Source: a virus (Duplodnaviria > Caudoviricetes). Taken from it: DNA of 38,552 nt. Both the position numbers and the translations under genes were made by a program. How positions within the stretch are numbered: position 1 is the stretch's first letter; the number at the start of each line of letters is the position of its first letter. This document shows, piece by piece, positions 1-38,552 of the stretch. The stretch lies in the IMG/VR virus record IMGVR_UViG_3300037195_001092, positions 1-38,552 of that record. One strand, written 5' to 3'. The notes beneath the pieces were generated by a model. That model had not been told where the DNA came from, made no database searches, and worked only from the letters and a program-made list of their open reading frames with translations.

Positions 1-36
1 ACCTCCTGAAGCAGGTTTAATGGTTAAGTTACCCAT
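1..36 (-). CDS. 5' fragment of a tail fibre-like gene (MGNLTIKPASGG...), runs off the left edge
   Basis: ATG at 36, 9 nt after the stop of the 46..1320 gene, preceded by AGGAAG. Possibly the start of the gene whose remainder is at the right edge. Confidence 0.6.
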   Translation of the reverse strand, partial: MGNLTIKPASGG

Positions 37-45
37 AGGCTTCCT

Positions 46-1320
46 TTATGGTCCTGTGATTGTGGTGTTTCCACCTGATAATTGAATAGTTAAAATAGTT
101 GCTGAATCATCTTTCATATAAATAATTCCATTATCAGCATTCAGTTCTACATAAGTAGTTGCATCCAAAGTTATTGCCGCATCTGAATCTATTTCTGGGA
201 TCTTTTTATTAGTCAATGTTTTAGATGTCTGGGATAAATAGGTATCAACATTATCAATATGTACTTGTCGCATACCTACATCTGCATCATCCATAACAAA
301 CGCATCTCCACTAGCTACTGTAGGTGTCGTAATAGTTGCTCCAGCATCCATGACATTCAATTCAGTAGCAGTCGCAGACATAACTACATCTTCATTGATC
401 TTTGGGCTGGTAAGGGTTTTATTGGTAAGTTCCTGAGTGCTGGTTAATGTGACCAATGATGCAGATGAAAGATCAATCGGACCTGATTCGGTGATGTTGG
501 CACTTCCTTCTATTGTCCCATCTCCAGTAATGATTTCTGCAACAATCAAAGTTCCATTAACAGTAAGGTCATAACCATTAAGATCCAGCTTGTATGGAGT
601 GATATAGGTTTCACCGACTCCAATCTCCAGATTCGCAGTCAGTTTGACATTGAACCCTCCTGCATCAATGACCGCAGACCAGTTAGCTATATCACCTGTG
701 AAAGTAGCTCCTGCATCATGTGTTGTCGTACAGATATAAACTGCTCCCGTGTCATTCTGACGGATCAGATCCCTTTCAGAATAAGTCGTTCCTGAAGCCC
801 AGGCTCCTTGCCAGACCCCGATCTCCTGAGTAGCAGACAACTGCCCTGATGAATCAAATGCGAGAATTTTATCGGCTCGATCTGCGGCAACATCAGAGAT
901 TTCCGTTTCCGCAGTCGTAACCGATGTCACCGTATCGGCATAACGGATGGTACGGTCTGTGTTGGTGGACAACTGCTGGGACTGCATGGTTCCTTTGTCA
1001 AAGGATGCTTCCAGAGTTTCCGCATCTAACGCCGTATTATTCTGATAATTGGTAAGCTGGGTATAAGGAACATTTCTGACCAGTACAACATTTGCTGTTC
1101 CCGAAGCAGGATAATTCCCTTCAGTAAACGTAACCGTTGCATTGGTTTCGGTTCCTGCATTGGCTACGGTATAATCGGAATCTAATTCTTTTGGTGTTGA
1201 GTTCCCATCTACATAAACATCGAGATCCGAATCCTCAAGTACCCTGAATCCGCATTGGAACGGTCCTGCGGTTCCGTTCCCGTTTTTTTCTGCTCTGGTA
1301 GTGGTTGTTGTAACGGCCAT
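46..1320 (-). CDS. Tail fibre / fibre-adapter protein with T7 gp17-like N-terminal anchor
   Basis: N-terminal GNGT..PF...F..L..SDL.VYVDG...DYTV...VTF...PASG...VLVR..P.TQ...E..FD...M..QQ pattern of podophage fibre anchors; W..GTTY..D.I...YIC module; follows the internal virion genes. Confidence 0.85.
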   Translation of the reverse strand: MAVTTTTTRAEKNGNGTAGPFQCGFRVLEDSDLDVYVDGNSTPKELDSDYTVANAGTETNATVTFTEGNYPASGTANVVLVRNVPYTQLTNYQNNTALDAETLEASFDKGTMQSQQLSTNTDRTIRYADTVTSVTTAETEISDVAADRADKILAFDSSGQLSATQEIGVWQGAWASGTTYSERDLIRQNDTGAVYICTTTHDAGATFTGDIANWSAVIDAGGFNVKLTANLEIGVGETYITPYKLDLNGYDLTVNGTLIVAEIITGDGTIEGSANITESGPIDLSSASLVTLTSTQELTNKTLTSPKINEDVVMSATATELNVMDAGATITTPTVASGDAFVMDDADVGMRQVHIDNVDTYLSQTSKTLTNKKIPEIDSDAAITLDATTYVELNADNGIIYMKDDSATILTIQLSGGNTTITGP

Positions 1321-1321
1321 T

Positions 1322-3817
1322 TCACCTCACTAATGTTGATATCACGTCTCCCATGTGTCTGGGTCCTCCCTCTCTGACAAATTCAGAGGGATCACCCCAT
1401 GGAGAGACAAAAGGCAACCCGATATCGATGTATTCCTGGTCACGATCATATTTGTACCAGTTCTCCAAGCGTTGCAGTGATCCTGGATTCAGATGTTCAC
1501 GCATTTGCCAATCAATGAAGTAGTTATAGGCCCATTCGGTATAGAAAAGATTGGCATACGGAGTGTTTGACTTTAGAGCTTTCCATGCTTCCCATGCAGT
1601 CACATCATCAGACATCATTCCTGCAAACATAGTTGCAAAATCCTTATAGGTGCTGTAATGAGTTCCAAGGATTTCTTCATCGAGTTTACCATAGTAAGTT
1701 CCATATTCTGCCGCTAAACCATCACCCATGAATCCAAGCACTCCAGATTGACGGAGCATATCGAAGTAGGTTCGGGGGTCATCAAGGGGCTTTCGGGTTT
1801 TGCCTGCGGCCAGATCTTTCAGGGAGAGTGAGGCATATCCGAATCCCATTGCACCAAGGGTATGGTAGGCAGAAGACTTGATTCCCATTTCATACATTCG
1901 GGGCGCAAGGTTGTTCCACATTGCCACCTGATAGGTTCTGAACTGCATGAAACCCTGTGCGGCCGCACCAGGAATCGTTCCTCTCTGGAACGTCCTCATC
2001 ATCATCGCTCTGTCACCGACTCCGATCTCTGGAACCCCGATACGGGCTTCATTGACGAAAAATAGGGAGAGTTTATCGGAAAGTCTTGAATCTGCCGCAG
2101 TTCCATTCTGAAGCACCCAATCAGGCGTGATGAATCGTTCATCAGGGAAGTTGTTTCCTTTGAGATCAGGTTCATTCTTGACAAGATCTGATATTTTGAA
2201 ACTACCTATTTCCTGGAGTCTTCCCCAATCCTTTTCATTGATTCCGTACTGTTCAACAACCCTTTTGAAGTTTCCGTCCAGGTTGTTCCATCCTGTTCTC
2301 AGATTCTTGGCAAAGTGCATGGAAGACATTGCGGAGAACGCTTCCCGTGACCAATCGGTCCATGCATTCAGTCCGTTGAGATGGAAGAACTTATCCACGG
2401 CATCCGACATCATTCCAGGGAGGGCATCATAGATGGTGAAACGTGATGCGGCAGAGCCTAAGATGGAGTCTGCACCGACTCCGAGCATCCGATAAACGTA
2501 CTTTCTTTCTGCTTCTGGGATCTGTCTTCCAAGGTTTTTCAGCATTCCTGCATACGCACTGAATCCGTGGACTCCCATGTGATTCAGAGTCATGGATGCG
2601 GTAGCCATGTCCGTCAGGGAAGACAATGCGGATTTTCCAAGTTTGGACAGGATGTTCAGCCCTGAAATAAAATTAACGAATTTGGCAAGTCCTGGCTTTC
2701 CTATGATGAATGCTTCTCCTGTCAGGTGGGCAAATCTGGCTCTAAAACCATTTTCTTCCCATGCCGACATTTCCTTACCTTCGGATTTCATCTTGGTCTT
2801 GATCTCATCAACCATGGTCTGAAAGGTTTCATGAGGATCAGGACCCATAAAATCCATCAGCACCGAGCGGTTGGATTGGATTTCAAGATCGTTGAATATC
2901 GCATGGATCGGAGATTGGTGGCCGTAGAGTTCGTTATATTGAAGCCATGAATCAGAATCTTTGAAGATCAGTTCCCGTCCATGTTCAAACTGTTCTCCGA
3001 CTGCTTCTGACATCCTGAATTTAGACGTGTCGTATTGCTTGGATGCCTTCGTTCTTCCGTCAAAGACTTTGCCCAGATATTCATCAATGGTCATTTTGTG
3101 ACCTGGAAGAACCACTCCTGGAGCAATCACCTTTTTAGGAACATTTTTCAGTTTGGTTTTTTCCCAATCAATCAACCCTCGGACATCCTTGATCCATTGA
3201 TCTTTGTTGGCTTTTGCCATCCGGTAGGGATCATGCCATTGGGTTGCTACGTGATCGGCTCGGTATCTCACGGCAACCCCAGATCGGTTGAGGTCGAGAA
3301 TGATCCGTTGTTTGGCATCCACAATCGACTTTGCCATCTGAAAAGCGATCCTGTTTCCTGTCTTCATCTTCCCGTCAAAGGGGTAAAGCTCCTTAACTAA
3401 ATCTCTCTGAAACGCCCGTGATTGAAGGATTCTTCTCAGGGCTCTGGAGGATAGCCCCGTCTCCGCAAAGATCTTCCCATGCATGGTTTTAAGCTTTGCA
3501 CGTTGCATTGTGCCTATGGAGTAGAGGAAACCTTCCTTTCTCCGAGTCGATCCTGTTAAAAAGGCTTTGAAGTTACGGATATATTTATTGTCATCGAATA
3601 CCCGTCTTCTCATTTCCTTCAACGTGGAGACTTTTTTGACTGCACTGACTGCCGCCATACGGGTCGTAAAATCAATATCTGGAAGATCCTGGTTGATCTG
3701 CTTGAGGATACTTTGGAAATCATCTCCCTCACTGATCCGAGTCTGAATGTCATCCGATATCTTTTTGACATCTTCAGGACCAAGCCCTGCTTTTTTCAGG
3801 ATATCTTCACACTTCAT
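1322..3817 (-). CDS. Large internal virion (ejection) protein
   Basis: 831-aa helical protein just before the fibre gene. Has GLN.WT..R, QFRTY and PYANLFY...NPGSL.R.E motifs that I recognise from epsilon15/BPP-1-like internal proteins. Confidence 0.75.
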   Translation of the reverse strand: MKCEDILKKAGLGPEDVKKISDDIQTRISEGDDFQSILKQINQDLPDIDFTTRMAAVSAVKKVSTLKEMRRRVFDDNKYIRNFKAFLTGSTRRKEGFLYSIGTMQRAKLKTMHGKIFAETGLSSRALRRILQSRAFQRDLVKELYPFDGKMKTGNRIAFQMAKSIVDAKQRIILDLNRSGVAVRYRADHVATQWHDPYRMAKANKDQWIKDVRGLIDWEKTKLKNVPKKVIAPGVVLPGHKMTIDEYLGKVFDGRTKASKQYDTSKFRMSEAVGEQFEHGRELIFKDSDSWLQYNELYGHQSPIHAIFNDLEIQSNRSVLMDFMGPDPHETFQTMVDEIKTKMKSEGKEMSAWEENGFRARFAHLTGEAFIIGKPGLAKFVNFISGLNILSKLGKSALSSLTDMATASMTLNHMGVHGFSAYAGMLKNLGRQIPEAERKYVYRMLGVGADSILGSAASRFTIYDALPGMMSDAVDKFFHLNGLNAWTDWSREAFSAMSSMHFAKNLRTGWNNLDGNFKRVVEQYGINEKDWGRLQEIGSFKISDLVKNEPDLKGNNFPDERFITPDWVLQNGTAADSRLSDKLSLFFVNEARIGVPEIGVGDRAMMMRTFQRGTIPGAAAQGFMQFRTYQVAMWNNLAPRMYEMGIKSSAYHTLGAMGFGYASLSLKDLAAGKTRKPLDDPRTYFDMLRQSGVLGFMGDGLAAEYGTYYGKLDEEILGTHYSTYKDFATMFAGMMSDDVTAWEAWKALKSNTPYANLFYTEWAYNYFIDWQMREHLNPGSLQRLENWYKYDRDQEYIDIGLPFVSPWGDPSEFVREGGPRHMGDVISTLVR

Positions 3818-3818
3818 C

Positions 3819-4757
3819 TCACCTCGTTTTGCACTGAATGAAATCCACCATTTTTTTCGCTATATTTTTACCAGACTTAAAGACCGCCTTTACGGTTTCT
3901 TCTTCAGACAATAGCTTCCATTCGTCATCTAAAACCCTTTGAGCTTTCTCCAATGGGGCTTCTGCTTCCAATTCGGCTTCGGTTTTAGGACGTGGAGGAG
4001 CAGTTTCATTTACTTCGATTGGTTTTCCTTGGGCAGAATCATCAAGGGCTTTCGCCGCCGCACCAAGATTTTCATCAATAGAGTTTTTCTTGAGAAGGTC
4101 TGAAACTTTACGCATCCCAGCAACACCAGCACCAATCGATCCTGCCATTGCGATATTTATAATTCCCGTTTGTAAATCATAATCTGTCTGGTGACTTATT
4201 TTTCTTCCTGCAATGGCACCCTCACCTATTACTGATCCTGTCATAGCATCAATGATATCGTCTGCTCTTGTTTCAGCCTTTGCTTTCAAAGGATTTACAA
4301 AGCGTTTAAATTTCATCGCTTTGGTGCTGGATGAAATCCAACGAAATGTTGATGCCAAAGTTCGGGTCCAGGGGAGGTAATTCAGAGGATCTAATAGTGC
4401 GCCTGCAAAATAACCAGCCGTATGTGCAAAGTTAAATCCTTGCATATCTCCGTATAAGTGATCTTTTAAATTATAATCATATTCATCCCGTATCGCTTCA
4501 GCCTGATATGCGGTCATTCCGTCATACCATTCAGTGTCAGGACGAGCATACAAGGCTTCCCAGGTTTCTTTGTCTACCAGATCATCCGTGTCTATAACGT
4601 GAAACCTTGCAAAGTCATACATTGCAATGGTTGGGTTCTCTCTGGTCATAGACATATCAAATCCTGCATCCCAACGATCTCCTGCGGAGGCCTGGATTGC
4701 ATCCTGATAGTGCCCTGCGATAATAGGAGATTTTTCTAAGAAATAAGATTGAATCAT
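3819..4757 (-). CDS. Internal virion protein
   Basis: 312 aa; GALLDPLNYLP motif and Gly/Ala-rich segments; tightly packed within the ejection-protein block. Confidence 0.65.
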   Translation of the reverse strand: MIQSYFLEKSPIIAGHYQDAIQASAGDRWDAGFDMSMTRENPTIAMYDFARFHVIDTDDLVDKETWEALYARPDTEWYDGMTAYQAEAIRDEYDYNLKDHLYGDMQGFNFAHTAGYFAGALLDPLNYLPWTRTLASTFRWISSSTKAMKFKRFVNPLKAKAETRADDIIDAMTGSVIGEGAIAGRKISHQTDYDLQTGIINIAMAGSIGAGVAGMRKVSDLLKKNSIDENLGAAAKALDDSAQGKPIEVNETAPPRPKTEAELEAEAPLEKAQRVLDDEWKLLSEEETVKAVFKSGKNIAKKMVDFIQCKTR

Positions 4758-7700
4758 TCTCTAAAACCCCAATTGGGTTCAATATATTCGTAAAAAGTTT
4801 CTAAACCAAAATCCCAAAAATCTTCATAAAACCATTTCTCTGAGGTTTTCGGTGTTTCTTCCCTGATTTCCTTACTTAATTGTTTAATTGCTTTTTTTGC
4901 ATCAGCACCTTTCAACTCACCAAGATCCCGTTCTTCGACTATTTCTCTCAAATCATCAACTGCATTTTGCCTAACAACATCTCTTCCTGCCCATTGATCT
5001 AAATTATTTAACAGATCATTTGCTGTGTTGTTATCAGGCATATGATCTAAAGGACTCGGTAACACTCCTGGTATTGCCGCCCGTGTCGCTGCTGGACCTT
5101 CAATACGGTAAAGCATCTTTCGTTTAGTGTAGCTTTGGGCGTGTGAAACAATTTGGTCTAATTTGTAGGTCAATGCTCTGTGACCACTGCCGTTGCTTTC
5201 TCCAATTCTTAAAATACCGCCAAAGGGATAACCTTTTAATGCTACCGCCCAGGTTTCTCCATCTGGATTTCTTACTACGGATAGGGTCGGGACTTCTTTA
5301 GCAGTTACAGAATCAGCCGATGAGGCCAGTAATTCCTTTTGATACTGTTTTATGGTTTTAGTGAGTTGCGGATATTTTTCTAATTCCTCCTCTGACATTT
5401 TCATCAATAAAGCAGGATCAACTTTATCTGCCCCCATCACAAACAACGACCCGTCCAGTTCTCCTGCTTCGTTTCTGAATTTCATCAATAAAGAAGCAAC
5501 CCCTTTTTCAAACTGCTTGACAGTTATTTGATTGTCATCCAACACCTGTTGTCCAATCCAGGTGTGTTTCTGTAAATGACTTGGTAAATGATTCGGCATT
5601 TCTGCCAATACAATCCCCTGAAAGAATTGTTCTGCGGATTCTTGAGGATCTGCATCAGCATCTCGACTCATCTGATATGCATGAAAACGGAAAAAGTGTT
5701 CTTTTATTTCTTCTGAAGCACTATATGTTTCTACACCGCTTAACATCCTTTCATTTGCAATTTGATTTAATTTTGTTCTGAGTTGTGAACCATTTGAAAT
5801 GTAATCCTTGACCTTTATTGGTTCTGTATCTGCAACCAAATGGGACCTGAATCCGACAGGTCCAAGATACGGAGAATAAAAATGCCATCGTTTGATGATT
5901 CCTCTTTTTAAGAGATCATTTTTTGCTAACGTAGCCCAATTCCCGTATTTGTTCTCAATCTCTTTATTTAAATCCAGTATATCTCTGGGCATGGTCACAT
6001 TTTTAACCATCTGCCTTACGAGATGTGCATCTGTATCAGAAACAACTTTTAATTGAGACAAAATCTGCTGATTAGGATCATGCAATACCGCACCACCATT
6101 TTTCATTCCTCTGTAAACCATCATGTGATTCATTACTGAATCCACATCAAAGGAATTGGCTCTAAATGCTTTTACAGCTTCTTCTTTGCCACGAACTGAT
6201 GAAAGTGTAGAGTCTTCTTCTATCCCCTTCTCTTTTCTTATGACTTCTACCGTTTTTTCATTTTTGATAGCATCATATTGTTGGAGCCTATTATTCACTC
6301 GCTCCCAAGTATTTTTCTCTACGACATAAGTCGGTGAGTTCTGAGAAGGCTTATACTCCAACATAGAAGTCATTGCTTCCGCTTGACTTATTTCTCCCAT
6401 TCTTAATCCACGGAATATCGGAAGTGTGTTTTGCAACATCTGGTCTTCTGCAACAGCACTGGCATATTTCACTTCATCATTTTTGAAGATCTTTTTGAAA
6501 TCGTACTTTGCACTAGGGGGGTCAGGCATCGGAGTATTGATATTTCCGTCATAAACCGATTCTTCATAGGATCTCATTTTAATACTTAATCCTTCTGCAC
6601 CAATCACCTCCTTATCTTTTTTTGCATTTTCTTCAATTGATTTTATGGCGGCTAATACTTTCGTTTGTGCATTGGCTCTTGCTGTTTGGTCATCCCAATT
6701 TTTCCAGTTTTTTTCATTTCCTAATTTTACTGCCAGTTCTTCCAGTTTTTTTACATTTCCAGAAAACCAATAAGCATTGTATTCACCAATAAATTTGGCA
6801 TGATCAATATTGCTTTTATCTGCATCAAATTGTTTATCCAACGCAATGACCTGTTTCATTGCGGCTCTATAATACTGAGCATAGGTTTTTGGATGAACTT
6901 TCCCAAATATCTCATCCTTGTTTGAAGCATTCGCATCAATTTTCAGAAAGATCTTTGGATGATTTGTAGCAAAGCGGTACGCCAGTGTCGTTTGGACGTT
7001 GGTATCAACCTTGTTCATCAAATCATTATGTTCTGCTTCACTGATAATCCCACTCTGTAATTGGCGTTTAGCTTCTAATTTTATCTCTTCAACAATCTCT
7101 TCCCTGTCTTGAATCAACTCATTTCTTTTAGATTTATACTCTTTGTATTTACTATTCCAATCTGGATCTTGTTTAGTAAGAGTCCCCCCAAATTGCTGAT
7201 GCATTGCAAATTCATATGCTTGTTCATCAAGTTCTCTGGTTTTGGCATCCATGTATATTTTGAAACCATCCTGTCGATTTTGTGAAATCTGCTGAATTTT
7301 GTTTTGACGAATTGAACTCAATGAACTTAAAAAAGCATCTGCTTTCCGATCACGCATGATCGAATCACGCCTTTTGTAGTTCTGTTTGTTGTATTTCTGG
7401 GAGAGATCTTTGTAGAGTTTGTCTTCTTCAAGACGGTAGTAATCTGAAACTCCGTTGATGTCCTGAAGGTCAAACTGGTTGGATTTGGCTTTTCCAGAGT
7501 TGATGTTATCCCGTAACCCCTGGACCTTCTGGGTATAGTCCAAGAAGAATGCATCAGCCTGATTCTGGTGTTCTGCTTCTTTGAGTTTGGTGGCAATGTC
7601 CACCGCCACGGTTCCTACTTCAAAAACCGTATCAATGGCGTTAGACCATGCCTGCGATCCTGCGGTCTGGTCATCAAAAAACTGCAATGCATTGGGAGGA

Positions 7701-7777
7701 GGTGCTGGGGCTCCTGTCTGGGTAGACTTAGGACCCTGTGCGGTTTCTTCTCCAGAGTAGTATTGAAATTCAGCCAT
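4754..7777 (-). CDS. Large internal virion protein (T7 gp15-like position)
   Basis: 1007 aa, predicted helical/charged; call is by synteny only. Confidence 0.6.
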   Translation of the reverse strand: MAEFQYYSGEETAQGPKSTQTGAPAPPPNALQFFDDQTAGSQAWSNAIDTVFEVGTVAVDIATKLKEAEHQNQADAFFLDYTQKVQGLRDNINSGKAKSNQFDLQDINGVSDYYRLEEDKLYKDLSQKYNKQNYKRRDSIMRDRKADAFLSSLSSIRQNKIQQISQNRQDGFKIYMDAKTRELDEQAYEFAMHQQFGGTLTKQDPDWNSKYKEYKSKRNELIQDREEIVEEIKLEAKRQLQSGIISEAEHNDLMNKVDTNVQTTLAYRFATNHPKIFLKIDANASNKDEIFGKVHPKTYAQYYRAAMKQVIALDKQFDADKSNIDHAKFIGEYNAYWFSGNVKKLEELAVKLGNEKNWKNWDDQTARANAQTKVLAAIKSIEENAKKDKEVIGAEGLSIKMRSYEESVYDGNINTPMPDPPSAKYDFKKIFKNDEVKYASAVAEDQMLQNTLPIFRGLRMGEISQAEAMTSMLEYKPSQNSPTYVVEKNTWERVNNRLQQYDAIKNEKTVEVIRKEKGIEEDSTLSSVRGKEEAVKAFRANSFDVDSVMNHMMVYRGMKNGGAVLHDPNQQILSQLKVVSDTDAHLVRQMVKNVTMPRDILDLNKEIENKYGNWATLAKNDLLKRGIIKRWHFYSPYLGPVGFRSHLVADTEPIKVKDYISNGSQLRTKLNQIANERMLSGVETYSASEEIKEHFFRFHAYQMSRDADADPQESAEQFFQGIVLAEMPNHLPSHLQKHTWIGQQVLDDNQITVKQFEKGVASLLMKFRNEAGELDGSLFVMGADKVDPALLMKMSEEELEKYPQLTKTIKQYQKELLASSADSVTAKEVPTLSVVRNPDGETWAVALKGYPFGGILRIGESNGSGHRALTYKLDQIVSHAQSYTKRKMLYRIEGPAATRAAIPGVLPSPLDHMPDNNTANDLLNNLDQWAGRDVVRQNAVDDLREIVEERDLGELKGADAKKAIKQLSKEIREETPKTSEKWFYEDFWDFGLETFYEYIEPNWGFRE

Positions 7778-7779
7778 AA

Positions 7780-8457
7780 TTAATAATACATTTCAGGTCC
7801 AGATTGAGGCTCTATAGCACTCCTGCTTTTTGCTGGTGTTCTTGTCCCATAAGCCTGATCCAACGAGATGCCCATACCTGTTCCTTGAGCCAATCCTCCA
7901 AGGACACTGGAGAACATATTCAGACCTCTGGAACCTTCCAATCCTTCCGCACCAGATCTCATCAGGGATGCCTTTCGGTAGGACATTTTCTTTTGGAATG
8001 ATGCACTTTTCTTCATTTCATCGGTTTCCCATTTCACATCATCCCACAGGGATTTGATGCTGTTTCTCGCATTCTTCATGTTGGATCTTGCTTCTGCATC
8101 TCCGACTTCCATCTGAAGCGCCGCATTTTCCAATGGGGTTCCACTTCCGACATCTGCACCACGTCCTGCGGCATAGGTGATGAATTTAGATGCATTCCGT
8201 TCAGCCTTTGCTTTGATCTTCATGCTGTTCACATCAGCAGAATTCATGATGGACAGGGACTGACGTAGGGCCACCCGTTTCTTTCGCAATGAACCCCGAT
8301 TTGCAGTGTCCAGGAACATATCTCCATAGTCTTCTTCCCATCCTGCCTGAAGCTGAAGAGACTTAATCTTTTGAAGTGTTTGTTGATCCTGTCCCAATCC
8401 ACGGGCATAGCCCATGGCTCCACCCAAAAGCATTGGTACAATTAATTGCCACGCCAT
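7780..8457 (-). CDS. Internal virion protein (T7 gp14-like)
   Basis: Hydrophobic Gly-rich N-terminus; AAGRGADVGSGTPL motif; directly after tail tubular B. Confidence 0.75.
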   Translation of the reverse strand: MAWQLIVPMLLGGAMGYARGLGQDQQTLQKIKSLQLQAGWEEDYGDMFLDTANRGSLRKKRVALRQSLSIMNSADVNSMKIKAKAERNASKFITYAAGRGADVGSGTPLENAALQMEVGDAEARSNMKNARNSIKSLWDDVKWETDEMKKSASFQKKMSYRKASLMRSGAEGLEGSRGLNMFSSVLGGLAQGTGMGISLDQAYGTRTPAKSRSAIEPQSGPEMYY

Positions 8458-8466
8458 AATCAGCCT

Positions 8467-11013
8467 TTATAAATCATTGCTTTCGTAATCAAATCCGATC
8501 ATCAGGATCGACAATGGAAACGGACCGTTCTGACCAATTACAATGTTGTGATCACCATAAGTCATGTTTCCCATGGTCAATACTTCATCCCCTGTGAGAT
8601 ATGCGACTGCCTCTCCAAGATTATCGGTCGGATATCGGAAGATCATCTCATCCAAAGTGGTTTCCGAAGGACCGTACACCAAACCCATCGAATCCAGCAT
8701 CTTCACCACAATCCTGTGGATCTTTTTGCGGTTTCCTACAAGCACTCCCGTGGGTCCTTCTGCAAGGTCCAGAGTCGTAACAAAGCTGTCAAAACCCAGT
8801 CCTGCATGAATCTTGTCAGATGATGATATTGTAACGGCTCCACTGGAGACGGTCTTATCATTCTGTAATGCGGAATCGGCAAGGATACGGACGGTTTCTC
8901 CTTCCAGATGATCTAACCCCGTCAGGTTGGTAACTTCGGAATCTTCGGTATAGATTCCTGCATCCACATAATGGGCATCATCACTGGTCAATTCTCCTGA
9001 ATCGTAGAACCGATCCATGTATTCAACATATCGGACGGTTGAACTGTCTATGGTCCTTTTCACCACCATCCATAGCTGATGATGGGTAGATGTGGGAATA
9101 ACCGCCAGAGATTCTACCTCCGCATCGGTTCCTGCCATCTCATGGTTGCTCCATGCCATCATGTTCAGGGCTTTGTTGTAGGTCACAGAAGCCAACTTTC
9201 CATTGTCTAAACGGCACCAGACGATGTTGTAAGGCATATCCTGATACACAATTTCCTTGACCTCATCCACCAGAATATCGTCTGCACGAATGGAGATATC
9301 GGAAGCCTGATTGACTTCCGCAGATTCCAGGCTATACGTAATATCACGTAACTTCCGTCCGTTCTTCTGGACGTAGAGGACGTTGTTATCAATGATCAGA
9401 GGATTGGCGTTGGTATCAGAGGGATAGCTGGTGACACGATCAATGGTGAAGTTGAACGGAGTCATGGTGACTTCAGTTTCCGATCCGTACATCTGGAAGA
9501 CTCCACCTGATGTTCCAACCGAAAGCTTTTTCCCAGAGATCATCCAGTCAATGAGATCGACTGTTGCAGAAGAAATGGTCAGGGTCAGGGCATTGTCATC
9601 CTTGACTTGCTCCCCGACCACACGGGCTCCTGTTGCCGTTACATTTCCTGATGCAACTCCTATTTTTTCTGATGGAGAGAAGTTGAAGAAATCACCAGTT
9701 TTAGAGAACCAAACAGTTTGAGGATTATCATCATTCCCTCCAAAGCACATCCGTTGCTGAAAGATCTCAACAGTCCTAGGCCACCCTGCATCGGAGTTCC
9801 ATGCATATTTACGCCACTCATGGTTAGGCCCTGCCGCCACCAGATCTTCCTTCACTGTGGCCGTGATGGTCAATGCATTGGTCACGGAATCCACCTGAAA
9901 ATACCCCCAACTGATTGCCGCACCCTGAAGGGGGTTAAAACGGAGGTAGGTATCTTCGTCATAGCTCTGAAATCCAATTCCGTCATTGATATCCAGAACT
10001 TCCCATTTATCTGCACCTCCTGCTGTTCCTGGAGTCTCTGTTGAGGAATCAGATGTATGTCCTACAATGGCGGTGTAATACTTTCCTCCCTGAGTGACAA
10101 TCTCTCCTTTGTCATAGGCAGTGCTGTCTGCATACGCAGTAGAAGTCCCGTCACCGACTTTTATCGTGACCGCCGTACCTTTGGGATAGATCTGCTTTTT
10201 AATAACGGTTTCCTTACCACGATCAATTAAAAATAGGGGCTTTCCTCCCAAGGTTGTTGCCAACTGATAAGTCGTAGAAGTAGCATTGACCACATAATAA
10301 TCGGTATCTACCACAAAATGAGTCCCACTGCCTGCCTCAGTATTCGGATCATCTTCATCATATTCAGGAAAATTCCCTGCATCTTCCCCTGTTTTCAATT
10401 CCATCCGAATGACCATTCCGTCCAGAAGATCATGGTTTGACAACTGGAAGAAATAATCTGCAATATCCACCTGTGGGTTCCCGACTGTGACTTCGGTTAC
10501 TGTTCCCGAAACAGTCAAGGTTGCAGATTCCTTATGGTTGATTGATAGATAAGGACCGTCCGTGGTATTGACATAATCAAAGGCCCAATCGGTATCTCCA
10601 GAACGGATCAACTGACGGGGTTGATACGAAGGATGAGCAATGAATAAGATGTCTGCGGATTGGGTGAAGTTCAGAGCATCCAGATCTGCGGTTCCAAAAG
10701 GCGATACAATCTCATAAGGAGCCCCCAGTACCGCAGAGTTTTTATAGAAGCGGATATAGAGATTCCCGAATTCTATGACGTAAGCCTGATCCTGTCCGAA
10801 GTTAAACGGGACCAACCTGACTTGCTGATTGGTTTTGGTGGAGGTGACGTAACGGGTTCCAGATCTTCGGGTGATGGAGCCTTGAGGCATCACCACCATG
10901 TTCTTGAGATCCTGAACCGAGGATTTATAAGAATCCGTATCTACAAAACCATGCAGTTTCTTAGATATCTGACCATCTGCAAAACTGGTCTGGTAATGGA
11001 GTAATCGGGCCAT
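8467..11013 (-). CDS. Tail tubular protein B / nozzle (T7 gp12-like)
   Basis: QTSF..GQIS, N.VV.PQG..TRR.GT, FTQSADILF.AH, GWP..V..FQQR, VWFSKTGDFFNF and GLDHLEGETV motifs. Confidence 0.92.
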   Translation of the reverse strand: MARLLHYQTSFADGQISKKLHGFVDTDSYKSSVQDLKNMVVMPQGSITRRSGTRYVTSTKTNQQVRLVPFNFGQDQAYVIEFGNLYIRFYKNSAVLGAPYEIVSPFGTADLDALNFTQSADILFIAHPSYQPRQLIRSGDTDWAFDYVNTTDGPYLSINHKESATLTVSGTVTEVTVGNPQVDIADYFFQLSNHDLLDGMVIRMELKTGEDAGNFPEYDEDDPNTEAGSGTHFVVDTDYYVVNATSTTYQLATTLGGKPLFLIDRGKETVIKKQIYPKGTAVTIKVGDGTSTAYADSTAYDKGEIVTQGGKYYTAIVGHTSDSSTETPGTAGGADKWEVLDINDGIGFQSYDEDTYLRFNPLQGAAISWGYFQVDSVTNALTITATVKEDLVAAGPNHEWRKYAWNSDAGWPRTVEIFQQRMCFGGNDDNPQTVWFSKTGDFFNFSPSEKIGVASGNVTATGARVVGEQVKDDNALTLTISSATVDLIDWMISGKKLSVGTSGGVFQMYGSETEVTMTPFNFTIDRVTSYPSDTNANPLIIDNNVLYVQKNGRKLRDITYSLESAEVNQASDISIRADDILVDEVKEIVYQDMPYNIVWCRLDNGKLASVTYNKALNMMAWSNHEMAGTDAEVESLAVIPTSTHHQLWMVVKRTIDSSTVRYVEYMDRFYDSGELTSDDAHYVDAGIYTEDSEVTNLTGLDHLEGETVRILADSALQNDKTVSSGAVTISSSDKIHAGLGFDSFVTTLDLAEGPTGVLVGNRKKIHRIVVKMLDSMGLVYGPSETTLDEMIFRYPTDNLGEAVAYLTGDEVLTMGNMTYGDHNIVIGQNGPFPLSILMIGFDYESNDL

Positions 11014-11642
11014 TAGTACGCATTTTCTTGTGTCACACTGGCACTGAAAGGCCTCCAGGAATCAATATTGGTGTAACGGGACTGCAACCATAGATCTGCT
11101 TCAATCTTCTGCGGTGTTCCTTCTGCCGCATCCGCACTCCTGGACTCCGAAAGCACTTCCCGATATTTATCCATCAAAGCGTTCTTCAACTCGGTCTTGC
11201 CTGTGATGTCCTGGGCAATTTCCGTTGCCAATCTCAATGCAATGGCCTGGACCAGCATCGAATCGAATTTTGCAGTATCCGTAACTTTTTCGATATAAAG
11301 GATATAAAGCGTAGAGGCATCGGTGACAATGTTGTCTCCTTCAATCTTGAAAGAATACGAATTGTCTCCTGACGTGTTTTCTGCAACCGAAATCAGTCTC
11401 AACATCTCGGCTGGTTTCGGATACGCATAGTCATACCCCCAGACAGGGGCTGTGGCTGAAGCAGTCAATTGAGCCCGTTTCAGCGCACAGTTCCATATAT
11501 GACTCCGAAGGACGAGATCCCGTACATCATCAAACCGATTGTCGCAAGCCCTGGCACGTTGATTTGCATCAGTCCGTGCCGTGATGGGCTTCTCGCCTAA
11601 ATTCGATAAGGCGATGTTACAGATATCGACTTCAGAAGCCAT
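11013..11642 (-). CDS. Tail tubular protein A / adaptor (T7 gp11-like)
   Basis: SEVDICNIAL..LGE..I, LRSH.WNCA.KR..L, P.WGY.Y.Y..P...LR motifs. Confidence 0.92.
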   Translation of the reverse strand: MASEVDICNIALSNLGEKPITARTDANQRARACDNRFDDVRDLVLRSHIWNCALKRAQLTASATAPVWGYDYAYPKPAEMLRLISVAENTSGDNSYSFKIEGDNIVTDASTLYILYIEKVTDTAKFDSMLVQAIALRLATEIAQDITGKTELKNALMDKYREVLSESRSADAAEGTPQKIEADLWLQSRYTNIDSWRPFSASVTQENAY

Positions 11643-11785
11643 CAGGATTTCTTCTTAGATTTTGAAGCCTTTATAGGCTTTTTCCAAGAAGTCCATCCTT
11701 GTGCCAATAAATCATGCCATTCCTTTGTTTTAGGAATAACACTTTTGGATTCATTGTTATCACTATAAAGAATTACTTCACTCAT
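11642..11785 (-). CDS. Small basic hypothetical protein (47 aa, MSEVILYSDNNESK...KSKKKS), not in the ORF track
   Basis: Translated by hand. Its TGA overlaps the ATG of tubular A, and it fills the intergenic gap. Confidence 0.7.
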   Translation of the reverse strand: MSEVILYSDNNESKSVIPKTKEWHDLLAQGWTSWKKPIKASKSKKKS

Positions 11786-11801
11786 AGTATTTTTATGATG
11801 A

Positions 11802-11820
11802 AGGGGGCACAAAGCCCCCT
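11802..11820 (-). terminator. GC hairpin after the capsid/cement genes (terminator or mRNA-stabilising stem)
   Basis: AGGGGGC-ACAAA-GCCCCCT, a perfect 7-bp stem 8 nt past the stop at 11829; weak U-tract. Confidence 0.55.
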
Positions 11821-11828
11821 ATTAACAA

Positions 11829-12320
11829 TCAATCAACTGAGTAAAACACACACAGATTAATTGTTTTACTTGCCGCTAAAGTAGCTGTAGCAGTAGTAAT
11901 GATAATGTCGGTTGCGGCAGTATACTCATACCCGAAACCGTCAATACCTGTTCCACTAACTCCACCAAGCAAAGTTACATTACCATCCGAAGCATGTGCT
12001 TTCGGATGCATGTAATGCACTTTATTATCATCACCGCAAATAGATTCAGTGATAAATCTATTAGGGTCACTGGAATCTCCAACTTGCAAAGTCGCAGATG
12101 CATGAATGTCATCTGTAACCAATATAACTTGCCATACCCTTGCGCCTTTGGGCATACGGGCCATAGCTATTGTAGATCCAGCACCTTCGTTGCCATCAGT
12201 TTCATACGTATCATACTGGACACGCATTCGGCCTCCGTGTTCTGCAACATCTGCCATTTCTTTAGGCGAGTTCTGATCGAACAGCGTAAAGTTTGCTCCA
12301 TAATTTGTGGTAGCAGCCAT
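11829..12320 (-). CDS. Capsid cement/decoration-like protein (BPP-1 Bbp16-like position)
   Basis: 163-aa beta-rich protein directly after the MCP, with an MPKGARV...LQVGD..DPNRF motif. Confidence 0.65.
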   Translation of the reverse strand: MAATTNYGANFTLFDQNSPKEMADVAEHGGRMRVQYDTYETDGNEGAGSTIAMARMPKGARVWQVILVTDDIHASATLQVGDSSDPNRFITESICGDDNKVHYMHPKAHASDGNVTLLGGVSGTGIDGFGYEYTAATDIIITTATATLAASKTINLCVFYSVD

Positions 12321-12340
12321 AATTCAATCCGTATTAGAGG

Positions 12341-13294
12341 TTAAGAGCGTACGCCCTGTTTGCAGTTAATTTGAACTACTCGTTCTTCCTCTAAACGGGT
12401 TGCACCAAGTGTCATCCTATAATAGATGTACTGGCTGAACCGTTTGTCTGGTCGTTCAGTAATTCGAGCGACAATATCTTCCCAGATACACAGACCTACA
12501 CCCCGTCTATGAAATGCCAGGATTTTGTCACAAGTAATGCTGTTATCCGTCTCAGTCCCTAGTCTTTCGGTACGGATAATATTGAATCCCATGTACTGAT
12601 TCAGATCACCAGCAACCAATGCACGGATTTGGTTATAGTCGGCTGAATTGACTTTCGTGGAAGTCAGCAACCATCCCAACTGTTGTGCATTAACAACAAG
12701 GAAAAGATTGGAGTTGCCGTTGATATCATAATCATCGGCATCTGCGGCTCCGAGAATTTTACGAGCATGAATCAGCTTTCCTACTGTAAGGGGCTGATCA
12801 TTTCCTACTGTTTCCCCATCCACTGCAAAATCATTGGTTTCAGGAGAAATGACTTGGGATGCACTTCCGAATGCCGCAAGAGTCGCATAACTAGATCCAC
12901 CAGCTTTGCCATAGGTTGATGTTCCTGTGACTGCCGCAATGATTTCATCATCCATTGCCCGTCCCATTGCCATAGCGGCATTGACGGAATAGGCAGATGC
13001 AGGATCAATCAAAGTCCGCAATCGGTCAGGATTGTCAATGAGATCACCCCAATCATAATCCACTGGCACGACTCTACGTCTGTCATGTGGAGTATCAATC
13101 TGCGGTGAATCCCCGTGACGGGATGTGACCTTCTGGGCATCGGTAGATGAGATTCGGTCCATATAGACTTCTTCACCCACCTTGCCAGCTTCCAGGGTTA
13201 CGGCTCCACGAAGCCTTGACCCCATCTGCTGTACGAGCAGTTGCACATTTGCGCTGTACTGCTTTACAAACGAAGTTGTAATTTGAGTAGACAT
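12341..13294 (-). CDS. Major capsid protein
   Basis: MSTQITTSFVKQYSANVQLLVQQMGSRLR, DTPHDRR, AMGRAMDDEII, SADYN..RALV.G....MGF and GATRLEE..VV motifs of the BPP-1-like MCP family. Confidence 0.95.
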   Translation of the reverse strand: MSTQITTSFVKQYSANVQLLVQQMGSRLRGAVTLEAGKVGEEVYMDRISSTDAQKVTSRHGDSPQIDTPHDRRRVVPVDYDWGDLIDNPDRLRTLIDPASAYSVNAAMAMGRAMDDEIIAAVTGTSTYGKAGGSSYATLAAFGSASQVISPETNDFAVDGETVGNDQPLTVGKLIHARKILGAADADDYDINGNSNLFLVVNAQQLGWLLTSTKVNSADYNQIRALVAGDLNQYMGFNIIRTERLGTETDNSITCDKILAFHRRGVGLCIWEDIVARITERPDKRFSQYIYYRMTLGATRLEEERVVQINCKQGVRS

Positions 13295-13298
13295 ATTA

Positions 13299-13401
13299 AT
13301 CCGTAATAAATTGTTAAAAAAATCAACAACATACGGATTGTCTACTATAGGTAGGTCCGCTACGTACTAGGTAGCAACAGGCCCCGAATCGGGGTTATCT
13401 G
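13299..13401 (-). promoter_or_regulatory. Structured RNA leader of the major capsid gene
   Basis: Four consecutive or competing hairpins fill the scaffold-MCP gap (see findings). Confidence 0.6.
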
Positions 13402-13402
13402 A

Positions 13403-14281
13403 TCAAGAAAGTGCGTTGTGTAATCGTTCCATTTCTTTGACTGCGGCTTCATGATGAGGACTTGCTCCATCAAGATACGCAGATCGGAATTCTGGATCAG
13501 CCATACGTGAGGCAATCGTCTCTTCTGCATGAACAGGAGACATACCTCCAATTGCACCCCTTGTTCCAGGCAGGATATTGTCTTCCGACAACACCTGACC
13601 TATCCTGGCAAACGTCTTTAAGACTTCAGGATGATTACTCAGCCCTGTTTCCTTCATCACATCCATCAACTCTTCGGATGCAAAGTTCTGGAATGCCCTG
13701 CGGGCCAGTTCTGAGTTCTTGTTGAAATCATCTCCCCATTCTTTTTGAATGTCCTGGAGATATTCAACATTCATCTGCTCGAACTGTTCATGCTCTTCAG
13801 CAAGATCGTTCTCATTGATCTGATTATAGATCCCAAGCATGGTTCTGGCCTGATCATTGGTGAGTCCCAACTGATGTGCAACATTCTTGAAATCTGCGAC
13901 ATCAGGAGATTGTTCACCATCTCCCAAATCAAAATCATACCCGTCTGCTTCTTCAGGTCTTCCTAAACGGTTATAGACCTGATTCCATCCGTCTTCATCA
14001 CCTTCTTTGGGAAGCTGAAGCATACGGTCTGGATCTGCCCCTATCATCTTTCGGGCATGGACGTAGGATTTTGCCAACTTGTCAACAGAGTCAAAGCTCT
14101 GAAGGGATGGCTCCCCTCCTAGTCCGTCAGGCAAACTGCCTGGATCGAAAGCCAAAGGGTTCTTTTCTGCCGTAGGCATCGATCCGTCCAAGATCGAACC
14201 ATTGGCAGAAGTGCCGGCCTGAGATCCTCCGTCAGTTAAGATCGAAGGACTGCTCTCGGTTGTCGGTGCTGATTCTTCCAT
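13403..14281 (-). CDS. Capsid scaffolding/assembly protein
   Basis: LAKSY...KMIG, YNRLGRPE..DGY, AH.LGLT..QA, EWG..F and GL.NHP...K.F motifs; acidic; lies between portal and MCP. Confidence 0.9.
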   Translation of the reverse strand: MEESAPTTESSPSILTDGGSQAGTSANGSILDGSMPTAEKNPLAFDPGSLPDGLGGEPSLQSFDSVDKLAKSYVHARKMIGADPDRMLQLPKEGDEDGWNQVYNRLGRPEEADGYDFDLGDGEQSPDVADFKNVAHQLGLTNDQARTMLGIYNQINENDLAEEHEQFEQMNVEYLQDIQKEWGDDFNKNSELARRAFQNFASEELMDVMKETGLSNHPEVLKTFARIGQVLSEDNILPGTRGAIGGMSPVHAEETIASRMADPEFRSAYLDGASPHHEAAVKEMERLHNALS

Positions 14282-14516
14282 AAATCTCTGCCTGTTCTTC
14301 CATTAACTCGTTCGGGGATTTTTGTAGATTGTGCATGATTGCCAATACTACTGCCCGTCTCCCCTCGTTAAACGACATCTCCAGAGGATCTGAAGATTGG
14401 GTCGTGTTAAAGACGTAATTGTGTCTCATAATATCATGGAGGACTTCCTGTCCTGCTTCTGAATTAAAAACCTCCTTGTATAAGGCTCTTCTGCGCTTTT
14501 CCTTATCAAAGATCAT
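14232..14516 (-). CDS. Bbp19-like small protein
   Basis: YKEVF.SEAG.EVL.D...FNEGRRAV...I motif; immediately downstream of the portal. Confidence 0.8.
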   Translation of the reverse strand: MIFDKEKRRRALYKEVFNSEAGQEVLHDIMRHNYVFNTTQSSDPLEMSFNEGRRAVVLAIMHNLQKSPNELMEEQAEIYGRISTDNREQSFDLN

Positions 14517-16207
14517 ATCGGCTCTCCTGCACTCAATAAGGTTGCTTCTGCGGAGGCTCTGTTCGATTGTGCCTTAGACAAAGTTTCTTCGGTTTGTGCC
14601 ATTGCCATTTGCTGTTGCAAGGCCTGCTGTTCCTGCATCATTTGCTGTTCCCGCATGATTTCCATCTGAAGTTCTTCTTCAGATTTCAACACGGATGGAG
14701 GAACCCTCAGTATTTCTGCACCCAACTCTGCCAGTTTGGAGGTGTTGAAACGTCTGATGACGTTAGGATCAATCTGGGCAAAGGGAACCATGAACTGCAT
14801 CAGTTGCGACACCGATTGAAGTTCTCCTGAACGCATTGCAATCGAAACAGGATTCTGGTATTCGAGTTTCATTTGCTGTTGCATAAGTGCTGGGGGAGGA
14901 GGTGGAAGAAGACCTCCTCGACTGAGGACGGACATGGTTCGCTCAATCATGGGCCCCAGCATTTCGATTTCCTGTCTCGAAACAATAGGCCCAAGAATCG
15001 ATAAACGGTCCCGTTGACGTGCCGCAATTTCGGTTGCCGTGAACCGCATCACATCTCCGTCTTCTGCCGTAGGTCCTGGAAGCTCCAACATATCCAAGTA
15101 GAATGCGGAGTTGATGGATTTACGGACCTGTCCCATTTTCATTTCTGCATAGTCAATCCGTTGCGGAGTCGGCATCGGCTGGATTCGGTCATCCTTGGTC
15201 ATTCCTGCACGGAAGTAGTTGATTCCTCCTGGTGTGGTTCTGATTGGTGATATAAACCCGTCATCGGGAACCATCAATGGAGGATCAACGGCTTTCTGAA
15301 GTGCTTTGAGGAAGGTCTTCTCCATCTCATTGAGCATCTTGATATCCGAAAGTGCTTCCATTCCAGGGCCACGTCCGTAGGTTTCCATGGAATTACGGTC
15401 CCATCTGGAACAGATGAAGGGCTGTTCATTGAATCCTCTGATGCTCAAGATCTTATTTTCCGATCTCAGCCAGAAAATGGAGATGTAGGGCATCTGAAAC
15501 GGATAGTTCAGATTGATGTGTTTTGAGGGTTTGATGACGTTGATGCACTCGAATCTCTTGAACGGACTGTTGTTTTCCAAACACTTCAGGACTGATTCAG
15601 GAAGATTCTCTCCTCCGTAAGCATCAAATAGTTCTTTTGCCGTATGCTCATAGAGGCGATAGAGGGTGTCTACACGGCCTAAATCGTTGATTGCAAGGTA
15701 GCAGTCGTATAGTGGAATTGTGAGGTAATACGGGCCTTCTCCTGGCCTGTCTAGGATCATCATGACCCCTGTGCCGAATGCTCCAAGATCCTGCATGTAT
15801 TCATGGATTGCAGGATGGAAGTTGGTGGAGGGTCGGTTGAAATTATCCTGAATATATAACTGTGCTTGTTCGAGCCACAGAGATATCTCCCGATCCTTTG
15901 CCGCTTCCCTGTTTTGGGTTGAAATAATAAACCAGGGGATTGTTGACGGAACGAGCATGTTATGAAGCCCTGAAGAAAAACGGGTCAGGGCCCGAACAGG
16001 GGTCGAATCAAAGATCCTGGAACGTCTGTTCTCTCCTTTGGCCCGATGGGTATTGAAATCAGCCCGTGCAGGGATGGTCAATTCCCCAATATCCTGCCAC
16101 ATGGTTTCCCAATTGTGGCGTTGATCCTGAAGGGCCCCGAACTCTGCTTTCAGATGTTCAATCAGCTTCTCTTCTAAAACCTTAATATCCGCTTGCGCCT
16201 CTGCCAC
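14513..16207 (-). CDS. Portal protein (head-tail connector, T7 gp8/Bbp21-like)
   Basis: IFDST, DLGAFGTG, RW.....TYGRGP...AL.D.K.LN, VDPPL and TATEI..R...L..LGP motifs. Confidence 0.95.
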   Translation of the reverse strand: MAEAQADIKVLEEKLIEHLKAEFGALQDQRHNWETMWQDIGELTIPARADFNTHRAKGENRRSRIFDSTPVRALTRFSSGLHNMLVPSTIPWFIISTQNREAAKDREISLWLEQAQLYIQDNFNRPSTNFHPAIHEYMQDLGAFGTGVMMILDRPGEGPYYLTIPLYDCYLAINDLGRVDTLYRLYEHTAKELFDAYGGENLPESVLKCLENNSPFKRFECINVIKPSKHINLNYPFQMPYISIFWLRSENKILSIRGFNEQPFICSRWDRNSMETYGRGPGMEALSDIKMLNEMEKTFLKALQKAVDPPLMVPDDGFISPIRTTPGGINYFRAGMTKDDRIQPMPTPQRIDYAEMKMGQVRKSINSAFYLDMLELPGPTAEDGDVMRFTATEIAARQRDRLSILGPIVSRQEIEMLGPMIERTMSVLSRGGLLPPPPPALMQQQMKLEYQNPVSIAMRSGELQSVSQLMQFMVPFAQIDPNVIRRFNTSKLAELGAEILRVPPSVLKSEEELQMEIMREQQMMQEQQALQQQMAMAQTEETLSKAQSNRASAEATLLSAGEPI

Positions 16208-16982
16208 TTGTTCTTATTGTCTGACGTTTACCAAATTTGTTTTTTAATGCCCGTCTTCGTCTTGCTCTTGTAGCCGCCAACCGTGCCGCTTCCTGCGGAT
16301 CTTCGTTGGTCAACTGCACCATTTGTTCATCAATTGGGTCTTCTTCTGGATCGCCTGTGTTCGGAGTCGTTGATGTCGGTTCATCTCCTGTGTCTGCACC
16401 TCCACCACCTTTTTTATCAAACTGACCCATGCCTAAACGGTTCTTGTACCATGCACCTCCACCCCATGCTTCGTTGAATTCTTCAATTTCATCTCTGACC
16501 CCAAACCGATCCTGCCAGTGATAGGGTTCCAGCCCTCGAACCCAGCCGCCACCCTGCCAGCCTTTGATGTCTTCCCAGCCTTTAGATAATTCCTCTCCCC
16601 ATTTACCCATTAAATCCTTCTGCCATGGTCCTGCACCGATTCGATCCAACCATCCACCACCTTCCCAATCTTTAATACTTCCTTTTAAACCAAATTGTCT
16701 TAAACCTGTTCGATCCAGCCAGTTACCTCCCTCCCAATCTCTGGAACTACCTTTTAAGTTTAAAGCTTTCATATTGGCTTTGATATTTGCTTCTATTCCT
16801 CTTGCTACTTTTCCAGGTTGTTTAAGGAATTCTTGTCCTGTGGTCGTATCCATCTGGATTCCAAATTTTTTGGTCCAGTTTCCACCTCCAAGACCTTCCT
16901 TCAGGTCTTCACCCAAACCTCCCAGGTCAAGACCGCCTCCAAGGTTAAAATCACCTAATTTAAGACCTCTATCAATACACAT
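16182..16982 (-). CDS. Trp/Gly-rich repeat protein, probable virion-associated protein
   Basis: Likely start MCIDRG at 16982, 2 nt after the upstream stop; W.GGG.W repeats; basic C-terminus; pre-portal position. Confidence 0.55.
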   Translation of the reverse strand: MCIDRGLKLGDFNLGGGLDLGGLGEDLKEGLGGGNWTKKFGIQMDTTTGQEFLKQPGKVARGIEANIKANMKALNLKGSSRDWEGGNWLDRTGLRQFGLKGSIKDWEGGGWLDRIGAGPWQKDLMGKWGEELSKGWEDIKGWQGGGWVRGLEPYHWQDRFGVRDEIEEFNEAWGGGAWYKNRLGMGQFDKKGGGGADTGDEPTSTTPNTGDPEEDPIDEQMVQLTNEDPQEAARLAATRARRRRALKNKFGKRQTIRTSGRGASGY

Positions 16983-16984
16983 GA

Positions 16985-17329
16985 TCAATCCTTGTAAAAT
17001 AAGTCCACGTTTTCTATTTTGCGGTATCCCAACCGTTCCATTAGAGGATAGTAGGGACTCTCCTTCCTGCATGGGATCACATAACTTTCAATCCCTCGGT
17101 CCTGTGCCATTGCATTCATGCAGATTCCAGCCAGCAACGAATCTCTGGAGTTGCATTCTTCATTGAGCCAAAACTGAAGACAGACGTTGTTGAATGAAAA
17201 TGCACCAACAATCTGGTTGTCTTTCAAAACGGCATGAGTCGGGTTACTAACCCCGTCATCTGCCTTTTTCATGGCATCAATCACCTGACTCAGCTTATTT
17301 TCTTCCCGTATAGGCTGAATATCGATCAT
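16985..17329 (-). CDS. Hypothetical protein, GNAT-like fold suspected
   Basis: PTH.V.KD.QIVGA.S and SPYY..MERLGY (a GNAT-type C-terminal ..LGF/Y); ATGA-coupled to the upstream gene. Confidence 0.55.
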   Translation of the reverse strand: MIDIQPIREENKLSQVIDAMKKADDGVSNPTHAVLKDNQIVGAFSFNNVCLQFWLNEECNSRDSLLAGICMNAMAQDRGIESYVIPCRKESPYYPLMERLGYRKIENVDLFYKD

Positions 17330-19659
17330 AAGTAAGATCCTGCTCCTGCTTTGGTCTTTCTATATTTTTTAGATTTCATGACAGGGTCCATCAGTCCTAA
17401 ACGCTGGTATTTCTTAACCCGTGCAGAAAGCTTGGCATAATCTGCCTGCAAGCTGTCATACGCAGACTTCGCAGAGGTATAAATCCCGACAAAGCCCTTG
17501 TCTTCTTCATCATCATCCTTGCCGAATAACTTCTCATAGGCCGACTTGGCTTCACCTTCTTCTTTCTCAAAAATTTCTTTTGCTGTTAAGAACTTACCAT
17601 GAGGTTCGGTGTAACCTGTCTCTGAAGTAATCACACCTGTTTTGGTTTCATGCTCTCCTGTCAGTGTCTCAACATCTTTTTCATATTCTGTTTCTGCACT
17701 GCCGACTATCCCTTCATCTGGGTTTCCTACAATTTTCTGATAAGCCTTTAGTAAAGCGGATGCCGCTTCTCCAGCACCCGTATCCAACTCTAATACTTTA
17801 GCTTGGTAATCGGTCCATGCTGTACCTTTTTGGGTAGGATCATCTTTAACTCCAACCACTTTTTGATATGCTTCCAACAAAGGATTTGAAGCTGTATCAT
17901 ATCCTGTTTCCAGAGCAGACGTTGTTCCTTCATAAGACGTTAATGCAGAGCCTTTAATAAACTCATCTTCAGGAGTATCAGGATCATCTTCACGTCCTAC
18001 GATTTTGTAATAATCGTCCAAGGCCGTTTTAAACTCACCGCCCATCGATGTCTGCAATGAAGTAAATGCTTTTCCGTAGATTCCCGATTCCTTCCCTGTC
18101 TCTGTCTCGACATAACCTCCTTCTCCATAGATGCTTTTAAAGACATCCGAATAAGAAGTATCCACTCCTCCTATTTTTTCCAGATAATCAGTATATTCTG
18201 GATTAAGGTACATTCCGTCTTTTACGTCTTCATCACCTGTCACTCTTCCTCCACCACGGCCTCCTCCTCGAATTGCGGAACGTGAAGGTTTGGAACCCTC
18301 AAAAGTATCCGTTGTCAGCTTGTTCCCACTGGGTCCGTAATACTCTCCTGTTAGATATCCGATGTCTTCTTCAATCTGCTTGACTCCTGTTGTGTCGTAC
18401 ATTTCGTTTAACTGATGAGACAGATAATGGGGAGCATAATTACTTGTAATATCTTCCCATTCGGTTTTTCTATTCCACCAATCTCCAGTAGTAACTTTTT
18501 TATAAATCCTATGATTTTCTGCCTTACGATCTTGCATACTGTATCCAAGAGCTTCCATTGCCCTAGATCCTAATCTTTGATAATCCTTGTACTTGTCATC
18601 AACCTCACCTTTCAGCCATTTGGATAAAACATCGTATCCCCACATAGCTTCACCATAAACTCCATACGGATCGGTAACATTACGCATATCCGTATCTGCC
18701 GCTTTGATGGTTCCTAATTGATTTCTAAGCACGGAACCTAATTGTTTAAGACTGCCTGCATCTCCTGACATACCCATGACATCAGCCCCGTAAGGACTAT
18801 AACGATCATGGATTCCACCCAATCTTTTTCCTGTTTCAGTTGTATCTCTAAAAGTGTCCTGAACGTCATGGATCTTGCCTCGCTTAAACTCATTCACATC
18901 TGTGGTTAAAGGATCATCAGCAACCCCGTAATGAGTCTCAAAAGCCGTTTTATCTTTCCCTTTTGCTGTTTCAGTAATGGCTTCGACTTTTCCGAGATAA
19001 TCCTGCTCCGCAAGTGCGAACTTCCCTGTTTTCAAATCATCTTCGGTTCCTGGAATCAGGTCCTCTCCGATTCCATAACTCTCTACAATGCCTTTTTGTG
19101 TGTCTCCCAATGTTGTCCCTGCGGTATCCAAAGTTCCCGTGTAAGTCGTAAAGGCTTCTCCGAATTTGCCTGTGGACGTTTCATCATCAGGATCACCAAA
19201 ATATTCCAGATCCAGGCCTTTCATGCCTGTGCTATAAGTGGTTTCTGCGGTATCTAATGCAGTGGTATAGGTGCTAAAAGCCTCACCATATTTGCCAGTA
19301 CCCTCTTCCGTAGATCCATACTCTGTCTTCAATTCACTTAAACCTGTCCCATAGGCGGTGTCCGCACCTGTCAGCTTTCCCTTATAGGCCGTTAATGCCT
19401 CACCAAGCTTTCCTCCTTCACCTGTCTCTCCGAAATATTCTGTATCCAATGCGGTTTCCGCATCGGTCTTGTACTGGACTGCCTCGCCTCCGTACTTATC
19501 CATGAACTCTTCAGCCGCCTCTGCCTCACCAAACTCTTTTGTGTAGGTTTTATAAGCAGAAGTGTAGCCAGCATAAGCCTGTCGGTAATCTCCTGTGACA
19601 CGGCTCAAACGCTTTCTCATGCGTTTGGCTTTGGATGCTAAGAAATCGTAGGTAGACAT
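17326..19659 (-). CDS. 777-aa acidic Tyr/Thr/Gly-rich repeat protein, function unknown
   Basis: Long ORF coupled to TerL (TGATG); two internal ~40-aa repeat arrays. Confidence 0.6.
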   Translation of the reverse strand: MSTYDFLASKAKRMRKRLSRVTGDYRQAYAGYTSAYKTYTKEFGEAEAAEEFMDKYGGEAVQYKTDAETALDTEYFGETGEGGKLGEALTAYKGKLTGADTAYGTGLSELKTEYGSTEEGTGKYGEAFSTYTTALDTAETTYSTGMKGLDLEYFGDPDDETSTGKFGEAFTTYTGTLDTAGTTLGDTQKGIVESYGIGEDLIPGTEDDLKTGKFALAEQDYLGKVEAITETAKGKDKTAFETHYGVADDPLTTDVNEFKRGKIHDVQDTFRDTTETGKRLGGIHDRYSPYGADVMGMSGDAGSLKQLGSVLRNQLGTIKAADTDMRNVTDPYGVYGEAMWGYDVLSKWLKGEVDDKYKDYQRLGSRAMEALGYSMQDRKAENHRIYKKVTTGDWWNRKTEWEDITSNYAPHYLSHQLNEMYDTTGVKQIEEDIGYLTGEYYGPSGNKLTTDTFEGSKPSRSAIRGGGRGGGRVTGDEDVKDGMYLNPEYTDYLEKIGGVDTSYSDVFKSIYGEGGYVETETGKESGIYGKAFTSLQTSMGGEFKTALDDYYKIVGREDDPDTPEDEFIKGSALTSYEGTTSALETGYDTASNPLLEAYQKVVGVKDDPTQKGTAWTDYQAKVLELDTGAGEAASALLKAYQKIVGNPDEGIVGSAETEYEKDVETLTGEHETKTGVITSETGYTEPHGKFLTAKEIFEKEEGEAKSAYEKLFGKDDDEEDKGFVGIYTSAKSAYDSLQADYAKLSARVKKYQRLGLMDPVMKSKKYRKTKAGAGSYL

Positions 19660-21086
19660 CAGTTGAAATACACGTAATCGGTGTCTGCGGTTCCTACCGC
19701 CGTATCCACCCTTGGTTCAAATTTGATCGTGGATGCATATCTGACAGACATGGCCGCATATCTTGTTGCACTCATCAGGTCATCCCGTTCTTTAATGATC
19801 TTTCCGTCTTTTCGGTGGTACATCCGCAATTCAGAAAACCAGTCGGATAGATGGTTGAAGACCTTAAATCTCCCAGACTGCATCCGCATGAAGATGTCGA
19901 GAACTCCTGGTTCCACAGCGTTACCACCGTCTGGATTCGTGAAATGATTGCCCAGCATATTGCACCCAAGCCTGCGATACTGTTTCGCCAAAGGTTCTCC
20001 AGAACCCTTGTCGTGTTGCATACCATCATGCGGCCATGAGATCGGAATCCATTCACCCCTCGCCTTAATTGCGTCTGCATGGACCACTGGAGTTGTTGCA
20101 GATACCCGATACGTGTCGAATACGTGAATCGTGTCCGTGTCCCGATCATGGGCAATCCAGACTGCCGCAAACGGATGATCCCATCCGAAATCAATTCCAC
20201 AGATCTTCGACCAATGCTCTGGAATGGCAAAAGCCTCTTCTTTAATCGATTCCTCATCGATTGGGAAAACCAGACCTGACCCAAGAACTGGTATGCCTTT
20301 AGAACGCATATCACGTTCATGAGGCGGTAGCGCAGAGAGGATCTCTTCTTTGGCTTCTTCCGAGAGGTGTGGTGCATCATCCCAAGTCGCATGATAGAGG
20401 TTCTGGGACTTCTTCAGATCGTTCATGAATGCGGCCACCGTAGCGGTCATTCCTGACTCTGGTGTAAACGTCATCCATACCAATCCTGCGGTTTTTAAGG
20501 TAGCACGTAGAGCCTGAGAATATATCGGCTGTGGCGGTTCCTCATCCAGCCAGACACAGTCCACTGCCGAACCCATCCATTGCTCTTTCCCCTGCTCATA
20601 ACTTTTGAAAAAAAGCTTAGAATTCTTCCCAGAAACGTGCTTGACCACCACCGTACTGATGGCGTTCGGGATTCCAGGGGAACGGTCTGTAGAGATAATA
20701 ACATCTTTGGGCAATGATCCTTTTCCAAACTGCTCTGGATCTCCTGCCTCCCCCAGCATCTCAGCCTGGACAATATCTCTTGTGTTGCCTGACGTGTTCC
20801 CTGCCGCCCAAGCACGGATCGGCCTAAAGAACTTATGGCCCGTCCACCACTTCGGATAACGTCCCGTAAGGTGGATTGCCAACTCGGCCGCACCTGAGAA
20901 AGTCTTCCCCACTTTGTTAGCCGCCATGAGGAGACGTTGTTTTGCACGTCCTCCAAATAAATCCTGTGCGCCGTGGAATGTCTCCTGGTAGGGGTAGGGA
21001 TCATAAAAATCGATTCGGTTGACTTCCTTCCGTTCTTGCAGTTCCTCTGCAAGCCTGAGTGCCTGATCTACTGCTTCTAGTTTCAT
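19659..21086 (-). CDS. terL: Terminase large subunit, P22-like
   Basis: LLMAANKVGKT Walker A, VWLDEEPP Walker B, TFTP..G.T coupling motif, GIDFGWDHPFAAV and DDLMSATRY nuclease motifs. Start taken at MKLEAV. Confidence 0.96.
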   Translation of the reverse strand: MKLEAVDQALRLAEELQERKEVNRIDFYDPYPYQETFHGAQDLFGGRAKQRLLMAANKVGKTFSGAAELAIHLTGRYPKWWTGHKFFRPIRAWAAGNTSGNTRDIVQAEMLGEAGDPEQFGKGSLPKDVIISTDRSPGIPNAISTVVVKHVSGKNSKLFFKSYEQGKEQWMGSAVDCVWLDEEPPQPIYSQALRATLKTAGLVWMTFTPESGMTATVAAFMNDLKKSQNLYHATWDDAPHLSEEAKEEILSALPPHERDMRSKGIPVLGSGLVFPIDEESIKEEAFAIPEHWSKICGIDFGWDHPFAAVWIAHDRDTDTIHVFDTYRVSATTPVVHADAIKARGEWIPISWPHDGMQHDKGSGEPLAKQYRRLGCNMLGNHFTNPDGGNAVEPGVLDIFMRMQSGRFKVFNHLSDWFSELRMYHRKDGKIIKERDDLMSATRYAAMSVRYASTIKFEPRVDTAVGTADTDYVYFN

Positions 21087-21220
21087 GACCCACAAGAATT
21101 GCAGATGCAGATAAATTCCTGAAACGGATGACAAACTTCTTCTTCATCCTCTGGACCCAAATAATAAACATCTTCAATATCCACGGTCTTGCCGCATTTA
21201 TCGCATTCAAAACTATCCAT
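21083..21220 (-). CDS. Small Zn-finger protein (45 aa, CDKCG...CNSC), not in the ORF track
   Basis: Translated by hand: MDSFECDKCGKTVDIEDVYYLGPEDEEEVCHPFQEFICICNSCGS. Abuts the upstream stop and overlaps the TerL ATG (ATGA). Confidence 0.7.
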   Translation of the reverse strand: MDSFECDKCGKTVDIEDVYYLGPEDEEEVCHPFQEFICICNSCGS

Positions 21221-21538
21221 TTATTCCAGAACTTTGGGTATAGCTTTATTTGTCCAATCATGAATCAAAGCTGATTTACTGCCTCCAACATTTTTCCATT
21301 TAACTTTATTTTTATTGCTTTGGACTAATTTTCTTTTAATCAAACGATTTAATGTTCCTATTTTTGGAGATCGTCTATAATTCTCCCTTAATAATTTCTT
21401 TCCTTCTGTTAATGTTAAACCCCGTGCTTTAGACCAAGCTTTTAAATTTTCACCAGAAGCTAATAAGTTTGATCGTCTTTTTTGTTCGGATTTAACCCTT
21501 TCCAACTCATAGGGTGGTTTTTTAAGCCATTCACTCAT
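21221..21538 (-). CDS. Basic hypothetical protein
   Basis: 105 aa, Lys-rich, AT-rich DNA, inserted between terS and terL; coupled at both ends. Confidence 0.65.
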   Translation of the reverse strand: MSEWLKKPPYELERVKSEQKRRSNLLASGENLKAWSKARGLTLTEGKKLLRENYRRSPKIGTLNRLIKRKLVQSNKNKVKWKNVGGSKSALIHDWTNKAIPKVLE

Positions 21539-22032
21539 CAGTTGATGGTTTGAGAAACTTCTTCAGGCTTTTCCACCATTGGAATGATCTCTTCCTCTTC
21601 TTCCTTTTTGTTCTTCCCGAGGAGCGCTTGAGCCGCCTCAACGCCCACCAGCCCGATGATTCGGGATTCGATTTCCTCAACGGATCTTGGTTCGGTGCTG
21701 ACATCAATCCTCTCCACTGGTTTGTATCCTGATCGGTCCAGAAGATCCTTGGCCGCCGCTAATCGAACCGTGTCTGAATTCGATGCTTTCATCAACTCCT
21801 CGACCACTCCCAATGCCCTTGGACCCTTATCCCCCATCCGTCCTTCCATCTCCTGGGCAATCTCTGATTCCAATGCTTTCTTCAACCGATTCCCTTCCTT
21901 CCTGAAATCGGTGTCGGTGTAGTATTTATACCCTGCGTTCTTGGCCGCTAAAGTCGAATCGCCGTGTGTGCAATACTCCTCCAGCCACTTCTCCCGTCTT
22001 GGTCCGATACGCTTCTCGTATTGCTTCTTCAT
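21538..22032 (-). CDS. terS: Terminase small subunit
   Basis: EEY...GD.T.AA..AGY HTH-like motif and SDTVRLAAAKDLLDRSGYKPVE motif. Start MKKQY has a GAGGAG RBS; the track start at 22110 is less likely. Confidence 0.85.
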   Translation of the reverse strand: MKKQYEKRIGPRREKWLEEYCTHGDSTLAAKNAGYKYYTDTDFRKEGNRLKKALESEIAQEMEGRMGDKGPRALGVVEELMKASNSDTVRLAAAKDLLDRSGYKPVERIDVSTEPRSVEEIESRIIGLVGVEAAQALLGKNKKEEEEEIIPMVEKPEEVSQTIN

Positions 22033-22676
22033 CAGGTACTCCTCGAAACTCTTCTCATCATCAAACCTTTCTTCTTCAAGGCTTTGATAGATTTCTCCCT
22101 CTTTTGCCACTCTCCAAGATTCTTCAAACCACGTTTCTTCAGGTCATCTTTCGTCACCGCCACATAATCTTTGCCCTTCCAGGTGAATTTCTTACCTTCG
22201 TAACCACTTTTTCCGTATCTTGCCGCACTGAATGCCTCATTAAACGATTTCTTTTTCTTTTGAGGAGGAGCCGCACTGAATTTCATTCCTCCTGGATCTT
22301 GTTCGGTATAAGTCTTCTCAGGAGTAGGTTTCTTTGTACTTTTGCTTGCAGATCCCAATGCATATCCTCCTCCTGCCGCAGATCCCGTGATGAATACCTT
22401 CCGTCCCACGGAAACATTCCTTGCCCCTTTCAATAACCTCGGCGCATCACCCTTTCCCAAGAACGTGTGACCCCCCTCTGGGTTGATTACTACGTCTTTT
22501 CCAGATTTCGTCTTAGAAACACGCCCTGCGACCTTCGCTCCACCTTTCGTCTTGCCGACTACTCGCTTGCCTCCCTGACCAAAATACCTGAGCGTCCTAC
22601 CAAAACCGCCAGATCTTGTCAGAAACCTCGAAGATCCCCTGATGATTGCCTGAATGATTTGTGCCGCTGGTGCCAT
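22032..22676 (-). CDS. Very basic hypothetical protein with an SF..AF..AR...G...FTW.GK.Y motif
   Basis: 214 aa, Lys/Gly-rich; the short motif recurs in phage proteins as I recall it; function unknown. Confidence 0.6.
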   Translation of the reverse strand: MAPAAQIIQAIIRGSSRFLTRSGGFGRTLRYFGQGGKRVVGKTKGGAKVAGRVSKTKSGKDVVINPEGGHTFLGKGDAPRLLKGARNVSVGRKVFITGSAAGGGYALGSASKSTKKPTPEKTYTEQDPGGMKFSAAPPQKKKKSFNEAFSAARYGKSGYEGKKFTWKGKDYVAVTKDDLKKRGLKNLGEWQKREKSIKALKKKGLMMRRVSRST

Positions 22677-22677
22677 A

Positions 22678-22917
22678 TCAACCCTTTTTCTTTGCTCGGT
22701 TCTTTGATTGATCCATTGATGCTAAATTACCTGTGGAATTGTTGCCCGTGTTCCCATCCTGGTGATGTATATCCTTCCGATCTCCAACCTTCGCTCTCCC
22801 CTCACGCAACCACCTTCTCCGATTACGATTCCTCGCAACCCTCTTCCGTACCTGATCCCTCCTCGCCTGATACTTCCGATCATATTCTGAATAAACTCTT
22901 CCTGATGGTGCGCTCAT
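22678..22917 (-). CDS. Small HNH-type protein
   Basis: GD.KDIHHQDGN..NN...NL.......NR motif with an Arg-rich N-terminus; upstream of the terminase. Confidence 0.8.
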   Translation of the reverse strand: MSAPSGRVYSEYDRKYQARRDQVRKRVARNRNRRRWLREGRAKVGDRKDIHHQDGNTGNNSTGNLASMDQSKNRAKKKG

Positions 22918-23930
22918 GGAACCAACCGCCTTTTCTTGTCACGATGCTTTTTGAACCTTTTCCAAACATTGGAAATCCGCTTCTGAATTCCTGCACCAGA
23001 CCAAGGAGAAGCACCCTCCATGTGCCTTTCGTAATAACCACGATCTGACCCTCTTCCTAATTCTGGAGGATTAACAGCATCAATCGCCGTTCCTACTACC
23101 CCCAAACTGCTCTTCCCTACTGTTTTGGCTACTTTTTTGCCCGTTTCTATTTTTCGCTTACGGGAAATTACTTTGTTTGCACTCGAAGCAGGATAATTCG
23201 GGACTTCCCCCTCTTTCATGTCCCATGCAATCCTGTCCATCCTTTGCTCGTATTTGTCCCCGTACTCTTTCTCTAAATACGGTGCCTTTTCTTTTTTACC
23301 ACCCCTCCAAACAATAGGTTCTCTGTATTCTTTGAATTGCTGATTTTTATAATACAGATTTTCCCGTTGCCACTGATTTTTAATAAATAAATCCGTTCTC
23401 TGAGGGTTTTTCATGTGTGCAACTTCATGAAGTGCAACATGCCTTCCTAAATCTTTCTCCGATTTGTATGCTCCCTTCGGTAAAGGCTTGTGTGTACTGT
23501 GCTTGTCACCCATCTCCCAACTACGCTTGCCTTCAGGCTTGTAATTGAAACTCCCGTATCTCGCTAAAGGCTTCCTTCCTCCTCTCCTTGTGTCTGTCTC
23601 CTCTCCCTCCTGAAAACCCCAATAACGCTTGACGTTCTCAGGCGATATCGAAACCGTCTGCTTTCTGTAATCAGTTCGCCCTAAAACCTTGCCTCCTGAT
23701 TGTTCGTAATCTCCAGGCTGAAAATGAAACGTCCAAGGCTTTGTGTGATCCCTGAATTCCCTTTCCGTAATGTCCATCTTCCTAAATGATTCAAAAGCAT
23801 GCTTCCTGTCCCAAAGATCCTCGTCTAAAACATCTGGACTGCTTGCCGCACCCCTCAACGAACTCTGCATCCGTATCAATTTCTTCTTCTTCAACTTTAT
23901 CGCTTGTGCCGTCTCCATGAAAATCATCAT
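22914..23930 (-). CDS. Hypothetical protein with HEXXH zincin motif
   Basis: HVALHEVAHM; LGRTDY...V.IS upstream; first gene of the late arm. Confidence 0.6.
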   Translation of the reverse strand: MMIFMETAQAIKLKKKKLIRMQSSLRGAASSPDVLDEDLWDRKHAFESFRKMDITEREFRDHTKPWTFHFQPGDYEQSGGKVLGRTDYRKQTVSISPENVKRYWGFQEGEETDTRRGGRKPLARYGSFNYKPEGKRSWEMGDKHSTHKPLPKGAYKSEKDLGRHVALHEVAHMKNPQRTDLFIKNQWQRENLYYKNQQFKEYREPIVWRGGKKEKAPYLEKEYGDKYEQRMDRIAWDMKEGEVPNYPASSANKVISRKRKIETGKKVAKTVGKSSLGVVGTAIDAVNPPELGRGSDRGYYERHMEGASPWSGAGIQKRISNVWKRFKKHRDKKRRLVP

Positions 23931-24007
23931 AACCCAAAAAAATCCATCCCCTGCTCCTAATCTTCATTTAGGCTATAGGTCTTAACATCGACAGAACACA
24001 CCAAGTA

Positions 24008-24063
24008 GAGAGGTGGGAGGAATCATATGCGTACTGCTCGCACTTTGTGCCCCCCACCCCCTC
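24008..24063. promoter_or_regulatory. G/C-tract element upstream of the late arm (candidate pac or late control site)
   Basis: GAGAGGTGGGAGG ... CCCCCCACCCCCTC imperfect inverted repeat enclosing TGCG..CGCA. Confidence 0.35.
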
Positions 24064-24094
24064 ATCGCCAGCACAGCTCCACCATTAGCTAATG

Positions 24095-24245
24095 ATCATC
24101 ATTAGTTATATATACATATTGATCCCCATATCTTATTGAGCAGATAGGCTTATGGTTGCTCTAATGAGTACAGCTACTTAACCAAGGGTATGATCATAGA
24201 ATGAACATAAGATATGGGAATGAAGATTATAGACTAATGGTGATT
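24095..24245 (+). ncRNA. Long imperfect stem-loop, candidate ncRNA
   Basis: ATCATCATTAGT/ACTAATGGTGAT (one G-U) and a perfect 12-bp CCCATATCTTAT/ATAAGATATGGG, with inner hairpins. Confidence 0.45.
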
Positions 24246-24588
24246 AATGCATGTTCTAGTAACACTTATTGCCTAAATTCAAATACCTACATTTAGCATA
24301 GGAATTAATATCATCAGAACATCAGTAATTGCTTTATCTGTTCATAGAATTCTTAATCCACTCTGTGTGAGATGATTCATCAGAGTTTAAGTCATGCACA
24401 CTCTTAAAGATCCATCTATTCATCATCGAAGTTCTTAGCCGTTGAATAATCATTTTATCCAATGGAGATAGGATATTTCTAAGCTATCTAAATGCTCTAT
24501 CTTTCATGCCATTCTCATCTTTTCTCAGGTTTGCATGCTGTCCCACGCTGACAGGCCACTGAAGAGTTGTAAGGTCTTTCCTTTCAAA

Positions 24589-24835
24589 CAATCTCTAGCT
24601 GATTGGGGAATCCCAGAACCTGACCCTGCCATGTTGAGGCTTTGCACATCGGCAACACTGGCACAGCGTTACAGTCATCATCCCCCATCCTCGACAATGC
24701 CCTGATCGGGTTTTTTCTGGTCATTGTTTCATCGTTGGTTTTTGTTTCATTTCAACCATAAAAAATCGAGGAGGGGGGCGTTCTTGGTTGGTGCAGGGTC
24801 AGAACCTGCGATTCCAAAAACCAATCAGGAGATTG
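24589..24835 (+). ncRNA. ~245-nt structured 5' leader that occludes the RBS of the first early gene
   Basis: Nested pairings CAATCTC/GAGATTG, CTGATTGG/CCAATCAG, GGAATC/GATTCC, CTGACCCTGC/GCAGGGTCAG and CCCCCATCCTCGA/TCGAGGAGGGGGG. Confidence 0.7.
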
Positions 24836-24838
24836 ATT

Positions 24839-25135
24839 ATGAAACGAAAAACCAACAACTCTAAAATCAGTAGCCCCATGTCAACGTGGTACAGGGCAAA
24901 GCCTGGAAAATCTGAAAATGGGAATGATAGGCCTCAGATATCTGGAAATATCGAGCTATCTCCACAAATGGTCAAAATGATCATTGCAAACGGAGAACTT
25001 CATGAAGATGAATATCTGGAGTTAAGAGTCAGTGCATGGCCTCAACCTCATGAGAATAATCAACCGACACACAGAGGAAGATTACAATTCTCTGATGAAC
25101 AGATTAAAGAATTCCAAAAAACTAAATCCGCTTAA
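24839..25135 (+). CDS. First early protein (98 aa), possible nucleic-acid-binding beta fold
   Basis: AGGAG RBS at 24827; ATG at 24839; N.RPQISG.I...VSAW.....QP..RG pattern reminiscent of DUF736-like proteins. Confidence 0.7.
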   Translation: MKRKTNNSKISSPMSTWYRAKPGKSENGNDRPQISGNIELSPQMVKMIIANGELHEDEYLELRVSAWPQPHENNQPTHRGRLQFSDEQIKEFQKTKSA

Positions 25136-25141
25136 CAACTT

Positions 25142-25172
25142 AAAGCCTTGCAGAAATGTAGGGCTTTTTTTT
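25142..25172 (+). terminator. Rho-independent terminator
   Basis: AAAGCCTTGCA-GAAA-TGTAGGGCTTT followed by a T-run, 6 nt after the stop at 25135. Confidence 0.88.
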
Positions 25173-25201
25173 ATGCAAACGCTTATACCCTTAAAGGAAA
25201 T

Positions 25202-25585
25202 ATGGAAGAAATTAAAACGAATCACCTAAATAGCACTAACGTAGGTAGAACGAGTGCAAGAGTTCGCAAAAATGATGCCACGTTCGATAATGCTGAAATG
25301 GTTGTTTATGAAGAATATCTACAGTCATTCTGGCCTGACTATAATCCTGTAACTGCAAAATACAGTCATGAGCAAGAACAGCTTAGATCTCGTAACTTTA
25401 GAATAATTGATAGCCCAGTTCAAAAAGCTCAACCAATTGTTTTATCTGATTGCGAGAGATTAACTAACTATCAACTTAGATCCCGATGGGATGAGATGAT
25501 GGTTGTTGCACGACAATTGGTTACTACTAATGAATTGCAGGAATTGATTAATGATCAAGAAGAAAGAGAGCGAGAGCTTATCTAA
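25202..25585 (+). CDS. Hypothetical early protein
   Basis: AAGGA RBS then ATG at 25202 (MEEIKT); 127 aa. Confidence 0.7.
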   Translation: MEEIKTNHLNSTNVGRTSARVRKNDATFDNAEMVVYEEYLQSFWPDYNPVTAKYSHEQEQLRSRNFRIIDSPVQKAQPIVLSDCERLTNYQLRSRWDEMMVVARQLVTTNELQELINDQEERERELI

Positions 25586-25733
25586 TCTACTCAGTAATCC
25601 AATTGTAATGGGTTTGGGAGCCATAATGATGGTTCCCGATTTAATCCCAGTGCTAATAGGAGCATTTATGGGATTTATCATTTCTAAATCTAAAAATAAA
25701 GGAAGTCATGCCCCAGAAAACGAAAAAGTATAG
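25551..25733 (+). CDS. Small membrane protein
   Basis: Hydrophobic IVMGLGAIMMVPDLIPVLIGAFMGFII stretch; start uncertain. Confidence 0.55.
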   Translation: MIKKKESESLSNLLSNPIVMGLGAIMMVPDLIPVLIGAFMGFIISKSKNKGSHAPENEKV

Positions 25734-25947
25734 AACGAACATCAAACAAGATCTGAATGATGCAAGTGAAACCATCAATAATTCCGATTTTGTTGGTGAA
25801 GCAATTAATACGGTTGTGGATCATCAAGAAACAATTGTAATCACTTTATTCAGAATGCTGACTACATTAGTAGTGGGCTTTATTACAGTCATCACGGCTG
25901 TACTCAATATTCCTTTTAAAATCTTCACAAAGAAAGAGGAGTTTTGA
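25708..25947 (+). CDS. Small membrane protein
   Basis: AAGGAAG RBS; C-terminal hydrophobic segment. Confidence 0.65.
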   Translation: MPQKTKKYRTNIKQDLNDASETINNSDFVGEAINTVVDHQETIVITLFRMLTTLVVGFITVITAVLNIPFKIFTKKEEF

Positions 25948-26177
25948 TGAAAGATCTACAGTCATCATATAATCAAAAAGACCAACTATATAATCATACG
26001 CTTGGTCGATTAGCTGGTGTTAAGGCTGGCACTCCCAGACAACTTAAATTCAATCATGTAAACTTTGTTAACTTAAAAGCCAAACGTGATTGGATTAAAA
26101 TGCAGGAAAAAACCCTCCAGAGTCTTCACAAGGTACTCAAACGTCTGAGTACCAAAATCCATGTTCAAGCCGCTTAA
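25944..26177 (+). CDS. Basic hypothetical protein
   Basis: GAGGAG RBS; overlaps the upstream stop. Confidence 0.65.
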   Translation: MMKDLQSSYNQKDQLYNHTLGRLAGVKAGTPRQLKFNHVNFVNLKAKRDWIKMQEKTLQSLHKVLKRLSTKIHVQAA

Positions 26178-26185
26178 ATGCAAAC

Positions 26186-26203
26186 GGGAGTCGTATGGCT
26201 CCC
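26186..26203 (+). repeat. Hairpin GGGAGTC-GTAT-GGCTCCC (copy 1)
   Basis: Stem identical to 26434-26451. Confidence 0.75.
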
Positions 26204-26233
26204 ATTCCTTAAACCCATTCATAAATTAATACA

Positions 26234-26428
26234 ATGAAATTAAACGATTTATCCAATGTTCGATTAGATGATAGAGCCTACAACTTCTTTGCCTTCCACG
26301 ATCATATTCAAGAGATCTGGTTAAATGACCAAAAAGTCTTTACAGAAGTTCCACGTAAAGCTGATGGATCACTTGATGATGATAATCTCACCTATTTCAC
26401 ACGAAGTGAATTTCCTGATTTCTCATAA
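26234..26428 (+). CDS. Hypothetical early protein
   Basis: 64-aa ORF bracketed by the twin hairpins. Confidence 0.65.
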   Translation: MKLNDLSNVRLDDRAYNFFAFHDHIQEIWLNDQKVFTEVPRKADGSLDDDNLTYFTRSEFPDFS

Positions 26429-26433
26429 CACCA

Positions 26434-26597
26434 GGGAGTCGAAAGGCTCCCACATGTCTAATTACAGTCATCAACCAGGATACGCTAACACTCTTAACGC
26501 TCACTCGTGCGCAGGACCGTACAGTCATCACTATGCCAATGTAAGATCCCCTTCGGGGTCCCTTTCACGGGTGAAGGGCCCCTCGGGGGGCGCATGT
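26434..26597 (+). ncRNA. Tetraloop-rich intergenic structured RNA candidate
   Basis: A GAAA hairpin, two TACAGTCATCA copies, then three back-to-back GC hairpins (TTCG, CGGG and TCGG loops). Confidence 0.55.
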
Positions 26598-26618
26598 TAA
26601 TCTCAAACAATAATAATT

Positions 26619-26855
26619 ATGGCAGTAGTATTTTATATTAAAGATTTCCTACGTATTGCAGATGTGGATCTGCTGTATGAGGGACTAAAAATGATTGAAG
26701 ATAGAATATGGGAAGAAGCTGATGTCCAATCAGGTCTTGATGCAGAAAAACTTCAGAGAGTCGAAGATCTCAGATGTTCGATTCTTCAATGTCTTGAACA
26801 CATCTCAAAGGAGAAAAGTAATGAAGTACAGTTGGACACAAAAACCAATCCTTAG
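26619..26855 (+). CDS. Hypothetical protein
   Basis: 78-aa ORF in the early operon. Confidence 0.6.
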   Translation: MAVVFYIKDFLRIADVDLLYEGLKMIEDRIWEEADVQSGLDAEKLQRVEDLRCSILQCLEHISKEKSNEVQLDTKTNP

Positions 26856-27054
26856 ATGGTTTTCATGCTGGCATGGAACTCCATACTGGCATTTTTATGA
26901 TCCCATTGATTGGGAAGAATATGAGATGACACTGAGTTTAAAAAAGTTTCATCCAATACGTTATAAATGGTTCATTTTATTGTGTATTATTGATGAAAAA
27001 GTAACTAAACTAATTGATAAGAAAAACGTAATTAATAACGATATCCCTTTCTAA
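26821..27054 (+). CDS. Trp/aromatic-rich hypothetical protein ending DIPF
   Basis: AAGGAG RBS then ATG at 26821 (MKYSWT). Confidence 0.6.
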   Translation: MKYSWTQKPILRWFSCWHGTPYWHFYDPIDWEEYEMTLSLKKFHPIRYKWFILLCIIDEKVTKLIDKKNVINNDIPF

Positions 27055-27455
27055 TGATCCTGAATCGACTTTATAATATTATGGAACAAACTAATGTAGT
27101 TCAGATGCCTGAACAAAAAGAATTTGAACCTTGGGAACGTAATCCTGATTTGAATGATGTAGAAGTACAATTAGCAAATCTGGAAGAACGTCTTAAACGA
27201 CAAATGAGCATAACCAAAAATCAAGCTGATACTATTGAAAGATACAGAAAAGATTTGAATGCCCATATTAATACATGGAATTCTGTCTTTACAATGATGC
27301 AAATATCTAATCCTGAAATAGTCACATCTGATAATTTAGATGATGCTGTATCTGATTGCATTTCTAACAACAGTGATGTTGTCAGTCAAGATAATCTTGA
27401 GGAAAAAGTAAATGATGCAATCAGTGATTTAAATTTCTCTGTAACTGTAGAATAA
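27054..27455 (+). CDS. Coiled-coil hypothetical protein
   Basis: TAATG coupling; C-terminal duplicated V..DNL...V.D.IS motif. Confidence 0.65.
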   Translation: MILNRLYNIMEQTNVVQMPEQKEFEPWERNPDLNDVEVQLANLEERLKRQMSITKNQADTIERYRKDLNAHINTWNSVFTMMQISNPEIVTSDNLDDAVSDCISNNSDVVSQDNLEEKVNDAISDLNFSVTVE

Positions 27456-27457
27456 GG

Positions 27458-28240
27458 ATGAATATGGTAGTTGATGAACAAGTGAAAACCCTTGATGCAC
27501 TCAAGGACCGTTATGTACCACAAGCTAGAGCCTCATACTCCCCTGTCAGTCATTACGACTACATGTATGAGCTTCACAATCATCTTCAGACACAAGGTTG
27601 TGAGATCCTAAATGAGAGATACACACTCATTGCAGATAAACTCCATAAAGATGATAAGGAAAAAACCCCAGGAATGGTGATGTTCGCAAAGATCGGTATT
27701 GCTTACCGAGATCACCAGAACGAACGCTTCACTTATAACTTTGGAGCGATCAATAGCCATAACACCAAACACGCCATCAAGTTATTTGCTGGTGCGGTAC
27801 TTGGACTTTGTTCCAATGGGATGATTTGGGGTGCAGAATACACCACGAATCAACGCCATCAGGGCGGTAACATCATTCAATCGGTACGTAGCATGATTGA
27901 AAGTGGATACAGCCATGTACTACTGCAACACAAGAAAATGGACGATGCGGTAGGAATTATGGAGAAAATAGGGCTATCTAGGGATAGAGCCGCCGAACTG
28001 GTAATGGATGCAATGACCGCAGGAGCAGTTGCTCCGTCAGCCATTGAGCCTGTTTGGAATCATTGGGAACAAAGAACTCCAGAAGGAGAGAAGTTTCCAG
28101 AGCGGAACATGTGGTCTTTGTATAATTCATTCACTGAGAAGTTCAAAGATGAACGAATCAATAATGTCTACAACAAAAATAGGAAGTTGAATAACTTCAT
28201 TACCAACACTCCTGAATTCCAAGAGGAATATTATCAATGA
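27458..28240 (+). CDS. DUF932/DUF945-like protein
   Basis: YSPVSH, NSHN...I....G.....CSNGM and W.LYN.FTE motifs. Confidence 0.8.
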   Translation: MNMVVDEQVKTLDALKDRYVPQARASYSPVSHYDYMYELHNHLQTQGCEILNERYTLIADKLHKDDKEKTPGMVMFAKIGIAYRDHQNERFTYNFGAINSHNTKHAIKLFAGAVLGLCSNGMIWGAEYTTNQRHQGGNIIQSVRSMIESGYSHVLLQHKKMDDAVGIMEKIGLSRDRAAELVMDAMTAGAVAPSAIEPVWNHWEQRTPEGEKFPERNMWSLYNSFTEKFKDERINNVYNKNRKLNNFITNTPEFQEEYYQ

Positions 28241-28536
28241 AACTGTTGACTAAGGAGTTGGAGCGTAAGCTCCCTCCTTTGTACCACACAGAAGCCATTC
28301 CAACTAAGGAAATCAAATTCATAACCAAATACTTCACACCTGATTCTGACTTTACTTGGTATGTTGCTGAATACGATCCAACAACCAAAGATATGTATGG
28401 ATACACAACTAACAGCAGATACCAGGAATGGGGCTATTTCAGCCTTATTGAACTGATGTCAGTCAGAGGACCGTTAGGACTGAAAGTGGAACGTGATCTC
28501 TACTTCACACCATGTACTGTCGACAAAATCTCATAA
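28237..28536 (+). CDS. DUF2958 family protein
   Basis: KYFTP...TWY..EYD...YG...EWGYFSL.EL..VRGPLGL.VERDLYF motif. Confidence 0.88.
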   Translation: MKLLTKELERKLPPLYHTEAIPTKEIKFITKYFTPDSDFTWYVAEYDPTTKDMYGYTTNSRYQEWGYFSLIELMSVRGPLGLKVERDLYFTPCTVDKIS

Positions 28537-28655
28537 CAGCCCCATGCGAAATATGCGGAGAAGACGTAGAAGTTTGTCCAAACGAAGACGATCATCTCTA
28601 CCCTCCGCTTTATGACCTAACCTTTTGCGAAGATTGCAATGCATCGAAAGTATGA
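28512..28655 (+). CDS. Small Zn-finger protein (47 aa, CEICG...CEDC), not in the ORF track
   Basis: Translated by hand: MYCRQNLITAPCEICGEDVEVCPNEDDHLYPPLYDLTFCEDCNASKV. Fills the gap between two genes. Confidence 0.55.
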   Translation: MYCRQNLITAPCEICGEDVEVCPNEDDHLYPPLYDLTFCEDCNASKV

Positions 28656-28950
28656 ATCATTAAAGAAATATGTTGAACACATGAACTTCTGGCATCAGCT
28701 TCTAGATGATCATGAAACTGATAAATACGAATATCCCGTTAAATCTCAAACAACTGCTGATGCGATTTTTAAAGAACTAGAAGCTGATTTATCCCCTGAA
28801 AATCTTCACTGTGATGGTGAGATTTCCAGAGAAGAAGCATCCAAAAAGCTCAAAAAGCTTTTAGCTATTGGAAAAAGCCTCCAATGGGCAGGATTTGGGA
28901 TCAATGTTGACTCCGAATTAGGCTCATACATGGCCTATTCAGATAGGTAA
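28639..28950 (+). CDS. Phage hypothetical protein with LSPENLHCDGE motif
   Basis: Motif recalled from other phage hypothetical proteins; function unknown. Confidence 0.7.
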   Translation: MHRKYESLKKYVEHMNFWHQLLDDHETDKYEYPVKSQTTADAIFKELEADLSPENLHCDGEISREEASKKLKKLLAIGKSLQWAGFGINVDSELGSYMAYSDR

Positions 28951-28970
28951 CCATAAAAAATTGGGAATAA

Positions 28971-29255
28971 ATGCCTTACGAAACCAAAAACAAAGATGTC
29001 AATTTTAAGAAGTATATCGACCTAGTTGAAGATCATTTAGCAGGACGGAAGAAAAACGGAGTCCTTAAATCAGAAGCCGATTACCTAGTGGGAGCGATGG
29101 TCATATTCACTCTTTTAGAAGAATGGCCTCCGTCACACTGGGTCTTCGATATCATGAGTGGTGATTCAATTTTAGACCGAAAAGATGCTTTTCCGAAACA
29201 AACACCATTTAAAGAAGGCTATGATTCTGACAAAAGCACAGCGAAGAGCAGTTAA
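28971..29255 (+). CDS. Hypothetical protein
   Basis: 94-aa ORF with GGGA RBS. Confidence 0.65.
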   Translation: MPYETKNKDVNFKKYIDLVEDHLAGRKKNGVLKSEADYLVGAMVIFTLLEEWPPSHWVFDIMSGDSILDRKDAFPKQTPFKEGYDSDKSTAKSS

Positions 29256-29403
29256 GGATCTCTTTGAGAGGAGTCCTGATGGTGCAAAAACCTATCGGGA
29301 GTTTCGCAAAAGAGCCCATTACGGGATACCAGCAGACCATATCATGCTCCGTTGGTGTCATATGTGGGTTGGTATTGAAAAAGACGGATACACCCATACA
29401 TGA
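29221..29403 (+). CDS. Small phage protein (Y..FR.R...W..MW.GIE.DGY.H motif)
   Basis: Start MILTKAQ with GAAGG RBS; ATGA-coupled to the next gene. Confidence 0.72.
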   Translation: MILTKAQRRAVKDLFERSPDGAKTYREFRKRAHYGIPADHIMLRWCHMWVGIEKDGYTHT

Positions 29404-29627
29404 TTGAGGTAATGCTGATCACAGGCATTTCCACAGTGGTCGGCATTATCTTCTTAATGCTGAAAGCTGGCTTAAAGAAGTGCCTGGAACATGATCTCCT
29501 GATTGATCTAGCCGTGACAGCCCTTCTGATCTGGCTATTCAGTGGTTCTACTACGGGTATCGTCACAGGAGCCTTCACAGGCGGTTTATTGTCCCTTGTT
29601 TTATTTCTGATCAAAAAGATTATATGA
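29400..29627 (+). CDS. Small multi-pass membrane protein
   Basis: 75 aa with three hydrophobic segments. Confidence 0.75.
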   Translation: MIEVMLITGISTVVGIIFLMLKAGLKKCLEHDLLIDLAVTALLIWLFSGSTTGIVTGAFTGGLLSLVLFLIKKII

Positions 29628-29660
29628 ATTCCATAAACGCTATGTAAACGCTATTCCGTC

Positions 29661-29855
29661 ATGCTTGAACTTGCTTTATCAGCAAATATGATCGCTGATT
29701 ATATAAAAAACACAAATCCCAAACCTACCAAAAGGTTTAATTTAGAACATAAAATTACTGAAGCTTTAAGAATTCATGAAATGTCTGAATATGACTCAAT
29801 AGTTTTGCGTGATAAAATCAGAACACAATACAACCGAATTAAGGCAAAGAATTAA
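29661..29855 (+). CDS. Hypothetical protein
   Basis: 64-aa ORF, last of the small early block. Confidence 0.5.
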   Translation: MLELALSANMIADYIKNTNPKPTKRFNLEHKITEALRIHEMSEYDSIVLRDKIRTQYNRIKAKN

Positions 29856-29955
29856 GAGCATCTTTCACAGGCAAAGATTCACCATGCAGATAATGATCGA
29901 GAATCATTATTCTCCCTTTTTGCTAAATAACTGATATTCATCAGTATTAAAAATG

Positions 29956-29984
29956 TTGACTACAGTAGGAATTATGCCTACCAT
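29956..29984 (+). promoter_or_regulatory. Sigma70-type promoter with overlapping palindromic operator
   Basis: TTGACT-N17-TACCAT; a GTAGG-N7-CCTAC inverted repeat at 29965-29981 overlaps the spacer and -10. Confidence 0.75.
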
Positions 29985-30044
29985 AGAATTCATTAAGCTA
30001 TGTTAATTTACTTAACATTAATGAACCTGTCAACAATATTTCAA

Positions 30045-30245
30045 ATGAACCTCAAGCAAGCCTATGAATTTTACCAAGGTGTGCGGCTGAGTGAAGTCGC
30101 AAGAGATCTGGATGTATCTGAGGCGTTTGTCAGTCAGGTACTATCAGGAAAAAGAAACTCTGCTCAAGTGACCACAGAGTTACGGCAGAGAATTGAGAAT
30201 CGAATCAGCGAACTCAAATCCAATTTATGTTCTCAGTCCAGTTAA
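30045..30245 (+). CDS. Cro-like HTH transcriptional regulator
   Basis: LSEVARDLDVSEAFVSQVLSGKRNS HTH; alternative in-frame ATGs at 30000 and 30021. Confidence 0.85.
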   Translation: MNLKQAYEFYQGVRLSEVARDLDVSEAFVSQVLSGKRNSAQVTTELRQRIENRISELKSNLCSQSS

Positions 30246-30505
30246 AACGTGCCGAGTGGCATGTGAAGAAGATCTTACGATTCAGTCTGACCAGAGAAAT
30301 CTTGTGTCGAAAACATGAAGAAATGCCTGACGGCTTCCGCTTCTGGTTCGACCTGTCTCATGGGTCAAACATCATCGTCCACATTAAACCCAAGGATGAA
30401 GTTCATTTTTGGTTTAACGGAAGATTTCTGGCAATCCTGCCAATCAGAGACATCTCAGGTGTTGATTATTATGACCAGCAAAAACTCAAAGCCCTCTTCT
30501 GCTGA
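30227..30505 (+). CDS. Hypothetical protein
   Basis: 92-aa ORF overlapping the end of the HTH gene. Confidence 0.55.
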   Translation: MFSVQLKRAEWHVKKILRFSLTREILCRKHEEMPDGFRFWFDLSHGSNIIVHIKPKDEVHFWFNGRFLAILPIRDISGVDYYDQQKLKALFC

Positions 30506-30509
30506 ACCC

Positions 30510-30659
30510 ATGTCCGAAGCAACGGGACAGCGTTTGGCAAAAGCCTTTGAAGAATTACAGAAGTTGTGGCTTGACGGCCCTCTCCTCCCCGTTGAGGTGA
30601 GGGAGGATCGGGCCGAAACCTTTATTGATGAATTAAATGAAAAAGAACTTCGCTCCTGA
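30510..30659 (+). CDS. Small hypothetical protein (MSEATGQRL...)
   Basis: 3' part of track ORF 30315..30659; ATG 4 nt after the upstream stop. Confidence 0.5.
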   Translation: MSEATGQRLAKAFEELQKLWLDGPLLPVEVREDRAETFIDELNEKELRS

Positions 30660-31512
30660 CGATCAGTTTGCACGTCTTCAGGGCATAGACGGCTCTGAAG
30701 CGAGTGCTGTGATGGGAGATAACCCTTATCTAAGTGCTTATGAACTAGCCCGTATCAAGACGGGCTTGGATGAACCAGAGGTGGTGGACAATGATTTTGT
30801 GCGGTGGGGAATCGATATGGAGTTGTACTATCGCAGAAAACACCGAATCAGGAAACCAGGAAGGACCTACTTTTACAAAGATGCCAACTATCTGTACTGC
30901 CATTTAGATGGACTGAATGCAAAGAAGGGAATCATTTATGAGATCAAAGCACCTACATTTCAAAGTCCCAAATATGTAGTTGATGATTGGAGAGATCTAC
31001 CAAAGCACTACTTATGGCAATGTGTTCATAACGGATTAGTTTGGAACAATGCAACAAATAAAATGAATCCTCTGAAAACAGTTGAACTGATCATTGTTAT
31101 TGCTCCAAAACCGTTGGTTTATGAAATCCCATTTTATAATTTAGTTCATGAAATGGGAGTCCAGTATTTTGATCGTGTCAACGCATTCTGGATGGACTGT
31201 GTATACGATAAATTACCTCCTCCTGAAACGAAACGGGATATGAAACTGGCGTATCCTAGTGTTAATCAAGCCGAGTACCCAGAAGCCAGTTCTGAAGACG
31301 TGACCAACGTCAAAATCCTTCACGATCTGAAAGGGAAGAAGAAGACTTTGGAAGGCTCAATTGAGCTTTACTCGAACCTAATACGAGGTTCTATCAAGAA
31401 CTTCAATGGTCTTAGTTTAGATGGAGACATTATTGCCTCAAACAAAGACACAAAGAGTGGAAATCGCCTACTCAAAACCTACGAAATTAAGGAAACCGCT
31501 GATGAGTTCTGA
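30637..31512 (+). CDS. YqaJ-like (lambda Exo family) recombination exonuclease
   Basis: R..GI.GSEAS.VMG.NPY.S..EL...KTG, WG...E, LDG, YEIKA and P.HY.WQC.H motifs. Confidence 0.9.
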   Translation: MKKNFAPDDQFARLQGIDGSEASAVMGDNPYLSAYELARIKTGLDEPEVVDNDFVRWGIDMELYYRRKHRIRKPGRTYFYKDANYLYCHLDGLNAKKGIIYEIKAPTFQSPKYVVDDWRDLPKHYLWQCVHNGLVWNNATNKMNPLKTVELIIVIAPKPLVYEIPFYNLVHEMGVQYFDRVNAFWMDCVYDKLPPPETKRDMKLAYPSVNQAEYPEASSEDVTNVKILHDLKGKKKTLEGSIELYSNLIRGSIKNFNGLSLDGDIIASNKDTKSGNRLLKTYEIKETADEF

Positions 31513-32299
31513 ACTAGCAGTAACCGAAAATAATGTTGTTGCCCTCCACAGCCCAATGGATATGCCCATTGAGCAGTTTAAAGCAGGCCTGGAGCAACGA
31601 GAAGCCAACCGACAAGCACTTTTACAATGGATTGCAAAAACCCTTGTAGAAGGAGTTGATTTCGGAATTATCCGAAACAAGAAATCCTTGTGGAAACCTG
31701 GAGCCGAAAAAATCACAGGGATGCTTGGAATCAAACGTGAGTATCCAGGTTTTGACAAGTATCAGGATGCCGCAGTCGAAGGGAAATCCATCGATCAGAT
31801 CGTTATTAAATGCGTTCTGAAGAACGGACAAAACGTCCATGTATCCGAAGGACTTGGGGGTCGCACAGTACGCCAGGAAGGCGGTGATCTCAACAAAGCA
31901 CTCAAGATGGCCGCAAAGTCATCATTTATTGATGGCACTCTGAATCTTGTGGGCTTAAGTGAGATTTTTACTTTGGATCTGGAAGATATGTTTCCAGAAG
32001 AGTTGCAGACCCCCTCGAAGCCCCCTGAGAAAAAAGAAGAGAAGAAGCCTGCTCCGAAGAAAGTTCCGATGGAGTTCGATCCGACTCCAGAGGAGAGGCT
32101 GAAAGCCTACATTGGAAGCATCAATGATGAGGAGTTTGCGAATCAGGCTCGCAGGATGACCCAGGAGATCAGTGATCTTAAGGCACTGAAGACGCTCTGG
32201 ATGGAATTCCGTGATGCCCGTGACAAAGGAGATATCACCGAATCTGAATTTAAACAGATCGATACGATTAAGGATCTGATGAAGGAAATCCTGAAATAA
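31502..32299 (+). CDS. Putative ssDNA-annealing/recombination partner of YqaJ
   Basis: GVDFG.I..K.SLWKPGAEKI and N.ALKMA.K...ID..L....SEIFT.DLED motifs; directly after the exonuclease. Confidence 0.65.
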   Translation: MSSELAVTENNVVALHSPMDMPIEQFKAGLEQREANRQALLQWIAKTLVEGVDFGIIRNKKSLWKPGAEKITGMLGIKREYPGFDKYQDAAVEGKSIDQIVIKCVLKNGQNVHVSEGLGGRTVRQEGGDLNKALKMAAKSSFIDGTLNLVGLSEIFTLDLEDMFPEELQTPSKPPEKKEEKKPAPKKVPMEFDPTPEERLKAYIGSINDEEFANQARRMTQEISDLKALKTLWMEFRDARDKGDITESEFKQIDTIKDLMKEILK

Positions 32300-32424
32300 C
32301 ACATCCACATGCAGAAGTCCAAATCTAGGGTCTCCTTTGTTTCCTCATTCCATACCTGGATAACGGTTTTGTGATGTTTTTGTACGTTTTCCATCACACA
32401 GGTTGGCTTATCGCCTGATAAACT

Positions 32425-32631
32425 GTGGCTTCTGCATTTCCTCACCGATACCGATTGACGTTAACGGAGGAACAGGTGTTTGCACTGGATGATTTGTTAG
32501 ACAAATACTTGAACGAAAAAGTCGATGAAGACCCGAAGTGGTTTCATGGGATGGACATGCAAAGCCTTAGTGTTTCCCATGACAAATTGATGGCACTCAT
32601 TCAGAGGAGAATTGACCGAGGTGAAATCTAA
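32425..32631 (+). CDS. Hypothetical protein
   Basis: 68-aa ORF with a GTG start, just before the initiator gene. Confidence 0.5.
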   Translation: MASAFPHRYRLTLTEEQVFALDDLLDKYLNEKVDEDPKWFHGMDMQSLSVSHDKLMALIQRRIDRGEI

Positions 32632-33247
32632 ACTTAAAGCGATTTTGAAGATGGAATTGAGCGATAGACAACGCCGAATTCTGATTGCTGAAGACGTTCT
32701 AGGAATCTACGGAGTTGAGCGTATATCTGCGGTTACGGGGATTTCGATGAACCATGTTTATACTGAATTGAAGGTCATGAAAGAGTCCCAGGTACGTAGT
32801 ACGTACTTGGTACTAACTGAGCATGATATATTAACCAAAGATGTAGATGTTGATAGTAATGAAACAATAACCAACATGAATGCCGATGGAGATAGAATAC
32901 CTCCATCTAAAGATAATACCAATGTAGATGTATATAGTAATGATTATATAGATATATATACCCAATATCCGAAGAAGACCGATAAGAGACGAGGAGAGAA
33001 AGTCTTCAAGAGTCTGATCAAGAACGGATACTCAAAATCATTCCTCCTTCAGTGTGTTCAGAACTATCTCGACAGTGGTGGAAACAACCGAGTCCGAGAT
33101 AGAGATCCCAACTACATCAAATCCTTAGCCGTCTTTCTGGGTCCAGATCAGCATTTTCTGGAATATTCAGAATCGTCTGAGCCCTCACAGCCTCCTCCAA
33201 AGCCTTTCATTGATGAGGACAACTCCATTTCCAATCTTTTGGTATGA
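32612..33247 (+). CDS. Replication initiator (lambda O-like organisation)
   Basis: N-terminal HTH-like part, low-complexity linker over AT-rich repeats, C-terminal YPKK..K....F...YIK....FL domain; upstream of the DnaC-like gene. Confidence 0.72.
   Translation: MTEVKSKLKAILKMELSDRQRRILIAEDVLGIYGVERISAVTGISMNHVYTELKVMKESQVRSTYLVLTEHDILTKDVDVDSNETITNMNADGDRIPPSKDNTNVDVYSNDYIDIYTQYPKKTDKRRGEKVFKSLIKNGYSKSFLLQCVQNYLDSGGNNRVRDRDPNYIKSLAVFLGPDQHFLEYSESSEPSQPPPKPFIDEDNSISNLLV
32788..32960. other. Putative replication origin inside the initiator gene
   Basis: Palindrome GTACGTA-G-TACGTAC; 22-bp direct repeat ATGTAGATGTnnATAGTAATGA at 32841 and 32922; hairpin GATGGAG/CTCCATC; TA-rich tract. Confidence 0.6.
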
Positions 33248-33453
33248 CCGAACATCAGAAGTACATGAATCCCAAAACGGGTTCTGTGGATTCTTTTGAA
33301 GGGTGGTACTACCGCAACGACAAGAATGAACTCGTCAATGCCGTTCTTTTGGAAGAGGTCGTTCCTGTCTACTGGAATCCTCACACCAACTGTTGGGTGG
33401 AAGAGGAAACCCATTTCCGAACTGAAGTAGAGGATCAGGTCCATGGGATATAG
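33244..33453 (+). CDS. Hypothetical protein (YMNP.TGSVD...W motif)
   Basis: ATGA-coupled 69-aa ORF. Confidence 0.65.
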   Translation: MTEHQKYMNPKTGSVDSFEGWYYRNDKNELVNAVLLEEVVPVYWNPHTNCWVEEETHFRTEVEDQVHGI

Positions 33454-34321
33454 CAAACTGAAAGATGCGATTGTATCTTCTAAAATAGATAATGGGGAGC
33501 AGTTTCTCGAATTAGTGAAGAAAAAAGCCTCACCTGAAGCACAGGAACGTATCATAAACGGCATTAGAATGGACCAGGAGCCATCTTTTTTTGAAACGAG
33601 TGAGGGACATAAGGTTGCCGTTTATACAGACCGTGACGGACGTTCTACGGTTTTTGAGCAAGACCTCAAAACTCTGACCGAAGATGTCAATTTAGCAAAG
33701 TTTGATTCCCAACTTCGGGAATGTGGTCTTGAACAGTATTCCAGAGCATCATTTGAATCCATCAATACCTATAAATTCCTGAATAAGAAATTCCCAAGAG
33801 ATCTTGTTCCTATGTTTGAGGAACGCCCGATTGCCTATTTCTATGGAGGAGCAGGAACGGGTAAAACGACCCTTGCGTGTGCCATAGGAAGGGACTTCGC
33901 ACGTAGGGGTCATGCTGTAATCATCAAACGATGGACCAACTGGCTCACCCAATTTCGTGAAGTCTATACCTCCAGAGATAACAAAGATGATGCAGATCTG
34001 ATCATCACCGATCACATGGAAAAAGCTCAGAATGCTTATGTTCTCATCATCGATGAGATTGGTACGGACAAGAAGAACACGGCTACTGAGTTTGAAATAG
34101 AACAGTTCAGCAGAATCCTTTCGGATCGTCACGGGAATGGAAAGCCGATGATACTCACCTCAAACATCACACCTGAAAAACTAGAAAGGATCTATGGCCA
34201 ACAAATCACCAGCAGGATCACGGACCAGGAAAAAAGTATCGTCCAACGGTTTGACGGAGAAACTAACTATAGAAAAGTCCGAAGAGCCGCTCTCGTCCAA
34301 CCTGAATTGGAAACTTTTTAA
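33443..34321 (+). CDS. DnaC/IstB-like AAA+ helicase loader
   Basis: YGGAGTGKTTLA Walker A, LIIDEIG Walker B, P.ILTSN and SRI motifs. Confidence 0.92.
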   Translation: MGYSKLKDAIVSSKIDNGEQFLELVKKKASPEAQERIINGIRMDQEPSFFETSEGHKVAVYTDRDGRSTVFEQDLKTLTEDVNLAKFDSQLRECGLEQYSRASFESINTYKFLNKKFPRDLVPMFEERPIAYFYGGAGTGKTTLACAIGRDFARRGHAVIIKRWTNWLTQFREVYTSRDNKDDADLIITDHMEKAQNAYVLIIDEIGTDKKNTATEFEIEQFSRILSDRHGNGKPMILTSNITPEKLERIYGQQITSRITDQEKSIVQRFDGETNYRKVRRAALVQPELETF

Positions 34322-34329
34322 GGAGGATT

Positions 34330-34866
34330 ATGGAATCGTCAGCGATGCCTGCGTCAGAATCTACCGGCTCAAAGTTGAAAACGGGCATTTATACCTTTCA
34401 GGGATCTTTACTCGGAGTACCGAAGGAGATACGAACTACCGTGCATTGGGGAACTTTTCCGTATCCTACGTCCCGTCTCCGTAGGGAACACACGAATTTG
34501 GCATGTCTCACCATTTGGGACAAGCCTCTGCCAAAGCCCAGAGAAACCCAACGGGATCGATGGGCGAAAAGACCTTGCGTACTAAGGTTCCGCTTTTTCA
34601 GGGATATCGTGCGCTCGGCAATGGAGCATTTTGAATTTGTTCCATCAGAAGAACTTGGGTTGGTCTTCTACATGAAGATGCCCAAACTGTCTAAGATCAA
34701 ACAGGCTGAGAGGATTCATAAACCTCATCAGGTACGTCCTGATCTGGACAATCTGGAGAAAGCCACTCTCGATGCATTATATGCTGAAGATGCAGTGGTT
34801 TATCTGAAAACGGCTCTGAAGCTCTGGAGCCTTGAACCTCGAATCGAAATCTGGAATCTCAAATGA
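34330..34866 (+). CDS. rusA: RusA-like Holliday junction resolvase
   Basis: PLPKPR.TQRDRW..RP.V, H..RPDLDNLEKA.LDAL..ED..V and PRIEI motifs. The true start may be TTG at 34498. Confidence 0.88.
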   Translation: MESSAMPASESTGSKLKTGIYTFQGSLLGVPKEIRTTVHWGTFPYPTSRLRREHTNLACLTIWDKPLPKPRETQRDRWAKRPCVLRFRFFRDIVRSAMEHFEFVPSEELGLVFYMKMPKLSKIKQAERIHKPHQVRPDLDNLEKATLDALYAEDAVVYLKTALKLWSLEPRIEIWNLK

Positions 34867-35207
34867 ATTTAGCATGTGTCTCAGGAAACTTTGGGTTCGA
34901 TCCCGAATTCAAAGTAAGCAACAACGGAACTCCTATTTTCTCAGGGAGTCTATGTGTCCAAAACCGCAGTCGTAAGAAGACTAATTACATCGACATCGTT
35001 GCCTTCAACAAAACCGCAGAGTTGATGCGTGACTTCTGTAAGAAAGGTTCATTCCTTCTGGTTGAAGACGGTGAACTCGACATGGATGAATGGGTCAACA
35101 AAGAAGGGAAGAAGCAACGGAAGATCAAAATCATTGTCAATCGGATGAATCTGGGTCCTAAAGCCAAACCTGAAGAAGAAGGTGGTCAGGATGCAGATGG
35201 ATTCTGA
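34863..35207 (+). CDS. ssb: Single-stranded DNA-binding protein
   Basis: G..G.DPE, IDIVAF.KTAE....C.KGS...V.G.L....W..KEG motifs; acidic tail ending DGF. Confidence 0.92.
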   Translation: MNLACVSGNFGFDPEFKVSNNGTPIFSGSLCVQNRSRKKTNYIDIVAFNKTAELMRDFCKKGSFLLVEDGELDMDEWVNKEGKKQRKIKIIVNRMNLGPKAKPEEEGGQDADGF

Positions 35208-35373
35208 AGAAGAAAAAAGCCGAGTAAGATTTCACGCTGAAACCATCAAACAACATTGTCATGAAATGTCTTCTAAAGCTGTTCAAATAAGAACATTGAT
35301 AGAAGAAATTATTGACCATAAAAATTATGTGAAAGATTTAGCTTATGAAATTAAAACTGGTGAAAAGTTATGA
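35197..35373 (+). CDS. Hypothetical coiled-coil protein
   Basis: Short ORF bridging ssb and the next gene (ATGA). Confidence 0.5.
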   Translation: MDSEEEKSRVRFHAETIKQHCHEMSSKAVQIRTLIEEIIDHKNYVKDLAYEIKTGEKL

Positions 35374-35681
35374 ATGAAGTAGCTGAAGGTATAGAGCTTA
35401 GAGAAGAAGCATTAGATCTTCTCGAAGAAAAACGCCATGAATGGATCGCAGAAGCACGTAGATATGCGTTTAATCTGCTCTACAGGCGTGGCATCAGCGA
35501 TCCCAATCCTAAAGTAACCTCTGATGACATATGGGCATTGTGTCCTCCTCCAAGTGAGATCAATCCTAAAGTCATGGGAGCAGTCTTTCGGAAGAATGCT
35601 GGATTCAAACCTCTTGGGTACGTTCCGTCAAGACGGAAACAAGCCCACGCAAGGCCCATCCGTGAGTGGACGTTTGCTTGA
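35370..35681 (+). CDS. Phage protein, possible winged-helix DNA binder
   Basis: TSDDIW...P.....MGAVF.......SRR..AH.RP...W motif. Confidence 0.7.
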   Translation: MNEVAEGIELREEALDLLEEKRHEWIAEARRYAFNLLYRRGISDPNPKVTSDDIWALCPPPSEINPKVMGAVFRKNAGFKPLGYVPSRRKQAHARPIREWTFA

Positions 35682-35688
35682 CCTTCTC

Positions 35689-35841
35689 ATGAGGGTCATC
35701 AAACGAGATGGTGACGAATGGAAATGCTCCGAGTGTGGATGTACGATCCAGCGAGGGGAAGAGACTCAATGCGACTGCACCGATCCAGACGGGTCGGAGC
35801 GGTTGCAGGAGTTATATAATATTGAAAATAATTTGAACTAA
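35689..35841 (+). CDS. Small Zn-ribbon protein
   Basis: WKCSECG...QCDC; 3' part of track ORF 35524..35841. Confidence 0.55.
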   Translation: MRVIKRDGDEWKCSECGCTIQRGEETQCDCTDPDGSERLQELYNIENNLN

Positions 35842-35848
35842 GGAAGAA

Positions 35849-36322
35849 ATGGGTACAAACAAAATAACTAAAAATATAGCTAAAATTGTTAGGGCTTATG
35901 TAAGCCGTGATCAAGTCGAAATGGCTAAAGCTATCGGATGTTCTCCTGGAACAATTACCGCTTTAGAATGTGGAAACTGGGAACCACAAAAAGGAAAGAT
36001 ATTTAATTATTATGATACAATCTTCCGAGAAATACCAAAAGGTGATGTAGCAATTTTATCTAGTAATCTTGGTTTAGAGAAAAAGAAAGTTGTTACACCA
36101 AAAGAATTTAAACAAAAGAAAATTGAAGCTGGTTATCGTAATACTTCTGAGTATCAAATGCGCTTTTCTGGTGAAATGGCACGTTTCATATATAATACCG
36201 CAAAAGATGGCATGTATGAAAATCCTGGTGAATATGTACGTGATTTGATTAGAAAGGACAGATTACAACATAAAATGAAAAAAGAAATTGAGAAAAAAGT
36301 TAAAACTCAGTTAGCCGCTTAG
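35849..36322 (+). CDS. XRE-type HTH fused to a C-terminal ribbon-helix-helix
   Basis: DQVEMAKAIGCSPGTITALECG.WEP HTH; G.YENPGEYVRDLIRKD resembles ParD/CopG-type RHH; AAGGAAG RBS. Confidence 0.78.
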   Translation: MGTNKITKNIAKIVRAYVSRDQVEMAKAIGCSPGTITALECGNWEPQKGKIFNYYDTIFREIPKGDVAILSSNLGLEKKKVVTPKEFKQKKIEAGYRNTSEYQMRFSGEMARFIYNTAKDGMYENPGEYVRDLIRKDRLQHKMKKEIEKKVKTQLAA

Positions 36323-36329
36323 ACTATTC

Positions 36330-36363
36330 GGTAAGGCCAGGATAATACTTGGCCTTGCCTTTC
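36330..36363. terminator. Terminator hairpin between the convergent early and late arms
   Basis: GGTAAGGCCAGG-ATAATA-CTTGGCCTTGCC then TTT. Confidence 0.75.
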
Positions 36364-36369
36364 ATGGTA

Positions 36370-36741
36370 TCAGTAGCTCCAGAGGGCTTCTCTTGGGAGA
36401 GTATCGACATGGATGAATCTGTGTTTGTGTTCTCCCTTTTGGGAAATGCCGATACCTGAAAAACCCAATCTCCTTGCCTGTTCCACCACTTTCAAGGCTC
36501 TGGGTCCAAATATCTGGATGTCACTACCTTGCCCCTGAAGATGAGCCGACTTAGGATACCCTCCTGATGCTTTATTGTGTTCCTCACAACGTCTTCCAGA
36601 GGAAATCCGTAAAGGGCCAAGTTCATTTCTGAGTTCTTGAAGCATCCGCATGAACCCATCATCCATTTCATCCTGTCCGCATTCTCCGCATTTACAGCGC
36701 ATCTCAGCACGGGAGAAATTAGGGGTAATCATTTCTGCCAT
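36370..36741 (-). CDS. Endolysin, peptidase M15 (Zn D-Ala-D-Ala-type)
   Basis: TPNFS..E..CKC, I.SG.RC..HN...GG...SAH..G...DI and FIHVD motifs; GGAGG RBS before ATG 36741. Confidence 0.92.
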   Translation of the reverse strand: MAEMITPNFSRAEMRCKCGECGQDEMDDGFMRMLQELRNELGPLRISSGRRCEEHNKASGGYPKSAHLQGQGSDIQIFGPRALKVVEQARRLGFSGIGISQKGEHKHRFIHVDTLPREALWSY

Positions 36742-36794
36742 AAAACCTCCCATTCCCATGAGGAAAATTCTGCGAGATAAAATAAGCCGACCAC

Positions 36795-36980
36795 TTAAAT
36801 TTTACCTGCTAACTGCTGTTTGTAGGCTTCAAGGATCTGGTCATCTAAATCATTTTTGGTTGATTTGACCAACCTTTCCAGCAGTAGCAACACAACTTTG
36901 ATGAGTAATTTCTCACCGAAAAAACTCATCGCTAGTGTCTTCACCGTCCCAGCGATTACGGGTGCTAAGGTTGCGATCAT
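36795..36980 (-). CDS. Small lysis-cassette membrane protein
   Basis: Hydrophobic N-terminal half, LVKST.N.LDD motif; adjacent to the endolysin. Confidence 0.7.
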   Translation of the reverse strand: MIATLAPVIAGTVKTLAMSFFGEKLLIKVVLLLLERLVKSTKNDLDDQILEAYKQQLAGKI

Positions 36981-37153
36981 ACTTCCTCTGCTAGTTTGTC
37001 ATCTTCTTCAATTATATTATCATGGCAAGCACATTTTTTTTTCAACATTTCATTTTCCTTTTCCAGTTCTTTAATTTTTAATACCATCTTTTCATATTTA
37101 CCATGTGATATGTGATTCGCTAGTCGTCTCCTAGTGTATGGTGGTGTAAACAT
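36977..37153 (-). CDS. Small coiled-coil protein (58 aa, MFTPPYTRRR...), not in the ORF track
   Basis: Translated by hand; TAATG-coupled upstream and ATGA-coupled downstream. Confidence 0.65.
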   Translation of the reverse strand: MFTPPYTRRRLANHISHGKYEKMVLKIKELEKENEMLKKKCACHDNIIEEDDKLAEEV

Positions 37154-37551
37154 TATCTTCTTCTTTTGGATACCACATTTTCATTAATCAAGGCTTCCAT
37201 CATTCCTTCAATTTTGTCGGCTAGTTTTTCCATGGCTACCTGACCACGTTCGTTTGATTTGGTAACGTCCTTGTTACTGACAGTCAAATCCGAAATAACC
37301 GATGCAAAATGTTCGTTCCTGGCATTTTGTTCTTTGATCACTTCCAGCAGTCTTTCATCCGCTTTTGAATCTTTCTGATTCCACTCATTGATTTCTGCTC
37401 TGTGAGCAATTTGGCTTTTCCAAATATAGAAAAAACAAGCCCCGATAATAACCGCAGGAAGTCCTATCCTTTCAATCAACATTAAAACCGAATCTACTTC
37501 CATAAGACTTTGTGCTGGTGGATGATGCCCTGATGCTAATAATTCAAACAT
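37153..37551 (-). CDS. Holin-like protein (single TM + coiled coil, BhlA-like)
   Basis: IERIGLPAVIIGACFFYIWK TM followed by a coiled coil; lies between the fibre gene and the endolysin. Confidence 0.65.
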   Translation of the reverse strand: MFELLASGHHPPAQSLMEVDSVLMLIERIGLPAVIIGACFFYIWKSQIAHRAEINEWNQKDSKADERLLEVIKEQNARNEHFASVISDLTVSNKDVTKSNERGQVAMEKLADKIEGMMEALINENVVSKRRR

Positions 37552-37664
37552 CGGTTACTGCCTTGTGGCTCGTATATGCAAAAAAACGATACACAAACTC
37601 AGTAGTGTCTGCCGGACGATACACAAATTGAACTGGTCGGTTTTTCCGACTAGTTCAGTTGCGA

Positions 37665-37757
37665 TCATACTTTCCTTTTCTCCTTCTCTGCCTTATAAAT
37701 TCCGATAAAAAGTACTAACAAACTGACCCCAAAATGGGCTAATACTATCCAGATCAT
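37665..37757 (-). CDS. 30-aa membrane peptide (MIWIVLAHFGVSLLVLFIGIYKAEKEKRKV)
   Basis: Translated by hand; ATGA-coupled; a TM helix followed by a basic tail. Confidence 0.5.
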   Translation of the reverse strand: MIWIVLAHFGVSLLVLFIGIYKAEKEKRKV

Positions 37758-37897
37758 TCGGTGTCCATCTCCTTGATTTCAACTGCATCCTTGTCTTCTT
37801 CCATTTCCAGAAGTGCTTGTTTGTAGCCGATCAGCCTTTGGATTTGATTGTTTAGATCCTGAATTTTTTCTTCACATTCTTGGGGTGTTAGTTGCAT
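37754..37897 (-). CDS. Small coiled-coil protein downstream of the fibre gene
   Basis: MQLTPQECEEK..., TAATG-coupled; Q..RL.GY..AL motif. Confidence 0.65.
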   Translation of the reverse strand: MQLTPQECEEKIQDLNNQIQRLIGYKQALLEMEEDKDAVEIKEMDTE

Positions 37898-38552
37898 TAT
37901 GCGTTTTCCAGTGCTTCGACTTTTGCGGATAGTTCTTGGATTGCTTTGATCAATATAGGGACAGTTGAAGAATGATCGACTCCCCACATGTATTCTGATT
38001 CATGATCAATCTCTAGAGTATCCTCTTTTCTTGGTGCATTGATCATTGTTGGGATGTGTTCAACGACCTCTTGAGCCAAGAACCCTGTCCATCGACCTCT
38101 CGCATTTCTGTTGTTAAAACTTGTATCACTTGGATCATCCCAATCAAAATCAACTATGCGGATTTTAAGAAGTTTATCAATTGCGTTAATAGATGAATCC
38201 TCTATGTTCTTTTTTAATCGTTTATCAGATGTTACGTTTATACTTGCGTTCCCAATATACATAGTTGTAGAAACAGACCCCACTGACGAAGTAAAAATTC
38301 TATTTGCTAAAGATTCAGCCCCTATCATTGCCCCTGTGGTTAAAATGCAATAGCCTGTTGAAACCCTAAATTGTCCATCGACATCTAGTGTTTTACCAGG
38401 GTTGTTAGTTCCAATCCCGACCTGACCTCCGTCCTCCACAAAAATTCCTGCGGTTCCTGAGTCATCGTAGAGTTTCAGGCCACTTGCAGAACTGGCACGG
38501 ATTTCGGAAGTGTGAACTCTTCCATCGGTGTCAATCGTCAGGGCGGCGTTGC
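37897..38552 (-). CDS. Tail fibre with C-terminal intramolecular chaperone (peptidase S74), 5'-truncated
   Basis: VGIGT.NP...LDV.G repeat; TSDKRLKKNI, GFLAQEV and LIKAIQELSAKVEALE motifs; the frame stays open to the window edge. Confidence 0.92.
   Translation of the reverse strand, partial: NAALTIDTDGRVHTSEIRASSASGLKLYDDSGTAGIFVEDGGQVGIGTNNPGKTLDVDGQFRVSTGYCILTTGAMIGAESLANRIFTSSVGSVSTTMYIGNASINVTSDKRLKKNIEDSSINAIDKLLKIRIVDFDWDDPSDTSFNNRNARGRWTGFLAQEVVEHIPTMINAPRKEDTLEIDHESEYMWGVDHSSTVPILIKAIQELSAKVEALENA

Follow-up and report, generated by a model that had tools for sequence, protein, structure and literature searches.

The early regions of phages repeatedly present polar repeats of puzzling function, and the locus described here raises this problem in a compact form: why does one exact word recur, on a single strand, through the first 1.9 kb of the early arm of a marine podovirus, and what would read it? 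The window, i.e., the whole stretch of 38,552 nucleotides that was analysed (IMG/VR record IMGVR_UViG_3300037195_001092), represents a record that is 98% complete and that carries podovirus head and tail genes as well as genes for a RecE-like exonuclease, a replication initiator, a DnaC-like loader, RusA, and SSB. PHROGs and Pfam scans of the window, in which many ORFs are unannotated, recognised neither an integrase nor an immunity repressor. The late genes point leftward from 23930 and the early genes point rightward from 24842, and the two arms have been described as convergent. A preliminary description had interpreted the repeats as a dedicated cis signal for the earliest-expressed DNA, with antitermination sites, protein-binding sites, polar DNA signals, and targets of one antisense RNA as options.

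The capsid protein is 43-45% identical to those of HTVC010P-like pelagiphages, and the terminase, which falls into the P22/LUZ24 class, shares 40-53% identity with most of the pelagiphage, LUZ24-like, phiEco32-like, and P22-like enzymes that were listed (grouped here by the names of the phages). Sequencing runs that match the window best are marine metagenomes; the 13 runs listed include no RNA data set, which does not bear on expression. No named phage matched positions 24500-26700 by blastn. With regard to the host, alignment of the DUF932 protein encoded near the early genes against genome contigs found no relative, portal homologues were limited to four distant matches (28-35%), and SSB and DnaC gave matches of only ~30%.

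The word and its copies

The core of the repeat is the 9-mer TACAGTCAT, which occurs seven times on the + strand and not once on the - strand of the whole window, with all copies between 24670 and 26528. Five of the seven extend to the 11-mer TACAGTCATCA (at 24670, 25884, 25957, 26463, and 26520), and the other two are the variants TACAGTCATTC (25320) and TACAGTCATGA (25361); these positions, the restriction to the + strand, and the lack of any further exact copy in the record are all as first described. Markov models of orders 1-4 predict 0.11-0.21 copies of the 9-mer and 0.011-0.031 copies of the 11-mer on the + strand. As a look-elsewhere control for the choice of the best word, 60 genomes were simulated from a 4th-order model; the best 9-mer per 1.9 kb reached 3 copies in 56/60 and 4 copies in 4/60 of these genomes, as compared to 7 in the window. 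Near-matches with up to two mismatches were found at chance level (13 vs. 12.9 expected in the window), and the only two 9-mers with a single mismatch in the window both lie outside the motif zone; the word is thus all-or-none.

Copy 1 (24670..24680) is located in the structured leader of gene 1 (24597..24830, + strand, as are all features of the zone), immediately 5' of a conserved three-way junction (24682-24778) that forms the leader core. Gene 1 (24842..25135, 97 aa) is followed by an intrinsic-terminator-like hairpin (25142..25175), confirming the terminator previously noted at 25142; the related loci L080, L083, and L094 carry an equivalent hairpin and U-tract. Gene 2 (25202..25585), which has no assigned function, contains copy 2, represented by the 9-mer only (25320..25328), and copy 3, TACAGTCATGA (25361..25371), which is read in a Y-S-H frame. 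Gene 3 (25551..25733) encodes a small hydrophobic protein, and genes 4 (25708..25947) and 5 (25944..26177), both without assigned function, contain copy 4 (25884..25894, I-T-V-I frame) and, at the start of gene 5, copy 5 (25957..25967). Two copies of a hairpin, H1 (26186-26203 and 26434-26451), flank an ORF at 26234-26428; copy 6 (26463..26473) lies 3' of H1, and copy 7 with a conserved 5' extension, AGGACCG (26513..26530), is followed by an ATG 2-7 nt downstream in 6/6 aligned sequences. A conserved run of three G+C-rich hairpins (26548..26596) closes the zone ahead of an ORF at 26619. Some contig ends fall at motif copies, and the strong hairpins located there explain these gaps equally well.

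Four of the seven copies are located within genes, where they fall in all three reading frames, as the preliminary description had stated. Its arrangement of one singlet and three pairs, with cluster starts 650, 564, and 579 bp apart, holds for the window; among relatives, by contrast, only the last pair recurs. As the in-gene copies occupy free positions and keep no fixed relation to the terminator, the proposal of nut/boxA-like antitermination sites is weakened. Helical phasing of the copies was not seen, and neither an ATG at fixed offset nor a recurrent -10/-35-like word was found beside the motif across site classes; in the absence of a second promoter element, a fixed start distance, or a helical phase, a promoter or a looped complex is disfavoured. 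TACAGT as a -10 hexamer was rejected because it occurs without a second element or a fixed distance to a start, and a two-part phage promoter or a repeat of the type found in phage TLS was rejected because neither a second element nor the start codons lie at a constant distance from the word. Peptide coding through the Y-S-H frame of the ORF at 26325-26600 was also rejected, as pair spacings of 56 and 50 nt break the frame in the related loci L070 and L222.

Inspection of the motif word revealed no self-complementary stem. A putative resemblance of the word to 16S helix 34, to the anticodon arm of tRNA-Tyr, to box C, or to the arm sites of lambda Int is no more than chance would give for 7-8 bases. 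A full-text literature search with four spellings of the word matched 32 papers, with no phage or regulator among the 20 titles listed, and a literature search on repeated early motifs in podoviruses returned nothing. The motif is a real, selected cis signal that is apparently undescribed.

Conservation and replacement of the word in relatives

Among 23 related loci (149,085 nt, partly overlapping and some from one contig), 17 exact 9-mers were found, of which 17/17 are on the early strand and all lie between the first late gene and the homologue of the ORF at 26619. Together with the window this gives 24 copies, 24/24 on the early strand; 19 are complete 11-mers, and the flanking bases vary freely on either side. 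While 10 of these 17 copies (the last pair in L070, L222, L234, L266, and L287) are invariant by construction because they were part of the search pattern, independent copies are provided by L080 (n = 2) and L083 (n = 1), which were both found by terminase, by G004 (26,641 nt), which was also found via its DUF932 gene and whose 3 copies all fall within the initial 450 nt, and by extra copies in L266 and L287. Most matches to the pattern itself are unrelated repeats: L070 alone is a close relative among 76 viral loci, and of 114 metagenome loci inspected, from a scan that covered 42/64 parts, 5 are relatives and one of these (L247) is identical to the window; 4/5 matches extended by GGACCG are not relatives.

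Individual sites come and go around this constant word. Copy 1 is present in L080 and absent from L083, copy 2 has no counterpart in either locus, and copy 3 is present in both; copy 4 is present in L070 and L266, in which copy 5 has no counterpart, and in L266 and L287 gene 5 has a copy at a different position. At two in-gene sites, synonymous positions are fixed: under the motif, 4/4 codons of gene 4 are identical between the window and L266 (elsewhere 21/48) and 3/3 codons of gene 2 are identical among the window, L080, and L083 (elsewhere 9/27), with a joint chance that we calculate at roughly 1e-3. Since all genes in the motif zone point one way, an orientation with transcription and an orientation relative to the genome end look alike.

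Relatives differ in the genes that they carry in two intervals, one from copy 7 to the closing hairpins and one flanked by the H1 duplicates; the ORF at 26234-26428 is missing in L070, L222, L234, L266, and L287. This variation would be expected if the copies were crossover points that shuffle small gene cassettes and had no regulatory role, a reading that we regard as highly improbable, as the copies within conserved genes 2, 4, and 5 are not at cassette borders and the H1 duplicates account better for the insertion.

A different word was found in L094, a locus that was identified by its terminase (68% identical to that of the window) and not by the motif. Its early region follows the order of the window, with first a protein resembling that of gene 1, then a terminator, a gene that encodes an EY..WP anchor, one for a hydrophobic protein, and a homologue of gene 4; in local searches among 192 segments, E-values were 0.023 for gene 1, 0.51 for gene 2, and 2.2e-6 for gene 4, and gene 3 homology was not detected, such that homology is firm for gene 4 only. 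L094 contains no TACAGTCAT, and instead carries ATCACTATCA five times in 1.26 kb, with 5/5 copies on the early strand and 0 on the other (3 or fewer in 200 simulations). Two of these copies are in the leader, one lies between the gene-1 stop and the terminator, and one each is in genes 2 and 3. The copy in gene 2 follows the EY..WP anchor by 35 nt, as compared to 30, 30, and 33 nt in the window, L080, and L083, respectively, and is read as S-L-S, a different frame from the Y-S-H of the window clade; the words of the two clades share the ending ATCA. A different word at the equivalent place of gene 2, in a different frame, argues that selection acts on the word at the nucleic acid level and that its copies were exchanged together. 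L094 is the only one of the terminase loci screened for the early region (19 + 18, from scans that covered 28 and 37 of 64 parts) with a matching block, the other 36 differing or lacking the region, and the swap, which is represented by one contig, is the strongest sign of a single reader with a clade-specific preference. Conservation in relatives, fixed synonymous sites, turnover, and the concerted swap together support the original proposal of a dedicated cis signal that is not driven by coding.

The genome end and the structured leader

Contig read depth steps up at ~24,014-24,033 in X1 and X3, and in one sample it stands at 2.0-2.3 times that of the flanks as far as ~25.5-25.8 kb (139.5 vs. 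48-63 in X1; 27.3 vs. 12-15 in X2). The step adjoins a conserved C-rich element, TTTGTGCCCCCCACCCCC (24044..24061, + strand), whose pattern is matched in 7/31 terminase loci, 6 of them at the equivalent place and including clades without the motif. This element, which is distinct from the motif, likely serves as a signal for packaging or for the terminus, and we infer that a genome end lies close by, such that the motif zone would be the first-entering DNA.

One alternative, which we consider real if on balance doubtful, is that the copies are themselves a DNA-end signal, either Chi-like or in the form of polar loading sites for a translocase or for packaging, that would protect, circularise, or define the first-entering end; in the Chi-like version, the minus-strand reading TGATGACTGTA would be recognised by a nuclease-helicase that loads on the DNA from its left end. 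The word is exact, polar, position-free, and clustered like such signals, the raised depth overlaps the motif zone, and the word swap in L094 could be explained by different hosts. By contrast, the exact words of 9-11 and 10 nt exceed the known words of Chi and KOPS, which are 8 nt or shorter, and the likely terminus element at 24044 is common to L095 and L141, in neither of which such a motif cluster was seen. The doubled depth may also reflect strain sharing, as the depth of X3 has dropped to 7.0 by 24680 and another strain diverges at 23914. Precedents do exist, in that the terminase relatives include LUZ24-like phages, which have short direct terminal repeats, and P22-like phages (PMC8540360), and in that lambdoid phages with a recombinase and without a RecBCD inhibitor are described as concentrating Chi towards cos (PMC3784561). 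Lambdoid Chi clusters share with the motif an exact, polar, and position-free word near the packaging site; however, Chi is an 8-mer that is over-represented in the host (PMC3784561), whereas the motif is longer and no host with the motif word was found. At most 6 copies of the 11-mer occurred in any of 401 + 201 proteobacterial genomes (the 401-genome count including the unpublished G044 and G301), a comparison of low power as the host may lie outside this sample, and counts of the 9-mer and a control in the top five genomes were 19/14, 28/33, 41/46, 26/13, and 16/10. Chi enrichment in E. coli is given as only ~2.3-fold (PMC3784561).

First-entering DNA, or the first transcript, could also serve as a decoy that titrates a host regulator or defence protein. 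Many position-free copies confined to the earliest region would suit such a role, and the neighbouring genes include DUF932 and DUF2958, families that occur in plasmid leading regions. A double-stranded DNA decoy need not be strand-polar, however, and no known host site with the motif sequence was among the literature matches listed; in addition, the main text of PMC11541004 does not contain the term 'DUF'. We thus rate a decoy as quite improbable.

The leader that carries copy 1 shows signs of conserved structure. Two-sided changes were found in 9/26 pairs of the junction at 24682-24778, beyond all 500 shuffles, a statistic that draws on three related sequences only and on a structure derived from the same sequences. 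In 3/3 window-clade sequences the leader folds better on the minus than on the plus strand (z -5.2/-3.6/-5.6 vs. -2.5/-2.8/-3.5), while in L094 the + strand gives the better fold of the leader; for the junction, an invariant G-U pair also speaks for +. Searches against Rfam yielded only sub-threshold chance matches in the window and none in 5 related loci, with no family at gathering score.

These structures are relevant to the suggestion that a single small RNA with seed UGAUGACUGUA targets all copies, being either supplied by the host or transcribed from the minus strand, at the leader or at the last pair. Both all-or-none matching and a concerted swap are expected from a single guide, and the better minus-strand folding in the window clade is accompanied by a complement that is largely unpaired in the window and by a weak minus-strand promoter match that ends at 24836. 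Several observations oppose this reading, which we therefore consider unlikely: wobble-type target variants are not in excess, the accessibility of the copies as targets is near average (mean percentile 0.62), L083 has a target and lacks the leader copy on which a minus-strand guide would depend, and in L094 the leader folds better on + and the first complement is paired; the invariant G-U pair and the lack of an Rfam family likewise count against it. In P1 C4 and P4 CI, one RNA acts on several identical short targets, with clade-specific swaps and with the guide on the same transcript strand. The motif differs from these systems in having no co-transcribed complementary guide and no Rfam match; with G-U pairs allowed, the + strand holds 0 complements of the 11-mer and one of the 9-mer, at position 56, and that of L094 holds none. 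This lack of a guide on the transcribed strand, along with L083, weakens the earlier suggestion of P1 C4- or P4 CI-type antisense control.

Candidate mechanism and candidate reader

Of the options listed in the preliminary description, a protein-binding site fits best. The closest known analogue is provided by the stoperators of cluster A mycobacteriophages (L5, TipsytheTRex), which are asymmetric 13-mers that are oriented with transcription and bound by a phage protein, a two-domain immunity repressor, at more than 20 sites genome-wide in promoters and short intergenic gaps of temperate phages (PMC9283540). Like stoperators as described there, the motif is short, asymmetric, present in many copies, oriented with transcription (24/24; 5/5 in L094), and variable in sequence between clades; unlike them, it has 7 copies within 1.9 kb, 4 of these in genes, an invariant core, and no recognised repressor or integrase. 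By analogy, the motif would appear to work most like stoperators, but it fails membership in that class on its distribution.

We tentatively favour, at a little short of an even chance, an explanation in which a clade-specific protein, perhaps that of gene 1, docks at the copies much as a repressor does at stoperators and would thereby control the first transcription unit. DNA to the right of ~24,020 would enter first and be transcribed at once by host RNA polymerase, and a phage protein made in this first burst could then bind each site, as DNA, in the transcription bubble, or on the nascent RNA. Once bound, the protein would act on polymerase moving through the site, most likely by obstructing it in the manner of a stoperator and so shutting down the pre-early genes, and several sites at free positions could have an additive effect. 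Such a block of elongation, which marks stoperator systems, would depend on the orientation of the sites.

Two other polar repeats bear comparison. The 21-nt repeats of the T1-like phage TLS are polar like the motif, occur in a lytic phage, and have been likened to stoperators (PMC11447400); by contrast, they are bipartite, intergenic, and located ~76 nt before start codons, whereas the motif is compact and has no fixed start distance, and the function of the TLS repeats is listed as an open question in that paper (PMC11447400). The ops site recognised by RfaH is likewise a polar site of ~12 nt on the non-template strand, read during elongation, but it folds into a hairpin and is recognised by a paralogue of NusG (PMC5995543), while the motif has no stem and recurs in genes. 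A NusG-like gene was not recognised in the window; the host could supply one.

Gene 1 is the leading candidate reader on account of its position and of weak family leads, as it is the first early gene, shows a weak likeness to single-strand-binding proteins, has a copy in its own leader, and is only 17-20% identical between clades with different words. The family leads, both weak, are to DUF736 (a cluster match scoring 0.90, with the family on 23% of members) and to Enc34 ssDNA-binding families (0.86-0.87), and the sequence pattern might be read as PC4-like. Homology of gene 1 between the two clades is weak (hhalign probability 12%, P 0.0025), while in L080 and L083, which have the word unchanged, identity is 36-47%; in L083, gene 1 is present and the leader copy absent. 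Pfam and PDB-sequence searches with gene 1 gave no match, and the better of two predicted models (pLDDT 70 and 62, best Z 3.2) matched nothing in PDB or BFVD by Foldseek at E ≤ 0.001. Drc of the N4-like phage LUZ7, a small early single-strand-binding protein that acts on transcription, is a possible model for gene 1; Drc, however, recruits a phage RNA polymerase (PMC7145618), which was not recognised here, and a fold match to gene 1 was not found.

A more specific version of this role, in which a DUF736/Enc34-like protein reads an exact 9-11-base word on one strand, distributed over leaders and genes, as a swappable address code of the first-entering DNA, and word and reader change together between clades, strikes us as decidedly doubtful. 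Proteins of this fold class are thought to bind single strands without sequence preference, and an address code, if true, would constitute a new class of sequence-specific single-strand reader for entry-stage transcription or end processing. Two clades that carry one gene block and two exact words represent a natural swap experiment, and any candidate reader could be tested without the host, by cross-binding of the window-clade and L094 proteins to both words; positive cross-binding would name a new early-gene control class or a DNA-entry signal in uncultured marine podoviruses.

Replication-origin iterons were rejected as an identity for the copies, because iterons are tightly arrayed within or next to the initiator gene and the motif is 6 kb away; the initiator gene contains separate 22-nt origin-like repeats. 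The one HTH gene, at 30000, is an unlikely reader of the motif, as its own promoter carries a conserved palindrome.

Region between the arms and the leader of gene 1

Upstream of the first late gene and adjoining a step in read depth, the window carries an TTTGTGCCCCCCACCCCC element (24044-24061), which is conserved in six related loci (L080, L082, L083, L094, L095, and L141) and is a candidate packaging or terminus signal. Contig depth was approximately doubled across 24014-25835 in one sample, and in another sample the doubling extended only to 24557; it could represent either a long terminal redundancy or a segment common to two strains. The region between the arms also includes another long nested hairpin (23966-24278; z of -3.2 on the + strand and -2.5 on the - strand) as well as a 28-nt stretch of non-coding gap (24171-24198) that shows an inverted match, with 82% complementarity, to 25989-26016 in gene 5. 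In the leader of gene 1, the first early gene, a three-way junction with covariation was observed at 24682-24778; no match to this junction was found in Rfam, and an element of similar shape is present in the distant relative L094.

Variable gene slots

Two variable gene slots were identified, at 26186-26451 and 26531-26547. The ORF at 26234-26428, flanked by duplicate hairpins (H1), is missing from five relatives. In the second slot, which lies between copy 7 of the motif (the polar word repeated through the early block) and the three G+C-rich hairpins that close the motif zone, different genes are present in L070 and L222.

Other polar repeats

A polar repeat other than the motif, TAAACGCTAT / TAAACGATAT, is located at 29634-29654, where it overlaps an 11/12 minus-strand promoter match; it is shared with L160, L161, L162, L166, and L167, and its copies are frequently tandem and a short distance 5' of the ATG of a small gene. 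TGTCAGTCA, which has CAGTCA in common with the motif, occurs in four apparently coding copies on the + strand (27380-30136), a number inside the range obtained in simulations. The terminase relative L337, which is more distant, carries a polar repeat of its own in its early region, with 7-8 GGTAATGACCT-like copies on a single strand, 4210-6686 nt upstream of its terminase match.

Putative operator, putative replication origin, and an ORF between terminase and portal

Sigma70-like promoter matches face each other at 29945-30040, 5' of the helix-turn-helix (HTH) gene at 30000. A palindrome that covers the spacer of the rightward match, and is near-perfect in L159, L160, L166, and L167, is likely the operator of the HTH. 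Within the replication initiator gene, a pair of 22-nt direct repeats accompanied by a palindrome (32841-32943) likely represents an origin. Finally, an ORF of 777 aa (17326-19659), without a match in PHROGs and Pfam searches, lies with terminase on one side and portal on the other.

Follow-up and report, generated by a model that had tools for sequence, protein, structure and literature searches.

Genomic setting of the leader

The window, that is the whole stretch of 38,552 nucleotides analysed here, is the genome of a tailed phage (38.5 kb) whose tail genes are T7-like and whose capsid genes are HTVC010P-like; its best read sources are marine metagenomes. HTVC010P-like podoviruses are described in PMC10504331 as being among the abundant marine phages. 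Two gene blocks diverge: structural genes run leftward from 23930, small early and replication genes rightward from 24839. The leader element studied here forms the right end of the 900-base gap separating these two blocks. None of the 57 proteins of the window was recognised as a sigma factor or RNA polymerase, the 13 unassigned proteins have no polymerase-like motifs, and no tRNA or tmRNA was found. An 81-aa HTH protein with weak LacI/repressor matches is encoded at 30000-30245. The best prophage terminase match in the host search showed only 44-51% identity.

The first early gene, gene 1 (24839-25135, + strand), encodes a small, beta-rich protein of 98 aa and is followed by an intrinsic-terminator-like hairpin and T-run (25142-25175, + strand), found in the same place in all homologues read. 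The structure model of the protein has four strands and two helices (pLDDT 75.8). No family was found for it in Pfam or PHROG and no fold match at E ≤ 0.001 in the PDB or the viral library (best Z 3.1); a weak lead to DUF736 comes from the Atlas, which gives this domain in 23% of one cluster at 0.90. Most gene 1 homologues end in KSA, KVA or similar, a C-terminus that we take to resemble a protease tag and that would suit a tightly dosed regulator.

The gap itself holds further features. At 24043-24075 an AT-rich tract follows a C-rich box (TTTGTGCCCCCCACCCCCT), a possible terminus or packaging signal, and similar C-rich boxes stand in the same place in the loci L003, L018, L020, L021, L032, L033, L039 and L094. 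Contig depth is raised about 3-fold at 24014-24557 in run X3 and about 2-fold at 24021-24268 in run X4, both stretches beginning near 24015; the excess may reflect a direct terminal repeat, or sequence common to several strains. A second long hairpin at 24080-24245 (arms 24080-103/24219-242 and 24116-136/24207-227) shows complementary changes in L003 and is weaker than the leader, with z −4.2 in one folding frame and −0.8 in another. The stretch 24280-24570 is conserved without a conserved ORF and is a candidate early or late promoter region; a 17-base block at 24519-24535 is invariant across the window, L003 and L005. Elsewhere, two 22-base direct repeats, 81 apart, lie at 32841-32943 within the replication-initiator gene and are candidate origin iterons.

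Architecture of the leader

The outer stem of the leader is built, on the + strand, from the arm pairs CAATCTC/GAGATTG, CTGATTGG/CCAATCAG, GGAATC/GATTCC and CTGACCCTGC/GCAGGGTCAG; every arm was checked in the sequence and sits where the original prediction had placed it. The 5' arm of P1a with its extension (24580-24598) carries the anti-Shine-Dalgarno CAATCTC at 24589-95, an invariant 3-nt bulge at 24596-98 and a pyrimidine-rich extension predicted to pair over the ATG. P1b (24599-606), P1c (24607-12), a CAG/AAC element and the P2 5' arm, X (24620-29), together occupy 24599-24629, and are followed by a lineage-specific hairpin (24627-24663) and by the 11-mer box TACAGTCATCA (24670-24680), 169 nt before the ATG. 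The three-way-junction core (24682-24778) comprises P4, the linker CAAW, P5, a T-run and P6. P4 is a 13-bp stem (24682-94/24766-78) with one invariant A·G mismatch (24687·24773), and the P5 hairpin (24699-24711), which has an invariant G·U, is followed by the T-run that opens P6 (24712-21/24755-64). On the 3' side, 24792-24810 contains the P2 3' arm, Y (24793-802), and a mutually exclusive local hairpin, Y:Y' (24792-97/24805-10), and 24810-24841 contains the 3' arms of P1c, P1b and P1a with the Shine-Dalgarno AGGAG (24827-31) and the ATG. The 5' arm likewise has an alternative, a self-hairpin CAATC/GATTG with a 7-nt loop (24589-24605, −4.2 kcal/mol). All of these features lie on the + strand. 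The sequence CAGAACCTG is present twice, at 24614 and 24800. The repeated nature of the 11-mer, the three-way junction and the two arm hairpins were absent from the original prediction, which had described the 11-mer as unpaired; it is only partly so in the ensemble (0.58), where the AGGAG is fully paired (probability unpaired 0.00).

In a z-score analysis of 24580-24850, the + strand folds at −93.8 kcal/mol (z −3.99), the − strand at −105 kcal/mol (z −6.71) and the + strand with DNA parameters at z −4.22, none of 200 shuffles being as good in any of the three cases. The folded region was picked around the stem, and some nearby coding stretches reach z −4 to −7 (12 shuffles); because these values are similar, the comparative data and not the z-score must decide.

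Rfam 15, at the gathering score, gave no matches across the whole window, and the five homologous loci gave none at E ≤ 1. Over 23800-27000, five weak matches at E ≤ 5 were obtained, none of them on the leader element. A hairpin ribozyme with the box as its substrate was considered and rejected, since there is no guide-like sequence on either strand and no Rfam match.

Conservation and covariation

The gene 1 search yielded four metagenome loci, of which three are real (L003, L004, whose leader is identical, and L005) and one, from tblastn, is spurious (L006); the terminase search yielded 80 viral loci, two of them with the leader (L018, L021). There are five leader lineages in total (window, L003, L005, L018, L021), the gene 1 identity of the other four to the window being 77, 68, 41 and 48%. 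That the leader stands before an unrelated gene was ruled out, as the gene in question is a diverged gene 1. All five leaders fold well, with z −3.1 to −6.7 on the + strand and −3.8 to −7.9 on the − strand (40 shuffles), and the leader is conserved in shape and not in letters. P1c changes from GGAATC/GATTCC to AAAATC/GATTTT and GAAAATC/GATTTTC, with double changes in L005 and L003. In L003, L018 and L021 unrelated sequences, again complementary, take the place of P2, which is a perfect helix of 10-13 bp.

The three-way junction, with P4, a four-base linker, P5 and P6, is common to four lineages, the interior of L003 being different and longer. In this core, double changes occur in 10 of 26 pairs and 95% of cells pair, which none of 500 shuffles matches; in slid controls 43-64% paired. 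These figures come from four related sequences, with the structure drawn from the same four, and for two of the ten pairs the alignment of L021 is poor. The 11 changed-and-paired cells are all double changes without a G·U intermediate, and one-sided changes are absent from all 104 core cells. In two near relatives, none of nine variant positions falls in a helix, helices taking up 119 of the 253 positions (P 0.003), and one variant in near relatives repairs a mismatch. The first P1c base (24607) is changed in contigs of two other runs that do not cover its partner, and one low-depth variant falls in the box, at 24679.

Could complementarity of this kind have been maintained by template switching between neutral inverted repeats? 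Such a process would account for the exclusive occurrence of double changes; a nested three-way junction with invariant mismatches, the depletion of variants in helices (P 0.003) and the rebuilding of helices from unrelated sequence in three lineages speak against it, and we consider it extremely unlikely. The leader is a real, selected structure covering the ribosome-binding site.

Two parts of the original prediction did not survive the comparison. The hairpin at 24627-63, which had been presented as competing with the stem, is found in one of the five lineages, is absent in L005 and L018, and contains the variants 24631, 24652 and 24662. The two-fold symmetric AAC/AAC loop, suggested as a site for RNase III or a dimeric protein, occurs only in the window and L005; its symmetry arises because each arm carries its own small hairpin. 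All lineages have a long irregular helix, which may contain another RNase III site.

In IMG/VR, the stem pattern of the window had no matches, the core pattern found only L018 and L021 again, and the gene 1 queries found nothing; the 5' arm pattern had two matches (L007, L008), in tape-measure-like genes, that were dismissed as chance. The annotated phage collection contains no DNA relative and no gene 1 relative. A covariance model run over 87 sources recovered its four training sequences and part of L003 (E 0.004), and a further match, L022 (E 0.012), is probably chance. Distant relatives (L032, L094, L058, L033, L039) have no comparable rod, with early-strand z of +0.2 to −3.1. In L033 (2985-3050) and L039 (2610-2770), both on the − strand, there are only short local hairpins at or near the first Shine-Dalgarno, with a separate AT-rich hairpin upstream. 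The proteins P0007, P0017, P0030 and P0034 are over-long gene calls whose N-terminal extension (NRGG…VQ) resembles an in-frame reading of the 3' portion of the leader, a hint of a further lineage that keeps the P4 and P2 3' arms. Full-text literature searches gave no description of the element, and five motif strings are absent from six supplementary files of PMC10690425, a set without its two largest files, so that the element may be among the candidates of that study; it is apparently new to the literature.

The predicted lock on the Shine-Dalgarno and its alternative folds

The rod ends on the Shine-Dalgarno and the ATG in the window, L003 and L005, and the computed energy for opening the ribosome site is 19.7 kcal/mol in the window, 20.2 in L003 and 22.3 in L005. 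The background in 38 other ORFs, each taken with 260 nt upstream, is 6.2 ± 2.8 kcal/mol, with a maximum of 14.3. In L018 the opening energy is 5-13 kcal/mol, varying with the 5' end chosen, and in L021 it is 6.9 kcal/mol. The lock that had been proposed for the window is thus strong in three of the five lineages, moderate in L018 and absent in L021. Against shuffles, the duplex of the P1a 5' arm with the ribosome-binding site gives P 0.034 (window), 0.003 (L005), 0.053 (L003) and 0.067 (L018).

The computed folds describe a two-state design in which each outer arm can fold on itself. On the 3' side, Y:Y' pairing is found in all five lineages (P 0.03 in the window, 0.003 in L005, 0.20 in L003, 0.0005 in L018 and 0.0005 in L021), is significant in four of them and occurs in three unrelated sequences. 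In three of three lineages, nascent prefixes that stop 27 and 17 nt short of the ATG have the self-hairpin of the 5' side as their lowest-energy form (equilibrium folds), and this hairpin also contains the anti-Shine-Dalgarno in the forced-open state; its sequence is invariant in the window, L003 and L005 and shows no covariation. In the window the alternative folds lie 9-15 kcal/mol above the locked state, so the full-length RNA would be off at equilibrium.

These alternative folds bear on how the lock might be released. The same + strand lock could work without a second start, either through a short kinetic window in the style of MS2 or through a protein or nuclease, such as the gene 1 product, or RNase III followed by decay of the 5' half. 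We judge this somewhat unlikely; its kinetic form nevertheless stands, on our analysis, as the main rival to the reading preferred below, and explains the 5' hairpin. It draws on the prefix and forced-open folds just described, on the invariance of the 19-nt 5' hairpin region including its unpaired bulge, and on the precedent of MS2 as set out in PMC4615214. On the other side, the hairpin is weak and the locked state lies 15-19 kcal/mol lower, the symmetric loop occurs in two of five lineages, no nucleic-acid-binding fold is assignable to gene 1, and one cut leaves the halves together. Neither form explains the box. Activation of the leader by one internal cut fails on energy, because the halves stay paired (−98.0 vs −74.7 kcal/mol), and a single cut at the box was rejected as the unlocking step for the same reason.

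An RNA started at the box behaves otherwise, with computed opening energies of 6.5-7.0, 4.0 and 3.0-3.8 kcal/mol in the three strongly locked lineages. If the window RNA begins 10 nt beyond the box, the figure is 12.6 kcal/mol, and a start near 24597 would halve the lock (8-10 kcal/mol).

A repeated box in the early region

The 11-mer TACAGTCATCA occurs in five exact copies, all on the early (+) strand and within 1.9 kb; with up to one mismatch there are six matches against 0.83 expected, all on the + strand between 24670 and 26530, and an extra, weaker copy lies at 25320. This makes seven sites (five exact, two degenerate) in 1.9 kb, four of them inside ORFs. The two degenerate copies (25320-25371, + strand) lie inside ORF 25202-25585, and the second encodes Tyr-Ser-His, its three codons being identical in five of five homologues. 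Two exact copies fall within 25884-25967 (+ strand), one at 25884 in ORF 25708-25947, kept in L004, L005 and L010, and one at 25957 in ORF 25947-26177; two more are intergenic (26463-26530, + strand), at 26463 and 26520, both kept in L010. Relatives retain the copies inside ORFs in different frames and with fixed codons (genome frequencies 0.2-0.6 each), which suggests at the sequence level that the box is selected even inside reading frames.

Other repeated and structured features lie in the same region. A GGGAGTCG..GGCTCCC hairpin is present in two copies, at 26186-26204 and within 26434-26620; the second opens an intergenic block (26434-26620) that contains a UUCG-loop hairpin and two boxes and is preserved in part in L010. 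Over the small early ORFs, serial + strand windows at 25320-26900 reach z −3 to −6 (12 shuffles only), which suggests more mRNA structure across these ORFs.

The leader copy keeps its distance from the ATG, at 169 nt in the window, 167 in L005, 161 in L003 and 171 in L018, although L003 has about 65 extra nt on the 5' side. L021, which is without the lock, has no box in its leader and keeps the box in ORF2. The distant phage L032 (terminase 68% identical) has another word, ATCACTATCA, in five copies against 0.04 expected. These 10-mers lie in the leader, after the first gene and in the next ORFs, five of five on the early strand, and one directly precedes a terminator hairpin. L032 ORF2 matches window ORF2 at E 0.021 with a probability of 2%, so the correspondence of places is one of gene order only. 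A pyrimidine-rich word, TCCTTTCA..CAATCTC, is nearly the same in the window (24576-24595) and in L032 (1466-1483, − strand), where it lies 404 nt before the first early gene and directly before that phage's own box; on this resemblance, it could mark a transcription start.

Box copies are not preferentially single-stranded (local percentiles 0.09-0.81 on the + strand, 20 copies) and lack a consistent partner at −35 or −10. Upstream of the leader, and inside it on either strand within 24589-24835, a search confined to sigma-70-type promoters found none. Chi/KOPS-like host motifs are strongly over-represented in the host genome; in 401 sampled bacterial genomes of one phylum, which may not include the host, the box is not enriched, with at most five copies per genome, and in five others at most two. 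Within the phage genome, nothing but the antisense of the boxes themselves is perfectly complementary to the box. Systems of the P4 CI/P1 C4 type rely on an arrangement with such a complement, and this type was rejected here because no + strand complement of the box exists.

The early setting of the boxes might instead point to attenuation or antitermination, with P5 and its T-run as a terminator or pause and the box as a nut-like RNA, or a stoperator-like DNA site, governing read-through of early terminators. A GC hairpin is directly followed by 4-6 T in four of five lineages, a terminator-like match lies at 24703-23, the boxes are asymmetric, all oriented with transcription and only in the first 1.9 kb, and one L032 copy stands immediately before a terminator hairpin; oriented, asymmetric stoperators are known (PMC9283540). 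P5 has, however, just four pairs and is missing from L003, the box copies are no more single-stranded than their surroundings, and the pairing over the Shine-Dalgarno is unexplained. We regard this reading as quite unlikely.

Which strand or molecule acts

The − strand folds better in five of five lineages, by 5-12 kcal/mol with G·U pairs and by 1-10 without, and the AAC/AAC loop reads as G·U/U·U/U·G on it. Exposure of the box on the + and − strands is nearly equal (0.58/0.58, 0.46/0.44, 0.65/0.66, 0.55/0.54). Hints of a + strand RNA are the ending of the rod on the Shine-Dalgarno and ATG, the invariant G·U in P5, the invariant A·G in P4 and the T-run after P5, and Y:Y' is more stable on the + than on the − strand (−9.1/−7.4 in the window, −11.1/−8.8 in L005, −7.4/−3.0 in L003). 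The absence of one-sided changes in the core suits a DNA hairpin as well as RNA. We think that the element is probably a + strand, translation-locking leader of some kind.

A − strand RNA would use the better-folding strand, and would present the box complement as a seed on the rod, silencing early mRNAs by pairing to the other six copies of the box in them. It would explain why in-ORF copies keep fixed codons, and the box antisense is the sole perfect box complement in the genome. There is no − strand terminator-like site at the rod end, however, the seed is equally exposed on both strands, L021 has a box in ORF2 and none in the rod, and the ending of the rod on the Shine-Dalgarno would be a coincidence; we consider a − strand RNA improbable.

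Little probability likewise attaches to a hairpin acting as DNA (an ssDNA promoter, or a signal for priming or packaging close to the genome end), where the box would serve as a DNA-binding site and the Shine-Dalgarno overlap would be incidental. The fold with DNA parameters (z −4.2) and the purely Watson-Crick covariation would fit, as would the position of the leader, about 550 bases from the C-rich box and AT-rich tract of several related phages and adjoining the stretch of 2-3-fold depth in two runs. In an Frpo-type ssDNA promoter the −35 and −10 boxes form inside the stem; no sigma-70-type pair was found inside this one on either strand. The invariant G·U and A·G fit RNA, as do the ordinary terminator-like signals close by, the repeated 22-mer, a possible origin, lies elsewhere, in the initiator gene, and we know of no single-stranded entry phase for a dsDNA podovirus-type genome.

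Proposed mechanism

We propose that the element is likely to be the 5' leader of the first early mRNA, whose rod buries the gene 1 Shine-Dalgarno and start codon when wholly transcribed, and that it is likely to be unlocked by a second transcription start at the mid-leader box. The arms are complementary and remain so across lineages. By computation, the full leader would need about 20 kcal/mol for opening at the ribosome site, whereas an RNA from the box would be without both 5' arms, fold the core and Y:Y' and open at 3-7 kcal/mol, the ordinary level of this genome. The element would act as + strand RNA and, in the weakest step, the box would be a start signal for a phage or host factor, its other copies serving neighbouring early genes. 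The early operon would then be transcribed, and gene 1 protein would be made only once the box comes into use.

Release of the lock by a start at the box is our best explanation, and taken whole we hold it tentatively. Y:Y' is the fold expected when X is missing, which fits a second start; processing accounts less well than such a start for Y:Y', the constant box-to-ATG distance and the loss of both box and lock in L021, because the box-started RNA opens and the cut halves stay paired. Against it count the absence of a recognisable sigma-70 site, and of a recognised sigma factor or polymerase among the 57 proteins, the moderate lock of L018 and the absent lock of L021, and the L032 copy just before a terminator hairpin is awkward for a promoter reading of the box. 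Both strands might also take part, with the + strand rod locking gene 1 while the box complement of a − strand transcript pairs as a seed with the six early-mRNA copies, those within coding sequence included, and the box re-coded at similar places in each clade (TACAGTCATCA here, ATCACTATCA in L032). We consider this very unlikely; if true, it would be a private, reprogrammable address system for early genes in each phage clade.

The locus is a putative, compact control module in which a covarying two-state leader is joined to a clade-specific box, and its predicted 260-nt lock would be a translation switch of natural origin and high contrast. Were the box a start signal, as preferred here, it would represent a promoter class not yet recognised, in a genome where neither a sigma factor nor a polymerase has been recognised; were it instead a roadblock site or the target of an RNA seed, it would represent a kind of phage regulon known mainly from temperate mycobacteriophages.

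Comparison with known systems

In the literature searched on HTVC010P-like genome ends and structured RNAs, we found no account of early control. The closest logic is that of the T4 genes e, soc, 49 and I-TevI, in which, according to PMC3014915, the ribosome-binding site is sequestered in a long transcript and a late promoter is embedded. In both cases an upstream arm of a long transcript pairs, here by prediction, over the Shine-Dalgarno and AUG, and, as computed here, a start in the arm region would open the site. The T4 cases described there are local stem-loops of late genes with the late promoter by the ribosome-binding site. Here, by contrast, pairing over 250-320 nt encloses a three-way junction ahead of the first early gene, with an unrelated 11-mer as the candidate signal. 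The T4 late promoter box, as given in that paper, is not in 24580-24841, and no gp55-type sigma factor is among the 57 proteins.

The 5' UTR of the maturation gene of MS2 (Levivirus) similarly uses long-distance anti-Shine-Dalgarno pairing with a delaying metastable hairpin (PMC4615214). Alike are the anti-Shine-Dalgarno pairing at a distance around a multibranch interior and the small alternative hairpin containing the anti-Shine-Dalgarno. MS2 employs a 7-nt pairing in a genomic RNA end of roughly 130 nt, whereas the present leader, in a dsDNA phage, has an outer stem of about 34 bp, a second switch hairpin on the 3' side and a repeated box. The leader shares no sequence or Rfam similarity with MS2, and the gene set is that of a tailed dsDNA phage, not of a levivirus. 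In type I toxin mRNAs, for instance aapA3, Shine-Dalgarno sequestration and metastable alternative hairpins block translation (PMC6733600); here the hairpins would favour translation, and no small toxin peptide or cis antitoxin RNA was identified.

The lambda pL/N leader carries a nut site and an RNase III stem, with one nut site per operon. It shares with our locus a long leader before a small first early gene and then a terminator; here no boxA/boxB or N-like basic peptide is demonstrated, and the box forms a cluster. For the box only, there is a likeness to the stoperators of mycobacteriophage L5, which are also short asymmetric sites oriented with transcription. In L5, as described in PMC9283540, more than twenty 13-mers are spread genome-wide over promoter regions and intergenic gaps and are served by a 183-aa two-domain repressor, whereas the window has seven 11-mer sites in 1.9 kb, four in ORFs, and the 81-aa HTH protein as the only candidate. 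By these comparisons, the logic of the leader resembles that of known Shine-Dalgarno-locking leaders, joined here to a clade-specific box.
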